From: an uncultured Actinomycetes bacterium
GTDB lineage: Bacteria; Actinomycetota; UBA4738; HRBIN12
DNA length: 64,000 nt
Direction: 5' to 3'
NCBI GenBank assembly: GCA_963704885.1
Contig: CAVPIB010000001.1
Span: 864,001 to 928,000, forward strand
The position numbers and the translations under genes were made by a program. Below the pieces are notes generated by a model, which was not told the DNA's origin, searched no databases, and worked only from the letters and a program-made list of their open reading frames with translations. Positions within the stretch are counted from its first letter, which is position 1. Each line of letters starts with the position of its first letter. Positions 1-64,000 of this stretch are shown piece after piece.

Positions 1-535
1 GACGACGGCGCCGGCCGCGCGTGCCGGTCAGACCGTGAGCATCGCCAACTTCTCGTTCTCGCCCGCCTCCCTGACGGCCGGCCTGGGCGACTCGATCACG
101 TTCAACAACACGGCGGCGATCGTCCACACCTCCACGTCGGACGACGGGTTCTGGAACACGGGAACGATCGCTGGCGGGTCGTCGGAAGCGGTCGCGTTCT
201 CGGCCTCGGGGAGATTCACGTATCACTGCGCGATCCACCCTTCGATGAAGGCCGTCATAGTCGTCCCGATCACGGTAGGTCCCGACGGACCGGTTGCCGC
301 CGGCACCAAGCTCACCATCACTTTCGCGTCGGATCAGACGAACGGCAGGACATACGACATCCAGCGGCGCCGCGGGCACAAGGCCTGGGTCACGCTCGCC
401 TCCGGGACGAGCTCCCTGTCCGTGACATACACACCGCGCAAGGCGGGCAAGTTCCGATTCCGCGCTGCGGCGATCATGGATGGCGAGAGGAGTGGTTGGT
501 CGCCGAAAGTCCTGGTGAGGGTGACCGCCGCGTAG
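1..535 (+). CDS. Secreted cupredoxin (plastocyanin/azurin-like) with C-terminal beta-sandwich domain, 5' truncated
   Basis: Frame open from window start; type-1 Cu ligands VHT...YHCAIHPSM. Confidence 0.75.
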   Translation, partial: TTAPAARAGQTVSIANFSFSPASLTAGLGDSITFNNTAAIVHTSTSDDGFWNTGTIAGGSSEAVAFSASGRFTYHCAIHPSMKAVIVVPITVGPDGPVAAGTKLTITFASDQTNGRTYDIQRRRGHKAWVTLASGTSSLSVTYTPRKAGKFRFRAAAIMDGERSGWSPKVLVRVTAA

Positions 536-541
536 CGGAGT

Positions 542-1306
542 TCAGAAGCGGTCGAAAAGGATGGAGCGCTTGACCTCTTGGATCGCCTTCGTCACCTGGA
601 TGCCGCGTGGGCAGGCATCCGTGCAGTTGAAGGTGGTGCGACAGCGGAACACGCCGGTCTTCTCCGAGAGGATCTTCAAGCGTTCGCGGCCGCCCTCGTC
701 CCGCGAGTCGAAGATGAACCTGTGTGCGTTCACGATCGCGGCCGGACCCACGTACTCCTCGTCGCTCCAGAAGATCGGGCACGACGTGGTGCACGCCGCG
801 CACAGGATGCATTTCGTGGTGTCGTCGAAACGGGCGCGCTCCTCAGGCGATTGCCGACGCTCCGTGTCTGGCTCGCCGCTGTCGTTCACCAGGAAGGGCA
901 GCACGCTCTTATAGCCTTCGAAGAACGGGTCCATGTCCACGATCAGGTCCTTGAGGACCGCCAGCCCGCGGATCGGTTCCACCGTGGCCTTCGGCGCCAC
1001 GTCCTGCACCAAGACCTGGCAGGCCAACGCGTTGCGGCCGTTTATCAACATGGCGTCTGAGCCGCAGACGCCGTGCGCGCAGGAGCGGCGCAGGGCCAGC
1101 GTGCCGTCCTGTCGCCACTTCACCTCGTGAAGTGCGTCCAGCAGACGGTCGGTGGGCTCCATCCTCACCTGGAACTCCTCCCACCATGGGTCGGGGGAGA
1201 CCTCGGGGTTGTACCGGCGGATCTTGAGGGTGAGCGACATCTTGCTGTCGGGCCGTCCGACGCGGCGGTCATCGGACCCCTGCAGCACCTCTGCCGCGGT
1301 CGCCAT
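542..1306 (-). CDS. sdhB: Succinate dehydrogenase iron-sulfur subunit
   Basis: SCAHGVCGSD, CILCAACTTSCP and CRTTFNCTDACP Fe-S motifs. Confidence 0.97.
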   Translation of the reverse strand: MATAAEVLQGSDDRRVGRPDSKMSLTLKIRRYNPEVSPDPWWEEFQVRMEPTDRLLDALHEVKWRQDGTLALRRSCAHGVCGSDAMLINGRNALACQVLVQDVAPKATVEPIRGLAVLKDLIVDMDPFFEGYKSVLPFLVNDSGEPDTERRQSPEERARFDDTTKCILCAACTTSCPIFWSDEEYVGPAAIVNAHRFIFDSRDEGGRERLKILSEKTGVFRCRTTFNCTDACPRGIQVTKAIQEVKRSILFDRF

Positions 1307-3045
1307 CAGTACTTCCGCTCCATGGGTATGTAGGGTCCCATCTTCACCGGCTTGTACTCCAGTTCGATCGAACGGTCGCCCTGCTTGTACGCGAGCGAGT
1401 GCTTCAGCCAGTTGGCGTCATCGCGCAGCGGGTGATCATCTCGGAAATGCGCGCCGCGACTCTCGGTCCGGGCCCGAGCCGCCGAGACCAGGGTCTCGGC
1501 GCAATCCAGCAAGAATCCGAGCTCGACGGCTTCCATCAGGTCGGTGTTGAACACGCTCCCCTTGTCCTGCACGCCCACCTGCGCGTACCTGTCGTGAAGG
1601 CCCGCGAGGATCTCCTCCATCTGACTCAACCCTTCCTCGTTCCGAACGACGCACGCAAGGTCGAACATCGCGTCCTGCAGCTCCGTGCGGATGTCGGCGG
1701 GATTGGCCGCGCGCTGGCGCGTCAGCAGGCCGTTCAGCATGTCCAGGGTTGGCTTGGCGGGCGCGTCCGGGAGCGGCACGAGGTCGGATCCTTCCGCGAA
1801 CTCCGCCATGCGGGCGCCCCCCCTGCGCCCGAAGACCACGATGTCCAGGAGCGAGTTCGTTCCCAGGCGGTTGGCGCCGTGAACGCTTACGCAGGCGCAT
1901 TCACCGGCGGCGAACAGGCCGGGGACGATGGTCTCGTCGGAACCCGTCACGACCTGCGCGTCGATGTCCGTCGGGATGCCGCCCATCGCATAGTGCGCGG
2001 TCGGCTGGATGGGGACGAGCTCCTTGGTCGGCTCCACACGCAGGTACACGCGCGCGAACTCCGTGATGTCGGGGAGCTTCTCCGCGATGACCTTGGGGTC
2101 CAGATGCCGCAGGTCCAGGTAGACCATGTCGCCGTTGGGGCCGGCGCCCCGGCCCTCCTTGATCTCCTGGTAGATCGAACGCGACACCACGTCGCGTGGC
2201 GCCAGGTCCTTGATGGTCGGCGCGTACCGCTCCATGAATCGCTCGCCGTCCTTGTTCAACAAGATGCCGCCCTCGCCGCGCGCTGCCTCGCTGAGCAGGA
2301 TCCCCAGCTTGAACAGACCCGTGGGGTGGAACTGGAAGAACTCCATGTCCTGCAGCGGGATGCCTCGTCGGTAGGCGACCGATGGACCATCACCCGTCAG
2401 GGCGTGGGCGTTGGATGTGACGCGGAACATCCGGCCGAAGCCACCGGTGGCGAACATGACCGACTTGGCCCGGAACACGTGGAGCTCGCCGGTGGCCAGC
2501 TCGTACGCCACGACTCCGGCCGTCCGACCGGCGTCATCGCGGAGCAGGTCGAGGCAGTAGAACTCGTTGAAGAAGCGGACGTCGCGTTTGACGCACTGCT
2601 GGTAGAGCGTCTGCAGGATCATGTGGCCGGTCCGGTCGGCCGCGTAGCACGCCCGCATGACGGGCCCCTCCCCGTGGTTACGGGTGTGTCCCCCGAAGCG
2701 TCGCTGCGCGATCTTCCCGTCGGGCGTCCGGTTGAAAGGAAGCCCCCAGTGCTCCAGCTGATAGATGGCATCGACGGCCTCGTCCGCCAACAACTCCGCG
2801 GCGGGCTGGTCGACCAGATAGTCGCCGCCCTTCACGGTGTCGAAAGCGTGCCACTCCGGGTAGTCCTCCTCCATGTTCCCCAGGGCGGCGCAGACCCCGC
2901 CTTGGGCTGCGCCGGTGTGCGATCGGGTGGGGTAGAGCTTGGAGATCACGGCGGTGCGAACCTGATCCGAGGTCTCGATCGCGGCGCGAAGTCCGGCGCC
3001 GCCGGCTCCAACGATCACGGCGTCGTAGGTGTGCGTCGTCGTCAT
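1306..3045 (-). CDS. sdhA: Succinate dehydrogenase flavoprotein subunit
   Basis: GAGGAG FAD motif, [21 protein letters not shown]; start taken at MTTTHTYD. Confidence 0.97.
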
Positions 3046-3049
3046 CGGC

Positions 3050-3502
3050 TCACGTCGCTCCCGGCCACTTCGACGCATCGAACGTGAAGACGATCACCGA
3101 GCCCAGGACGAAGAGCGTGAACCCCAACACGTAGAAGACCATGTTGATCGTGAGGCGGACGCCTGGGTTGCGCACGTAGTCGAGGGTGATCACCCGCAGG
3201 CCGTTGATGCCGTGGATCAGCGCGAGCACCAGGAGCATCCAGTCCCACGTACGCCAGAACGGGCTGCCCCAGCGGGTCGCGACGAACCCGAAGTCGACGC
3301 GACCAACGCCTTCCTTCGTCACGTGCATGATCAGGACGTGCCCCACGGCGAGCACCAACAGGACGAGCCCCGAGATCCGCATGAACAACCAGGTCCACAG
3401 CTCGAAGCCACCGACCGGGCGGTCCCTGCCGGCGCGGAAGTCGCGCTGCGGAGAGTGCTCCGGGGTGGGGGAGGGCGGGTGGGATCCGGTCGTGGTCGCC
3501 AT
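3050..3502 (-). CDS. sdhD: Succinate dehydrogenase membrane anchor
   Basis: MRISG, three TM helices, HGINGLR..DY, operon position. Confidence 0.9.
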
Positions 3503-3907
3503 CTACTTGGTGACCAGGTCGAAGATCTGTTTGCCCATGATGATCGTCACCGGGATCATGCTTGCCAAGAAGATCACGAACGTCGCGAATCCGATCTCGC
3601 GGATGTTCTTAGCGAGGCTCGGGAAGAAGTCGATCAGCATGATCTTGGTCCCGTTGATCGCGTGATACAGGACGGCGGCGACCAGTCCGTATTCGAGCAC
3701 CCGGATGATCGGATTCTCGTAGACGGCGACCACGCGCTCGTAGGCGTGCGGACCCCAGCCGATCACAGCCGTGTCGACCACGTGAGCGAACAGGAACAGG
3801 ATGATCGCGACACCCGTTATGCGATGCATGAGCCAGGAGTACTGGCCCTCATGGCCCCTGTAGATGGGGCCGTAGTCGCTCTTCTTCTTGCTCGCTCGGG
3901 TCGCCAC
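3503..3907 (-). CDS. sdhC: Succinate dehydrogenase cytochrome b556 subunit
   Basis: HRITG, HAING motifs; first gene of the operon. Confidence 0.92.
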   Translation of the reverse strand: MATRASKKKSDYGPIYRGHEGQYSWLMHRITGVAIILFLFAHVVDTAVIGWGPHAYERVVAVYENPIIRVLEYGLVAAVLYHAINGTKIMLIDFFPSLAKNIREIGFATFVIFLASMIPVTIIMGKQIFDLVTK

Positions 3908-3979
3908 TGGTGATCGCTCCCAGCCTATATCGCGGCCTCGCCAACGAGCCCGCCGAACCGGCCAACGGCCGCGCGGAGT

Positions 3980-4864
3980 CTACCCAGTTCCGTCAGAGGT
4001 CGGGGGAGTGGCTACCGGGTCGCGTCGCGGGCGCGGACCGCAATCGAGGATCGCGAACGGACTCGGCGGGATGGAGGGGTCGGCCAGGGCATGCTCCAGG
4101 GAGAGGCTCGAACCAGATGCCGAGATGCGCTCCTGGCGGCGACGGATCTCCCGCTGGATCGGAGCGATGATCGGGACGATGATCGCGCTAACGACCAGTC
4201 CCAACCATCCTGCCCAGGAGCCTTTCGCCAACGTGGTCGCCATCAGGGTCGGCAACAGTAGAAGGAGGTTGCCGTACAGGTTCAACCTGTTGAAGGACCG
4301 GCGGAGGGCGGGTTCGGAGGACGTATCCAAGTCGTGCCCCCGCACCCACAGCGACCCGACGATGGCAACGAGATACGCGCCGGCGACGGCTCCTACCGCC
4401 CAAGCGCTTGGCCGGCCGTCTCCTGCAGGTAGTGCAAACGAGTAGAACCAAAGGGCGAGGATCACGTCGACGACGAAGAGACGACGGATGGGTTCCAAGC
4501 CGAGGGTCCTGCGGTAAACGAGTCGCCCTCGCGGCATCCTCATCTCTCTACGCCGTCTGCGGAGTCGGATCAGACGACGCAACGCGTTCACATCATCGAG
4601 GAAGAGGAACAAGAAGCAGGCCAGGAGGATCGAGCCCCAGATCGACAACCTCCATCCGGTATCGAGGCCGTCGAGGGATCCGGAAGCAAGGATGAGCAGC
4701 GCGAGGCCGAACCTCGTCAATACGAAGTTGACCCGCACCAATCCCTCCGCCGAGAAACGCAATCCGCGGATGCTGAGGTTGAAGCCGATCCATGCGACGA
4801 GTAGTCCCGCCGTCAAGACGGACTCCAACTGGCCGATCGACGTCGGTGATTCGGTCACGACCAT
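3980..4864 (-). CDS. Hypothetical multi-pass membrane protein
   Basis: About 7 hydrophobic segments; no family recognised. Confidence 0.5.
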   Translation of the reverse strand: MVVTESPTSIGQLESVLTAGLLVAWIGFNLSIRGLRFSAEGLVRVNFVLTRFGLALLILASGSLDGLDTGWRLSIWGSILLACFLFLFLDDVNALRRLIRLRRRRREMRMPRGRLVYRRTLGLEPIRRLFVVDVILALWFYSFALPAGDGRPSAWAVGAVAGAYLVAIVGSLWVRGHDLDTSSEPALRRSFNRLNLYGNLLLLLPTLMATTLAKGSWAGWLGLVVSAIIVPIIAPIQREIRRRQERISASGSSLSLEHALADPSIPPSPFAILDCGPRPRRDPVATPPTSDGTG

Positions 4865-4871
4865 GCACCAT

Positions 4872-5504
4872 CTAGCCGACGCGGATCGCGACGACGACGC
4901 CGTCCCGAGTGGGAACGATGGTCGAGAGGTAGCGCTCGTCGTCGGCGATCAGCTGATTGTGCTCCAGGATGGCTCGCGTTCGCTCGTCGGGATCGTCATC
5001 CAGCACGCGTCCCGACCACAAGACGTTGTCGCACACATAGAGGCCGCCGACCCTGATGCGATCGCTCGCAGCTCGCCACGCGTCGGGGTAGCCCTCCTTG
5101 TCGATGTCGTCGTAGACCACGTCGAACTCACCATCCAGCGTGTTCAGCGACGCCACCGCATCGCCCACGTGGAACGTGACCCGCTCCCAGAGGCCGGCCC
5201 GCCCGAGGTAATCGCGCGCCTTGCGTTCGTTCTGGGGATCGCCGTCGGTCAGGTGGAGCTCACCGGCTGATCCGACAGCTCGCGCGTGCCAATACCCCGA
5301 ATATCCGAAGCCAGAACCCAGCTCGACGATCCGTCGGGCTCCGACGGACCTGGCCAAGACCTCTAGCGTCACGCCGACGTTGCGACCGACGATAGGGAAC
5401 CCCAGCTCGGCCCCATGAGCCTCCATCTCCAACAGAACGGCTCCGTCGAGCCGATCCAGTCGCGAGCGCATGTAGTCGTCGATGCGCGGATCCACGATGT
5501 CCAC
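4872..5504 (-). CDS. Class I SAM-dependent O-methyltransferase
   Basis: [25 protein letters not shown] motifs. Confidence 0.88.
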
Positions 5505-5573
5505 GGGCGAACACTATCGCGCCCCGGGTTGCCGTTCGAAGGCCGAGAGGGTCGAGGGGTAGGCTCTCGGAAC

Positions 5574-7151
5574 ATGGAAGAACGACGGACCGACTCCGGG
5601 ATCGAGCTCCAGCCGATCTACACGGCCGACGACCTGGTCGGGTTCGATGCCGCGAAGCAGCTCGGCGAGCCCGGCGAGGCTCCGTTCACGCGGGGCATCT
5701 ACCCCGACATGTACCGCGGGCGCCTGTGGACCATGCGGCAGTACGCCGGGATGGGGAGCGCCGCGGACACCAACGCCAGGTTCCGATATCTCCTGGATCA
5801 CGGGCAGACGGGCCTCTCGGTTGCGTTCGACCTGCCCACGCAGATGGGGCTGGATTCGGATCATCCACTCGCGGAGGGCGAGGTTGGCAAGACCGGTGTG
5901 GCGATCGACTCGATCGACGACATGCGGCGCTTGTTCGATCAGATCCCATTGGATCGCGTGACCACGTCCATGACGATCAACTCGACCGCGGCCATCTTGC
6001 TCCTGCTCTACGAGCTGGTCGCCGAAGAGCAGGGCGTGGACGCGTCGAAGATCGGCGGCACGGTCCAGAACGACCTGCTGAAGGAGTACGCGGCCCGCGG
6101 CACGTACATCTACCCGCCCAAGCCGTCGATGCGGATCATCACCGATCTGTTCGCGTACTGCGGCGAGCGCATCCCTCGCTGGCACACGATCTCGATCAGC
6201 GGCTACCACATGCGCGAGGCGGGCGCGACCGCGGCGCAAGAGATCGCGTTCACGCTGGCGAACGGCATCGCGTACGTGCAGGCGGCGATCGACGCAGGTC
6301 TCGCGATCGACGACTTCGCGCCCAGGCTCTCGTTCTTCTTCGCGTGCCACATGCACTTCTTCGAGGAGATCGCGAAGTTCCGCGCGGCCCGACGGATGTG
6401 GTTCCGGATCATGACGGAGCGGTTCGGCGCACAGGATCCGAAGAGCGCCATGCTCCGGTTCCACACGCAGACCGGCGGCGCGACGCTCACCGCGCAGCAA
6501 CCGGAGAACAACATCGTTCGCACCGCGCTCGAGGCCATGGCAGCCGTCCTGGGTGGCACGCAGTCCCTCCACACGAACTCGTTCGACGAGGCGCTAGCGC
6601 TGCCCACCGAGCGCGCGGTGAAGATCGCGCTGCGGACCCAACAGGTGATCGGCTACGAGACCGGCGTAGCCAACGTGGCCGACCCGCTCGGCGGTTCGTA
6701 CTACGTGGAGTCGTTGACCGACGAGCTCGAACGGCTGGCGCTGGAGTACCTGGAGCGGATCGAGGCCATGGGCGGCGCGGTCGCGGCCATAGAGCGCGGT
6801 TTCTACCAGGAGGAGATCCACGATGCCGCCTTCCGGATCCAGCGGGGGATCGAGTCGGGCGAACGCGTCGTCGTTGGCGTGAACCGATTCGTCGACGAGG
6901 AGGAGAAGCCGGTCGATCTCCAGCGGATCTCACCCGACGAGGTGAGGATGCAGGTCGAGCGGCTCAAGGAACTCCGAGAGACCCGCGACGCGACCGCGGT
7001 CGGATCCGCGCTCGCGGCGGTAGGGGAGGCGGCTCGCGGGACCGACAACCTGTTGCCGCCTATGAGGGTCGCGCTCAAGGCTCGCGCCACGCTGGGCGAG
7101 GTCTCCGACGTACTGCGCGACGTTTACGGCGAGTATCGCCCCTCGTTCTAA
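5574..7151 (+). CDS. Methylmalonyl-CoA mutase, substrate-binding (large) subunit without B12 domain
   Basis: [13 protein letters not shown] (Tyr specificity residue), [17 protein letters not shown]; no C-terminal DxHxxG domain. Confidence 0.9.
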
Positions 7152-7297
7152 GCGAGCGCGAAGACCGCATGCACGACGGCCGCCAGGCCGGCCACGGCCA
7201 CCACGGCGCCGACGAGACGAAGACCGGGTTTTCCCCACAAGCCTCCGGCCGCCAGCAGGCACGCGACTCCGACCGCCGCCTCGATCACTGCCGTCAC
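7148..7297 (-). CDS. Small 49-aa two-TM membrane protein (not in ORF track)
   Basis: Hand translation [49 protein letters not shown]; fills the gap between convergent genes. Confidence 0.55.
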
Positions 7298-7302
7298 GGA
7301 TG

Positions 7303-8179
7303 TCAGCGAGCCCCCGATCCGATCAGATCAGCAGCTCGCTCGAGGTCGTTGCCCAGGTAGACGCCCAGCAGTCGTCTCGCGAGACCGTGACGTCGCGAAG
7401 GCGTTCCCCCCGTAGAAGACATCGACGCCCGGGATAGCAGCCACGGCGCGAAGCGACTCCATCGTCGCCCGCCGGCCGACGCTGCGCTGCGCGCTCACGA
7501 CCGCGCCGGCCGCTCGTGAAGCGCGGACCGCTGTGACCAGGGAATCCGCCGGCGTCACGGCTCCAAGAACTCGACAGGACCAGCCCCGTCGCGCCAGCAC
7601 CACCGCGAACGCTTCCAACCCGATCGTATGAAGCTCGGTCGGACCGCACGCGAGTACGAGCGGGTTGCGCCGGTACGGTGGGGGGGCGAGAGCGCCGATC
7701 CGAGCTAGCCACTGCCGAACGATCTGCGTCGCGAGATGCTCGTTCGCCACGTCGCAGGCCCCCGCCTGCCAGAGGTCTCCCATCTCCCTCATCCCCGGCA
7801 GCGCCACCTCGCTGATCGCTCGCCCCACCCCGAGGAGCTCCGTCGCTTGGTCGAGAGAGCGCCGTATGACATCGGCATCGAGAACTGCGGCTCCTTCGGC
7901 GAATCGATCGATGAACTCGTTCCTCCCCAGGGGCACTCCCACACCCAAGCGGACGGTCGCGACGGCCTCCCGGGCTCGGTTGCCTCGGGTGATCTCGTCG
8001 CGCACCGCTCGGAGGCTCTCGACCTCCTCGAGCGAGTACCGACGGTGCTTACCGTCCGTGCGAGCCGGCGACGGGAAGGAGTAGCGGCGCTCCCACGATC
8101 GGATCGTCGGCACCGGGATGCCGAGGAGCTCTGATACCTGCGCGATGGTCATGCGAACCTGATCCGTGTCGTGGTTCAT
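7303..8179 (-). CDS. MerR-family B12-binding photoreceptor/repressor (CarH/LitR-like); apparent frameshift near 7380
   Basis: MerR HTH (RSWERRY), Wx9EH (WQAGACDVANEH), ExHxxG (ELHTIG); alternate frame gives tail RLLGVYLGNDLERAADLIGSGAR*. Confidence 0.85.
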
Positions 8180-8180
8180 C

Positions 8181-8317
8181 TGGATAGGTTACCTATGTGT
8201 GTGGTCACTTGGGTGCTACTACTGCATGGGTTCGTACTCTGTAGTGGTTCATCACTCCAGCTAGAGGCCCTATCTTTCGCTCTTGTGAAATGCATGGGTT
8301 CTATCATAAACCATGCA
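8181..8317. promoter_or_regulatory. Candidate operator cluster in divergent promoter
   Basis: TGCATGGGTTC at 8223-8233 and 8291-8301; inverted copy at 8307-8317 (TGCATGG-N13-CCATGCA); degenerate copy at 8181. Confidence 0.6.
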
Positions 8318-8381
8318 GTTGAGTAGTGGATACTTGAGGTGATCATCGAACTACAGCGCCGGCGACTGACAAGGAGAAGCG

Positions 8382-9515
8382 GTGAGACTCGCGTTAGCGG
8401 AGATCCGGAGGGCCAAGCTGCGATTCGGGCTCCTGACGGGCGCCGTGGCCCTGCTGGTCTTCCTCATCTTCTTCCAGCAGTCGCTTGCGGGCTCGCTGCT
8501 CGGGCAGTTCACGGGTGGGCTCGAGCATCAGTCGGCCACGGTGCTCGTCTACAGCGCGGACGCACGACGGAGCGTCGACGGCAGCCGGTTGCTGCCGCAG
8601 CAGGTGGAAGCCATCTCGGAGGTCGAGGGGGTCGCCGTAGCGGGGCCCATCGGTGAGGGCTCGTTCACCATCGAACTCGAGAACGGCGTCCTGAGTGACA
8701 CCACGGTGTTCGGCTACGACCTGGATGGCCCGGGGTTCCCCACGACGCTGTCGGCCGGACGTCTGCCTCAGACCGATGGAGAGGCGGTCGCGAGCGCCTC
8801 GGACGCCAGTGAGGGTTACGCGATCGGCCAACGCCTTACGGTGGTGCCGGGCGACGCTCTAGTGATGATCGTCGGTCTGGCGAAGGACATGCAGTTCAAC
8901 GTGCAGCCGACCCTGTTCGTCTCCTACCCGACTTACGAGACCTTTGTACGCGCGACCAACCCCGACGCGACCGGCATCCTGCCGAACTTGGTGGGCGTCG
9001 AGCCGGCGTCGGGCGTCGACCCGGCAAGCCTAGCCGCCTCTATCACGCGACAGGTCGAGGGCGTCGAGGCTCTCGATCGCGCGGTCGCCGTAGCGTCGCT
9101 CCCCGGCGTCTCGTCGATCCAACAGTCCTTCGCCATCATCCTCGGCCTTGCCTTCGTGGTGGTGATCTTGCTGACGGGGTTCTTCTTCCTGATCATCACG
9201 GTGCAGAAGATGGCTTCGCTGACGCTCCTCCGTGCGGTCGGGGCGACCGGCGGCTTCCTGATGGGCAACCTCGTGATCCAGGTGCTTCTGGTGATCGCCG
9301 CCGCACTCGTGATCGCCATCCCGTTGACGGTGTTCGCCTTATCGGCCGCGTCGAGTGACGAGTTCGCCGCACAGACCGAGCCGTCGGTCCTGTCGGTCAC
9401 GTCCGTACTTATCGTTGTCCTGGGCGTGTCCGCGTCGGTTGGCGCGATGCGCCGCGTCGCGAAGATCGATCCAGCGGCCGCCACCGCACGCATGGCTGGT
9501 GGGGGGCTCGCATGA
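8382..9515 (+). CDS. ABC transporter permease (FtsX/MacB-like)
   Basis: N-terminal TM, extracytoplasmic domain, three C-terminal TMs with LRAVGA. Confidence 0.88.
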   Translation: MRLALAEIRRAKLRFGLLTGAVALLVFLIFFQQSLAGSLLGQFTGGLEHQSATVLVYSADARRSVDGSRLLPQQVEAISEVEGVAVAGPIGEGSFTIELENGVLSDTTVFGYDLDGPGFPTTLSAGRLPQTDGEAVASASDASEGYAIGQRLTVVPGDALVMIVGLAKDMQFNVQPTLFVSYPTYETFVRATNPDATGILPNLVGVEPASGVDPASLAASITRQVEGVEALDRAVAVASLPGVSSIQQSFAIILGLAFVVVILLTGFFFLIITVQKMASLTLLRAVGATGGFLMGNLVIQVLLVIAAALVIAIPLTVFALSAASSDEFAAQTEPSVLSVTSVLIVVLGVSASVGAMRRVAKIDPAAATARMAGGGLA

Positions 9516-10613
9516 AGCTCGCGTGGAGGGAGTTGGTGCGAAGGCCGAGCCGGTTCTTGACGGCCGGGGCGGCGCTCACCCTGATCGTACTGCTTGCTCC
9601 TGGTGCTCGGCGGGATCCTCGACGCCCTCGTGCAGTCCTCGACCGGACTGCTGAAGGCGCAGTCCGCGCCGCTCATCGTGTACAGCGCCGACAGCAAGGG
9701 CTCTATCGACCGTTCGCGGATCGGTGGGGCGGACAAGGTGGCGATCGCTTCGGTGCCCGGTGTTCACGAGGCGACCGGGCTCGGCCTGGCCCTCGTCGCC
9801 GGTCACGTCCCGGGCCGAAGCACCCCAGCCGACGTGGCCGTCTTCGGTTACGAGGCACCCAATCTGAGGGTCACATCCCCACCCATGCCTGGTGAGGGCT
9901 ACGCGGACCGTTCGCTCCAAGACGACGGCGTCTCGATCGGACAGACGATCGATCTCGGGACGGCGCGGATCCCCGTCAAGGTTGTCGGCTGGGTCAGCGG
10001 CACCGACTACAACCTCCAGAGCGGCCTGTGGGTCGACGCCGCCACCTGGCGTCGCACCCTGAACGCGAACATCCCCGATGCGGCGGTCGCGCCCGGCACC
10101 TTCCAGGCGGTGCTGGTCACCCCAGATGAGGGAACGACACCGGAGCAACTCACTTCCGCGATCGAGGTGAGCGTGCCGGGGGTCACCCCGCTGACGATCC
10201 AGGAGGCGATCGCGGCCTTGCCGGGCGTGTCCGAACAGGACAGCGTCTTCAGCTCGATCATCGGGGTCACGTTCGCGGTGGCCGGGATCGTCACCGCGTT
10301 GTTCTTCGCGCTCCTCACGATCGAGCGCGTCGGCCTGCTCGGCATGATGAAGGCGATCGGTGCCTCCTCGCGGATCCTCATGGCCGGGCTCACGCTCCAA
10401 GCGATGTCGATCGCAGCCGGCGCCCTGATAGCGGGCAGCCTGATCGCGCTCGGCCTATCGAAGGTGATCCCCGATACCGTCCCGCTGACGTTGTCCGTGG
10501 GCCGCTTCGTGTTCACGGCCGTCGGGCTCGTCGTCACCGCGCTGATAGGCAGCGCGATCTCGTTCCGCAGGATCGTCCGGATCGACCCTGCCTCCGCCGT
10601 AGGCGGGGCTTGA
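9512..10613 (+). CDS. ABC transporter permease (FtsX/MacB-like); frameshift near 9593
   Basis: MKLAWREL start in one frame, body (MKAIGA) in another; paralogous to the upstream permease. Confidence 0.85.
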
Positions 10614-10628
10614 GGAGAGGATCACCTG

Positions 10629-11300
10629 ATGACAGCTCTCGATATGAAGCAAGTCCGCAAGATCTACAACTCCGGAGACGACGAGGTCGTGGCGCTGGAC
10701 CATGCCAGCTTCACGGTCGGCGACGGCGAGATGGTGGCCCTCGTGGGGCCTTCGGGTTCGGGCAAGACCACACTCCTCTCGATCGCCGGGGGTCTTCTGT
10801 CGCCGAGCGAGGGCATCGTTCAGGTGGGGCCGCATCGGATCACCGACTACGACCGGCGCGAGCTCACGAGGTTCCGCCGCGACTCCGTCGGCTTCGTGTT
10901 CCAGGGGGCGAACCTAGTGCCGTTCCTTACCGCGAGGGAGAACCTGCTCGTGGTGGCCGACGTGGCGGGTCGCCGCGGAAAGGAAGTGGAGCGCCGTGCC
11001 GAAACGCTCCTAGGGGAGCTCGGGCTCGGCCACCGGATGAAGAACACTCCACCCCAGCTCTCGGGCGGCGAGCGTCAGCGCGTGGCGATCGGGCGGGCGT
11101 TGATGAACGAGCCCGAGCTGGTGCTGTTCGACGAGCCGACGAGCGCCCTCGATACCGAGCTTGGCGAACAGGTGATGGAGCTGATCCGCAGCGAGGTGAA
11201 GGGTCGCGGCACGGCGGCGGTCGTGGTCACGCACGACACGCGGATGACCCCTTTCGCGGACAGGACGGTCGAGATCCTCGACGGCCGACTCGTCGCCTAG
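10629..11300 (+). CDS. ABC transporter ATP-binding protein (LolD/MacB-like)
   Basis: GPSGSGKT, LSGGE, DEPT, VTHD. Confidence 0.95.
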   Translation: MTALDMKQVRKIYNSGDDEVVALDHASFTVGDGEMVALVGPSGSGKTTLLSIAGGLLSPSEGIVQVGPHRITDYDRRELTRFRRDSVGFVFQGANLVPFLTARENLLVVADVAGRRGKEVERRAETLLGELGLGHRMKNTPPQLSGGERQRVAIGRALMNEPELVLFDEPTSALDTELGEQVMELIRSEVKGRGTAAVVVTHDTRMTPFADRTVEILDGRLVA

Positions 11301-11344
11301 ATCTTGGCTATGGCGACGCACGATCTCTCTGCCGGGGACCGACC

Positions 11345-12262
11345 GTGAGGCATCCGAACACGGTGGTTGTTGGCGCCAGCGGGTACATCGGCGGCCGGCT
11401 CGTCGATTCCCTCGTCGCCTCTGGAGCGCCCCCGCGTGTCGCCGGGCGCCGGTTGGATGTGCTCACCAAGCGCTGGCCTCTGGCCCATGCTGTCGAGCTC
11501 GACGTCTTGCGGCCCGAAACGATCGAACCCGCGATCAGAGGAGCGGACGTCGTCTACTACTTGGTGCACTCGATGGCCGAGGGTGAGGCCGGATTCGAGG
11601 AGAGGGACCGCACCGCGGCGTCCAGCTTCGCCATCGCCGCGAAGACAGCCGGCGTAGATCGCGTGGTCTACCTCGGAGGACTTGGATCTCAAGCTGACCA
11701 GCTCTCAGCGCATCTCGCGAGCCGTCACGAGACGGGTCGGACCCTCTCCGATCACGGTGCCACAGTCCTCGAGTTTCGAGCTGGGATGGTGATCGGCGCG
11801 GGGAGCGCCTCCTTCCGCATGCTCATGGATCTGGTCAAGCGCCTGCCCGTGATGGTGACGCCGCGGTGGGTTGAGACCAGATCTCAGCCGATCGCGATCG
11901 ATGACGTCGTGAGCTACCTGGAGCAAGCTCGGAGGCTCGACCTGATCGAGCAGCACACGATCGTGGAGATCGGAGGATCCGAGGTGCTTTCGTACCGGGA
12001 GATGATGCGGCGAGCAGCGGCCTTACGGGGCCGGCACCCAGCGATCATCACGGTCCCGGTCCTAACCCCTCGACTCTCTTCGCTCTGGTGCGGTCTGGTC
12101 ACATCGGTCCCGAGCTCGATCGCACGGCCGCTCATCGACGGGCTGCGGAACGAGACCGTCGTCCGTGATGATTCCGCGACTCGGCTGTTCCCCGATGTCC
12201 AACCGATGGGGTTCGATGACGCGGTGGCGGAGGCCATCCGCGAGGACGCGAAGGCGTCGTGA
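11345..12262 (+). CDS. Atypical SDR / NAD(P)H-binding protein (YbjT-like)
   Basis: GASGYIG, YYLVHSM, HLASR, QPIAIDD. Confidence 0.85.
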   Translation: MRHPNTVVVGASGYIGGRLVDSLVASGAPPRVAGRRLDVLTKRWPLAHAVELDVLRPETIEPAIRGADVVYYLVHSMAEGEAGFEERDRTAASSFAIAAKTAGVDRVVYLGGLGSQADQLSAHLASRHETGRTLSDHGATVLEFRAGMVIGAGSASFRMLMDLVKRLPVMVTPRWVETRSQPIAIDDVVSYLEQARRLDLIEQHTIVEIGGSEVLSYREMMRRAAALRGRHPAIITVPVLTPRLSSLWCGLVTSVPSSIARPLIDGLRNETVVRDDSATRLFPDVQPMGFDDAVAEAIREDAKAS

Positions 12263-12312
12263 CCCGATCTTCACCGCGAAAAGCCCGCGGACAGACCAGG
12301 ACGTCTTACGCG

Positions 12313-13545
12313 TTACCGGTTATCCGCCGCCGATACCGTGGATCGATGGCTGAAAGAGGCTCGGTCCGCTGGGCGCTCGAGGACGATCTGGCTCACGTCG
12401 ACACGGCCCATGCGGAATCCACCCTCGCAATATGAGAGGTAGTACTGCCACATCCGCCGGAATCGTTCGTCGAACCCGAGTTCGGCGATCTGGGGCCAGG
12501 CCTCGTCGAACCGGTGTCGCCAGGCGGCGAGCGTTCTCGCGTAGGACCAGCCGAATCTGGCGGCGCCGACCCATCCGAGCTCGACGGCTCGCGCCGACTG
12601 CTTGAGGATCCGCGGACTGGGTACCTGGCTTCCCGGGAATACGTAGCGGCGCACGAAGTCGGGGTTCGCATCCGACGATCCCCAGTGCCGATCGGCGACG
12701 GTGATGATCTGCAGGCCGGCCTTGCCCCCCGGCTCGAGGCGGTCGTGCACGACTCGGAAGAATCCGGGCCAGCGCGCTGAAGGGATCGACTCGATCATCT
12801 CGATCGACACGACCGCGTCGAACGACCCGGGAGTGACGAGGAAGTCTTCCAGGCGAACTTCGACCCGGTCGCTGAGACCGCGCTCGGCGATCAGCCGCTC
12901 GACCCACGCCGCCTGCTCCCTCGAAACCGTGACCGTGGTGACGTGGCAACCTAGTGCCTCTGCGGCGTAGACGGAGAACCCTCCCCAGCCAGAACCGATC
13001 TCGAGTACGCGCATCCCGGGCCGAAGACCGATGGCCTCGGCGATCCTTCGATACTTCTCGGCCTGCGCTTCTTCGAGCGTCATGTCGTCGCGAGCGAACA
13101 ACGCCGATGAATAGGTCATGGTCTCGTCGAGCCACGTCGCGAAGAACGCATTGCCGAGGTCGTAATGCTCGACGGTGGCGCTCAGCGGACCTCGCGGTGA
13201 GGTCGCACGACCTAGCGAGCGCCACACGGCCTTCGTCGCGCGATCGAATAACGCCGCCAGCCGGGGACGGTTCCCGGGTTCGAGGTGCAACGCGCCCAGC
13301 TCGATAACCGACGTGAGATCCGGCGAGTCGAACTCTCCCTCGATCCACCCGTCCGCGAGTCCGATGGCCCCGGTCCGAACCAGGCGACCGATGAGGCGGG
13401 GATCGTGAAGGTGGATCTCGGCGCGCGGCCCTGGCAGGGAGCCTTCGAAGCGGCGAGTCGTCCCGTCGGGCAACCGAACGGTCAGACTCCCGCGGCGAGT
13501 TCGGCGGCAGATGATCTCCAGGATCCTCTGATCGACGGTCCTCAT
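12313..13545 (-). CDS. Cyclopropane-fatty-acyl-phospholipid synthase family methyltransferase (UfaM-like)
   Basis: HYDLGN, MTYSSA, EIGSGWG, SIEMIE, YLSYCEGGF; ATGA overlap with the upstream gene. Confidence 0.9.
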   Translation of the reverse strand: MRTVDQRILEIICRRTRRGSLTVRLPDGTTRRFEGSLPGPRAEIHLHDPRLIGRLVRTGAIGLADGWIEGEFDSPDLTSVIELGALHLEPGNRPRLAALFDRATKAVWRSLGRATSPRGPLSATVEHYDLGNAFFATWLDETMTYSSALFARDDMTLEEAQAEKYRRIAEAIGLRPGMRVLEIGSGWGGFSVYAAEALGCHVTTVTVSREQAAWVERLIAERGLSDRVEVRLEDFLVTPGSFDAVVSIEMIESIPSARWPGFFRVVHDRLEPGGKAGLQIITVADRHWGSSDANPDFVRRYVFPGSQVPSPRILKQSARAVELGWVGAARFGWSYARTLAAWRHRFDEAWPQIAELGFDERFRRMWQYYLSYCEGGFRMGRVDVSQIVLERPADRASFSHRSTVSAADNR

Positions 13546-14333
13546 CTGATGTGCAGCGTCTCGCGCGCGGGTTCGACCGACACGAGCCGGTCCGGCGCGG
13601 GCCCGTGCCGGCGGAACGGTGCTCCCTTCAACCACAGCCGTAACGCCTCCCAGTGGATCCCTCCGAGGACCTTCAACGTCATCATCGGATGGATCGAGAA
13701 CTCGCGCCACAGGCCCCCAGCGGTCAGCTCTTTGCGCCGGGCGACGAAGGTCGCGGTGAGCAGGTGTCCGGACGGGAGGTGCTCGCGGACGAGGAGGGCC
13801 GCCCGATCGTCCGGCGGTCGCATCCGGAACTCATAGGTCGCATCCATGTCGATGAATGGAGAAACGAAGAGCTCCTTGTCGAAGTCGTGTCGGGCGTTCC
13901 CGGCGGGGTCGAGGCCATCCACCGGAAGGAGATGATGGTGCCACTGCCCGAAGGTGTTGGAGATCTCGTACAAGACCGCTCGTAGGTCGCCCCGCGGCCC
14001 GTATCCGCACCATACCGAGACGGGGTTGAACACGTATCCGAAGATCCTTGGCAGTGTGAGGATCCGCACCGGCCCTCCGTCCAGGTGGATGCCGGCCTCT
14101 TCGAGCTGTCCGTCCAGCCAGGGACGGAGCGGCGTTCCATCGCGCGGCCCGTGGTCACGGTCGTGGAACGAGAAGGGCGCCGCCCGGTTGTGGCCGAACG
14201 CCGGGATCGTCTGATCGAGGGTCTCGAGCTCATCGAGATCGAGCCAGAGGTAATAGACGCCGTACGAGAAGCGGTGCTTCACGGGTGAGAAGCGCCTATG
14301 CATGACCCTTCCCGAGTAGATGGCGCTGTTCAC
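13542..14333 (-). CDS. DUF1365 family protein (UfaO-like)
   Basis: HRRF..HRF.Y, FNPVS, EISNTFG, VSPF, IHWEALRLW. Confidence 0.9.
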   Translation of the reverse strand: MNSAIYSGRVMHRRFSPVKHRFSYGVYYLWLDLDELETLDQTIPAFGHNRAAPFSFHDRDHGPRDGTPLRPWLDGQLEEAGIHLDGGPVRILTLPRIFGYVFNPVSVWCGYGPRGDLRAVLYEISNTFGQWHHHLLPVDGLDPAGNARHDFDKELFVSPFIDMDATYEFRMRPPDDRAALLVREHLPSGHLLTATFVARRKELTAGGLWREFSIHPMMTLKVLGGIHWEALRLWLKGAPFRRHGPAPDRLVSVEPARETLHIR

Positions 14334-15628
14334 GCGGCCCGCCCTTCGATCAGCGAAGGCATGGGCTCGACGCCCCATCGCGCCGGTGTGCCCAACGCGG
14401 CCGCGACCTCCAGCCCGGCTCTCAGCCCATCCTCATGGAACCCGTAGCCGCACCATGCACCGGCGAACCAGGTGCGATGGAGTCCCTGGATCGAAGGCAT
14501 CGCCTCCTGTGCGTCGATCGCCGCGCGGTCGAACTGCGGATGTGCATAGGCGAACCGGGTGGACGACCCTGTTGGTTCCCGAAGCGGATTCAGAGTCACG
14601 AAGACCGGCCGCTGGGTCTGGAGCCCCTGCAATCTGTTCATCCAATAGGTCAGCGATACGGGTCGCGTTCGATCCGGCGTTGCGCGCCCGTCCGCCAGGT
14701 AGTTCCAGCTTGACCAGGCCGCGCGACGCTGCGGCATGAGGGTGGGATCGCGATGCAGGACCGCCTCGTTCATCGCGAACCCGAAGGCGGAGAGTAAGCC
14801 GCGCTCAGACGGTGTGGCGCTCGCGCCGAGGATCGACAGAGTCGTGTCGGCGTGCGTCGCGAAGATCACGCGATCGAACCTATCAACCCCGCCGTGCAGA
14901 TCGCGCACCAGTACCCCATCCGATCCACGTTCCACGGCCACCACGGGCGTCGAAAGGCGTGCCCGATCTCTGAAGCCCGCCGTCAGCCTGGAGACATACT
15001 CTCGGCTCCCGCCAGAAACGGTTCGCCACTGCGGCCTCGAGCTCACCTGGAGCATCGCGTGGCTGGAGAGGAACCGAACGAGTGTCGCGACCGGGAACTC
15101 GAGCATGCCATCGCGTCCCGTCGACCAGATCGCGGCCGTCATCGGGAGCAACAGATCGAGCCGGAACCCATCTGAGTAGCCGCGGCGGGCTAGATAGGAG
15201 CCGAGGGACTCTCGCGTACCAGACGTCAGGATCTCCGGCGCTTCGCGGCAGAACCGGCGGAAGTCACGCAGCATCCTCCACATCCCGGGCCGCGCGATGT
15301 TCGCCGGTTGCGCGAACAGGCTGGCTCCTCGGCTGCCGAACTCGAACCCCCCGTCACCGACGGAGACGGAGAAGGACATGTCGCTCGGCTCGGTCGGTAC
15401 ACCGAGCGCGTCGAAGAGACGAACGAGGTTCGGGTAGTTCGTCTCGTTGTACACGATGAACCCGGTGTCCACCGGGACCGCACGGCCGTCGTCTTCAACA
15501 TCGACGGTATTGGCATGACCGCCGAGCCTTCCTTCTGCCTCGTACACGACGACGTCGTGCTCGCGGTGGAGGGCCCACGCCGCGCCCATTCCCGCGATCC
15601 CACTCCCGATGACCGCGATCCTTTCCAT
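14330..15628 (-). CDS. FAD-dependent oxidoreductase / fatty-acid desaturase (UfaD-like)
   Basis: GSGIAG, GGHANT, VDTGFIVYN, SWNY, YGFHEDG. Confidence 0.9.
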   Translation of the reverse strand: MERIAVIGSGIAGMGAAWALHREHDVVVYEAEGRLGGHANTVDVEDDGRAVPVDTGFIVYNETNYPNLVRLFDALGVPTEPSDMSFSVSVGDGGFEFGSRGASLFAQPANIARPGMWRMLRDFRRFCREAPEILTSGTRESLGSYLARRGYSDGFRLDLLLPMTAAIWSTGRDGMLEFPVATLVRFLSSHAMLQVSSRPQWRTVSGGSREYVSRLTAGFRDRARLSTPVVAVERGSDGVLVRDLHGGVDRFDRVIFATHADTTLSILGASATPSERGLLSAFGFAMNEAVLHRDPTLMPQRRAAWSSWNYLADGRATPDRTRPVSLTYWMNRLQGLQTQRPVFVTLNPLREPTGSSTRFAYAHPQFDRAAIDAQEAMPSIQGLHRTWFAGAWCGYGFHEDGLRAGLEVAAALGTPARWGVEPMPSLIEGRAA

Positions 15629-15657
15629 GGACCGACCCTAACGGACACCAAAGGTAT

Positions 15658-15690
15658 TGCATGGGTTCCAGGGGTGAAACGCATAGGTTC
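15658..15690. promoter_or_regulatory. Candidate operator: two 11-mers 22 bp apart
   Basis: TGCATGGGTTC 15658-15668 and CGCATAGGTTC 15680-15690, upstream of the ufa-like operon. Confidence 0.55.
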
Positions 15691-15695
15691 ATCAC

Positions 15696-16718
15696 CTAGA
15701 GACCGGACGGCTCCTCGGCCTCGCCGGTCAGTCGCACGCACGCCTCCCAAAGGCGTTCGGCTTCGCTCGGCGTGACCTTCGTGCCCGGCAGATACTCGGT
15801 GGAACGCGGTCGGCGATCGAGCCAGAAACGCCCCGTCGTGCGCATCCCAGCCTCTGACGCCGCGAGCCAGACGATCGTATCGGCCCCCTCGTCCGCCGTA
15901 CGAAGACGGGCGCCCGCGATCCGCCTGAAGCGAGGAAGGCTCGACTCGATCCCGGGGGTGTCGGCCCACCCGGGATGCATGGCGTGAGCCACGATCCCTC
16001 GGTCCCTCAAGCGGCGGGCCCAAAGTTCGGTCAACACGACCAGGGCCCTCTTGGCCCGAGCGTAGGCGATCGATCCTCGGTACTGCTCCTTCTCCATCTG
16101 CAGGTCATCGAGGTGCAGGCCTTGCGTATACATCCCTCCCGACGCGATGTTGATCACCCGAGCCCTGCCGTCGATCGAGGCTGTTCGCTCGAGCAGCGGG
16201 ACCAGGCCGTTCGTCAGCACGAAGGGGCCGAGCGCCATAGTGGCGAACGTCATCTCGAATCCGTCGACCGATGAGCGCCGCTGCGGCAGCAGGGCGCCGG
16301 CGTTGTTGACCAACACGTCGAGCCTCGCTTCACGCTCGATGATCTGTGCGACCGCTGCTCGAACCGAGGCGAGGTCGCTCATGTCGGCCGTGTACAGACC
16401 CACGTCCGCGCCCGGCGCCCCTTTGAGGATCTGGTCTCGCGCCCCGGCCCCCTTCGTCGCATCCCGGATCAGGAGTCGCACGGCGCTCCCCATCCGGGCG
16501 AGTTGCTGCCCGGTCGCGAGACCGAGGCCGGATGTGGCGCCGGTCACCAGCACGACTCGCCCATCCATCCGCAGCTCGCTCAGGTCCTGCCAATCGAACA
16601 ACCGTTTGCGGATCATCGGACCGATATCGGTGAAGCTGAGGACCACGGTTGCCTCCAGCGCGCCGTCGATGAGAACCTTGAGGCGATGCGCGGGGGCGTC
16701 GGGGGATCCGAGATGCAT
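15696..16718 (-). CDS. Classical SDR dehydrogenase (DHRS12-like)
   Basis: TGATSGLG, NNAG, YARAK, MHPGWADT; start uncertain (16718 or 16772). Confidence 0.85.
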   Translation of the reverse strand: MHLGSPDAPAHRLKVLIDGALEATVVLSFTDIGPMIRKRLFDWQDLSELRMDGRVVLVTGATSGLGLATGQQLARMGSAVRLLIRDATKGAGARDQILKGAPGADVGLYTADMSDLASVRAAVAQIIEREARLDVLVNNAGALLPQRRSSVDGFEMTFATMALGPFVLTNGLVPLLERTASIDGRARVINIASGGMYTQGLHLDDLQMEKEQYRGSIAYARAKRALVVLTELWARRLRDRGIVAHAMHPGWADTPGIESSLPRFRRIAGARLRTADEGADTIVWLAASEAGMRTTGRFWLDRRPRSTEYLPGTKVTPSEAERLWEACVRLTGEAEEPSGL

Positions 16719-16798
16719 GGATCCCGACGCTAGCAGGCGGAGGCGGACGAGCCGCAGACGAAACCTCTCCATCGAGGATGTTCACCGGAGGAGCGGAC

Positions 16799-17239
16799 AT
16801 GGTCGTGATCCGAGAAGAGCTAGAGGTCGATGAACAGCTCGAGGACGCATTCGCGTTCGTCGGCGATTTCGCGAACTCGGTGATCTGGGACCCGGGGGTG
16901 GCGGAGTCCCGCAACGTCACTGGGGGCCCCGTACGGGTAGGAACCAGCTACGACCTTACGGTCGTGTTCGGGGAACGGCGCTTGCCGATGACGTATGAGG
17001 TCACGGTCTTCGATCCACCCAACCGCGTGGTTCTTCGCGGCACAGGCGCGACGGTGAACGCCGTGGACGACATCCGGTTCGAGCCTACGGACCGGGGAAC
17101 GCGGATCCGCTACATGGCCGATCTACGTTTGAAGGGCCTCCTGCGCGTGGTCGAGCCTTTGATGCGCCGCCGTTTCGAGGACACTGGCCGAACAGCGATG
17201 GCAGGGATGAAGCGAGCCTTCGAGACTCGGACCGGATAG
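16799..17239 (+). CDS. SRPBCC/polyketide cyclase-like lipid-binding protein
   Basis: FAFVGDF...WDPGV; GGAGGAG RBS. Confidence 0.82.
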   Translation: MVVIREELEVDEQLEDAFAFVGDFANSVIWDPGVAESRNVTGGPVRVGTSYDLTVVFGERRLPMTYEVTVFDPPNRVVLRGTGATVNAVDDIRFEPTDRGTRIRYMADLRLKGLLRVVEPLMRRRFEDTGRTAMAGMKRAFETRTG

Positions 17240-17290
17240 CCTCCCTGCAGGGACGCGGCCACTCAAGTTCGAAGAATCGCCGGACCTTCT

Positions 17291-17408
17291 GAATCCATGC
17301 AAGACGATGGGACACGAGCCATTCGCGCATAGATTCACCGCGCGTTCTTCGATCGCTATCGCTCTGTGACCTGGGGGTGAATCACCTCACTTCGCTCTAA
17401 CCTATGCA
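17291..17408. promoter_or_regulatory. Candidate operator copies upstream of DUF4397 gene
   Basis: Reverse TGCATGGATTC 17291-17301, CGCATAGATTC 17326-17336, reverse TGCATAGGTTA 17398-17408. Confidence 0.55.
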
Positions 17409-17493
17409 AATACATGCCAAGCATGGACGCTTCCGCATCGGATCAGCCAGTATCTTCCCCAGCGGACGGAAGGTCCGGATGGAGGAGGAGAAG

Positions 17494-18171
17494 ATGAGGA
17501 AGAAGCTGATCGGAGTCGCGGTAGCTGGGGCTCTCGCGATGACCGTGATAGGCACTGGTGTGTCCAGCGCTCGGGCTGAAGGTGCCACCCTGAACGTCGT
17601 GCACGGCATCCCCGGCCTGACGGTGGACGTTTGCGTGGACGGTGCCACGGCTATCCCGGACTTCGCGCCCGGCACTGTCGTCACGGGTGTCGAACTGCCG
17701 GCAGGCTCGCATGAGTTCAAGGTGGTGGCCCAAGACGGTGATTGTGCCGACGCGGGGATCCTCGTGGTCACTGCTGGTCTGAAGGCCGGCAAGGATTACA
17801 CGGCCGTGGCGAACCTCAACGCGAGTGGCGACCCTAACCTAGAGCTGTTCAAGAACAAGGTGAAGCCGGTCGCGAAGGGCACCTCTCGGCTCACCGTTCG
17901 TCACACTGCGAACGCCCCGGCAGTCAACGTCTGGGCGAACGGATCCCGCCTTATCCGTGGTAACGACTTCACCTGGGGAAAGAGCGCGACGGTCGCGGTG
18001 CCCAAGGGCATCTACGCCGCGTGGGTTTCCCTCCCCGGTGATTACACGCCCGTGATCGGGCCCGCGGTGCTCAAGCTCAAGGCCGGATTCGCCTACCAGG
18101 TGTACGCCTGGGGCGACGCCACCAGCGGCTTCGAACTCGCGGTCGTTGCGACCAAGGTCGGCACCAAGTAA
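17494..18171 (+). CDS. Secreted DUF4397-domain protein
   Basis: Signal peptide; VVHGIPG..VDV and VRHTANAPAVNV repeats. Confidence 0.8.
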   Translation: MRKKLIGVAVAGALAMTVIGTGVSSARAEGATLNVVHGIPGLTVDVCVDGATAIPDFAPGTVVTGVELPAGSHEFKVVAQDGDCADAGILVVTAGLKAGKDYTAVANLNASGDPNLELFKNKVKPVAKGTSRLTVRHTANAPAVNVWANGSRLIRGNDFTWGKSATVAVPKGIYAAWVSLPGDYTPVIGPAVLKLKAGFAYQVYAWGDATSGFELAVVATKVGTK

Positions 18172-18194
18172 GCCCCTCCCCAGCCGATCTTTGT

Positions 18195-18229
18195 GCGACC
18201 CCGCCGGCGTCCCACGCCGGCGGGGTCGC
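18195..18229 (+). terminator. GC-rich hairpin, probable terminator
   Basis: Perfect 16-bp stem GCGACCCCGCCGGCGT-ccc-ACGCCGGCGGGGTCGC. Confidence 0.65.
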
Positions 18230-18263
18230 TGTCTGTCCGACGTCGCCCAGTAAGCTCCGGCGC

Positions 18264-18953
18264 ATGGACGTCGCGGTGATCGGCGGCACGGGAGAGGAGG
18301 GCTTCGGCCTGACGCTTCGTCTGGGGCGCGCCGGCCACCATGTGATCATCGGATCGCGCGCGGCCGAGAAGGGAGCGGCGCGGGCGCAGGATGCTCGCCA
18401 GATCCTGGGCGACGACGCCAACATCGACGGCGCCACCAACGAGGAGGCCGCCGCCTCCGCCGGGGTGGTGGCGGTCACGGTCCCGTTCGCGGGTCAGGCG
18501 GACATCTATCGCGCGATCAAGCCCGCCGTGCCCGCTGGGACGATCGTCCTGGACGCGACCAGTCCGCTGGCTACGGCGGTGGGAGGTCGTGCGTGGCAGG
18601 TCGTCCGCCCCTGGCACGGTTCGGCGGCCGAGCAGGCCGACGCGATCCTCTCCCAGGGCGTGCGGATGGTCGCCGCGTTCCACACGATCGCCGGCGGCGC
18701 GCTCCAGGAGCTTGAGAACCCGCTGGACAGCGACGTGCTCGTCTGCGGAGACGACGCCGAGGCGAAGGCGATCGTCGGGTCGTTGATCCAGGACATCCCG
18801 GACCTGCGTTGGGTGGACTGCGGCGCTCTGTCCATGGCGCGCATCGTCGAGACGCTCACGGCCGTCCTGGTGTCCGTGAACCGGACCTACAAGGTGCACG
18901 ACTCCGGGTTCCGCATCGTCGGACGCGACGCATGGGGGGACCCACGCGGGTGA
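18264..18953 (+). CDS. npdG: NADPH-dependent F420 reductase
   Basis: GGTGEEG, IIGSR, GSAAEQ, AAFHT, D.G.L..AR..E. Confidence 0.85.
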   Translation: MDVAVIGGTGEEGFGLTLRLGRAGHHVIIGSRAAEKGAARAQDARQILGDDANIDGATNEEAAASAGVVAVTVPFAGQADIYRAIKPAVPAGTIVLDATSPLATAVGGRAWQVVRPWHGSAAEQADAILSQGVRMVAAFHTIAGGALQELENPLDSDVLVCGDDAEAKAIVGSLIQDIPDLRWVDCGALSMARIVETLTAVLVSVNRTYKVHDSGFRIVGRDAWGDPRG

Positions 18954-19807
18954 ACCCGGACGGCGAGCTCGTCCGGATCGACGACACAAGCCTGTTCGTG
19001 GTCGAGCGAGGGCGCGGCTACCCGATCATCGTGCTGCACGGCGGCCCCGGACTGGACCATCAGGAGTTCGCCGACTACCTGGACCCGCTCACCGACACCT
19101 ACCGGTTGCTCCTGGTCGACCAACGCGCGAACGGCAGGTCCGAAAAGGCGCCCGAGGCGACGTGGACGCTCGAGCGCATGGCGCAGGACGTGATCATGCT
19201 GGCGCGCGCGCTGGGGCTGGATCGATACGCGGTTCTCGGCCACTCCTACGGCGCTTTCGTGGCGCTGCAGAACGCCGTGGATTACCCGGGCATGGCCACG
19301 CAGACCATAGTGAGCGGCGGCGTCGCGTCCATGAAGCACCTCGAGGCCGTCGAGCACAACCTCAACACGTTCGAACCGGTCGAGCTCCGCGAACAGGTCA
19401 TCGCGTCGTGGGCGCGCGAACCCAGCGTGCAGACCCAGGAGGAGTTCGCGCAGCTCATGGCCGACCAGTTCCCGTTCCACTTCGCGGATCCGCGCGACCC
19501 GCGGATCGCCGATTACCTTGAGCGCACGAAGGACACCGTCTACGCGCCGGACGTCCTGCGGGCCTTCGCCGCCAGCGGCTATGGAGGCATCGAGGTCGAG
19601 GATCGCCTGGCCGAGATCACACAGCCCGTCCTGGTCGCCACCGGCCGGCACGATCGCACCTGCACGGTGGAAGCGGCAAAGGCCATCGCCGCCGGCATCT
19701 CCGACGCCGAGCTGGCCGTCTTCGAGCGGAGCGGCCACATGACGTTCGTCGAAGAGCAGGATCGCTACGTCGACGTCGTCCGGGACTTCCTGGGTCGGAC
19801 CGGCTGA
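18950..19807 (+). CDS. Alpha/beta hydrolase (proline iminopeptidase-like)
   Basis: HGGPG, GHSYG nucleophile, D...SGH. Confidence 0.85.
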   Translation: MNPDGELVRIDDTSLFVVERGRGYPIIVLHGGPGLDHQEFADYLDPLTDTYRLLLVDQRANGRSEKAPEATWTLERMAQDVIMLARALGLDRYAVLGHSYGAFVALQNAVDYPGMATQTIVSGGVASMKHLEAVEHNLNTFEPVELREQVIASWAREPSVQTQEEFAQLMADQFPFHFADPRDPRIADYLERTKDTVYAPDVLRAFAASGYGGIEVEDRLAEITQPVLVATGRHDRTCTVEAAKAIAAGISDAELAVFERSGHMTFVEEQDRYVDVVRDFLGRTG

Positions 19808-19813
19808 AGCGAG

Positions 19814-21541
19814 TCAGTCGATCACTGCGAGGGTCTGGCCGGTCTCGACGACCTGGCCGGCGCGGATGGGTAGGTCGGTGACCTCACCGTCGCGCGTGGA
19901 GGTGATGTGGTTCTCCATCTTCATGGCCTCCAAGATGCAGACCACCTCGCCGGCGCGGATCTCCTGACCCTTCTCGACCAACACCTTGAGGATCGTTCCC
20001 TGCATGGGCGCCAGGATCTCGCCGTGGACGTGCTCGCCGTGGTGCGCGCCGTGCGACGCCGGCGATCGCGGCGCCAGCTCGCGGCGTTCGTCGAAGATCC
20101 GGACGGGAACCCGCCGGCCGTCCACCTCGACGAGGATGTCGGCGGGGCGCGCGGGCGTCGGTCCAGACGGCGCCGAGTCCAGATCCACCTGCGACGGGAG
20201 ATTCACCTCCGCCAGAGCCCGCTCCAGCCACGTCGTGGTATGCGTCCCAGCGCGGAAGTCCTTCGACCGCAGGACCCACTCGTGGACCGGGATCGTCGTA
20301 GGCACGCCCTCCACACGGAACTCGGAGAGCGCCCGCAGCATCCGGTTACGGGCGCGCTCGCGGTCTACCGCCGACACGATCAACTTGGCGAACATCGAGT
20401 CGTAGTCCCCGGGGATCTCGCGCCCCACGGTCACGCCGGAGTCCACGCGAACGAACGGCCCGCTCGGCTCCTCGTATCGGGTGAGCCGGCCCGGGCCGGG
20501 CAGGAAGTTACGACCCGGATCCTCGGCGTTGATGCGGCACTGGATCGCGGCTCCGCGCGGGGCCGGATCCAACGACAGCGTCTCGCCCATAGCAACCTGC
20601 AGCTGCAGAGCGACCATGTCGTATCCGGTGACCATCTCGGTCACGGTGTGCTCCACCTGGAGCCGGGTGTTCATCTCCAGGAAGTAGAACGATCCGTCCT
20701 CATCAACGAGGCACTCGATGGTTCCGGCGTTGACGTAGCCCGACTCCTTGGTGAGCGAGATCGCGGCCTCCGCGAACCGGGTCCGCAGGCTCTCGTCCAT
20801 CACCGGTGAGGGCGTCTCCTCGATCAGCTTCTGGTGGCGACGCTGGACCGAGCAGTCGCGTTCGCCGAGGAAGAAGACGTTGCCGCGCGTGTCGGCGATC
20901 ACCTGCGCCTCCACGTGGTGCGCGCGGTCCACGTATCGCTCCAGGAAGACCTCGGGCCGCCCGAAGTACGACTGCGCCTCGCGCGCCGCGCGCCTGAGCG
21001 CCTCCTCAAGGTGCTCGGCGTCGCGCACCACGTGCATACCCTTCCCGCCGCCCCCGAACGCCGCCTTCACCAGCAGCGGGAAGCCGATCCGTTCGGCCTG
21101 CTTCTTGGCCTGGCGGACGTCTACGGGCTCGGGCGTTCCCGGCACTATCGGGACGCCGCTGCGGTCGGCGACCCTGCGGGCGGCCGCCTTGTCACCCATC
21201 AGCTCGATAGCCGCGGCGGTCGGTCCCACGAAAGTGAACCCTGCCTCGTCAACAGCCTGCGCGAAGTGGGCGCGCTCGGCCAGGAATCCGTAGCCGGGAT
21301 GGATCAGGGTGGCGCGCGACTTGCGCGCGGCCTCCAAGATCGCCCCGATCGACAGGTACGAGTCCGATGCGAGCGCCGGCCCGATGCGGAAGGACTCGTC
21401 CGCGAGCTCAACGTGCAGGGCGTCCCGGTCGGCGTCGGAGTAGACGGCGACGGTCGAGATCCCCATATCGCGGCATGTTCGGATGATCCGGACGGCGATC
21501 TCGCCTCGGTTGGCGATCAGGACCTTCTGTTTCGTCGCCAC
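19814..21541 (-). CDS. Acetyl/propionyl-CoA carboxylase alpha subunit (biotin carboxylase + BCCP)
   Basis: ANRGEIA, HPGYGFL, EMNTRLQVEH, biotinyl EAMKM. Confidence 0.95.
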   Translation of the reverse strand: MATKQKVLIANRGEIAVRIIRTCRDMGISTVAVYSDADRDALHVELADESFRIGPALASDSYLSIGAILEAARKSRATLIHPGYGFLAERAHFAQAVDEAGFTFVGPTAAAIELMGDKAAARRVADRSGVPIVPGTPEPVDVRQAKKQAERIGFPLLVKAAFGGGGKGMHVVRDAEHLEEALRRAAREAQSYFGRPEVFLERYVDRAHHVEAQVIADTRGNVFFLGERDCSVQRRHQKLIEETPSPVMDESLRTRFAEAAISLTKESGYVNAGTIECLVDEDGSFYFLEMNTRLQVEHTVTEMVTGYDMVALQLQVAMGETLSLDPAPRGAAIQCRINAEDPGRNFLPGPGRLTRYEEPSGPFVRVDSGVTVGREIPGDYDSMFAKLIVSAVDRERARNRMLRALSEFRVEGVPTTIPVHEWVLRSKDFRAGTHTTTWLERALAEVNLPSQVDLDSAPSGPTPARPADILVEVDGRRVPVRIFDERRELAPRSPASHGAHHGEHVHGEILAPMQGTILKVLVEKGQEIRAGEVVCILEAMKMENHITSTRDGEVTDLPIRAGQVVETGQTLAVID

Positions 21542-21589
21542 GGCCCCACCTGCGATGATCGGGGACCCCCCAACGAGGGAGTCGATCCG

Positions 21590-22339
21590 TTGTTGTCGGA
21601 AGCTGAACTCGAACGGGCGCTCGCGGCCGCTGGGCTGCAAGCCCCCGTGCGCTTCGATGAGGTTACCGGCTCTACCAACGCCACGGCGCTGGAGCTCGCC
21701 GAGTCGGGCACGCCGGAGTGGACGTTGGTGGCCGCGGGGCATCAGACCCGGGGCCGTGGTCGGCTGGGTCGCACCTGGTCGGATCAGCCGGGGGGCGCCC
21801 TGATGTTCTCGCTGGTGCTGAGACCCGCCGGGCTCGATCCCGAGCACGCCGGGTTGATCGCGCTCTTGGCCGGCTGGGCGATGGCCACCGCTATCCGGGA
21901 GATCGCCGGGGCTGAGGTCCGCTGCAAGTGGCCCAACGACCTGCTGCTGGGCGGTTCCAAGGTGTGCGGGATCTTGGTGGAGTCGGCCGTCTCGGGCGAT
22001 CGGGTCCTCCACGCGGTCGTGGGACTGGGCGTGAACCTCGAGCGGCCCGGCGAAGTACCGGACGCGACCGGGATCGGCCCCGTCCCGGAGGGAGACCTTC
22101 TCACCTCGTTCCTGGTGCGGTTCCGCGCCGGCTACGAGGAGCTGCCCGCTGGGGTCGTCGAGAGCTGGTCGGCGGTGTCGGACACCCTCGGCAAGAAGGT
22201 CGAGGTCCGGCGGATGTTCGGCGAACCGATCGTGGGGACGGCCATCCAGCTGGACGACCGAGGCGCGCTCATCATCCAGACCCTGAACGATCGGGTCGCG
22301 GTGACATCCGGGGAGGTCCAGCACCTCAGGGAGGCTTAG
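21590..22339 (+). CDS. birA: Biotin-[acetyl-CoA carboxylase] ligase (no HTH)
   Basis: GSTN, QTRGRGRLGRTW, KWPND, KVCGIL. Confidence 0.92.
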   Translation: MLSEAELERALAAAGLQAPVRFDEVTGSTNATALELAESGTPEWTLVAAGHQTRGRGRLGRTWSDQPGGALMFSLVLRPAGLDPEHAGLIALLAGWAMATAIREIAGAEVRCKWPNDLLLGGSKVCGILVESAVSGDRVLHAVVGLGVNLERPGEVPDATGIGPVPEGDLLTSFLVRFRAGYEELPAGVVESWSAVSDTLGKKVEVRRMFGEPIVGTAIQLDDRGALIIQTLNDRVAVTSGEVQHLREA

Positions 22340-22389
22340 GGTTCGCGCCGCGAGTTGCCCTGCAGCGGGGCGCGCGGTACCTTCCGCCC

Positions 22390-23052
22390 ATGTCGTTCCC
22401 CAAGCGTCTATTGGTGCCGGGCGAGGAACTCATCTTGGACCTGCGCCCACATTGGATCGCCCTCGTGTTGCCGAGTCTCGCCACCTTGGGCGTGTTGATC
22501 GTCGGGTTCTGGCTCATCTCCAAGTTCGACGGCACCGTGAACTGGTTCCTGCTCGTGGCCATGTTCGTCCTGCTGGTCATCTATCCGCTCCGGCGCTTGG
22601 TGTGGTGGCTGACGTCGACGTTCGCGGTGACGAGCGATCGGATCATCCATCGCGAGGGGTGGATCGCGAAGCGTTCCATGGAGATCCCGCTCGAGGCGAT
22701 CAACGACGTGCGGTTCAGCCAGACGGTCTTCGAGAGGATCATCCATGCAGGCACGCTGGTCGTGCAGTCGGCGAGCGAATCCGGACGGGAAGTGTTCAAG
22801 GCGATCCGCAACCCTGAAGAGGTCCAGAAGACGATCTACCACCAAGGCGAGCTCAACCAGAAGCGGATGTTTCAACCGAACGCGAGCGCCCCAACGATGC
22901 CCCCGGCGCCTGACCCCTCGAGGCCGGTCTCGCCCCCCATGGCCCCCTCCACGGTCACCGAGCTCGAACGCCTGGCCGACCTGCGCGCCAAGGGAGTCCT
23001 GACCGAGGAGGAGTTCCAGGCCCAGAAGGCGAAGATCCTGGGCCAGTCGTAG
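22390..23052 (+). CDS. Membrane protein with bacterial PH domain and C-terminal SHOCT
   Basis: Two TMs, VTSDRII..G, ELERLADLRAKGVLTEEEFQAQKAKIL. Confidence 0.82.
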   Translation: MSFPKRLLVPGEELILDLRPHWIALVLPSLATLGVLIVGFWLISKFDGTVNWFLLVAMFVLLVIYPLRRLVWWLTSTFAVTSDRIIHREGWIAKRSMEIPLEAINDVRFSQTVFERIIHAGTLVVQSASESGREVFKAIRNPEEVQKTIYHQGELNQKRMFQPNASAPTMPPAPDPSRPVSPPMAPSTVTELERLADLRAKGVLTEEEFQAQKAKILGQS

Positions 23053-23086
23053 CCGGTCCGTCGGCCCGGGTCCGTATCCTTGCGTG

Positions 23087-26000
23087 GTGAGCCAGTCCGT
23101 CTGTCCTCGTTGTCGTGAACCGCTGCCGGCCGGCGCCAAGTTCTGTCCGAACTGCGGCGCGCCCGTGGCGCTCCCACCCGCATCCGAGCGACGACTGGTC
23201 ACGGTCGTCTTCGTGGACCTGGTGTCATCCACCGAGCTCGCGTCCCGACTGGACCCCGAGCGTTTCCGCGAGGTGCTCGCGGCGTTCCACGCCATGGTCA
23301 CCGAGGAGGTCGAGTGGCTCCGCGGTCGCGCCGAGTCGTTCATCGGCGACGCCGTGATGTGCGCGTTCGGGGTTCCCACCTCGCATGACGACGATGCGGT
23401 TCGCGCGATCCGGGCCGCGCTCGCCGTGGTGGAGCGGGCCCCCAGGCTCGGTCAGGGATTGGGGCTCCCCGTCCCCATGCGGGTACACATCGGGGTGAAC
23501 ACCGGTCAGGTGGCCGTCGGGACCGCCACCGACCGGGGGATAGTGATCGGCGCCGAAGTCAACCTGGGTGCGCGGTTGCAGGCTGCCGCCGGGGCCGGTG
23601 AGATCCTCGTCGGTGCCACCACCAGACAGCTGGTCCGGGATGCCGTCGAGCTCGGCGAGATGCGCATGATCCAACCGAAGGGTCTGGAAGGTGAGCTGCC
23701 AGCCTGGCCGGTGGTCAGGCTGGCTCCTCGCTCCACGCGATCCACGATCCCGTTCGTGGATCGCCGGCGCGAGCAGGCGCTGCTGAGCGACACGTTCGAG
23801 CGTGTGCACGAAAGCGGGCGAGCCCACCTGGTGACGTTGCTGGGGGAGCCGGGGATCGGCAAGAGCCGCGTGGTGGACGAGTTCGTAGACGGCCTGCCCG
23901 AGGGTGCGCGGGTGCTGAACGGACGGCCGAACCCGTTCGAAGAGCACGGCACGTTCTCGCCCTTCGCGCACATGATCCAGCACGCCGTCCACCCGACCGG
24001 CGACTTCTCCGACGACGAGTTGCCTGAACGGCTCCGCGAGGCGGCCATCGGGTGGGTGGGCGTCGAGGAAGCCCAACAGGTGGCCGACCGGCTGGGTCTT
24101 GTCTTCGGGATCGGAGAGGAAGCCAGCCACGAGAACCGCTACCACAGCTCGGAGGTGCGTCACGGTGTGCTTGCGATGCTCGCCGGCCTGGCCGCCACGG
24201 GGCCCATCGTCCTGGTCTTCGAGGACATGCAGGCGGCCGATCCGCTGCTCCTGGACCTGATCGAGCGGATGCTGCGCGATGGCCGTCGGCTTCCGCTGCT
24301 GGTCATCTGCGTGGCGCGTTGGGAGTTCCTCAACTATCGCCCCGGCTGGGCGGGCGGGGTCGCCGACGCCGTCACGCTGTGGGTCGAGCCGCTCGATGCC
24401 GAGGGCTCCATCCAGCTGGCGATGGAAGCGGGAGATCTCCAGCGTCAGGACGCCGAAAGGGTCGCGGAGCATTCCGGAGGTAATCCGTTCTTCATCATCG
24501 AGATCACGGGGATGCTGCTGCGTGATGAGGCGACGGTGCCGCCCAGCGGGGCCGCTCCCTCCGCGCTGGTGCTGCCTCCCACGGTGCAGGCCGTGATCGC
24601 GTCGCGAATGGATTCGCTATCCGTGGCCGCTCGCGATGCGCTGCGAAAGGCCTCCGTGTTCGCCCGAGGTCTCTTCGACCTCTCGGATCTGGCGGTCGTC
24701 GTCGAACCGCGCCGCGAGATCCTCGATGAGCTCGAGGAGGCCGAGTTCCTGGTGAGCGTTCCGGACCGACCCGACACCTGGCGGTTCCGCAGCGACGTCC
24801 TGCGCGACGTCGCGTACGAGAGCCTGGCGAAGCGGGAGCGTCAACGTCTGCATCTACGCATGGCCAATCGCTTGTCGGAGCCCGATTCGGTCGATCGATA
24901 CACGCGCGCCATCGCCTATCACTTGGAGCGAGCGGCGATCGCGGCGCTCGACCTGAACCCCCGCGACCGCGCCCTCGCCGACCGGGCGGTCGAGGCGCTT
25001 TCGCGGGCGGGGGATCAGGCTCGCCGCCGGATCGAGTCGCGGACCGCGGTCGATCTGTTCGAGCACGCGCTCGCGCTCGCGGGGCCCGATAGCTCTTGGG
25101 GCGTGCGGGAGGCGTCGGTACTCTCGCGGCTGGGCGAAGCGCTCTACTGGCTGGGTGAGTTCGATCAGGCCCAGCGCACGCTGGAACGCGCCCTCGATGT
25201 CGATGGCGATCGGAGCGATATCGTCTCCGCTCACGCATCGAGGTTCCTGGCCGACCTGGTGACGCGCGACGACAGCGATCGGGCGGAGAAGCTGTTCGAG
25301 CGGGCGCTTGCCGCCTCCCGCCGGTTGAACAACTCCTCGGTGCTCGCCAAGACGCTGCTGATGGCAGGCTGGCTGCCTTTCCACGCCGACGATCTCCAGG
25401 GGGCGCGGAAGATGTTCCAGGAGGCGCTCGACGCTTCGCGTTTCGATCCCGACAAGCCGGACCGATGGGCTGAGGTTCGGGCGCTGGTGAGCCTGGCGTC
25501 GGTGACGTCGGAGATCGGTGACGAGGCTGACGCGCTGGCCCTAGCCGAAGAGGGACTCGTGCTGGGGCGAGCTTCTGGCCAGGAGTTCACAACGGCCACC
25601 GCTGCTGAGAAGGTCGCGCTGTCGCAGCGGCACATGTTGCGGTTGGACGAGGCATTGGAGCACGCGGACCTGGCGATCCAGATCTACCGCGATCTGGGCG
25701 CTCGGTGGGAGCTCGCCGGCACGATCGGAGACCGCGCGGTGATCCACCGGCTGGCGGGGCGCCTGGATGAGGCGGAGGAAGAGCTTCGGGAGGCGTACGC
25801 GCTCGGCCGGGATCTCAACGAGCGCAACGTGGTGACTTGGACGGCCGCCGAGCTGATGAAGGTCCAGGTCCTGAACGGGGACGTGGCCACCGCTCGTCGA
25901 ACGGCGGAAGACCCTGCGTCACGGCTGGGTGAGCTGGATCCCGGATCGTCCACGCCGCTGCTCGTGGCCGAGACGGTGCTGGCATTGGCCACGGGCGATC

Positions 26001-26236
26001 GAGACACGGCCCGCGACCGAGCGATGGGTGCGATCGCCACCGAAGAGCGAACCAGGAAGGGCTGGAACCAGCACGCCGCCCAGGTGTGGTGGGCGGCGCG
26101 GCTCTTCGGCGCCGAGGCGGTCGGGGGTGAGGCGGTCGTGGAGGAGGCGCGGACGCTGCTGGAAGCCCACCATTGGCGCCAGGCCCTGATCGAACCGGAT
26201 CTGATCCGGGAGATCTTGGGTTCCCCGACCCCCTGA
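23087..26236 (+). CDS. Zinc ribbon - class III adenylate/guanylate cyclase - AAA ATPase - TPR protein
   Basis: CPRC..CPNC, FVDLVSST, FIGDAV, VNLGARLQ, GEPGIGKS, GGNPFF, helical repeats. Confidence 0.9.
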   Translation: MSQSVCPRCREPLPAGAKFCPNCGAPVALPPASERRLVTVVFVDLVSSTELASRLDPERFREVLAAFHAMVTEEVEWLRGRAESFIGDAVMCAFGVPTSHDDDAVRAIRAALAVVERAPRLGQGLGLPVPMRVHIGVNTGQVAVGTATDRGIVIGAEVNLGARLQAAAGAGEILVGATTRQLVRDAVELGEMRMIQPKGLEGELPAWPVVRLAPRSTRSTIPFVDRRREQALLSDTFERVHESGRAHLVTLLGEPGIGKSRVVDEFVDGLPEGARVLNGRPNPFEEHGTFSPFAHMIQHAVHPTGDFSDDELPERLREAAIGWVGVEEAQQVADRLGLVFGIGEEASHENRYHSSEVRHGVLAMLAGLAATGPIVLVFEDMQAADPLLLDLIERMLRDGRRLPLLVICVARWEFLNYRPGWAGGVADAVTLWVEPLDAEGSIQLAMEAGDLQRQDAERVAEHSGGNPFFIIEITGMLLRDEATVPPSGAAPSALVLPPTVQAVIASRMDSLSVAARDALRKASVFARGLFDLSDLAVVVEPRREILDELEEAEFLVSVPDRPDTWRFRSDVLRDVAYESLAKRERQRLHLRMANRLSEPDSVDRYTRAIAYHLERAAIAALDLNPRDRALADRAVEALSRAGDQARRRIESRTAVDLFEHALALAGPDSSWGVREASVLSRLGEALYWLGEFDQAQRTLERALDVDGDRSDIVSAHASRFLADLVTRDDSDRAEKLFERALAASRRLNNSSVLAKTLLMAGWLPFHADDLQGARKMFQEALDASRFDPDKPDRWAEVRALVSLASVTSEIGDEADALALAEEGLVLGRASGQEFTTATAAEKVALSQRHMLRLDEALEHADLAIQIYRDLGARWELAGTIGDRAVIHRLAGRLDEAEEELREAYALGRDLNERNVVTWTAAELMKVQVLNGDVATARRTAEDPASRLGELDPGSSTPLLVAETVLALATGDRDTARDRAMGAIATEERTRKGWNQHAAQVWWAARLFGAEAVGGEAVVEEARTLLEAHHWRQALIEPDLIREILGSPTP

Positions 26237-26255
26237 AGGACCTGAGCTGTAGACA

Positions 26256-26302
26256 TTGACATCCATCGATGGGTGGTGGCATCCTAGATATCGATGGATG
26301 TC
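26256..26302 (+). promoter_or_regulatory. ArsR-type operator/promoter
   Basis: TTGACA at 26256; 13-bp inverted repeat GACATCCATCGAT-N19-ATCGATGGATGTC overlapping the start codon. Confidence 0.7.
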
Positions 26303-26653
26303 GATGTTTTGGTCCGTGACGCCGCTCCGGCGGCGTGTTGCGTCCCGATCGGGCGCGACGGTATGTCCGATGACGACGCCGAGGTCACGGCCGCTCTGTT
26401 CAAGGCGCTCGCCGACCCGCACCGGGTGCGAGTCATGAACCTGCTCGCCGTGAGCGGACAGCCCGTCTGCGTCTGCGACCTGACCGACACGCTCGGTCTC
26501 TCGCAACCGACCGTGAGCTTCCACATGAAGAAGCTGGTCGATGCCGGGCTGTTGGAGCGCGAGCAGCGCGGCGTCTGGGCGTACTACTCGCTGCGGCCCG
26601 ACGTGATCCAGCGTCTGGGTCAGGTGCTTCGATTGGAAGGAGAGGGACCATGA
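26294..26653 (+). CDS. arsR: ArsR/SmtB arsenic-responsive repressor
   Basis: FKALADPHR, VCVCDL, SQPTVSFH; N-terminal CC. Confidence 0.88.
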   Translation: MDVDVLVRDAAPAACCVPIGRDGMSDDDAEVTAALFKALADPHRVRVMNLLAVSGQPVCVCDLTDTLGLSQPTVSFHMKKLVDAGLLEREQRGVWAYYSLRPDVIQRLGQVLRLEGEGP

Positions 26654-27393
26654 ACGATCTCAGAGAAGAGGTCCGCGACCGGTATGCGGCGGCGGCTCGT
26701 GCGGTGAAGGACGGCATGGCCGCCAACGACTGGGACGCCGACGTCTCCTGCTGCGCGCCCGAGGAAGGGCTGGGGCAGCAGCTGTACGACGTGAACGAAA
26801 GGGGTGAGCTCCCCGACGAGGCCGTGCTCGCCAGCCTGGGGTGCGGGAACCCAACGGCAGTGGCCGAGCTCCGCGAGGGCGAGGTCGTCCTGGACCTGGG
26901 CTCCGGCGGCGGCATCGACGTGCTGCTGTCCGCCAAGCGTGTCGGGCCTGCGGGCAAGGCTTACGGGCTGGACATGACGGACGAGATGCTCGCTCTGGCG
27001 GATGAGAACGCCCGCAAGGCCGGGGCTTCGAACGTCGAGTTCCTGAAGGGCTACATCGAGGACGTGCCTCTGCCCGACGCCAGCGTCGACGTGGTCATCT
27101 CCAACTGCGTCATCAACCTGTCTACCGACAAGCCGAAGGTGATAGCCGAGATGTTTCGCGTGCTTCGGCCTGGGGGCCGGCTCGGCATCAGCGATGTGGT
27201 CGCCGACGATGCGCTCGCACCATCGGATCGCGCGGAGCGCGGCAGCTACGTGGGCTGTATCGCCGGCGCGCTTTCCTTCGGTGAATACACTCAGGAGTTG
27301 GAAGCCGCGGGCTTCGTCGAGGTTCGGATCGACCCCACCCACGAGATGGTCGACCAGATGCACGGCGCGATCGTTCACGCCCGCAAGCCGTAG
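26650..27393 (+). CDS. arsM: Arsenite S-adenosylmethyltransferase
   Basis: SCC, SLGCGNP, DLGSGGG, SNCVINL, GCIAGA. Confidence 0.92.
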   Translation: MNDLREEVRDRYAAAARAVKDGMAANDWDADVSCCAPEEGLGQQLYDVNERGELPDEAVLASLGCGNPTAVAELREGEVVLDLGSGGGIDVLLSAKRVGPAGKAYGLDMTDEMLALADENARKAGASNVEFLKGYIEDVPLPDASVDVVISNCVINLSTDKPKVIAEMFRVLRPGGRLGISDVVADDALAPSDRAERGSYVGCIAGALSFGEYTQELEAAGFVEVRIDPTHEMVDQMHGAIVHARKP

Positions 27394-27524
27394 GCGGCGG
27401 TACGCGTCCCAGCGCGGTTGATGTTTAGTCGACCCTCCCCCAGACTCATCGACCGCGGGGTTCAAGAGCCCCCTTGGGCCCACCGTCGGAGCTACGAGGG
27501 ATGAGGTAGGCCTCCCCGCACGGC

Positions 27525-27561
27525 GGGCCGAACGGCCCCGCCGTAGTGAGCCATTCGCCTC
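27525..27561. promoter_or_regulatory. DosR/DevR(OsdR)-like binding sites
   Basis: Palindrome GGGCCGAACGGCCC 27525-27538, weaker copy GAGCCATTCGCCTC 27548-27561. Confidence 0.45.
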
Positions 27562-27629
27562 CTGCCCCTGTCTTTGGTCTCGACCATCCTTCTCACCATG
27601 GACGAGAGCGTCATGGAAAGGGGTAGACG

Positions 27630-28220
27630 ATGAACCGAAAGGCGAAGGACCAACTGATCAGCACTGCGGCCATAGTGGTCGCGGTGGTCATGATTTCCCT
27701 AGGTGGGCTTGCCATCTACGGTGGCAACTTCGGCCAGGACAACGTGCGCGACCGGCTGGAGCCGCAGAACATCACGTTCCCGCCACTCGAGGCGATGACG
27801 CCCGAGGAGCAGGCCGAGATCGGTCAGTTCGCAGGCCAGCAAGTCGTCAACGGCGAGCAGGCGAAGGGCTTCAGCGACTACATCGGTGGACACCTGACGG
27901 GCGTGAACGATGGCGCGACGTACTCGGAGACCAGCGCCGCTGCACGTGCAGAGGGACTCGACCCTGACACGGCGGCGGAGCTGCAGGGTAAGGCCGACAC
28001 CCTGTTCAAGGGTGAGACGCTCCGCGCGATCCTGCTGAACGGGTACGGCTGGTGGACGGTCGCGACGATCGCGCTGTACGCAGGATGGTTCATGGTGATC
28101 GCCGGGATCGTCTTGGCGGTCCTGGCCATCCTCGGCTTCCGTCACGCGAGGGTGCACGCCGCGGAGATGGGAGCCGAAGGGGTAAGCGAGAAGAAGGAGT
28201 ACGCAACCCGATCCGCGTAA
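27630..28220 (+). CDS. Hypothetical membrane protein (2 TM, extracytoplasmic loop)
   Basis: Good RBS; QNITFP, TLFKGETLRAILLNGY; function unknown. Confidence 0.7.
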   Translation: MNRKAKDQLISTAAIVVAVVMISLGGLAIYGGNFGQDNVRDRLEPQNITFPPLEAMTPEEQAEIGQFAGQQVVNGEQAKGFSDYIGGHLTGVNDGATYSETSAAARAEGLDPDTAAELQGKADTLFKGETLRAILLNGYGWWTVATIALYAGWFMVIAGIVLAVLAILGFRHARVHAAEMGAEGVSEKKEYATRSA

Positions 28221-28238
28221 CCCATCTCGCTCACGCGT

Positions 28239-28269
28239 AAAGACCGCCCGTCCCACTCGGGCGGTCTTT
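28239..28269. terminator. Bidirectional intrinsic terminator
   Basis: AAAGACCGCCCG-N7-CGGGCGGTCTTT between convergent genes. Confidence 0.75.
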
Positions 28270-28279
28270 CGTTAGGTCG

Positions 28280-28876
28280 CTAGAGGGTGAGCCCGTCGGG
28301 AACGGGCACCGACGCCATGTGGTCTTCGAGCTTCCACGCGACTTCGACCGTGCGGACCCATTCGTAGAACAGGCCCTTCGCGCCGATCAACGTCACGCCA
28401 GCGGCGCGCATCCGCTCGATCCCATCGTCGTGAGCGTCACCGGGGGCCAGCACCGCATCGCGAACCACCACGACGCGGTAGTCACGATCGAGCAGGCCCA
28501 GTGCCGAGTGAGCGACGCATACATCGGTCTCCATCCCAACGAGCACCGCGGTGCGCCGACCCGTGGCCTCGACCGCCGCCATGATCTCCGGAACGTCGGC
28601 GAGTCCGAACGTGGGCTTCGTGTATCGGGGTGTCGGCTCCGGGAGGCGCTCAACGATCTCGGGCAGGGTCGCGCCATTTCGGTCCGGTTCCTCTTCGGTC
28701 ACCACTGCCGGAACCCCGAGCGCGTTCGCGAGGGCCGCCAGCCAGACCACGCGCTGGATGAACGGTTCCCGAGTTACGGTCTCGCCGATCTTCTTCACGA
28801 AGCCCGGCTGCACGTCGACCACGCAGAGGACCGAATCATCGATGTCGAGCAGACGCCCACCCTGCGGCGGACCCAT
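28280..28876 (-). CDS. Isochorismatase-family hydrolase
   Basis: VVDVQ, TEE.P, K..F, GMETDVCV. Confidence 0.85.
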   Translation of the reverse strand: MGPPQGGRLLDIDDSVLCVVDVQPGFVKKIGETVTREPFIQRVVWLAALANALGVPAVVTEEEPDRNGATLPEIVERLPEPTPRYTKPTFGLADVPEIMAAVEATGRRTAVLVGMETDVCVAHSALGLLDRDYRVVVVRDAVLAPGDAHDDGIERMRAAGVTLIGAKGLFYEWVRTVEVAWKLEDHMASVPVPDGLTL

Positions 28877-29019
28877 GACGGACCTCCCATCGCGGCCGAT
28901 CCTGCGCATCCTACTCAGGGCCGGGTGGCGGGTGGTTGCATCGCCGTTCCGGGGGAGTCAGGCTCTTCGGACCGGCCGGTTGTCGCCTCCCGCGACTTCC
29001 GGTAGGCATTAGGGACCGG

Positions 29020-30222
29020 ATGACCGATCGGCTGAAGCGCTTCCCCACGTTGTTCCGCTTCCTGGCCGCCCTACTCGCGCTCGTCGCGACGGCGAGCCTG
29101 GCGTCCTCGGCTGCGGCCGATCCGCCCAGCGCGCAGGAGATCGCGGACGCCAACGCGAAGGTCGAGCAACTGGCCCGAGAGGTTCGCGCGGAGCAGCGGG
29201 TGTTGGACCAGATAAGCATCCGCGCCAGCGAGGTCGCCGCCGAATACGACCGCGAGCTGGGCAAGCTCGAGAAGCTGAACGCCGAGCTCCTGTCCGTCCA
29301 GACGACACTGGTCACGGCCCGCGCCAGATACCGGTCGATCGTCACTCAGCTGAACGAAAGGGCGCGCGCCGCCTTCATCCAGGGACCCGCCTCCAGCTGG
29401 GAGTTCCTGCTGGGCGCCACGTCGATGCTGGATCTATCCGACCGCATCGAGTACGTCGATGCGATCGCCACGAGTGACGCCGACCTGGCTACCGAGGTCC
29501 AGAACACCAAGAGGGTCCTGTCGGCCAAGGAGCAGAACCTGGAGAAGCTCCAGTCGGCGCAGCGGGCGGTCGTGACCAAGGTTCGTGAGAAGTCGCAGGA
29601 GGTCAAGGATCTGCTGGCGCAGGCGCAAGCGGCGTTCAACGCCATCCAGTCGAAGAAGGCTTGGGCAGAGCGATTGGCGAAGAAGCTATCGGCCAAGCGC
29701 CAGGATTGGCTCCGCTCGCAGTTCTCCTACGGTGGCAACACCCATGCCGCGGTCGACATGCCGCCCGGGTGGGCGGGCACGTTCAAGGTCTGCCCGGTCG
29801 AGCAGCCCCGCGCGTATGGCGACGGCTTCGGCGCCCCGAGGTACGGTGGTGGGTACCACCTACACGCCGGAGTGGATATCATGGCGCCCTCCGGATCCGC
29901 CATCTACGCGACGTTCGACGGCTATGCGACGCAGGGCCAGAGCGAGCAGGGCGGCCTGTCGGTAGTGGTGCGTGGAGCCGACGGGTACACGTACAACGCG
30001 CACCTGTCGGAGTACTCGGATCATTCCACGGGGCCGGTGAGCGCCGGCGACATCATCGGGTACGTGGGCGACAGCGGCAACGCCCTGGGTGGCCCGCCCC
30101 ACAACCACTTCGAGTACCACCCGAACTCGTTCCCGAGCAGCTGGCCGGTGAGCTATTACGGATACACGGTGGTCGGCAGTGCGCTCAACCCGTACCCCTT
30201 GCTGGTAGACGCCTGCGGCTAG
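29020..30222 (+). CDS. Secreted coiled-coil M23 peptidoglycan endopeptidase
   Basis: Signal peptide, coiled coil, HAGVD and HNH zinc motifs, GYVGDSGNA. Confidence 0.88.
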   Translation: MTDRLKRFPTLFRFLAALLALVATASLASSAAADPPSAQEIADANAKVEQLAREVRAEQRVLDQISIRASEVAAEYDRELGKLEKLNAELLSVQTTLVTARARYRSIVTQLNERARAAFIQGPASSWEFLLGATSMLDLSDRIEYVDAIATSDADLATEVQNTKRVLSAKEQNLEKLQSAQRAVVTKVREKSQEVKDLLAQAQAAFNAIQSKKAWAERLAKKLSAKRQDWLRSQFSYGGNTHAAVDMPPGWAGTFKVCPVEQPRAYGDGFGAPRYGGGYHLHAGVDIMAPSGSAIYATFDGYATQGQSEQGGLSVVVRGADGYTYNAHLSEYSDHSTGPVSAGDIIGYVGDSGNALGGPPHNHFEYHPNSFPSSWPVSYYGYTVVGSALNPYPLLVDACG

Positions 30223-30233
30223 TCCGTCTCAGA

Positions 30234-30992
30234 CTAGCTGTCGCCGCGACCCCGCAGAAGCAGGCCGATCCCAACCAGTCCCAGGCACGCCGCGGTCACG
30301 ATCAGCACGATCGTCAGCGTGTTGGAGCCGCCGGCCGTGTCTGCGGGGCTGGGCGGCAAGGACGCGCCGCCCTCTCCGCCGACCAGCACATAGCCGAGCT
30401 CGTCCAACGGCCCCTCGGCCTGCTGCGCGGCGATCGAATCCGAACCCTCCTGCTGCTGCCACGCGTCCCCGTCCGCGGATGTGTACAGCTGGTGCGTGGC
30501 CGCGTGCAGGTTGGTGGTCACCGGGTACAGCAGGATGAGGTCCAACGGAAGGTCGAGCGGCGCGGCGTCACCGGATGGCCGATAAGAGGCCGTCAGCCGG
30601 TAGGCGTTGCCGAAGACGGTCACGTCCTTCCCCGGCGGGGTGAGCGTCGCCGGGTCGACGGGTTCGACCAAGAACAGGATCTCGGTCTGCTTCTTCTTGG
30701 CGGCGAACGCCTTGGAGGGCACCACGATCGTCACCTGGTTGTCGGACGTCACGAAGACCTCGGGTTGCGAACCCTTCGGATCCAGGGGGATGTGGAACTC
30801 GCCCGAGGAGGGTGGTTCGTTGGTCGCGGCCAGATCGGCGGGAGGGTTCACCCAGCGGTAGGCCTGCGGCGGGCCGATGCCGTCCAGGAGGGGTCCCCTG
30901 GCTAGCGGCGAGAGACGCCCGGAGTAGGCCGCCAGGACCGCGTATGCGGCCACCACGATCAACCCCACCGCGAGGACGCGACGGGAGCTCAC
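30234..30992 (-). CDS. Membrane-anchored extracytoplasmic protein (read in frame with the upstream SBP here)
   Basis: N- and C-terminal TMs; PLLDG...YRWVNPP; GTGA at a likely gene junction. Confidence 0.6.
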   Translation of the reverse strand: MSSRRVLAVGLIVVAAYAVLAAYSGRLSPLARGPLLDGIGPPQAYRWVNPPADLAATNEPPSSGEFHIPLDPKGSQPEVFVTSDNQVTIVVPSKAFAAKKKQTEILFLVEPVDPATLTPPGKDVTVFGNAYRLTASYRPSGDAAPLDLPLDLILLYPVTTNLHAATHQLYTSADGDAWQQQEGSDSIAAQQAEGPLDELGYVLVGGEGGASLPPSPADTAGGSNTLTIVLIVTAACLGLVGIGLLLRGRGDS

Positions 30993-32240
30993 CAGCGCGT
31001 CCGAGTCGCTCGGATCGATCGGCGATGTGGCGAATGCGGGTGGCCAGATCACGGCTGCCTGGCCGGGCGCCACCCATTCCCAGATCACGCTGGCCGCCGC
31101 CAGGTTGTCGCCTGCGTCGGACGAGCCGGGCGCGCCGAAGCGCAGGCCGCTGCCGTTGGGGAGGCTGCCCTGTGGGAGATCGATCGCGCGCGCGGCGGCG
31201 GCCACGTCCGCCGCATCCATCGAGTCCGCGGTGGGCAGGACGCTGGTGAAGAGCGCCCACGCCGCCGAGAACCCGGCGAGCGCGGCAGGGCTCATGTCCT
31301 TCTGCCAGCGGTCGCGGTACGCGTCGTTCGCGCGCTGGAGCAGTGCGCGTCCCTCGGGGCTCAGGCCGGCCGGATCGATCGATGCCGCCGACGGCTTGTC
31401 CGAGGCGTAGACGCCGACCGCGTCCTCACCCAGCGTGGCGCCGAATGCCGGCATGCAGTAGCTGGACGAAGTGCCTATGTTCGCCAGCAGCTCAACGTGC
31501 TGCGCGACCAGCTCGCGGCGAAGAGCGATCGCGTCCTCCAGGTACGCGGAGACGAACAGGACGTCTGGCCTGGCGGCTGCGATCTGCCGCACGAGTGCAG
31601 GCATGTCCACGGTCCTGAAGTCGTAGCTGAACTCCCCGACGTTGCGCAGGCCCCGCTCCTGAAGCTCGGTGCGCGCGCCCGACGCGACGGAGCTGCCGTA
31701 GACGTCGTCCACGTATGAGATCGCGTAACGAAGCGTGGCGGGATCGCGATCCTGCTCGGCTGCTACCTGGTCGTCGACGAAGGCGATCGCCGCGCGGCCG
31801 AGGACCTCGCCGGTGGGCGGGACGCGGAACGTCAGGCCTCCCCGGTCTGAGTTCGGCGGAAGCATGCCAACGGCGCCCGTCTCCCAGAACAGCATGCCGT
31901 TCGAGGCCGCCTGAGCGGAGGCCGGCGCCGAGATCGTGCTCCCGTAGCTGCCGAGGACCAGACCGACGCCGGCCGCGTCCAGCTGATCGATGGCGGACGC
32001 GGCCGCGTCTGACCCGGGCACGTCGATCGATCGGATCTCGATCTCGCGGCCGTCCACGCCGCCGTCCAGGTTGGCCAGGTCGGCCGCCAGCAGGACCCCC
32101 CGATACTCATCGATCCCGCCGGGGCCTTGGGAGCCCGAGAGTGGGTACACCGCACCCACCTGCAGGGTTCCGGAGCCGCCACCGCCGGAGCACGCCGCTC
32201 CCAAGAGCGCGAACGCCAGCACGACCTTCGTGAGCCTCAT
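30993..32240 (-). CDS. Lipoprotein ABC substrate-binding protein (branched-chain amino acid / periplasmic binding fold)
   Basis: Lipobox LGAAC, VGAVYPLSG, GSYGSTIS; no stop before the next gene. Confidence 0.8.
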
Positions 32241-32827
32241 CACCGCATCGTCACCGCCAGCAGGTTGGCCGCGGCGTGGGTCGCCGCGGGAACGCCCCAT
32301 GTTCCCGATGCCCACCGCTGCCACGAGAGCAGCAGGCCGGCCCCCAGGTCCACGGGGAACGCCGCAACGCCGTACAGAGGCACGTGGATCGCGGCGAACA
32401 TCAAGGCCGAACCGACGACGGCCACTGCGACCCCGTAGCGTTCCAGCCATCCGTAGGCAGCCCGCCGGAAGAGCGCCTCTTCGGCGACGGCGGCGAACAG
32501 GGCGAGTGGGAGAGCGGTCGCGCCGAGAGGGGCGGCGGGGATACGGCCCCCGGCCACCGCGGCCACACCGACGCCCGCCAGGCCGAGTGCCAGGACGGCG
32601 GCCGCGTTGAGCCGGACCCGGTCGCGCGCGGCCGGCGCCAGGAGCGAGGCCGCCAGGACCGCGCCGTAGAGCCCCGTCAGCAAGACGATCCGCGTAGCGT
32701 CCGGAGTGCGAAGGATCCATGTTCGGAGCAGGAGCACGGTGATGGCAGCGGCGACGAGGAGCGCCGTCCAGATGTCGAGCCGCGACGCGACGCGCATGTC
32801 CGCGACACGCGGGCTCGCGACGCTCAC
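32240..32827 (-). CDS. CPBP (CAAX/Abi) intramembrane glutamic protease
   Basis: EEALFR, FAAIH, THAAAN motifs. Confidence 0.88.
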   Translation of the reverse strand: MSVASPRVADMRVASRLDIWTALLVAAAITVLLLRTWILRTPDATRIVLLTGLYGAVLAASLLAPAARDRVRLNAAAVLALGLAGVGVAAVAGGRIPAAPLGATALPLALFAAVAEEALFRRAAYGWLERYGVAVAVVGSALMFAAIHVPLYGVAAFPVDLGAGLLLSWQRWASGTWGVPAATHAAANLLAVTMR

Positions 32828-33270
32828 GCCTTCACCTCGAACGCCACGGCCACGATTACGCGGGGATCGAACGGCGCATGATCCGTGGCGACGAACTCCA
32901 CCTTGAGCAGGTGCTGGCCCGGGGTGAGATTCGCGATGAGTTGTTCGAGCTCACCCGTCATGGTGACGAGCTGCTCGTCCAGGATGACGTGTAGGTGCCC
33001 CTCGTCGGGAACGACGTCCGTGGTGGTGGCGGCGACCACCTTCGCGTCCTTCAGCGACACCTTCAGCTGGACCGTGGTGCCTCGGATCACCTGCCCGTTC
33101 TTCGGGGAGACGATCGCAAGCTTCGCCGTGCTGGCGGGTCGGTCCGCGGCCGCGGTCGGCGCGGGCGAGGTTGGGCTCGGGGATCCGGCGTCACCTGAGC
33201 CGCAGGCGCTCGCCAAGACGACGAGCGACAGGCTGACGATGATCGCTCGTCCGCGGGATCTGCGCCTCAC
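32824..33270 (-). CDS. Lipoprotein with Ig-like GHxH domain (DUF4399-like), putative metal binding
   Basis: Lipobox LASAC, EGHLHVILD, DHAPF. Confidence 0.7.
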   Translation of the reverse strand: MRRRSRGRAIIVSLSLVVLASACGSGDAGSPSPTSPAPTAAADRPASTAKLAIVSPKNGQVIRGTTVQLKVSLKDAKVVAATTTDVVPDEGHLHVILDEQLVTMTGELEQLIANLTPGQHLLKVEFVATDHAPFDPRVIVAVAFEVKA

Positions 33271-33283
33271 GTCACACTCCCCT

Positions 33284-35275
33284 TCATATCGATTGCTCGA
33301 AGGATGCCACCAGCACGGCCCCGTCACCCGTCGTTGCTCGCAGGGAGAAGGTCCACAGACCGCTCGAGAGCGTGGTGTCGGATACGAAGTGTCCGGGGGA
33401 GAACCACTGGAGCTGGAGGATCGCCGCCGCGCCGTCGGGAGCGATCGCGATCATCTGAGCGTCTTCCAACTCCAGCTCGTTCCCGGTCGCGTCGAACGCC
33501 GTCAGGTGCAGCTGGCTCGGGCCGGCTACCGCCGGGTCGTTATACGCCTGGATCTGTACGCCACCCGGCAGCGTGATCGTGTAGAGGTCCGGCTGGCCCT
33601 CCGCAGTGGCTACGGAGACGGTCTGCTCCGGGCGCGTCACCAGCGTCAACGGTATCTCGGTTCCGGTCGACGAGGTCTGCACCACAACCGTTATGGTCCA
33701 GACCCCTTGGAGCGAGAGCTGCGTGCCGGTCGCCTGCCACCGCTCGCCCTCGCGCATCAGGTCCAGTGAGCTGGAGCCGACCCCGGCCTGTCCGATGGGC
33801 TCGAACCTGAGGGAGACATCGTTCGCGTCGATAGGCATGCCCGAGTCGAAGTCGGTCACTCGGACGTCGAACGTGTTGGGCCCTGCCGTGCCCGGTGTGA
33901 CGACGAGCCTGACATTCATGGTCGTGGCGAAGTCACTACCGTTCAACGTCGTGCGCTGCTCCACGGCGGGCGAGGCCGCGGCGGGTGGCTGCGGTGGCAG
34001 TCCGGTGAGCGTCCCGGTCAGGGCGAAGACACCCACGGCTCCGATCAGCTCGATCGCCATCACCCGGCGGATCAGGCCGGGACGGTCCTGAAGCCGCGGT
34101 ATGGAGCGATAGCGGTTGAACGCGCCGAGGGCGATGAGCAGGGCGACCACGGCGATCTTGATCGTGAGCGTGGTGCCGTAGGGGGTCTGGAAGAGCGGCA
34201 AGAGCTCGGTGAGGCCGCCTATCTCCTCGAAGGACCTAAGGACACCTGTAACGAGCACGACCGCCAGGGCGTAGCCTGCCAGCCTCGAGTAACGGCGGAT
34301 GTGGCGAGCGGTCTCATCCGCTCCGACCGCGCCGGGCGTCCTCTTCACCCCTTCGGTCGGATCGGATCAGCAGGAGCGCGAGAGCTATGCCGCCGATCCA
34401 CACGCCGATCGCCATGAAGTGGAGCCACTGCAGCGAGATCTGGACCGCCGGGGTGTCCGCGGCGGCGGCGTGGCCTCCCATGGCACGGACGAGCATGGCC
34501 GCCGCCGCGGTCTCCCCGACGACGGCGAGCGATGTGCGGCCGGACCTGCCAGCGGCGATGAGCGCCGCGACGGCTGCCACAGAAGCGGTCACCGACAACA
34601 GGATCGGATCGCGGCCCGTGTTCGATGAGAGCAGTTCGGTAAGCGAAACGTCGAGCGTGGCGCTTTGAGCCAGGACCATCGTCACGGCACCCAGTACCGC
34701 GAGAAGGGCTCCGATACGGAGCACCGTTCGCCGGGCGGGAACCACGCCGCCGAACGCCCATAGGCCCACTACGGCCGAGGCGAAGAGCAGGGCGAGCCCC
34801 GCGTACAGCGCCACCCTGCCCGCGACGCTCGCGAGCGACGGCGGGGGAGTAGCTTGCACCTGCACGCTGGGCTCTATCGCCGACCCAGGCGGCACGCCCA
34901 CGCCGAAGCCGAACGCGCCGGCCGAGGAGTGGCCGTCCGTCTCGGAGACCACGCGCCAGCTGACGGTGTAGACGCCGTCGGGCAGATCCGCGGGCAAGCT
35001 GATCCGGAGCTGATCGTCCGGGCCGGGCACGGCCTCGACTGGACCCGACTCGACGGGTGTGCCGTTCACGTCCAGGACGTGGACGATCGAGAGACGCGGA
35101 TCGGGTGGTTCGGTGAACGTCAGGGTGACCGTCGCCGGCGCGACATCCAGCGCGGCTCCGGACGCCGGGTCGGAGCTGGCCAGGCTGGCGTGCGCGTTGG
35201 CCACTCCGGCGAACGTCAGGGCGGACAGCCCCGCGAGCAAGAAGACCGCGATCGAGCGCCTGAGCGTGGTGTCAA
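33284..35275 (-). CDS. CopC-CopD-YtkA/FixH fusion copper uptake protein; frameshifts near 34335 and 35268
   Basis: Mature N-terminus HASL, SETDGH (CopC); GGHA, WLHF..GVWIGG (CopD); C-terminal Ig domains in a second frame. Confidence 0.85.
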
Positions 35276-35835
35276 GTGGACGCCCCAGCGGTGAACGCGA
35301 CGGTAGTTACCACCCGCGGGTCGAACGGGCCGTGATCCGCGGCCACGAACTCGGCCCGCAGCGTGTGCGATCCGGGGTCGAGTCCTGTGAGGTCGACCAG
35401 CTGGACCACGCCGTAGGTCATCGATACCAGCTGCCCGTCGAGCGAGAGATGGATGTGGCCGGTATCGGGGGTGAGCGCCGTGCTCGCGCTGTCGATCACG
35501 CGTCCTCCGGTCAGCTCCATCACCACCTCGGCTTGGTCCTCCTCGACATCCTCACCTGCAGTCGGTCTTTGGATCGTCAGCGTGGCAGTGGACGCGGGTC
35601 TCACGCCGCCCGGTGCGACGTTCGCGGGGTTCGGACGCATGAACTGTCGAGGCAGTATGAGCCCCGCGACCACCATCACCACGGCCACGCCCGACAGCAC
35701 CCACGCGGTCGCGAGGGGCAGCCGCGGGAACCCCCGTCCCCGGAGGCGGGACAGTCCCGCCCACCCGACCCACAGGCCCACGACGACGATCAGTAGCGTG
35801 ATCTGCTCGTCGGGGCTTCCTCCGTGCGCCAACAC
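35272..35835 (-). CDS. Membrane protein with N-terminal LAHGG and GHIH Ig-like domain
   Basis: Two TMs; C-terminal domain paralogous to 32824-33270 (GHIHLSLDG, DHGPF). Confidence 0.7.
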   Translation of the reverse strand: MLAHGGSPDEQITLLIVVVGLWVGWAGLSRLRGRGFPRLPLATAWVLSGVAVVMVVAGLILPRQFMRPNPANVAPGGVRPASTATLTIQRPTAGEDVEEDQAEVVMELTGGRVIDSASTALTPDTGHIHLSLDGQLVSMTYGVVQLVDLTGLDPGSHTLRAEFVAADHGPFDPRVVTTVAFTAGAST

Positions 35836-35841
35836 CTGCGG

Positions 35842-36492
35842 CTAGCTCCGCTTCCTGGTGACCAACGCCGCGACACCCACGATCAGGCCGAGCGCGCCGA
35901 GCACGATCCCGAGCATGCCGACGGTCCTGGCGCTCGCGGCCGCGTCGTTCGCGGCGTCGATCTCGCCGGCCGCTATCGCGAGCTCGCCGGCTGTCCTCTC
36001 CGATTCTTTCTCGATGCGCGAGGCCAGATCCGAGTTAGTGGGGTACTGCACCGGCGGGAACGTCGCGGCGGCGATGTCCTGGGCTTCGTCGAACGTCTTG
36101 GGTCCCGACGTGACGGACAGGGCGACCTCGTCGTCGCCGACCGAACCGGCGAGCGTGAACGTGTACGGGCCCGCCTGAGACGGGACGAAGGGCGCCTGGA
36201 ACTGCCCGGGCTCCTCCATCGGCTCGAACACCATCGGATCCGATGTCTGGTCGCCGAACCCGAGCGTGACCGTGAGCGAGTCTCCGACGTCGGTCACGGC
36301 GTGACCATCCCGCCTGAGCGCGAGGAAGACGGCGTTCGGCACGCCCACGAAGACCGGCTCATCGCGGAACCCGATCTCGAGCTCGAGCGGTCCCACTGTC
36401 TCTTCCGTATGTCCGGTCGCGACCTCGGGGACGAACATGACCATCGTTGCCGCCAAGACGGCGGCGGCCGAGAGCTTCGCTGGGATACGCAT
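35842..36492 (-). CDS. Secreted membrane-anchored Ig-fold protein with predicted N-terminal His
   Basis: Signal peptide ending ATG then HTEE; C-terminal TM; AAGGAG RBS. Confidence 0.72.
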   Translation of the reverse strand: MRIPAKLSAAAVLAATMVMFVPEVATGHTEETVGPLELEIGFRDEPVFVGVPNAVFLALRRDGHAVTDVGDSLTVTLGFGDQTSDPMVFEPMEEPGQFQAPFVPSQAGPYTFTLAGSVGDDEVALSVTSGPKTFDEAQDIAAATFPPVQYPTNSDLASRIEKESERTAGELAIAAGEIDAANDAAASARTVGMLGIVLGALGLIVGVAALVTRKRS

Positions 36493-36550
36493 AGGTGGTG
36501 CTCCTTCCGTCGTCTGATGTTCGCGCCGGCAGGCGCCAGGGCTCGATCCC

Positions 36551-37117
36551 TCAGAGAGCGGTCGGAGGACCTCGAACGCCGGTCGCGAACAGCTCGCGTC
36601 CGGTCGGGGCGAACGCACCCGTTGGAAGCGCGTACGCCGCCACCTGGCGCTGCGGCGCCTCCGCCCCCGTCGCCAGGGACGCGACTCGGTCGGCGAGGCG
36701 CAGCAGCCAACGGATGGCCGCGGCCGCCAGGGATGCGACCCCGATCTGCGCGGCGATGCCCAGCGGCAAGAGGTGCGCCTGGAACAGTCCGGCGAGCGCT
36801 GCGCCCGTCGCCACACGTTCGAGGACCTCCATCCCCAGGAAGGCGCTCACCTGGAACGCGATCATCCGCTGGGTGACGGACACACCATCGTCTGTGCTCC
36901 GCTTCGTCAACCTGCTCAGGAAGATCGAGGCGAACGCCACGAGCGCCGCCACGAGCGCGATGTCGCTCACGAGATCGAGGTACGAGTGTCCGGTGTCGTG
37001 AAGGATCACCGCGCGCTCGTGGGCACTGGGCGAGACGGCCAGGTAGGTCAGCCAGTGGCCTGCCAGCACGCCGCCTACGGCGACACCCAGCGTCGCCAGG
37101 CGACGTCGAGGACTCAT
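36551..37117 (-). CDS. His-rich membrane leader protein ending in RGPP (putative arrest peptide)
   Basis: About 4 TMs, GHWLTY, LHDTGHSYL, C-terminal GVRGPPTAL; TACAAT -10 box 7 nt before ATG. Confidence 0.72.
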   Translation of the reverse strand: MSPRRRLATLGVAVGGVLAGHWLTYLAVSPSAHERAVILHDTGHSYLDLVSDIALVAALVAFASIFLSRLTKRSTDDGVSVTQRMIAFQVSAFLGMEVLERVATGAALAGLFQAHLLPLGIAAQIGVASLAAAAIRWLLRLADRVASLATGAEAPQRQVAAYALPTGAFAPTGRELFATGVRGPPTAL

Positions 37118-37138
37118 GGCCCGGATTGTAGGCTTGCG

Positions 37139-37182
37139 GCCGGACAGAGCCTTGGGGGACGCCGGACAGAGCCTTGGGGGAC
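37139..37182. repeat. Perfect 22-bp tandem duplication
   Basis: GCCGGACAGAGCCTTGGGGGAC x2. Confidence 0.9.
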
Positions 37183-37190
37183 GGAAGACC

Positions 37191-38051
37191 GTGGATCCAC
37201 GAGACGTTCGGCACGTGGGGGTGGTGGGATGCGGCCTGATGGGCTCGGGCATCGTCGAGGTGGTCGCGCGCACAGGGAGCGAGGTGACCTTCGTCGAGGG
37301 GACCGACGAGCTGGTCGCGCGGGGCAGGGCGTCGATCGAACGCTCTGTGGGCAAGGCCGTTGATCGCGGCAAGATCCAGGAGGCCGATGCTCAGGCGCTG
37401 CTCGCGCGGGTGAACGGCGCGACCGACCTAGCCGCCCTCGAGGGATCCGATCTGGTCATCGAGGCTGCGACCGAGGATCTCCAGGCGAAGATCGCGATCT
37501 TCCGGACACTCGGAGAGATCATGCGACCCGAGGTCATCCTGGCGTCCAACACGTCGTCCATCCCGATCGTCGAGCTGGCGATAGCGTCGGGACGACCGGA
37601 CCGCGTGATCGGGATGCACTTCTTCAACCCACCGCCCGTCATGGCGCTCCTGGAGCTGACACCGGCGCTCACGACCTCCGACGAGACGGTGGCGCTCATC
37701 CGCGCCTACGGCACCGATGTGTTGGGCAAGACGTGCGTGCTGGCCAAGGATCAGGCGGGATTCATCGTGAACCGGCTGCTCACCCCCTACCTCTTCGATG
37801 CGGTCCGACTGTTGGAGCAGGGGTTCGCCTCGGCCGAGGACATCGACACCGCCGCGCATCTGGGGCTCGGCCATCCGATGGGACCGCTCGCGCTGCTGGA
37901 TCTGATCGGGCTGGACACCATGTTGAGCGTGGGCGAGGTGCTGTTCGAGGAGTTCCGCGACGAGCGCTACGCGCCGCCGCCGCTCCTGCGTCGGATGGTC
38001 GCCTCGGGGCGGCTGGGCCGCAAGTCAGGCGGCGGCTTCTACGAGGACTGA
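37191..38051 (+). CDS. hbd: 3-hydroxybutyryl-CoA dehydrogenase
   Basis: GCGLMGSG, SNTSS, GMHFFNP, GFIVNR, HPMGP. Confidence 0.92.
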   Translation: MDPRDVRHVGVVGCGLMGSGIVEVVARTGSEVTFVEGTDELVARGRASIERSVGKAVDRGKIQEADAQALLARVNGATDLAALEGSDLVIEAATEDLQAKIAIFRTLGEIMRPEVILASNTSSIPIVELAIASGRPDRVIGMHFFNPPPVMALLELTPALTTSDETVALIRAYGTDVLGKTCVLAKDQAGFIVNRLLTPYLFDAVRLLEQGFASAEDIDTAAHLGLGHPMGPLALLDLIGLDTMLSVGEVLFEEFRDERYAPPPLLRRMVASGRLGRKSGGGFYED

Positions 38052-38063
38052 CCCCTGGGCGGC

Positions 38064-38984
38064 CTATCCCTTCGCGCGGTCTATGAGGCCCGCCGTGTAT
38101 CCGGCGAGCTTCGCCGTGTCGATCCATCCCATCAACCCAGGGACGACCAACGTGGCGATCACGCGCTCTCGAGTGTCGGGGAGGCGGCGCCAGGCGCGAC
38201 GCAGCGGTGCGCGCGCGTACGTCACCGCACCCGCCGCCGCGATGACCCCGAGCCAGCGCCGTCGTGAGATCGCAGCGACGCCGAGCCCCGCGTACACACC
38301 GAACCGGAGAGCGTGACGCTCGGGGTACATCCCAGCCCGTGCGTCGCCGCGCGCGTAGCGGAAGTACTGGGTCCACGTGGCGCGCATGGTGGGTCGCAGG
38401 CGCCACGCCACGGTGGCGTCGGGGACGAAGCGCATGTCCAGTTGGAGCTCTCGCCAGCGGTGGTTCACCCACATGTCCTCGCCGATGTCGAGCCACTCGG
38501 GGTAGCCGCCCGCCGACTCGATCGCGCCGCGTCGGAAAGCCACCGAGCGGGCGCTCGGCATGAACGTCGCCGGATCCACCTCCTCGGGGCCTATCGGCAG
38601 GTTCACGGAGGCCAGGCACCCCTGGAGGAACCCGTCGGTGAGCGGCTCGTAGAAGCCCATCGAGACGTCGGCCCCGTCCTCGATCGGAGCCGAGATCCTT
38701 TCCAGCCAGGCCGGGTCGAGCACGCAGTCCGCGTCGCTCACCGCGATCAGGTCGTGGGCGGCGGCGGCGATCGCCAGGTTGCGGCCACGGGCGATGTTCG
38801 CGCCGCGCTCCTCTATCAAGGTGAGGCCCTCGACCCGACCGAGCAGGTCGACGGTCCCGTCGGTCGAGCCTCCGTCGACCACGATCAACTCGTCGGGCGT
38901 CCGCGTCTGCGCCGCGACCGACGCCATGAACTCCTCGATGTGGTCCGCGGCGTCCTTCACGGTGCAGATCAGTGAGACCTTCAC
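38064..38984 (-). CDS. Glycosyltransferase family 2
   Basis: VVDGGSTDGT, DAD, GED. Confidence 0.85.
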   Translation of the reverse strand: MKVSLICTVKDAADHIEEFMASVAAQTRTPDELIVVDGGSTDGTVDLLGRVEGLTLIEERGANIARGRNLAIAAAAHDLIAVSDADCVLDPAWLERISAPIEDGADVSMGFYEPLTDGFLQGCLASVNLPIGPEEVDPATFMPSARSVAFRRGAIESAGGYPEWLDIGEDMWVNHRWRELQLDMRFVPDATVAWRLRPTMRATWTQYFRYARGDARAGMYPERHALRFGVYAGLGVAAISRRRWLGVIAAAGAVTYARAPLRRAWRRLPDTRERVIATLVVPGLMGWIDTAKLAGYTAGLIDRAKG

Positions 38985-40121
38985 GACTGCTCCCGTCACC
39001 TGTCGGTAGACGCCGAGCGTAGCGCGCGCGGTCTCGGTCCACGAGAACATGGCAGCGCGCTCACGGCCGCGCCGCCGCAGGTCATCCGCCAGCGCGGGAT
39101 CGGTCAGCACGCGCGCGAGCGCGCCTGCGATCCCCCCGACGTCCTCGGGATCGACGAGCAGCGCGGCGTCTCCGGCCACCTCGGGCAGCGACGAGGTGTT
39201 AGAGGTCACGACCGGAGCACCCGCCGACATCGCCTCGAGGACCGGCAGGCCGAACCCCTCGTAGAGCGAGACATAGGCCACCACATCGGCGTCGGCATAG
39301 GCGGTGGCGAGGGTGTTCGCCGACAAACCTCCAGCTCGCACCACGCGGCCGGGCCCTCCCTTGGCGAGCTCGGCCCGGAGCTTATCGGCGCCCCACCCGT
39401 CGTCGCCGATGAGAACGAGCGACTGGGGTAACCCTTGCTCGGCCAGACGGCGATAGGCCTGAACCAGTCGCACCAGGTTCTTCCGGGGCTCGATCGTCCC
39501 CACGGCCAGGATGTATGGCGGCGTGATGCCGTGGTCGGCGAGCTCCTCGCGATCGGCCTCGACGATCTCGGCGGGAACCCACCGCTGCCAGGCTGCGAGC
39601 GGTGTCACGTGGATGCGCTCCGCGTCGACTCGACCGATCAGATCGTCCCGGACGCTCGACGACGGAACCAAGATCGCATCCGCGCGATCGATCGCGGCAC
39701 GCAGGCCTCGGCGGTAAAGAGCCAGCCACCTGCGCGGGAAGAGATCCGGATACCGCTCGAACGCCAGATCGTGGACGGTGACGACCAGTCGCTGGCCCGG
39801 ACGGACCGGAGGCACGGCGGCGTGGTTGGTGGCGTGGACGACGTCGTGATCGGCCAACGCGGACGGCAGGTTCGGCCGTCCAAACCAGTCCCACGCCGGG
39901 TAGAGGGTGCGGATCGACCAAGGCAGCTCAACGTCCGGGTAGCGCCCATCGGTCGTGAGCGGGGCTTGGGAAAGGTGCCGGCGCCTCCACTTCGAGTAGA
40001 ACGGCGTGAGCTCTAGGGCGGGATCTGCGGCGGGCAGGGCCTCCAGCAGCTCCCTGACGTAGGTGCCGATCCCCCCGGGCGCGCTGAACCACAGCTGATC
40101 GACGTGGAACGCGACCTTCAC
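38985..40121 (-). CDS. Glycosyltransferase family 4 (read in frame with the GT2 here)
   Basis: [27 protein letters not shown]. Confidence 0.88.
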
Positions 40122-40411
40122 CTGGAGGCCTCGACGCAGTCGCACCCTGCGGAACCCACCGTGGCCGAGTGCTCGGTCCCGGGGCCCAGATCCAACCGGT
40201 CGCCGGAGGCGAGCTCCACGTCGCCCTTGCGCGTGTGGAACACGATCGACCCCGACAGGCAGAACAGCACCTTGTGGTATCCGTGGTCGTGCCATCCGTA
40301 CGTGTCGCCGGGGCCGTTGCTCCAGGGGCGTGGCGAGGAGCAGCCCTCGGAGTGGAACGCCGCGAGCGCATCGGCTCGCGTCGCGGCCCCAGGCGTCCTC
40401 GTCGCCGCCAT
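40118..40411 (-). CDS. Small cupin-domain protein
   Basis: HDH...LSG and PGTEH cupin motifs. Confidence 0.75.
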   Translation of the reverse strand: MAATRTPGAATRADALAAFHSEGCSSPRPWSNGPGDTYGWHDHGYHKVLFCLSGSIVFHTRKGDVELASGDRLDLGPGTEHSATVGSAGCDCVEASR

Positions 40412-40426
40412 CGGGTCTTGGCCCGG

Positions 40427-40684
40427 CTACCGGACGTCGCCGCGGCCGTGCATCGGCGGCACGCCGCGACGCGCGAACTCCCCCGTCTGCCCGTGCCAAG
40501 GTTCGCGCGCGTAGCGCCGGACCTGGAGCCCGCCCAGCCCGGTCGCGTCGATCCGGCCCTGCAACACCCACGGGGTCGGTTTGGGGCTCTCCTGCATGAA
40601 GTAGCGCTCAAGCGCGGTCAAGATCGCGCGCTCATCCTCGGGAGACAGGCCGTCGGGCAGCTCGAACGTTCGATCGCCGTCCAT
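40427..40684 (-). CDS. Small protein, possible acyl-CoA carboxylase epsilon subunit
   Basis: Directly after the beta subunit; EDERAILTAL...TPWVLQGR pattern. Confidence 0.5.
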   Translation of the reverse strand: MDGDRTFELPDGLSPEDERAILTALERYFMQESPKPTPWVLQGRIDATGLGGLQVRRYAREPWHGQTGEFARRGVPPMHGRGDVR

Positions 40685-40686
40685 GG

Positions 40687-42291
40687 CTATAGAGGGATGT
40701 TCCCGTGCTTGCGGGCGGGCACGTTCTCGCGCTTGGTCGAGAGCATCCGGAGCGACTGGATCAGTCGCTTGCGCGTCTCGGCCGGTTCGATGACGTCGTC
40801 GATGAAGCCTCGCTCGGCGGCCGCGTACGGCGTGGAGAACTTCGAGCGGTACTCCTCGATCAGCTGGCCGCGTTTGGTGGCGGCATCGGGGGCCCGGTCG
40901 ATCTCCTTGCGGAAGACGATGTTCACTGCGCCCTCGGCTCCCATCACCGCGATCTCGGCCGTCGGCCACGCGAACGCCACATCGGCGCGCAGGTGCTTCG
41001 AGTTCATGACCACGTACGCGCCGCCGTAGGCCTTGCGGGTGATGACCGTCATCCGCGGCACGGTGGCCTCGGCGAACGAGTACAGGAGCTTCGCGCCGTG
41101 GCGGATGATCCCGCCGTACTCCTGCGTCTTGCCTGGCAGGAACCCCGGGACGTCCACGAACGTGAGGAGCGGGATGTTGAACGCGTCGCAGAACCTCACG
41201 AAGCGAGACGCCTTCTCGCTGGCGTCGATGTCCAGCGTGCCGCCCAGCACTTTCGGCTGGTTGGCCACGATGCCGACGGAGCGTCCGTCCAGCCGCGCCA
41301 GCCCGATCACCATGTTCATGGCCCAGAAGGGGAAGATCTCCAGGAACTCGCCGTCGTCCACGACGCGCCGGATCACCTCGTGCATGTCGTATGGCTCTTT
41401 GGCGCGGTCGGGGATGATGTGCGTCAGGCCTTCGTCCAGACGGTCGGGGTCGTCCGTCGTGGCGTAGGCCGGTGGATCCTCCAGGTTGTTCGATGGCAGG
41501 AACGAGAGCAGGTACCGAACGCGCTGTAGCACGTCCTCGTCGTCCTCGCCGATGAACGACGCGACCCCCGAGATGCTGGCATGCGTCATGGCGCCGCCCA
41601 GCTCCTCGAACGTGACCTCCTCGCCCGTGACGGTCTTGATCACGTCCGGGCCGGTGATGAACATGTGCGAAGACTCCTTGACCATGAACGTGAAGTCCGT
41701 GATGGCAGGGGAGTAGACGGCGCCCCCCGCACATGGGCCCATGATCACGCTGATCTGCGGGATCACGCCGGAGGAGCGCACGTTGCGCTCGAAGATGTGG
41801 CCGTAGCCAGCGAGTGAGGCCGCGCCTTCCTGGATCCGCGCGCCTCCCGAGTCGTTGATCTGGATGAACGGCGCGCCCGTCTGCGTGGCCAGGTCCATGA
41901 CCTTGCACACCTTCTGCGCCATGACCTCGCCCATGGATCCGCCGAATACCGTGAAGTCCTGCGAGGCCACGAACACCTTGCGTCCGTCGATCGTGCCGAA
42001 CCCCGTGACGATGCCATCGCCCGGCGGTCGTTTCTTGTCCATGCCGAAGTCGTGGGCGCGGTGCACGGCGAACGGGTCGGTCTCAACGAAGGACCCCTTG
42101 TCCATGAGGATGTCCAGGCGTTCGTGGGCCGTGAGCTTGCCGCGGTCGTGCTGCTTCTTGGCCGCGTCCCGGCCGCCGGGGGTCTTGGCCGCCTTCTTCC
42201 TCCGCCGGAGATCCTCGACGCGTTCCTCGACGGTGGGCGTGCGCTCGGGTTCTTCGTTCGACCCCGATCGAGGTTTGTCGGTGGCGACCAT
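40687..42291 (-). CDS. pccB: Propionyl/acyl-CoA carboxylase beta (carboxyltransferase) subunit
   Basis: [38 protein letters not shown]. Confidence 0.93.
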
Positions 42292-42335
42292 CAGCGCAGT
42301 CTAGCCCCGGCCTAGAAGGTCCACGCGGGATGGCC

Positions 42336-42809
42336 TCAGCAGCCGACGCCCGCCCAGGGCCCCCAGCCGTCCTCGTTCGCCATTCGGATGGTGACGATGG
42401 TGTTGGTACGGCCGTTGAGCGCGCTGCGCTTGAGCTCCCAGTACGGCCTGGTCCACTCGTCGTAACGGTCCGACCAGGCCTCGGCGCTGTGCTGGAACAA
42501 CCCCAGGTATTGACCGGTAGGCGAGCTGGCCCACGGGATCAGGCCGCTCTCCCGCTCTGCGATGCAGATCGCCTTCTCGGCGCCGCCCGGCACGGGCCAC
42601 TTGTGGGTGGCGCACGTGATGATCCGGACGACCAGATCCTGCACGGCCTCACCCTCGAGCCGATCGAGCGCGCACGGTCCGGGAACGCGAGCCGTACCCG
42701 ACTTGCCACCGGCGGGGCTGGCAGCCGCGGGTCCTGAGACGAGCAGCGATACCGCGATCGACGCGCCGATCAGGGCGGCGATCGTGGTCTTGATCCGGTT
42801 CTGCCTCAT
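42336..42809 (-). CDS. Small secreted lysozyme-like/lytic transglycosylase protein
   Basis: Signal peptide, CIAERESG, GLFQ, GWGPW. Confidence 0.7.
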   Translation of the reverse strand: MRQNRIKTTIAALIGASIAVSLLVSGPAAASPAGGKSGTARVPGPCALDRLEGEAVQDLVVRIITCATHKWPVPGGAEKAICIAERESGLIPWASSPTGQYLGLFQHSAEAWSDRYDEWTRPYWELKRSALNGRTNTIVTIRMANEDGWGPWAGVGC

Positions 42810-42934
42810 GCTCGTTCCCCGGTCTCGAGACAACGCGGTACCAGCCGGTAGGGAAGGGAGGGGCCGCGTCGCGGTCCCACGACCGTAGCATCGGAGGCCC
42901 GGATCCGTCGAACCGGTGACGAACGCCTGTTCGG

Positions 42935-43486
42935 TCAGACCTCCACGCGGCCACCACTCCGCCAGTACTCGCCGTGCTCCCTGTCCAAGAACCCCCCGTC
43001 CACCAAGTACCGACGAAGGGCGGCGTGGTCGTTGAAGAACCGGCCCACGATCGCGTTCACCTCGCGCTCGGGGTAGCGGACGCCGGGCTCGAACTCGAGC
43101 GCGATCCGCTCCAGGACGATCCGACGCTTCGTCTCCTTGGCGGGGATCTCCGTCAGGCGGCCGTCGCGGAAGAACGTCCTCAGAACGGTTTCCTCGTCAT
43201 CGCTGGCCGCGCCCAGCGCCAGACCGGCGTCGCGGGGGGGCCCGACCTGCTCGGCGGCCCATCGGAGCGTCTCGGGGTCAAGGCGGTAGGTGTGCCGATC
43301 GGGCTCCAAGCGGACCACGCCTGTAGAGAGCAGGCGGTTGAGGTGCTTACGCACCCGGGCGACCGTCAGCCCGAGCGCTTCGGCGAGCGTTGCCGCCGTG
43401 TGCACCTGGTGGGCGAGCGCGCCGGCGATCGCCAACCGCTCTGGGTCGGCCAGCGCACGCAGGATCTCGTCGGGGGTCTCGGCCAT
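42935..43486 (-). CDS. ArsR-like HTH + DUF2087 protein
   Basis: ALADPERL; FEPGVRYPEREVN, DHAALRRYLVD. Confidence 0.85.
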   Translation of the reverse strand: MAETPDEILRALADPERLAIAGALAHQVHTAATLAEALGLTVARVRKHLNRLLSTGVVRLEPDRHTYRLDPETLRWAAEQVGPPRDAGLALGAASDDEETVLRTFFRDGRLTEIPAKETKRRIVLERIALEFEPGVRYPEREVNAIVGRFFNDHAALRRYLVDGGFLDREHGEYWRSGGRVEV

Positions 43487-43513
43487 GTCGGCTCCTATCC
43501 CTACCATGCAGGG

Positions 43514-44434
43514 ATGCAGCTCACCGACCCGCAACGGCGGACGCTCGAACAGCTGATCGGCACCGACGCTCGACCCTCTTTCTCCACGGACCTCCCTCAA
43601 CGCCTCCGAGACCGGATCGAGGAGGCGGTCCGCGAGCTCGAACTGCCCGACACGCTCTGGCTGGGCAAGGAGAAGCTCACGGACCACGGGCGCTGCGAGG
43701 GGAAGTTCGCCGCCGCTATATCGGGAGAGGCGCCGCCGTTCGAACACTCCACGAAGAGCGCAGCGGGTGTGCTCTCACACCGCGCTATCGAGGTGGAGGT
43801 AGGTGCACGCGACGAGCTGGACGCCCATTCGATCGCGGCCATCGCCGCGGACCGGCTCGTCGAGCGCGAGGAGCGGTTCGCCGAGTATTGGCGGGGCCTG
43901 GATCCCACGGCGCAGGACGAGGTGCTGATGGAGGTCGTCCGGCGAGTGACGATGTTCCAGGCTTCGTTCCCTCCGCTCAAGGATCTGCGCCGGGAGTTGA
44001 CGCCCGTCCCCGAGCTGTCGGTGAAGGCCGAGCTGCTGGGCGGAGCGCTCATCTTGTCGGGCCGGATCGATCTGGTGCTGGGAGCTCCGGATCGCCTCGA
44101 CCCCGGGCGCGCCACGCGCCTGGTCATCGACCTGAAGACGGGTGGCGCGTACCCCGAGTACCCGGAGGATCTCCGGTACTACGCGCTGCTCATGACGCTG
44201 CGGTTCGGAGTTCCGCCTTATCGCGTGGCGTCGCTGTTCCTCGAGAGCGGGGAGTGGCAGGCAGAGGACATCGCCGAACAGGCACTGCAGCATGCGGCCG
44301 ACCGGGTGATCGCGGCGGCCCGCGCTGCGGCGGCTCTCGGGAACGGCCGCGAGCCCGAGCTCAGCCCGGGCGTCTATTGCGGCTGGTGCCCCCGAGCCGA
44401 GACCTGCCCGGTCGCCCAGATCTCTCCTGCCTAG
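43514..44434 (+). CDS. PD-(D/E)XK nuclease (RecB/AddB/Cas4-like) with 4-Cys motif
   Basis: GRIDL, IDLKTG, N-terminal C plus CGWCPRAETC. Confidence 0.82.
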   Translation: MQLTDPQRRTLEQLIGTDARPSFSTDLPQRLRDRIEEAVRELELPDTLWLGKEKLTDHGRCEGKFAAAISGEAPPFEHSTKSAAGVLSHRAIEVEVGARDELDAHSIAAIAADRLVEREERFAEYWRGLDPTAQDEVLMEVVRRVTMFQASFPPLKDLRRELTPVPELSVKAELLGGALILSGRIDLVLGAPDRLDPGRATRLVIDLKTGGAYPEYPEDLRYYALLMTLRFGVPPYRVASLFLESGEWQAEDIAEQALQHAADRVIAAARAAAALGNGREPELSPGVYCGWCPRAETCPVAQISPA

Positions 44435-44496
44435 CCGACGCTCACGCTTGCTAGGGTTCTTCCGATCGTTCGACGGACCCGAAGGGTGATACCCCC

Positions 44497-45738
44497 ATGA
44501 GCAAGGAACTGTTGAAGATCGGCGAACTGCCGCCGATCGGCGAGGTGCCCGCGAAGATGCACGCGCAGCTGGTGCGGCCCGACCGGTTCGGTGAGCCATC
44601 GACTGCCATCCGGGATGAGGTGATAGACGTCCCCGAGCTCGGTCCGCTTGACGCGCTGGTGATGGTGATGGCCGGTGGTGTGAATTTCAATAACGTCTGG
44701 GCCGCAAGGGGTATGCCGGTCGATGTCACCAAGACCCAGGCGCGCTGGGGCGAGCCGACCGACTTCCATATCGTGGGCTCGGACGCCAGCGGCGTCGTAT
44801 ACGCCGTGGGCTCGGACGTGACGAACGTGGAGGTCGGCGACCGGGTCGTGGTCCACGCCGGCCAGTGGGATCCCGACGACCCGAAGGTGCTCGCCGGAGG
44901 GGACCCGGGCCTCGCCGATTCGTTCCGCGTCTGGGGCTACGACACGTGTTGGGGGTCGTTCGCGCAGTTCTGCAAGGTGCAGGCGCACCAGTGCCTGCCG
45001 AAGGCCGAGCACCTGACGTGGGAGGAGGCCGCCGCGCCCACCCTCACGGGGGCGACCGCCTACCGCATGCTCTTCGGCTGGCCGCCGAACACGGTCCAAC
45101 CCGGCGACGTCGTGCTGGTCTGGGGCGGTTCGGGAGGGCTCGGCTCGCTCGCGATCCAGTTGGTGGCCAACGCGGAGGGCAAGGCGGTTGCGGTGGTGTC
45201 GAGTGAAGAGAAGGGCGAGTTCTGCAAGACGCTCGGCGCGGTCGGCTACATCAACCGGAAGGACTTCACCCACTGGGGCGTGCCCCCGGCGTGGGACTCG
45301 CCGGAGTGGAGGACGTGGTTCGACGGAGCCAAGGCATTCGGCAAGGCGATCTGGGATGTCCTGGGCGAACGCAAGAGCCCACAGATCGTGTTCGAGCACC
45401 CGGCTCAGGACACCGTGCCCACCTCGAACTTCGTGTGCGATCGCGGCGGCATGATCGTGATCTGCGCGGGCACCAGCGGCTACGACACCATGATCGACGT
45501 CCGCTACCTCTGGTTCATGCAGAAGCGCTACCAGGGCTCGCACCTGTTCAACGACGAGCAGGCCGCCGCGTTCAACCAGATGGTGATCGACCGCAAGATC
45601 AAGACGACTCTGGGCGAGACCTACGGGTACGACCAGGTCGCGCACGTCCACCAGCTGATGGGGGACGGCCAGCTGCCGGAGGGCAACGTGGCAGTCCTGG
45701 TCCAGGCTCCCGAACAAGGGTTGACCGACCTGCCCTGA
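44497..45738 (+). CDS. ccr: Crotonyl-CoA carboxylase/reductase family enoyl-CoA reductase
   Basis: GVNFNNVW, HIVGSDASG, WGSFAQF, WGGSGGLG, RYLWFMQKRYQGSH. Confidence 0.88.
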   Translation: MSKELLKIGELPPIGEVPAKMHAQLVRPDRFGEPSTAIRDEVIDVPELGPLDALVMVMAGGVNFNNVWAARGMPVDVTKTQARWGEPTDFHIVGSDASGVVYAVGSDVTNVEVGDRVVVHAGQWDPDDPKVLAGGDPGLADSFRVWGYDTCWGSFAQFCKVQAHQCLPKAEHLTWEEAAAPTLTGATAYRMLFGWPPNTVQPGDVVLVWGGSGGLGSLAIQLVANAEGKAVAVVSSEEKGEFCKTLGAVGYINRKDFTHWGVPPAWDSPEWRTWFDGAKAFGKAIWDVLGERKSPQIVFEHPAQDTVPTSNFVCDRGGMIVICAGTSGYDTMIDVRYLWFMQKRYQGSHLFNDEQAAAFNQMVIDRKIKTTLGETYGYDQVAHVHQLMGDGQLPEGNVAVLVQAPEQGLTDLP

Positions 45739-45780
45739 TCTCCGCGCGGTGCGTCGCCACACGGGGGTGCGAGTCGTTCC

Positions 45781-46188
45781 CTAGGGTTCCTGCACCAGTT
45801 CCACCAGCACGCCGCCCATGCTCTTGGGGTGGACGAATGCGATGAGCGTTCCCCGCGATCCCGGTCGAGGCGCCTCGTCGACCAGGCGCGCGTCGTCCGC
45901 GCGGAGCGCGTCGAGCGCCGCGGCCACATCGTCCACCCGGTAGGCGACGTGGTGCATGCCCGCCCCGCGCGCGGCCACGAACCGCCCGACGGGCGTGTCC
46001 GGCGCCAAGGCACCCAGCAGTTGGATGAACGACTCGCCGACCGGGAACAGCACCTCTTCGACCCCTTGATCCTCCACGCGCTCGCGGTGCGTCGGCTCCA
46101 CGCCGAGCGCGCGGCGGTACAACTCGACCGCCTCGTCCAGATCGTCGACCGCGATCCCGATGTGATCGATCGCCGTGGGGTCGATCAC
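45781..46188 (-). CDS. mce: Methylmalonyl-CoA epimerase (VOC family)
   Basis: DHIGIAV, GMHHVAY, FVHPK..GGVLVEL. Confidence 0.9.
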   Translation of the reverse strand: MIDPTAIDHIGIAVDDLDEAVELYRRALGVEPTHRERVEDQGVEEVLFPVGESFIQLLGALAPDTPVGRFVAARGAGMHHVAYRVDDVAAALDALRADDARLVDEAPRPGSRGTLIAFVHPKSMGGVLVELVQEP

Positions 46189-46571
46189 ATCCGGCCTCCG
46201 TGATCAGGCTGCATCCGCGCGACCAGATCCATCGCTTCGGTCAGGTGGTAGGCGGGGAGCGTCAATGCCCGCGTCACGGCGGCGACGCCGAGCGCGCGGA
46301 GGTCTTCTTCGGCTTTCGAGCCGGGGGCGTCCGCGACCGGTGCCTCCAGCACGTAGAACTCGATCAATTCAAGGAACTGGGGGAGCGAGGGGACCAGGCC
46401 GCCACCCCCGCGTTCGTAGGCGTAGATGGTCTGACGCGATGCTGGGCATCGCTCCACCGCGGCGGCCGATTCCGCAGATCGGTAGCCGGCCGCGCGCCGC
46501 ACATCGCGCAGCAACCCACCGATGACCTCACGGTCCCGGTCGCTGATGGGCGGGTGTTTCTTGCGGGCCAC
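46185..46571 (-). CDS. XRE-like HTH protein
   Basis: LLRDVRRAAG...SRQTIYAYERG; overlaps the mce start. Confidence 0.65.
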   Translation of the reverse strand: MARKKHPPISDRDREVIGGLLRDVRRAAGYRSAESAAAVERCPASRQTIYAYERGGGGLVPSLPQFLELIEFYVLEAPVADAPGSKAEEDLRALGVAAVTRALTLPAYHLTEAMDLVARMQPDHGGRM

Positions 46572-46776
46572 GGCACCTCTGTCCCGGTCGACGGCTCGGA
46601 CACCCTAGCGGCTCCCGGATGCGGCCGGTATCCCTTCGCCAGCGAGCCTGGTCCATCTGCCGCCCACCCTTCGGTCCCCCGTTCGGGGCCGAAGGGCCGA
46701 TTACGGGGGATGGACCTTCGTTGTAGCTTGACCGGGTGCCTCGGCAGAGGTAGCTCCCCGGCCGGAAGCGGGATCC

Positions 46777-48609
46777 TTGGACGAGAAGCATCACGCGAGC
46801 GTCGCGACGCACCTAGAGGGCTCTGCTCTGCACGCCCGGGGACGCGCCGACGTCTTCCGCCAGCGTGAACGGACCAGACGCAAGAAGGTCCTTCGCGCCC
46901 TCGTGGTGGTTGCGCTCCTGGATGGCTACCTCTGGTACCGGCTGGCCACGAACAACCCGATCCGACTGCCGGGCCTCCCGGGCGATCCGCTGATCTTCTT
47001 CCTCCCGCTGATCTTGATCCTGGCGATCGGTGCCATGGTCGCTATGCCGTTCCTGAACGGGCGCTCCCCTCACATCACGGTTCACCCCGAGCAGGTCGAG
47101 GTTGGGCTCAGCGATATCAAGGGTCTGGACGGCCAGGTCGACGAGGTCATGCGAACGCTCGACGTCTTCTTGGGGTACGCGACCTTCCGCGACGAGCTCG
47201 GTGGCACGCCGCGCCGCGGGATCCTGTTCGAGGGTCCGCCCGGCACCGGCAAGACGTATCTGGCGAAGGCCATGGCGAAGCAGGCCGGCGTTCCGTTCAT
47301 GTTCATCTCCGCGCCCGCGTTCCAATCCATGTGGTTCGGGGCGACGGCGTCGAAGATCCGTTCGTTCTTCAAGGCCCTCAGGAAGGCCGCGCGCAAGGAA
47401 GGGGGCGCGATCGGTTTCATCGAGGAGTTCGACGCGATCGGAGGATCGCGCGACACGATGGGCATGTCGCCCGCGCCGGCCGATCTCTCGCCAGGGGGGC
47501 TGTCGCGCACGGTCTCGCACATGATCTCCGGTGGGAACGGTGGCTTCGTTAACGAGCTGCTGATCCAGATGCAGTCGTTCGATCAGCCACCGTGGCGAGA
47601 CCGGGTGCGCGGGCGCATGGTCGCGTGGGTCAACACCTATCTGCCCGCGGAGCGTCAGCTCAAGAACGGGAAGCCCGCCTACAACAACATCCTGCTGATC
47701 GCGGCCACCAACCGCGGGGATTCGCTCGATCCCGCGCTGCTCCGCCCGGGACGCTTCGACCGGCGCCTGTATTTCGACCTGCCCTCCAAGCAGGAGCGGG
47801 AGGATCTGATCGATTTCTTCATGGATCGCAAGGCGCACGTCCCGGAGATGGATGAGCGATCGGCGCGCTCGCGTCTGGCGCACGATACGTTCGGCTACAC
47901 GCCGGTGATGCTGGAGCACCTCTTCGATGAGTCCCTCCTGATCTCGCTGCGCGAGGGGCGCAAGAAGATGACGCTCGACGACGTGTACGAGGCCAAGCTC
48001 ACGGACGAGATCGGCATGAAGCAGCCGGTCGTCTACACCGAAACCGATCGCGAGGCCGTGGCCACCCACGAAGCCGGGCACGCCACCGTCGCGTACTTCT
48101 TGGGGCGGGGCCGCCGCCTGGAGGTCCTATCGATCGTCAAGCGGAGAGGCTCGCTCGGGCTGCTCGCGCACGGCGACGAAGAGGAGCGCTTCACGCGGAA
48201 CAAGACCGAGGTGGAGGCGGGGATCGCGATCGCTCTGGGCGGCCTGGTCGCCGAGGAGCTCTGTCTGGGGGAGAGCGGGACGGGTCCGGCCTCGGACCTG
48301 GCGGCTGCTACCGGGTTGGCGGCACAGATGGTCGGGTCGTTCGGCATGGCGGGTTCGCTGATCAGCTACGACGCGATCGCCCAAGGCGCCGTGAGCCAGA
48401 CGAACCTGGTCGCGAAGGTTCTGGGGGATGGCGACGGGAAGCAGCGGGTGGAAGACATCCTGGAAGCTCAGCGGGCTCGTGTCCGCGAGGTGCTCGAGGA
48501 GAACCAGGACGTGCACGCGGCGCTTCGCGACGCGCTGATCGCACGCGACGAGCTGGTCCGCGACGACATCCTCGAGGTCATCGAGAAGGCCCTCGCCAAC
48601 CGCAACTGA
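46777..48609 (+). CDS. FtsH-like AAA+ zinc protease paralog
   Basis: Two TMs, GPPGTGKT, AATNR..LDPALLRPGRFDR, HEAGH. Confidence 0.87.
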   Translation: MDEKHHASVATHLEGSALHARGRADVFRQRERTRRKKVLRALVVVALLDGYLWYRLATNNPIRLPGLPGDPLIFFLPLILILAIGAMVAMPFLNGRSPHITVHPEQVEVGLSDIKGLDGQVDEVMRTLDVFLGYATFRDELGGTPRRGILFEGPPGTGKTYLAKAMAKQAGVPFMFISAPAFQSMWFGATASKIRSFFKALRKAARKEGGAIGFIEEFDAIGGSRDTMGMSPAPADLSPGGLSRTVSHMISGGNGGFVNELLIQMQSFDQPPWRDRVRGRMVAWVNTYLPAERQLKNGKPAYNNILLIAATNRGDSLDPALLRPGRFDRRLYFDLPSKQEREDLIDFFMDRKAHVPEMDERSARSRLAHDTFGYTPVMLEHLFDESLLISLREGRKKMTLDDVYEAKLTDEIGMKQPVVYTETDREAVATHEAGHATVAYFLGRGRRLEVLSIVKRRGSLGLLAHGDEEERFTRNKTEVEAGIAIALGGLVAEELCLGESGTGPASDLAAATGLAAQMVGSFGMAGSLISYDAIAQGAVSQTNLVAKVLGDGDGKQRVEDILEAQRARVREVLEENQDVHAALRDALIARDELVRDDILEVIEKALANRN

Positions 48610-48652
48610 AGCTGGCTCAGGCCGCCAGGTGGCGCGACGGTAGACTCGGTCC

Positions 48653-49837
48653 ATGACGCGGTCGGTCATCGTCGCGGGCGCCCGGACCCCGATCGGGAAG
48701 TTCCGGGGAGCGCTCGCGGGCTTCGCAGCCGTCGATCTCGGTGCTTTCGCCATCCGCGCGGCGCTCGAACGCTCCGGCGTGGCTCCCGAGCAGGTCGAGT
48801 ACGTGATCATGGGCCACGTGATCCAGGCTGGAACCGGCCAGATCACGGCACGCCAGGCCGCCGTGGGCGCGGGCATCCCGAAGGAGGTCCCAGCGATCAC
48901 CGTGAACAAGGTCTGCCTCTCGGGCCTGTCGGCGATCGCCATCGCCGATCAGATGATCCGCGCGGGCGAGCTGGAGATCGCGGTCGCGGGGGGGATGGAG
49001 TCCATGACCAATGCTCCGTTCCTGATCCCGAAGGCCCGGGATGGCTCGCGCCTGGGAGACACCCCGATGCTCGACTCCATGCTCCACGACGGCCTGTGGT
49101 CCAGCTTCCACGACCACCACATGGGTGAGGGCACCGATCTCGTGAGCGACGAGCTCAAGCTCGGTCGCGAGGAGCAAGACGTCTGGTCCGAGCGCTCGCA
49201 TCTGCGAGCGTCGGACGCGTGGGACGCCGGCCGTCTGGCCGAGGAGGTAGTGCCGGTCGAGGTCCCCCAGCGCAAGGGTGACCCGGTCGTGTTCGATCGG
49301 GACGAGGGGATCAGGCCGGACACGACGCTGGCGGCGCTCGCGGCGCTCAAGCCCGCCTTCAGCGATCAGGGCACGGTCACGGCCGGCAACGCGTCGCAGA
49401 TCTCCGACGGAGCAGCCGCGTGGTCGTCAGCCAGCGAGGAGGCCGCCGAGCGCCTCGGCCTCCATCCGATCGCGCAGATCTCGGGATACGGTATGTCGGC
49501 CGACCGGTACCCATCGCTGCAAACGGTGCCGGCGCTCGCGATCCAGGCGGCGCTCAAACGCGCGGATCTGGACGTCTCCGATCTGGGCTTGGTGGAGATC
49601 AACGAGGCGTTCGCGGCGGTCGCGGTGCACGCGTCGAGGATGCTCGGGTTGGACGAGGACATCGTGAACGTGAACGGCGGCGCGATCGCGTTGGGCCATC
49701 CGATCGGCGCGAGCGGCGCCCGGCTGGTCCTGACCCTGGCCCACGAGATGCGCCGGCGCGAGGTGGATCTGGGCGCGGCCGCACTCTGCGGCGGCGGGGG
49801 ACAGGGCGACGCGCTGATCATCCGGCGAGTAGTCTGA
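48653..49837 (+). CDS. Acetyl-CoA C-acetyltransferase (thiolase)
   Basis: NKVCLSG, NEAFA, GHPIGASG, CGGGG. Confidence 0.93.
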   Translation: MTRSVIVAGARTPIGKFRGALAGFAAVDLGAFAIRAALERSGVAPEQVEYVIMGHVIQAGTGQITARQAAVGAGIPKEVPAITVNKVCLSGLSAIAIADQMIRAGELEIAVAGGMESMTNAPFLIPKARDGSRLGDTPMLDSMLHDGLWSSFHDHHMGEGTDLVSDELKLGREEQDVWSERSHLRASDAWDAGRLAEEVVPVEVPQRKGDPVVFDRDEGIRPDTTLAALAALKPAFSDQGTVTAGNASQISDGAAAWSSASEEAAERLGLHPIAQISGYGMSADRYPSLQTVPALAIQAALKRADLDVSDLGLVEINEAFAAVAVHASRMLGLDEDIVNVNGGAIALGHPIGASGARLVLTLAHEMRRREVDLGAAALCGGGGQGDALIIRRVV

Positions 49838-49846
49838 GGCGGACTA

Positions 49847-51007
49847 GTGGCGGACGACCGACGATACGAGCTACCGGAGGAGCTGGAGGAGTTCCGTGCG
49901 CTCGTGCGGCAGATCGCGGAAGACAAGATCGCGCCGCGTGCCGCTGAGATCGACGAGACGGATGAATGGCCCGAGGACATCTACGACGTCCTGGTGAAGA
50001 ACGACCTGATGGGCGTGGGCTACCCAGAGGCCGACGGCGGATCGGGCGGGGGAGCGCTGGCGTTCGGCGTCTTGATCGAGGAGCTGTCCAGGGTCTCGGC
50101 CGGCGTGGCGCTCACGCCGATCGTGTCGAAGCTCGGCGCGATCCCGCTGATGCTGGCGGGGACCGAGGAGCAGCGTCGGTCCATGATCGGCGCCATCTGT
50201 CGCGGCGAGGTCCTGATGTCCTACGCGCTGACCGAGGCCGGCGCCGGCTCGGATGCGGCGGCCATGCTCACCCGCTACGAGCGCAGCGACGACGGCTTCG
50301 TCCTGAACGGGACCAAGCGGTTCATAACCGGGGCGGGTGTGTCGCACGCCTACGTGGTGTTCGCCACGAGCGATCCGTCGCTGCGGAGCAAGGGCATCTC
50401 GGCGTTCCTGGTGATGCGCGACGACCCCGGCGTCTCGTTCGGCAAGCCCGAGAAGAAGATGGGTATCAAGGGCTCGCCGACTCGCGAGGTGATCCTGGAG
50501 GATTGCCGGATCCCGGCGGACCGGCTGATCGGAGCCGAGGGCGAGGGGTTCTCGATCGCCATGCGAACGCTCGATCACTCGCGTCCCGTGATCGCGGCGC
50601 AGGCGGTGGGGATCGCGCAGGGAGCGTTGGATCTGGCGGTCGCCTACGGCAGCGAGCGCAAGCAGTTCGGCGAGCGGATCGTCGACTTCGAGGGGATCAA
50701 GTTCATGTTGGCGGACATGGCCATGAAGCTTGAGGCGTCGCGCGTGCTGACGTACCGGGCGCTCACGGCGATCGACGCCGGCGACCCGCGCTCGAGCTAT
50801 CACTCCAGCATCGCTAAGTGCTTCGCGTCGGACGCCGCCATGGCCATCACCACCGACGCCGTGCAGATCCTGGGCGGCTACGGTTACGTGAAGGAGTACC
50901 CGGCCGAGCGGTTCATGCGGGACGCCAAGATCACCCAGATCTACGAGGGAACGAACCAGATCCAACGTCTGGTGATCGCGCGGGAGCTGTTGAAGCTACT
51001 GGACTAG
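49847..51007 (+). CDS. Acyl-CoA dehydrogenase (short-chain type)
   Basis: ALTEAGAGSD, NGTKRFIT, GGYGY, IYEGTNQIQ. Confidence 0.93.
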   Translation: MADDRRYELPEELEEFRALVRQIAEDKIAPRAAEIDETDEWPEDIYDVLVKNDLMGVGYPEADGGSGGGALAFGVLIEELSRVSAGVALTPIVSKLGAIPLMLAGTEEQRRSMIGAICRGEVLMSYALTEAGAGSDAAAMLTRYERSDDGFVLNGTKRFITGAGVSHAYVVFATSDPSLRSKGISAFLVMRDDPGVSFGKPEKKMGIKGSPTREVILEDCRIPADRLIGAEGEGFSIAMRTLDHSRPVIAAQAVGIAQGALDLAVAYGSERKQFGERIVDFEGIKFMLADMAMKLEASRVLTYRALTAIDAGDPRSSYHSSIAKCFASDAAMAITTDAVQILGGYGYVKEYPAERFMRDAKITQIYEGTNQIQRLVIARELLKLLD

Positions 51008-51009
51008 CG

Positions 51010-51749
51010 TCATTGCTTTACCGATCCCCGATCACGATCCCGGGGTCCCTCCTTCCTGTTGGGTTGCTTGAAGGAGGAGCGTCGCAGCCTGGATGTCCTC
51101 CCGGAAGATCTCCAGGTCGGCAGGCAATGGCGAATCACGCCCATGCTCAACCCATCCCGTGATGGCGACATCCAAACTGGGTCGGTCCACGTCGTTGGGT
51201 TGTTTGTGGCGTACGCGTAGAGGTTGTAGCCGACCGTGCCGGCTCCTCCCGGTCTAACCGAGTCGGACTGCAGGAACCGAGCGGTCGCTGGGTCGAGCGT
51301 ACGCGCCCTCAGGTAGACGAGTCCGGTCGCGTCGGAGGGCTCTCGGGTGAACCCGAAGGCGGCAGAGGAGCCGGTCTGAGAGCGGACCGCTCCGGACACC
51401 TCGTACGACGAGGTCGCCGTAACCGTGCCCGCCGAAGAGGTGACCGAACGGACCGAGCCGAGAGCGTCCAGCAGCGGGAACGAGTTCGATGTGCTGGATC
51501 GTTCGATCAGACCGCCGGCTTGCAGATAGGCGGCCTCGCCGTCGTCAACGACGGTCGGCAGTCCGGACTCCCTGTCACCAGGAGCTCGCTGGATGAGCTG
51601 TCGACATCGGCCCCGACGCGGACGCCGTCGCCATCGTAGGCGTACTCGGCATCGTGGCCACTCACCGAGGCCGTGACCAAGCGATTCCCGTAGTCGTAGG
51701 TGAACCCGTCGGAACCCGCCTCGATCAGGTCGTCCCCGTCGTCATAGGT
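51010..51749 (-). pseudogene. Orphan Rhs core fragment
   Basis: Near copy of 52720-53290 (YLRARTLDPATARFLQ, YAYATNNPTTWTDP); no start, frameshift near 51577, no toxin tip. Confidence 0.85.
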
Positions 51750-51817
51750 TGAAATGCAGGGGGGAAAGCTCCGTTTGGGGGAATCCGCCAACCTGACGCG
51801 GCTAGTTGTTCCAGCGG

Positions 51818-52060
51818 CTACGTTTCTTGGCGGCGGCTGTCTATGAGTGATGCCAAGAACAGATTATGGATGTCGTCGATGTCTATGGTCATTCGAGCTC
51901 TGAGTTTGCGCTCCTCATCCTCCGTAAGCCAAGCTGGGTGATCCGTCACCACCTTCAACTCCGGGAACATCTGCTCAATCTGGTCCGCAGACTCCGCCAT
52001 GAGGTACGCCCAGACCCCTCCCTTCCGATAGTCATAGAGAACGAGGAACTCTTTTCTCAT
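51818..52060 (-). CDS. Putative immunity protein (80 aa)
   Basis: Small gene directly after the Rhs toxin tip, AAAGGGG RBS, lower GC. Confidence 0.65.
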   Translation of the reverse strand: MRKEFLVLYDYRKGGVWAYLMAESADQIEQMFPELKVVTDHPAWLTEDEERKLRARMTIDIDDIHNLFLASLIDSRRQET

Positions 52061-52074
52061 GGGCTGATCCCCTT

Positions 52075-55000
52075 TCATGGGTCGATAGGCACCCAGTGAA
52101 GACCGGATGCGTCGATTGGCTTGGTGGTCCAGTACTCGCTTCCGCCGCCATTGTTGGAGCCCGGAGGCCAGGGATCTGCTGGAGCTGGCCCGCACAAGTC
52201 CTGCAGCGCCGTTACGGGAACCTCGAAGTACCCCGTGGGCCGCGTGGACATAGCCAAGCCAGTCTGAGCCTCAGCCCCGGTCACGTAGGCCTCGGAAGTG
52301 AGGAAGATTGCGCCCTCGCCTGACACGACAATCTGCCCTGATAGCGTGATGCCTGCCCACCCGTTCTGGTCGGTGTAGTGCCAAGCGCGTCCGCCGAACC
52401 GTCCCCCGGAGGATCGCAGTCCGTTGTGCCCACCCCGCCCGGGCCGTTCCCTGGCGGAATAGGGGGCACTGGGGTCCCAGGGTAGGTGGTTGGCGCATCA
52501 GTGGGGTCATCCGGGAGCGGCTGCTGCGTGTCCCCCGCCGATCCGTTCTCGTCTATCGTGTCCATCCAGCCGAAGAGCAACTCCCGGCACGTGGTGCTCA
52601 GTACGCAGGCAACAGCCAGGAACACGACCACGATCACGAACACAGGGTGGGTGAAGAACGCGAGTGCTATTCGCGCAAGGGTCCACTCCGCAGGCGAAGG
52701 CACGAAGTGTCCGGACGGGTCGGTCAACGTCGTTGGGTCGTTCGTGGCGTACGCGTAGAGGTTGTAGCCAACCGTGCCAGATCCCCCGGGTCTGACCGAG
52801 TCCACCTGCAGGAACCGGGCGGTCGCTGGGTCGAGCGTCCGCGCCCTCAGGTACACGAGTCCGGTCGCGTCCGTCGGCTCTCCCGTGAATCCGAAGGCTG
52901 AAGCGCTGCCCGTCTGAGAGCGGATCGCCCCGAACGCTTCGTACGCGGCACTCGCCGTGACCGCACCTGAGGCGTCGGTGACCGAGCGGACCGAGCCGAT
53001 AGCATCCAGCAGCGGGAACGAGGCCGAGGTGCCGGATCGTTCGATCAGGCCGTCGGCTTGCAGGTAGGCGGCGTCGCCGTCGTCAACGATGGTTGGCAGT
53101 CCGGACTCCCGATCTACCAGGAGCTCGCTCGGGGAGCCGTCCACGTCTGCCGCGACGCGCACGCCGTCGCCGTCGTAGGTGTAGGTGGCGTCGTGGGCGC
53201 CGACCGAGGCCGTGACAAGGCGGTTGGCGTAGTCGTATGTAAACCCGTCGGAACCGGCCTCGACCAGGTTGCCCGCGTCGTCATAGGTGTAGGTGGTCGA
53301 GCCGACCTGGGTGAGCCGGCTGGCGTCGTCGTAGGAATACGAGGTGGTGACGTTGTCCCGGGTCTCCGTGAGGCGGTTGCCGGCGTCGTCGTAGGTGTAG
53401 GAGACGTCCTGGCCGTCGGCGTACTCCACCGAGACCAATTGACCCAGGTCGTCGTGGACGTAGGTCTCGGTCCCCGCGGCGGTCGTGACGCTCGTGCGGC
53501 GTCCGGCGTCGTCATAGGAGTACGAGAACGCCGCGATGGTGCCGCCGGTCCCGGCGTGGGTGATCGAGGTGATGCGCCCGGCGTCGTCGTAGACGTAGGT
53601 GGAGTCCACGTCGTTCGGCCGCTGGATCGCCGTGCGCTGACCATCCTCGTCGTAGCCGAACGCGATCTGGTCATCGGAGGGGTCCACCATCGAGGTCAGC
53701 CGACCAGCCAGGTCGTACCCGTAGCCGATCTCCCGCCCACCCGGAAGCGTCATCGACGCCCGGCGGCCGGCATCGTCGTACCCGTAGCCGATCGTGCCGG
53801 CGGGAGCCTCGGTGGCCGTGACCCGCCCGGCGTCGTCGAACGCCCAGGTGGTCGTCCCGGTGGCATCCGTCATCGACGTGCGGCGCCCGGAGTCGTCGTA
53901 TCCGTAGCTGATCGAACCCCCGGGGAAGGAGACCCCCTCCGGGAGTCCCCGCTCGTCGTAGGCCCAATCGGTCTCGACGCCTCGGGCGTCCGTCCGTGTC
54001 ACCAGCTGGCCTCGGGCGTCGTAGACGAGCTCGGTGACGTTCGCGAGCGGATCGGTGACCGAGGCCCGGTTGCCCAGCTCGTCGTACGTATAGGTCCACG
54101 ACTGCCCGAGGGGATCGGTGAGGGTGGTGAGCTGACCGGCGCCGTCGTAGCCGAACGACACGACCCCGCCGAGCGCGTCGGTGATCGAGGTCATCCGGCC
54201 GGCGTCGTCGTAGGCGTAGGCGGTGTCGTTGCCCAGCGGATCGGTCTCGGTCACCAGGCGCCCAGCGTCGTCGTAGACGTCAAGGGTCACGTTGCCCAGC
54301 GGATCGGTCGTGCTCGTGCGAGCACCGAGCGCGTCGTAGGCATACAGGGTCTCCGCGCCCGACGGCATGAGGAGCGACACCAGGCGTCCGACGTCGTCGT
54401 AGGCGTAGGTGGTCTCGTTTCCGAGCCCATCCTGCGAGACCACGAGCTGACCAGCCAGATCGAAGGTCTGCGTGGTAGAGCGCCCGCTTGCGTCCGTGAG
54501 CTCGATCGTGCGACCGGCATCGTCCAGCGTGTACTGAGTGATGTTGTCCAAGGGGTCGGTGACCGCGGTCATCCGGCCGGCGTCGTCGAACGTGTATGCG
54601 GTCTGGCTCCCGAGCGGATCGGTTTCTGACACCAGTCGACCGGCGTCGTCGTAGGCGTAGGTCGTCTGGTTGCTCAGCGGGTCGGTGACGCTCGCGAGCT
54701 GGTTGGCCTCGTCGTAGGCCCGAACGGTCACGTTCTGCAGGGCGTCGGTCACCTGGGTGAGGTTGCCCACCTCGTCGTAGGCGTAGCCGACCACCGCGTC
54801 GTTCGGGAATCCCGTCTCCAGGAGCCTGCCGGCTGCGTCGTAGGCGTAGGTCGTTACGCGCGCGAGCGGATCCGTCTCTGACACGAGCCGCCCCGCGTCG
54901 TCGTAGGCGTAGGTGGTCTCGTTGGCGAACGGATCGGTCACCGACACGAGCCGTCCCGCGTCGTCGTAGGCGTAGGTCGTCTCGTTGGCGAGCGGATCGG

Positions 55001-58000
55001 TCACCGACGTCATCCGTCCGTTGTCGTCGTAGGTGTAAGTCGTCGTGTCGCCGTTCGCGTTGGTCTTGGCCTCGACCAGACCGCGCTCGTCGTAGTCCCA
55101 GAGCGTCTCGGCACCTTCGGCGTCGGTCACGCGGATCAGGTGGCCGACAGCGTCGAACAGGAACTCCGTGTCGCGGTCCAGGGGATCGCGGATCAGGATC
55201 AGGCGGCCCAGCAGGTCGTAGAAGTACGTCGTGGTCGCGCCGAGCGGGTCCACCTCCGTCTTCAACCGACCTGCGGCGTCGTAGGTGTAGGTCGTGACGT
55301 TGTCCAGCGGGTCGGTCTCCGACGTCTTGTTCCCGTCGGCGTCGTAGGTGTAGTTCCAGGCGTTGGCGAGGGGATCCGTGCGGCTGGTCATGTTGCCGGC
55401 GGTGTCGTAGGTGAACGTCGTCTCGCGGTCGAGCGGGTCGGTCTGAGACGTCAGGTTCCCGTCGGTGTCGTAGGCGAGCGTCGTGGAGTTCCCGCGACCG
55501 TCGGTCACCGTGGTCGGCAGATGCTTGGCGTTGTACGTGAAAGAGACGGGGTTGGCCAGAGGATCGAGCGCCTCGAGCAGGTCCCCGTCGTCGTCGAAGT
55601 CGAAGTCCCACTCGTTGTTCTCGGGATCGACGATCGCGTCCAGGTTGCCGACGCTGTCGTAGATGTAGGAGATCACATGGTCCGTGGGGTCCACGGCGGC
55701 CGCGGTCCGGTGATAGCCGTCGAAGTAGAACGTTGACTCACCGCCCTCGGGATCGGTGATCAGCGTCGCGCCCTTGCCGGGGGTGTCGTAGGTGACCCCG
55801 ATGGTTTGGCTGGCGGCATCCGTCTGGGACAGGACCCGGCCGAAGTCGTCGTAGGTGTTCTCCACGACCTGGTTCAGCTCCTGGTCCGTGACCGTGACGA
55901 GCCGGTGGTGGTCGTAGGTGTAGGTGCGCTCCCCATCCTCAGGGTCGGTCACCGACACCAGATCGCCGCCTGAGTCGTATGCGTATGAGAAGACCGCGCC
56001 GAGCGGATCGGTGACGGTGGAGAGCCGACCAGATTGGTAGGCGAGCTCCAGCGTTCGGTCGCCAGGTGCGGTCACCGTGCTCAGCCGTCCCTGTCCGTCG
56101 TAGGCGAGCTCGATGGCGTTGCCGTTCAGGTCCTCGATCTCGGTGAGGACCCCTGCGGCGGCGAACCGGTAGAGCAGGTTCTCCTTCGTCGTGAGCGTGA
56201 AGGTCCCGTCGGTCTCCTTCACCAGCGCGGAGTGCACGCGCGGATCGGCCACGCGGTAAGTTCCGTTCGTCTGATGGAGGAACCCGTCCTCCCGGCCCTG
56301 GCCGAAGACCACCGCGACGTCGCTCCCTGAGAACTCCAGATGCGTGTCGTAGGTGTGGGACCAGCGGTAGCCGAGCGTTCCGAGACGATCGGAATGGGCG
56401 TTGTAGTAACGGCTGAAGGTAAGCGGCATCGCTCCGGGGAGCGTGAGGTCCTGCTCGGCGAAGGCGACCGCGCCGGTGGTCGTGTCGATCCCCATCCCGA
56501 CCTTGCTGGAGAAGGGTTCGGACAGCTGCTGGCGCGCCACGTTGTCGCCCAACGAGTAGATCCGTCCGAGACCGGGGAAGCTGATGGAGAAGCGCCCGCG
56601 ATCCCCCATGAAGTCATGGATCGGCAGTCGGGCCGTCACGTACCCGGTCGGATCGTTCGACGCCGTCGAGAGAACGATCCAGCTCTGCGACTGGTCGTTC
56701 GCCCAGGTGACCGACAGGTTGGTCCCCGCCCCTGCCCCGATGTCGTAGGCGAGCGTGTACCAACGGGTCTGGGTTGAGGTCGTGTCGATGATCCCGGGGG
56801 TGATCCAGCTCGAGCGGATGTATGACTGGTTGTCGATCGGCGTCGTGACGTAGCTGCCGTACGCGTCTTCGCCCACCGCGATCCCTCGATCGTCCGTGAC
56901 AGCCCAACCTGGCAGCACGGAGGTGACCAGGCCGGCATCGTCGACGTTCAGGCCCGGACCGGACCACGGTCGGATACGCAGCTTCACCGGGTTCCCGGCG
57001 TGAGTCCCGACGCCGTATGTGAGGGTCGTCCACGTCGAACCGACGGACGTGTACGCGAGCTGATCCACGGTCGCGAAGCTCGCCCCCGTCAGCAGCTCGA
57101 CGAAGAAATAGTCCAGCGCGCTCGTCTTGGAACGTACACGGAGGGAGATGTTCTGCGCGTTGGCGGCGACGTCAACCGCGCTCGAGATGAGGGTGCCGGT
57201 CGTCGTCACGTAGTTACCGCCGGCGCCATCATCCGTGCGTCGAGCGGAGTCGGGTACCGACCAGTCAGGGACCTCTACGAGTTGGGTCCCGATGTCGTCC
57301 GCATGGATCGTGCCGGTGATCGGCGTCACCCTCACCTTGATGTCCTCCCCGACATAAGGTGAGAGATCGAACCTCACATCTTCCCAAGCAGATGTGGAGG
57401 CGTAACCGATCTTTGCATCCGTGTAAGTCGAGTAGCTTGGCCCGACGGCAACTTTGATCCGGTACTGAGGGCTGTTACCCGTGCCCTTGATCTGCACGGT
57501 GCCCTGTTGGGCCGCCTCATCGACCGCGAAGGCGTCGGTCGTGACGGCGACCGAGGAAGATGCGATGCTCACGTAGTGGTCACCCTGACCGTCCACGTCG
57601 CGGCGGAAGTTCCCGACGAGGGTGTGACCGGGGAAGACCTCCTGGATCGAGACATCGTCGACCCCAACGACCCCCCCGTATCGAGAGAACTTGAGCTTGA
57701 TCTGTTGGCCCTGGTACCCGCTGACGTCCACATACGTGGTCGACCAGTACCCGCACTGGTAGCAGCTGTCTGTCATGAGCAACGTCGAGGTCGCGAAATC
57801 GGTGCCGGACAGCACGTAGACTCTGACCGAGCTGTAGCTCGTCGTGGTCACGTAGTTCACGTTGTAGACGATCGCCTGGGCGTCCGAGGAGATGTCGAGG
57901 GCGGAGCTCGTCATCGTGTCGCTCGACCCAAGCTGGGCCCAGTCGTCTCCGTTGTCGGTGGCGATCGACGGGTCGCTCGTCGTGGTCCAACCGCTGAAGG

Positions 58001-58460
58001 TCCCCGTTTCGAAGTCCGCGTTGGTGGGCGTCGCAAGGGTGACGGGGTCATCCTCGAGGTCGACGTTCTCAGGGGGAGTGCCCACCTCCTCGGAGGCGGA
58101 CTCGAAATCGGCGTTCGCCGCCGAATCGAGCGCCTCAGTTTTCCCGTCGAACGTGTGGTTCAGTGGGTATGCGGGGTCGGCGTCTGACAAGGTTGGTGGG
58201 TCCGCTTTGGCCTCCGGCGTGAGACCTGGCAGGAGCGAGCCTCGCGGAACGACTTCGAGCACAAGGGCAACCGCTGTAAGACACAGCACGATGGCGATGC
58301 GACGCTGCCTCGGCTTGTGCGCCCTTCGGTGGGTCCGTCTGTCTCGATCGGTGGGGCCAGACCCAAGGCCGGTCACGGTCGCATCCTCCAGCGGGGAAGC
58401 CCGATGATGTGAAGCGGACGATAGTCCTGGTTTCACAAGGTGTGCAGACTCACTGGTCAC
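52075..58460 (-). CDS. Secreted Rhs/YD-repeat polymorphic toxin; frameshift near 52405 separates the ART-like tip
   Basis: Signal-like N-terminus, beta-sandwich repeats, DUF6531-like region, many YDxxGRL repeats, PTTLTDPSG; tip WHYT...GGGSE in alternate frame; start uncertain. Confidence 0.9.
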
Positions 58461-58576
58461 GTATGGTTAAGAGCGACGACTCTGCCATTTCTGCGACCAC
58501 GTTGCACCGCCTTTGTCAGCGAATCGCCCTCCAGCGTGAGCATCGTCACAGACATGCGCTTAGCTTGAGCGTAGAG

Positions 58577-58592
58577 TCGAACATATGTTCGA
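58577..58592. promoter_or_regulatory. LexA (SOS) box
   Basis: Perfect TCGAACATATGTTCGA next to -10-like TAGAGT at 58572. Confidence 0.85.
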
Positions 58593-58601
58593 GGTCCTGG
58601 G

Positions 58602-59789
58602 ATGAGCGAGCTCCGCTCAGCGGTCGATTCGCTGCGCGTCGAGGTGCTTCCGGAACTGCCGGATGCACGGATCGAGGAGGACTTCAGCGAGCTCCAGCGG
58701 GTCTCCGAGCTCCTTGAGATAGAACGGCTTCGGCGCCTGGCCGAGCTCGATCGGCGCCGCCTCTACGAACGCGACGGCCATCTGTCTGCGGCCTCGTGGC
58801 TCGCCACTGCTCACAGGGTGTCCTGGGGTGCGGCGCGGGATCAGATACGGGTGGCTCGAGCGTTGGACGAGATGCCGCAGACGCGCCGCGCGCTCGAGGC
58901 CGGCGACGTATCGATGTCGGTGGTGCGGTTGCTCGTCGACGCCAGTGACGCCGATCCCGAGGCCTTCTCGCGGTCGGAAGCTCAACTGGTGGACGCCGCC
59001 AGGATCCACTCCGTGCATGACCTGCAGAAGGTGGCGGCGTACTGGCGCCAAGGCGTCGAGCGCGAACGTGCCAAGGACGGTGAGGACACTCTGCGCGAGC
59101 GTCGGAGGCTCCACGCATCGGTCTCGTTCGCTGGCATGGTTCGCGTGGACGGTGACCTGGATCCCGAGACAGGCGAGACGCTCCTCACGGCGCTTTCCGC
59201 TGTGCTCGACTCCGAGTCCCGCTCCCGCACCGACGACGACGTCAGAACGCCCGCCCAACTGCGGGCAGACGCCCTTGGCGAGATCTGCCGGCAATGGCTC
59301 GACCGCAGTGACAGGCCGAGCGTCGCGGGCGAGCGTCCGCACGTAACCGTGACGGTGGGTGCCGAGGCGCTTCGAGGCGACCTGGGCATGAGTAACGAGC
59401 TCGATTACGTCGGCCCCGTTGATCCGGAGACTGCGCGGCGGCTCGCGTGTGACGCCTCGATCATGCGAGTGGTGCTCTCAGGGCGTTCCGAACCCCTCGA
59501 TGTCGGGCGTAGGACCTCGGTCATCCCTGCTGCCATGCGCAGGGCAGTGATCGTGCGTGATCGTCACTGCCGGTTCCCTGGGTGCGACCGTCCTCATACA
59601 TGGTGCGATGCCCACCACGTCGTGCACTGGGCCGACGGAGGACCCACGGCGGTTCCCAACCTGCTCTTGTTATGCCGACGCCATCATCGGTTGGTGCACC
59701 AGGGCCGGTTCGGACTGACGCTTGAGGACGGACGGCCGTTGTTCAGACGACCCGATGCATCGCCGCTGGAGGATCGAGCACCGCCGTAG
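58602..59789 (+). CDS. DUF222 (13E12-type) HNH endonuclease
   Basis: RADAL, ARRLACDA, RDRHCRFPGC, HHVVHW, NLLLLCRRHH. Confidence 0.92.
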   Translation: MSELRSAVDSLRVEVLPELPDARIEEDFSELQRVSELLEIERLRRLAELDRRRLYERDGHLSAASWLATAHRVSWGAARDQIRVARALDEMPQTRRALEAGDVSMSVVRLLVDASDADPEAFSRSEAQLVDAARIHSVHDLQKVAAYWRQGVERERAKDGEDTLRERRRLHASVSFAGMVRVDGDLDPETGETLLTALSAVLDSESRSRTDDDVRTPAQLRADALGEICRQWLDRSDRPSVAGERPHVTVTVGAEALRGDLGMSNELDYVGPVDPETARRLACDASIMRVVLSGRSEPLDVGRRTSVIPAAMRRAVIVRDRHCRFPGCDRPHTWCDAHHVVHWADGGPTAVPNLLLLCRRHHRLVHQGRFGLTLEDGRPLFRRPDASPLEDRAPP

Positions 59790-59823
59790 GAGCGAGTGTG
59801 AGGGCACGACTGCGCGCCGGCGA

Positions 59824-62800
59824 TCAGTCTTCGGCGTGCAGGCGGTGCAGCTCCTGAACCAGGAGCTGCTCCTCGGACTCGCCCCAGTTCTCGCCCTGTG
59901 CGGCCTCACCTGCGGGCGGCTCGGCCACGACGATCTGCAGCGTGCCTCCGGAGGGGGCCTCTTGACCGGAGCCCGCCTCTTCGCCGTCGGCCGGAGGCGC
60001 AACAGGCGCCTCGCCACCTGGGCCGCCGTCGGGCAGGAAGACACGGAACGCCGATCCGCCGCCGTCGCGGCTCTCGATCCGGGTCCAGCCGCCCTTGCAT
60101 CTCCACGAACCGTTCCACGACGGGACTGAGCGATCCGTCAGACGAGGGCTCGGGGTCTTCGACCGAGATCAGAGCGCCTCCATCGAGGTGAGCCAGGCGA
60201 ACGGTGATGCCCTTGCCCGGGGGCGTGCGGTCGCCGCTCGCCCGCAGCAGGCCCGCCAAGACCTGCTCCGCGCGCAGCGCGTCCACGGCCACGATCAGCG
60301 ACTCGCTATCGATACGGACGTCGTGGTCGGTGCCGACGCCGGACTCCTCCACGACACGCTTGACCAACGCCTCCAGGTCGGTGCGCTTGATCGTCAGATC
60401 GACGACGCCGTGCGCCAACGCGTCGGCGTCGGCCAGGTCGGCCACCGTATGGCCCAGTCGGCGTGCCGCAGCGGTCAGCTGCTTGATCAACTGTGCCTGC
60501 TCCTTGGAGTCCTTCTTGAACTTCATGATCTGCGTGAGGCCCAGGATGTGGGAGAGCGTCTTGTTCGCGTCGAGCGACAGCTCCTTGGTGAACGGTGAGG
60601 CAGCGCGGCGATCCTCGAGAGGCTCGCCGGCTTCGGCATCAGCTCCGGCAGCGGCCGCCGGTTCCGACGAGGTCTGCAGGTCGTGCAGCGCCTTCTCCAT
60701 CTGGAGGTGTCGCAGCTCGGCCTCGACCTCTTCCAGTCGCACGATCGTCTCCGCGAACTGCCGCTCAGCGGAGTGCGCGCGCTCTTCGACCTCGATGAGC
60801 TTCTCGGTCTGGCTGGCCAGACGCTCCTGGCTCGCTCGCAGCACCTGCTCCGTGTCCGGGTCCGGCAGGGTCTGAGCGGCAGCGGCGGCCAGCTCGGCGG
60901 CGTGTCGGGCCTCCGACTCGGCCACCGTGCGGGACAACTCATCACGTTCGACGGTGATGCGCCCCAGGTCCCCGGTCGCTTGGGCGGCCTCCTCGCGCGC
61001 GGTTCGGAGTTCTTGCTCGACGCGGTCGGCCCGCTCGGTCAGCTCCACGCCGCGACCGAGCTCTGTTTGGATCTCCGCGTTGGCAGCAGCCAGCTCCAGG
61101 CGGATCTCCTCGCGTTCGCGTGCCGCGAGCTCCTGCTCGCGCTCCGCCTGTTCCCGCAGACGGCTCGCGTCCGCCAGCTCTCGCTGGAGGGTTTCGATCT
61201 CGGTCCGCGAACGCATCAGCTCTTCGTTCGCCTTCGCGACCTGTTCGTTCCGCGACGAACCGTGTTGGGTGGCGGCTGCGATCTCGTCGCGCGAGGCCTG
61301 CAGGTCCGCGAGCGCCTTCTCGAGTTGCGATCGCGTCTCGCGCAGCTCGACGTTCGCGCTGTCGGAGGCCGCCGTCACCTCGGCGATCCGGCGAGTCAGC
61401 TCTTCATCGCGCTGGCTCAACCGCAGCTCGAGCGAGGATGCCTGTTGCGCCATCTCCTCCTGAAGCGTGGCCTCGCGCTCGGCCAGACGATGCTGGAGCT
61501 CGGCCTCGCGCTCGGCCGCCTCGGCCGTGAGCGTCGCTGCACTTTGTGCTGCCTCCGCCGTCAGCGCGGCTTCGCGATTCGCGGCTTCCTTGGCGAGCGC
61601 TTCTTCGCGCTCGGCCAGCTGGCGCTTCGCCTGCGTTTCCATCTCCACGATCTGCGTCTGGAACTCCTCGCGGGTCCGACGCACCTGTTCCTCTAGATCG
61701 GCCTCGCGCTCCACCAGGTCCGCGCGGTGCGACGCCTTCACGCTGTCGAGCTCCGCACGGGTCGCCCGGAGCTCCTCGCCCAAGACAGTCGCCTTCTGTT
61801 CCTCGGCGCGGAGCACGCGCATCTCGTTGCGCACGTCCTCCAGCTCGGTGTTGGCTCGTGCCAGCTCTGCCTGTGCCGATTCCAAGGACTCCCGCGTGTG
61901 CAGCGCTTCGACGTGAGCGGCGTCCAGATCCTCGTGCATCTCCTGCGCGCGCGCGGCCTGGGACTTGAGCGTGTCGAGCTCCCGGCGGGTCACGGAGAGC
62001 TCGGTGTGAGCCCCCTCGAGCTCGGCCCGCAGGCCGATCGCCTCTTGTTCGACCTGGCGGGCCCGGTGGTCGAGCGCCGGATCCGGCCTGTTCTTGGCCT
62101 GCTCGGCGATGTGGCGAGCGAGCTTGTCACGCTCGGTCCCCATGGCCTTCAGCTGGCCCTCCAGAAGCCGGACGTGACCTTCGGCCTTCAGGAGGCGTCC
62201 CTCCAGCTCGGGATCGAGCGCGCCGGGCTGCGGCCGCTCGTGCACCGACTTCTGCGTGACATGCAACTGCTCCAGGGTCTTGCGGTACTGCTCCTGGATC
62301 ACGGAAAGGCGTTGCTCGGCCGTCTCGGCCCGTTCCTCCGCCTTGCGTCGCGCGTCGCCCTCTTCGCGCAGGCCGGGGGACGGCAGCTCGATCGGACGCT
62401 GCACCGGAGGCATGGCCGCAGCCGCCGCGGCGGCTCGGGCGCTCGAGGGGACGAAGTTGGCCATAGCCACCGCCGAGGCGGAGAGGCGCATCACCTTGTA
62501 CAGGAAGACGAACGCGACGACGGCACTGATAGCCATGAAGATGGCGGCGAACTGCCAGGGCCGGCCGGCCGCGGCGATGGGGCCGTCGGGTCGCGCGAGT
62601 TGGACGGCGGCCGCGATGGGCGCGTCCGACCGAAGATGCAGTGGCACGAGCACGGAGAAGGAGCCGTCGCGCTGGTCCCAGGACACGGTGCCGCGCGTTG
62701 TGGCGTCGGTGACGGCACTTCGAGCTTCATCTGGCCGTTGTCCGATGAGTGCCCGGTCCGTGGCGTAGACGATGGTGCCGTCCGTCGACCAGATGGCGAC

Positions 62801-63079
62801 ATCGTCGTAGGGCGTGGGGTCCAACACGACCGGCGTGATCTTGACCGTGATCTGGTCGGCCTCCGTGGAGCTCGCCGTGGAGTTCACGTCGGACGGCGAC
62901 AGTACGAGTGGCAGGGAGTTCTCGACGATGGAGCGCGCCTGGTCAACCGCGTTCGTCTTCGCCTGGTTGATGGCATTAACGCTCAGCAGGATCGAGGCGA
63001 TCGCGCCCACGGCTAGGAGCGCTGCCAATACAAGCAGCATCGTCCGAGCGATGCGATAAACGCTCCTCGTGCCGGCCAT
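59824..63079 (-). CDS. Membrane sensor - long coiled coil - degenerate histidine kinase; frameshift near 60093
   Basis: TM-extracytoplasmic-TM, about 550 aa heptad-rich region, HisKA/HATPase-like end; alternate frame gives GGWTRIESRDGGGSAFRVFLP...HAED*. Confidence 0.78.
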
Positions 63080-63246
63080 CGTTCCCCTTGCGACGTATGG
63101 ACCCAGCTCAGGTATCGGCTCGCTTAGGGGGGAGCCGTAGTCGGTCAGAGGTGGGATATGGTCGGAGCCAGGTAGGTCCTAGGGTGTACCCCGCCCAGGG
63201 CTCGGCGGGCGCCGAAGGTCGCGGAAGGCCTCGGACGTCGCCGGGG

Positions 63247-64000
63247 CTACGCCGCCGGGCCGGCTCCCGAGCGGACGATCGTGTCGCCGGTGACCTCGTG
63301 CTTGTCCAAGACGATCAGGTCTTCGATCGCCTCGCGCATCTCCGCCACGTGACTCACCAGCACGACCAAGCGCCGATCGTCGGCGGAGACCAGGCGGCCG
63401 ATGCCCTCCATGGCGCGGTCCAGATGATCGGGATCGAGGCTGCCGAACCCCTCATCCAGGAAGAAGGAATCTAGGCGTCCGCCGCCGCGCGCGACCATCT
63501 CCGCCAGCGCGAGCGCGAGTGCGAGGGAGGCCAGGAATGTCTCGCCACCCGAAAGGCTGTCGGCCTTCCGCTTGGTGCCGGCGGCGTTCAGGTCCAAGAT
63601 CTCGAACCGGTCGTCGTCGGTGAACCTGTATGCGCTGTCGGTCAGCTGCTCGAAGTGTTCGCTTCCCAGCTCCGCCAGCTCCGAGCGCTCCTCCTCTAAG
63701 AGGAATCCCAGGAAGCGGGAGGGCTGCAGGTCGTCGGCCAGGCGCTTCGCGACCCCTCTGCGCGACTCGGTCTCCAAGACCCTTCGCTCCAGGTCGCTCG
63801 CCGCCGCGATCCGCTCTTCCAGCTCGGTCACCAGCGCAGCCGCCGTGCCGTGCGCCACCCCCGCGTCGGCCAGCGCCCGTCGGAAGTCGTCTGTGGGAGC
63901 CAGGCCGAGCGACTCGAGCAGCGCGCCGCGGGCCGCGATGCCCTCCTGCACCCGGACCGCGGCTTCGTCCCGCTCCTCTGACGATCGCTCGTGCCGGGCG
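63247..64000 (-). CDS. sbcC: SbcC/Rad50-like SMC ATPase, C-terminal part
   Basis: LSGGE signature, LDEGFGSLD, VSH. Confidence 0.88.
   Translation of the reverse strand, partial: ARHERSSEERDEAAVRVQEGIAARGALLESLGLAPTDDFRRALADAGVAHGTAAALVTELEERIAAASDLERRVLETESRRGVAKRLADDLQPSRFLGFLLEEERSELAELGSEHFEQLTDSAYRFTDDDRFEILDLNAAGTKRKADSLSGGETFLASLALALALAEMVARGGGRLDSFFLDEGFGSLDPDHLDRAMEGIGRLVSADDRRLVVLVSHVAEMREAIEDLIVLDKHEVTGDTIVRSGAGPAA

Follow-up and report, generated by a model that had tools for sequence, protein, structure and literature searches.

We found that the first gene of a copper-handling operon in the window (the whole stretch of DNA analyzed, 64,000 nucleotides), here called gene A, probably encodes a RAPP/RGPP-class arrest protein with a regulatory role, which by analogy with known members of that class would control the next gene, gene B, through an RNA helix that buries the gene B Shine-Dalgarno (SD) sequence.

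Results

Gene A (36551..37117, minus strand; ATG 37117-37115, TGA 36553-36551) encodes 188 amino acids and is followed by gene B (35842..36492, minus strand; 216 amino acids, ATG 36492-36490), with 58 nt between the gene A stop and the gene B start in the window and mostly 47-61 nt among relatives. The part of the operon behind gene B spans 32240..35835 on the minus strand and holds genes for a DUF4399-like protein (35272-35835), CopC with the N-terminal half of CopD (34314-35240), the C-terminal half of CopD with a YtkA-like part (33284-34348), a DUF6130-like lipoprotein (32824-33327), and a CPBP protease (32240-32827). This gene order is kept in 18 of 19 genome loci. Moreover, a member of the gene B family lies directly behind gene A in 74 of 82 loci; five of the eight loci without one are contig ends, and in three loci a gene A family protein occurs without a B gene. 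The open reading frame, the RGPP motif, the stem complementarity, and the SD reported in a preliminary description of this DNA were all present where it had placed them.

The preliminary description had also proposed that gene A starts without a leader. We found a -10 box, TACAAT (37125..37130, minus strand), that ends 7 nt upstream of the gene A ATG, with no SD between them, and thus the sequence implies that the gene A mRNA is leaderless. A TAnnnT box was found at a matching distance from the ATG in all 28 relatives examined (8 nt in L009 and L035). A consensus scan of 36300-37400 called no sigma-70 -35/-10 pair, no promoter, and no terminator.

The RGPP motif (R182-G183-P184-P185; 36563..36574, minus strand; CGA GGT CCT CCG) occupies residues 182-185 of 188 and is the presumed arrest site; it is near-terminal rather than terminal, because Thr-Ala-Leu, encoded by the three codons that precede the stop, comes after it. 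Among the matches listed, 115 of 120 close homologs carry [V/I/L]RGPP 1-10 amino acids from the C-terminus, and the five without the motif are frameshift-like or partial. Likewise, R[G/A/S]PP is found 1-10 amino acids from the C-terminus in 137 of 148 distant representatives with 30-58% identity (RGPP, 77; RAPP, 53; RSPP, 7). The family is thus large and keeps the motif as R-[G/A/S]-P-P, in support of the preliminary description: none of 138 sequences departs from R182, P184, or P185, and position 183 is G in 78, A in 53, and S in 7. In 66 unique loci, each of the four motif codons occurs in four to five synonymous forms. Judged from these sequences, the conservation of the RxPP motif is far above chance. 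Furthermore, D143 and R182 lie 36-43 residues apart in all 138 sequences (mean 39.6, SD 1.2), such that the linker ahead of the motif is variable in sequence and constant in length, while the residues behind the motif vary freely among relatives.

Gene A is predicted to be a polytopic membrane protein with four helices. The AF2 model (mean pLDDT 86) is a confidently folded four-helix bundle, in which helices span residues 3-28, 32-41, 47-71, 81-104, and 116-149, with the four long ones being hydrophobic; positive charges lie at the N-terminus, in the loop 72-80, and after helix 4, and the 39-residue tail (150-188), which ends V-R-G-P-P-T-A-L, is disordered (pLDDT about 60). The protein has no Cys, and the preliminary description of it as Cys-free and polytopic was accurate; 125 of 252 motif-bearing family members also have no Cys at all. 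The clustered His residues held up only in part: of the five (H21, H33, H40, H44, H115), H21 and H44 are invariant in the family, as are E97, E100, and R101, but position 33 is His in only 55 of 138 family sequences and position 40 in 10 of 138. Copper sensing through the invariant extracytoplasmic cluster of two His and two Glu is plausible. The mean consensus fraction is 0.50 in the core of gene A, compared to 0.29 in the linker before the motif. Gene A is well folded and strongly conserved across 150 residues, which exceeds the need of a mere leader, and thus it may have a function of its own.

The gene A family is large, with 1048 clusters at 50% identity (E <= 1e-3) and members in 83 of the 301 genomes sampled from the phylum, and it is unannotated, with neither a Pfam nor an NCBIfam model. 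Gene A itself had no Pfam (E <= 0.01) or NCBIfam match; at E <= 10 the sole Pfam match was Cyt_c_ox_IV (E = 1), and DUF2946 was not matched, which places gene A outside DUF2946, as the preliminary description had suggested. A Foldseek search of the PDB with the gene A model found nothing at E <= 1e-3.

Gene B is predicted to be an exported beta-sandwich protein with a C-terminal membrane anchor: strands cover residues 28-128 and a helix residues 153-215 in the AF2 model, and the best PDB match is H. pylori CrdA (E 3.5e-5). H28 is invariant in all 38 members of the B family and lies directly behind an A-x-A, and would thus be the first residue after a putative signal-peptide cleavage site. YcnI proteins are built in this way, with a His first after signal-peptide cleavage, a beta-sandwich domain, and a C-terminal membrane anchor. 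Gene B shares that architecture but not the DUF1775 (YcnI) profile, which was matched by 0 of 38 B-family members at E <= 1; YtkA-like was matched weakly by 10 of 38. The accessible part of PMC12537917 contains nothing bearing on gene B. With its N-terminal His, gene B stands out as a candidate copper protein that lacks annotation.

We examined the RNA between the two genes and found that the last codons of gene A are predicted to pair with the SD of gene B. In both the MFE and centroid folds of the window, the Gly, Pro, Pro, Thr, Ala, Leu, and stop codons (5' arm; 36551..36571, minus strand) form 17 bp with the 3' arm UCAGACGACGGAAGGAGCACC (36497..36517, minus strand), which contains the gene B SD, GGAAGGAG (36501..36508, minus strand; 8 nt before the gene B ATG). 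A G+C-rich hairpin (36519..36549, minus strand; UCGCGCC-loop-GGCGCGA in most relatives) lies inside this long helix. The 85-nt element has a folding energy of -35.9 kcal/mol (z = -2.51), and six of the eight SD nucleotides are paired in the free mRNA. Pairing of the Gly-Pro-Pro codons with the downstream SD had been a secondary idea in the preliminary description, but by sequence it is this helix that appears to be the regulatory RNA.

The helix is conserved and co-varies. RNAalifold found no structure in the mixed alignment of all 55 RxPP-to-start segments, because the subfamilies are out of register, and on 30 close sequences it found only the inner hairpin (six pairs, with 97.7% of cells paired). 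Given this poor yield, we counted a hand-drawn structure and ran alignment-free duplex tests. In the close group, pairing in register covers 84% of cells, compared to 31-46% with the partner slid, and double changes occur at six pairs compared to 2.3 expected, a number reached in one of 500 shuffles; classical covariation in this group is weak because there is hardly any variation at most helix pairs. On average, the arm duplex has an energy of -21.4 kcal/mol, compared to -15.2 for an upstream control of equal length, and among the 66 unique loci it beats this control in 54 and is significant against shuffles (P <= 0.05) in 37. With the RxPP codons and the SD excluded, 57 of 66 loci still pair better through their own arms than with the median dissimilar partner (mean -10.6 kcal/mol for own arms and -7.2 for crossed arms). 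The RAPPSFLVAA subfamily has unrelated arm sequences, yet forms the same 26-pair consensus helix up to the SD, so that the layout is kept by subfamilies with unrelated arms. Arm-SD pairing is absent from six distant loci (L063, L087, L089, L092, L096, L097).

A different stem, between 36578-36591 and 36518-36530, had been put forward in the preliminary description. The complementarity is real (13 bp between 36591-36578 and 36530-36518, with one bulged A), but this stem is missing from the MFE and centroid folds, and enforcing it costs 5.8 kcal/mol (-57.2 compared to -63.0 kcal/mol); its 5' half (36578..36591, minus strand) instead pairs locally with 36595-36604 inside the open reading frame in the MFE fold. 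Moreover, its conservation does not extend beyond a single subclade, since it needs R-E-L-F-A-T-G codons and most relatives have H-L-S-A-A-G and no stem. Part of the stem does form in a naive fold with a ribosome placed on RGPP, but we did not trust this fold because in it the upstream mRNA pairs across the ribosome.

Discussion

In the mechanism we propose, the leaderless gene A mRNA would be translated and the four-helix bundle would insert into the membrane co-translationally, until the ribosome has arrived at R182-G183-P184 and its A site holds the Pro185 codon, at which point peptide-bond formation would stall. Arrest at this RGPP is proposed by analogy with the RGPP and RAPP proteins that have been tested, and its presumed position, with the Pro184 codon in the P site and the Pro185 codon in the A site, follows CruR, in which the accessible sections of PMC12992588 place two Pro codons in these sites. 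At the stall, the disordered linker of ~40 residues would fill the exit tunnel and the last helix (116-149) would have just emerged. The 5' arm falls inside the stretch of about 16 nt that follows the P-site codon on its 3' side. A ribosome stalled at RGP|P would therefore sit on the Pro, tail, and stop codons (36571-36551), the partners of 36517-36497, and thereby expose the gene B SD. Gene B, and probably also the coupled copper genes behind it, would be translated while the stall lasts. As the bundle inserts and packs, it would exert a pulling force that probably determines the duration of the stall and that may depend on metal occupancy of the invariant H21/H44/E97/E100 cluster at the extracytoplasmic helix end. 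We infer the arrest itself, SD exposure by the stalled ribosome, a dependence on force, and a dependence on copper together with the polarity of that response.

A more specific version of this proposal, which we hold only tentatively and consider somewhat doubtful, is that the gene A family may sense extracytoplasmic copper through its co-translational folding. Specifically, the first three helices would already form the outer-face site of two His and two Glu during the wait at RGP|P, and packing of the fourth helix on a metal-loaded or an empty bundle would set the force on the 40-residue linker, and with it the time for which the SD of copper-uptake-type genes is open. In that case, the family would represent a metal-sensing arrest protein that is polytopic, lacks Cys, relies on His/Glu, and differs from the DUF2946 Cys peptides, and would provide a natural case in which the folding force of a membrane protein serves as the signal.

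We considered that a constitutive pause at RGPP might open the SD helix without any modulation and simply tie synthesis of B to that of A, with A being a working membrane subunit, for instance a partner of B or CopCD that hands over copper through its His/Glu site. The confidently folded bundle, its conservation over 150 residues, its invariant polar cluster, and the co-occurrence of A and B are all consistent with this explanation. It also fits the modeled accessibility of the SD, which is 0.27 in free mRNA, 0.51 with a stalled ribosome, and 0.54 with a terminating one, such that ordinary translational coupling would open the helix too. In contrast, simple coupling would need neither a linker of fixed length that keeps the last helix just beyond the tunnel exit nor the strict retention of a strong, EF-P-refractory arrest motif, which is strongly excluded from proteomes according to the accessible sections of PMC12992588, and the tested relatives CruR and CutF are ligand-responsive. 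We therefore regard an unmodulated pause as unlikely.

We think it very improbable that R-x-P-P instead acts as a protein-level docking, sorting, or processing signal, with no arrest and with the RNA helix providing ordinary coupling. The motif does lie in a disordered cytoplasmic tail, a common setting for short linear motifs, and a CPBP protease gene is among those retained in the operon. However, the second position is mainly G or A, the robust arrest forms, with S in only seven sequences; the residues after the motif vary freely; in unrelated subfamilies, the SD-pairing arm is made up of the codons that immediately follow the motif; and all seven C-terminal RAPP/RGPP proteins of S. lividans reported in the accessible sections of PMC12992588 were arrested. 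Least probable of all, and disfavored, is that the upstream stem beside the SD is the switch, given its absence from the folds, its confinement to one subclade, and the weaker pairing of the upstream control segment relative to the tail/SD duplex.

If gene A is a regulatory arrest protein, its family can now be read as a translational switch that precedes copper genes in actinobacteria of soils and sediments that are uncultured. In addition, the ideas of force and metal sensing in papers of 2025 are made testable here, by the tail codons as an anti-SD, the constant linker, and the four-residue candidate metal site. Switches of this kind have reportedly been described in 2022-2025.

The RAPP/RGPP arrest class has already been published (Fujiwara et al., EMBO J 2025, PMC12992588), and gene A is most likely a member. 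In the accessible sections of that paper, RGPP gave the most robust arrest among the motifs tested, and seven of seven S. lividans proteins with C-terminal RAPP/RGPP stalled both in vitro and in vivo; RAPP/RGPP membrane proteins are enriched upstream of YcnI and copper genes, and those of Actinomycetota are proposed as metal sensors. Thus, the preliminary description was right to separate gene A from DUF2946 but overstated its novelty. Gene A has the features of the published class: an RGPP or RAPP motif separated from the stop by a few residues, fewer than 300 amino acids, four predicted transmembrane segments, conserved His as a predicted metal site, an Actinomycetota host, a copper-related gene downstream on the same strand, and a proposed role in metal sensing as an arrest peptide. 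Among the readable entries of the supplement is a 193-amino-acid RAPP protein encoded upstream of a DUF1775 gene, MBV8480402.1, in which gene A family motifs can be seen by eye; six motif strings of the family had no match in the readable part, and the family may still be listed. There are also differences. The published proteins lie upstream of YcnI/DUF1775 and other copper genes, and gene B is not recognizable as YcnI/DUF1775; the accessible sections of the paper describe no SD-sequestering helix of tail codons, and RSPP, found in seven members of our family, is not among the variants tested in them. SLIV_18480 of S. lividans, which belongs to the published class, is described with three His, one Met, and two Cys, whereas in the gene A family two His and two Glu are invariant and Cys is often absent.

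CruR of Bordetella pertussis (DUF2946; Roy et al. 2022, PMC9426467) is likewise an upstream open reading frame, one that ends in RAPP and exerts post-transcriptional control on a copper-related gene, and copper is proposed to release its arrest. Its downstream gene encodes a TonB-dependent receptor, and according to the accessible sections of PMC12992588 almost all RAPP/RGPP proteins encoded upstream of such receptors have a predicted signal sequence, while gene A has four helices. In CutF of Rhodobacter capsulatus (DUF2946; Ozturk et al., bioRxiv 10.1101/2025.02.05.636593), a C-terminal stall melts a stem-loop that shields the next ribosome binding site, and an extracytoplasmic metal signal is passed on through the nascent chain, both as we propose for gene A. 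However, CutF stalls at an EF-P-sensitive PPP, uses CxxxC and disulfides, is secreted rather than polytopic, and acts on the multicopper oxidase CutO; the CxxC/CxxxC copper motif of the DUF2946 peptides is absent from gene A.

Finally, SecM, MifM, VemP, ApdA, and ApdP resemble our proposal in having a force-releasable arrest near the C-terminus and an arrested ribosome that unmasks an SD. The SecM motif, G-I-R-A-G-P, is similar to the G-[V/I]-R-G-P-P of the gene A family. These proteins have Sec or YidC genes downstream and a simple signal or anchor; in contrast, no Sec or YidC component is found among the genes downstream from gene A, which are copper genes, and gene A itself is a conserved four-helix bundle.

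Gene A belongs to a widespread, unannotated family with RxPP near the C-terminus

Gene A, the first gene of the copper operon, extends from an ATG at 37117-37115 to a TGA at 36553-36551 on the minus strand (188 codons) and encodes a membrane protein with no cysteine and five histidines (H21, H33, H40, H44 and H115). Its RGPP motif (R182-G183-P184-P185, codons CGA GGT CCT CCG, 36574-36563, minus strand) is followed by T-A-L and the stop codon. The protein has no match in Pfam or NCBIfam. A word-indexed search yielded 169 matches at E ≤ 1e-3, and 115 of the 120 listed have [V/I/L]RGPP with 1-10 residues after it, the remaining five being frameshift-like or partial. phmmer, run exhaustively against 1.84 billion cluster representatives, found 1048 matches at E ≤ 1e-3 (299 at E ≤ 1e-10); among the best 150 matches listed, 148 were new representatives (30-58% identity), of which 137 carry R[G/A/S]PP 1-10 residues from the C-terminus (RGPP 77, RAPP 53, RSPP 7), while the other 11 are truncated, fused or frameshift-like. 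The RGPP singled out in the preliminary description is conserved, as R[G/A/S]PP, near the C-terminus of close and distant relatives alike.

Since the four motif codons vary synonymously across 66 unique loci (4-5 forms each; two for Ala), selection on RxPP (R-[G/A/S]-P-P) acts on the peptide and not on the nucleotides. In a 138-sequence alignment, H21, Y25, H44, E97, E100, R101, G120, R182, P184 and P185 are invariant, and Q89 and Q124 nearly so. The histidine cluster that had been proposed as a sensor survives in part: H21 and H44 stand, but H33 and H40 are unconserved (His in 55 and 10 of 138). The mean consensus fraction is 0.29 in the linker before the motif, compared to 0.50 in the core and 0.71 at positions 180-185; linker length is constant in all 138 sequences (36-43 residues from D143 to R182, mean 39.6, sd 1.2).

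Of 301 genomes drawn from across the phylum, 83 have the family by profile search, as do 60 of the 198 genera; these tallies take in eight unpublished genomes (G001, G018, G082, G088, G148, G174, G226 and G239), all with matches. It is concentrated in five taxonomic families (13/16, 12/20, 17/21, 8/10 and 16/21 genomes), and the window's own genome has one copy.

The AlphaFold2 model of gene A, built from a 138-row alignment, is a confident bundle (mean pLDDT 86; helices 3-28, 32-41, 47-71, 81-104 and 116-149) with a disordered tail (150-188, pLDDT about 60); a Foldseek search of the PDB gave no match at E ≤ 1e-3. Positive charges lie at the N-terminus, in loop 72-80 and after helix 4, and therefore the simplest topology is N-in/C-in, which would put every invariant polar residue (H21, Y25, H44, E97, E100, R101, G120 and Q124) at the predicted extracytoplasmic end. 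With Pro184 in the P site, the tunnel, which accommodates 30-40 residues, would hold the linker alone, with helix 4 freshly emerged. Translocon force-profile work places the hardest pull of a hydrophobic segment on the nascent chain at such a distance.

The gene A mRNA is probably leaderless

A TACAAT box (37130-37125, minus strand) ends 7 nt 5' of the gene A ATG, with no Shine-Dalgarno (SD) sequence between them, and a TAnnnT box is found at equal distance in 28 of 28 relatives examined (8 nt in the related loci L009 and L035). From this fixed spacing and the missing SD, a leaderless mRNA is a reasonable expectation. Just 5' of the -10 box, the 22-nt unit GTCCCCCAAGGCTCTGTCCGGC occurs as a perfect tandem duplication (37139-37182, minus strand); relatives such as L020 have a single copy.

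A 3-hydroxyacyl-CoA dehydrogenase gene diverges from gene A, and its first in-frame ATG overlaps that of gene A in a CATG palindrome (37115-37118). Because tblastn conservation begins only at about residues 15-25 in most loci, the dehydrogenase start probably lies further in.

The codons of the gene A tail are predicted to pair with the SD of gene B

The start of gene B (36492), the next gene, is 58 nt 3' of the gene A stop, and its SD, GGAAGGAG, lies at 36508-36501 (minus strand). The preliminary description had proposed a switch in which 36591-36578 pairs with 36530-36518. That complementarity is genuine (13 bp, one bulge), but the stem is missing from both the MFE and centroid folds of 36620-36480, and enforcing it costs 5.8 kcal/mol; its 5' half is taken up in a local hairpin (36604-36579), paired to 36595-36604. 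This rival hairpin within the ORF (36579-36604, minus strand) is near-perfect (CCGG-A-CGCGA, loop GCUGU, UCGCG-A-CCGG), is built from T-G-R-E-L-F-A-T-G codons and is subclade-specific.

Instead, both folds contain a helix that buries the SD, formed by 36571-36551 (the Gly, Pro, Pro, Thr, Ala, Leu and stop codons) and 36517-36497 (minus strand). Of the eight SD bases, six are buried in this interrupted helix of 17 bp, which also has a G+C-rich hairpin within it; the folding energy of the 85-nt element is -35.9 kcal/mol (z = -2.51). An equivalent layout appears in MFE folds of most of 18 genome loci, each folded singly, and is absent from those of L005, L011, the atypical L009 and L017.

Adding 79 further metagenome loci gave 82 with an identifiable gene A C-terminus. 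The frame is intact in 76 (RGPP 56, RAPP 20; tails of 3 codons in 44 and 6 codons in 20), the other six being frameshifted genome loci included by position, and 74 of the 82 have a recognisable gene B start, mostly 47-61 nt past the gene A stop. Among 66 unique sequences, the duplex between the 5' arm (motif codon 2 to stop) and the 31 nt before the B start averaged -21.4 kcal/mol, compared to -15.2 kcal/mol for an equal-length control segment upstream of the motif; the control duplex was the weaker of the two in 54 of 66. The real arm outperformed composition-preserving shuffles at P ≤ 0.05 in 37 of 66 and at P ≤ 0.01 in 29 of 66. When arms were set against dissimilar partners with the RxPP codons and SD left out, own arms beat the median cross partner in 57 of 66 and 90% of partners in 25 of 66 (own -10.6, cross -7.2 kcal/mol). 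In the subfamily ending in RAPPSFLVAA, arm sequences are quite unlike, yet they form a consensus helix of 26 pairs that runs from the Ala codon as far as the SD. For the close group, a hand-drawn 21-pair structure had 84% of cells paired, compared to 31-46% with the 3' partner slid by 1-3 columns, a comparison that leans in its favour because the structure was drawn from the very sequences scored; double changes occurred at six pairs (2.3 expected; equalled in 1 of 500 shuffles).

In either subfamily, the stretch of the 5' arm that pairs with the SD extends no more than about 16 nt 3' of the Pro codon in the P site and would fall within the footprint of a ribosome stalled between the two prolines of RxPP. 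Modelled SD accessibility rose only from 0.27 in free mRNA to 0.51 with a stalled ribosome; a terminating ribosome gave 0.54, which counts against stall-specific opening.

By the duplex test, the pairing is absent in six distant loci (L063, L087, L089, L092, L096 and L097). The last five form a distant RGPP subgroup ending in TAA, which may use another read-out, possibly attenuation. In L087, L096 and L097, the gene A stop is followed by a G+C hairpin, CCUCCUUC and a weak SD (AAAGGAA), in that order; the spacer of L089 and L092 is longer and dissimilar.

Gene B and the copper operon

Gene B (35842-36492, minus strand) has no Pfam match. H28, right after the A-x-A-type end of the signal peptide, is invariant in 38 aligned B proteins, and the AlphaFold2 model (pLDDT 82) combines a beta-sandwich (28-128) with a long helix at the C-terminus, with the Helicobacter pylori copper-resistance determinant CrdA as best PDB match (E 3.5e-5, target TM 0.66). 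This architecture is that of YcnI, but since none of the 38 proteins matched DUF1775 (YcnI) at E ≤ 1, gene B is not a recognisable YcnI member; 10 of 38 have a weak YtkA-like match.

After gene B, the same strand encodes a DUF4399-like protein, CopC with the first half of CopD, the second half of CopD with a YtkA-like domain, a DUF6130-like lipoprotein and a CPBP protease. Gene order is the same in 18 of 19 loci of species-representative genomes, all from uncultured Actinomycetes or Actinomycetota MAGs. A B-family gene follows gene A in 74 of 82 loci, and at five of the remaining eight the contig ends; in L081, an unknown ORF and then CopC replace gene B. In L009 and L035 (6001-11500), an RGPP family member lies 129 nt ahead of lgt, DUF929, BNR-repeat protein and thioredoxin-like genes, which take the place of the copper genes and gene B.

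The CopC-CopD-YtkA gene (33284-35240, minus strand) is broken into two ORFs that overlap and differ in frame (34314-35240 and 33284-34348; junction near 34345-34375) and is a single open frame in L001, L003, L004, L008, L010 and L013; the split is either a frameshift or pseudogene in the window's genome or an assembly error. The DUF4399/DUF6130-like genes (35272-35835 and 32824-33327, minus strand) encode paralogues, one membrane-anchored and the other a lipoprotein, that have G-H-[I/L]-H and D-H-x-P-F-D-P-R-V motifs in common, and both are unannotated candidates for metal binding.

Relation to published arrest proteins

We found no paper on the gene A family specifically. The observation behind the preliminary description is confirmed, and its interpretation had the kind of system right: a polytopic, His-bearing membrane protein whose conserved RGPP arrest motif is coupled to the SD of the next gene. 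It picked the wrong RNA pairing as the important one, and its claim of novelty was overstated, since the family lies inside the RAPP/RGPP class of Fujiwara et al. (2025; PMC12992588). Gene A may arrest ribosomes and may switch the gene B SD and, most tentatively, could sense copper.

Fujiwara et al. describe RAPP and RGPP as versatile, EF-P-refractory arrest cores, RGPP being the strongest, that are depleted from proteomes, yet overrepresented close to the C-termini of small membrane and secretory proteins. Genes of this kind are enriched 5' of TonB receptor, YcnI-family, PCu(A)C and PepSY genes, and most YcnI-upstream proteins have transmembrane segments; their supplement includes at least one 193-aa RAPP protein, encoded 5' of a DUF1775 gene, in which the motifs of the gene A family can be made out by eye. 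The L009/L035 arrangement resembles their thioredoxin-linked arrest proteins. All seven of their Streptomyces lividans candidates arrest in a motif-dependent manner, among them SLIV_18480, a four-TM protein 5' of a metal-related gene and a proposed metal sensor. CruR (Roy et al. 2022; PMC9426467) uses RAPP together with copper.
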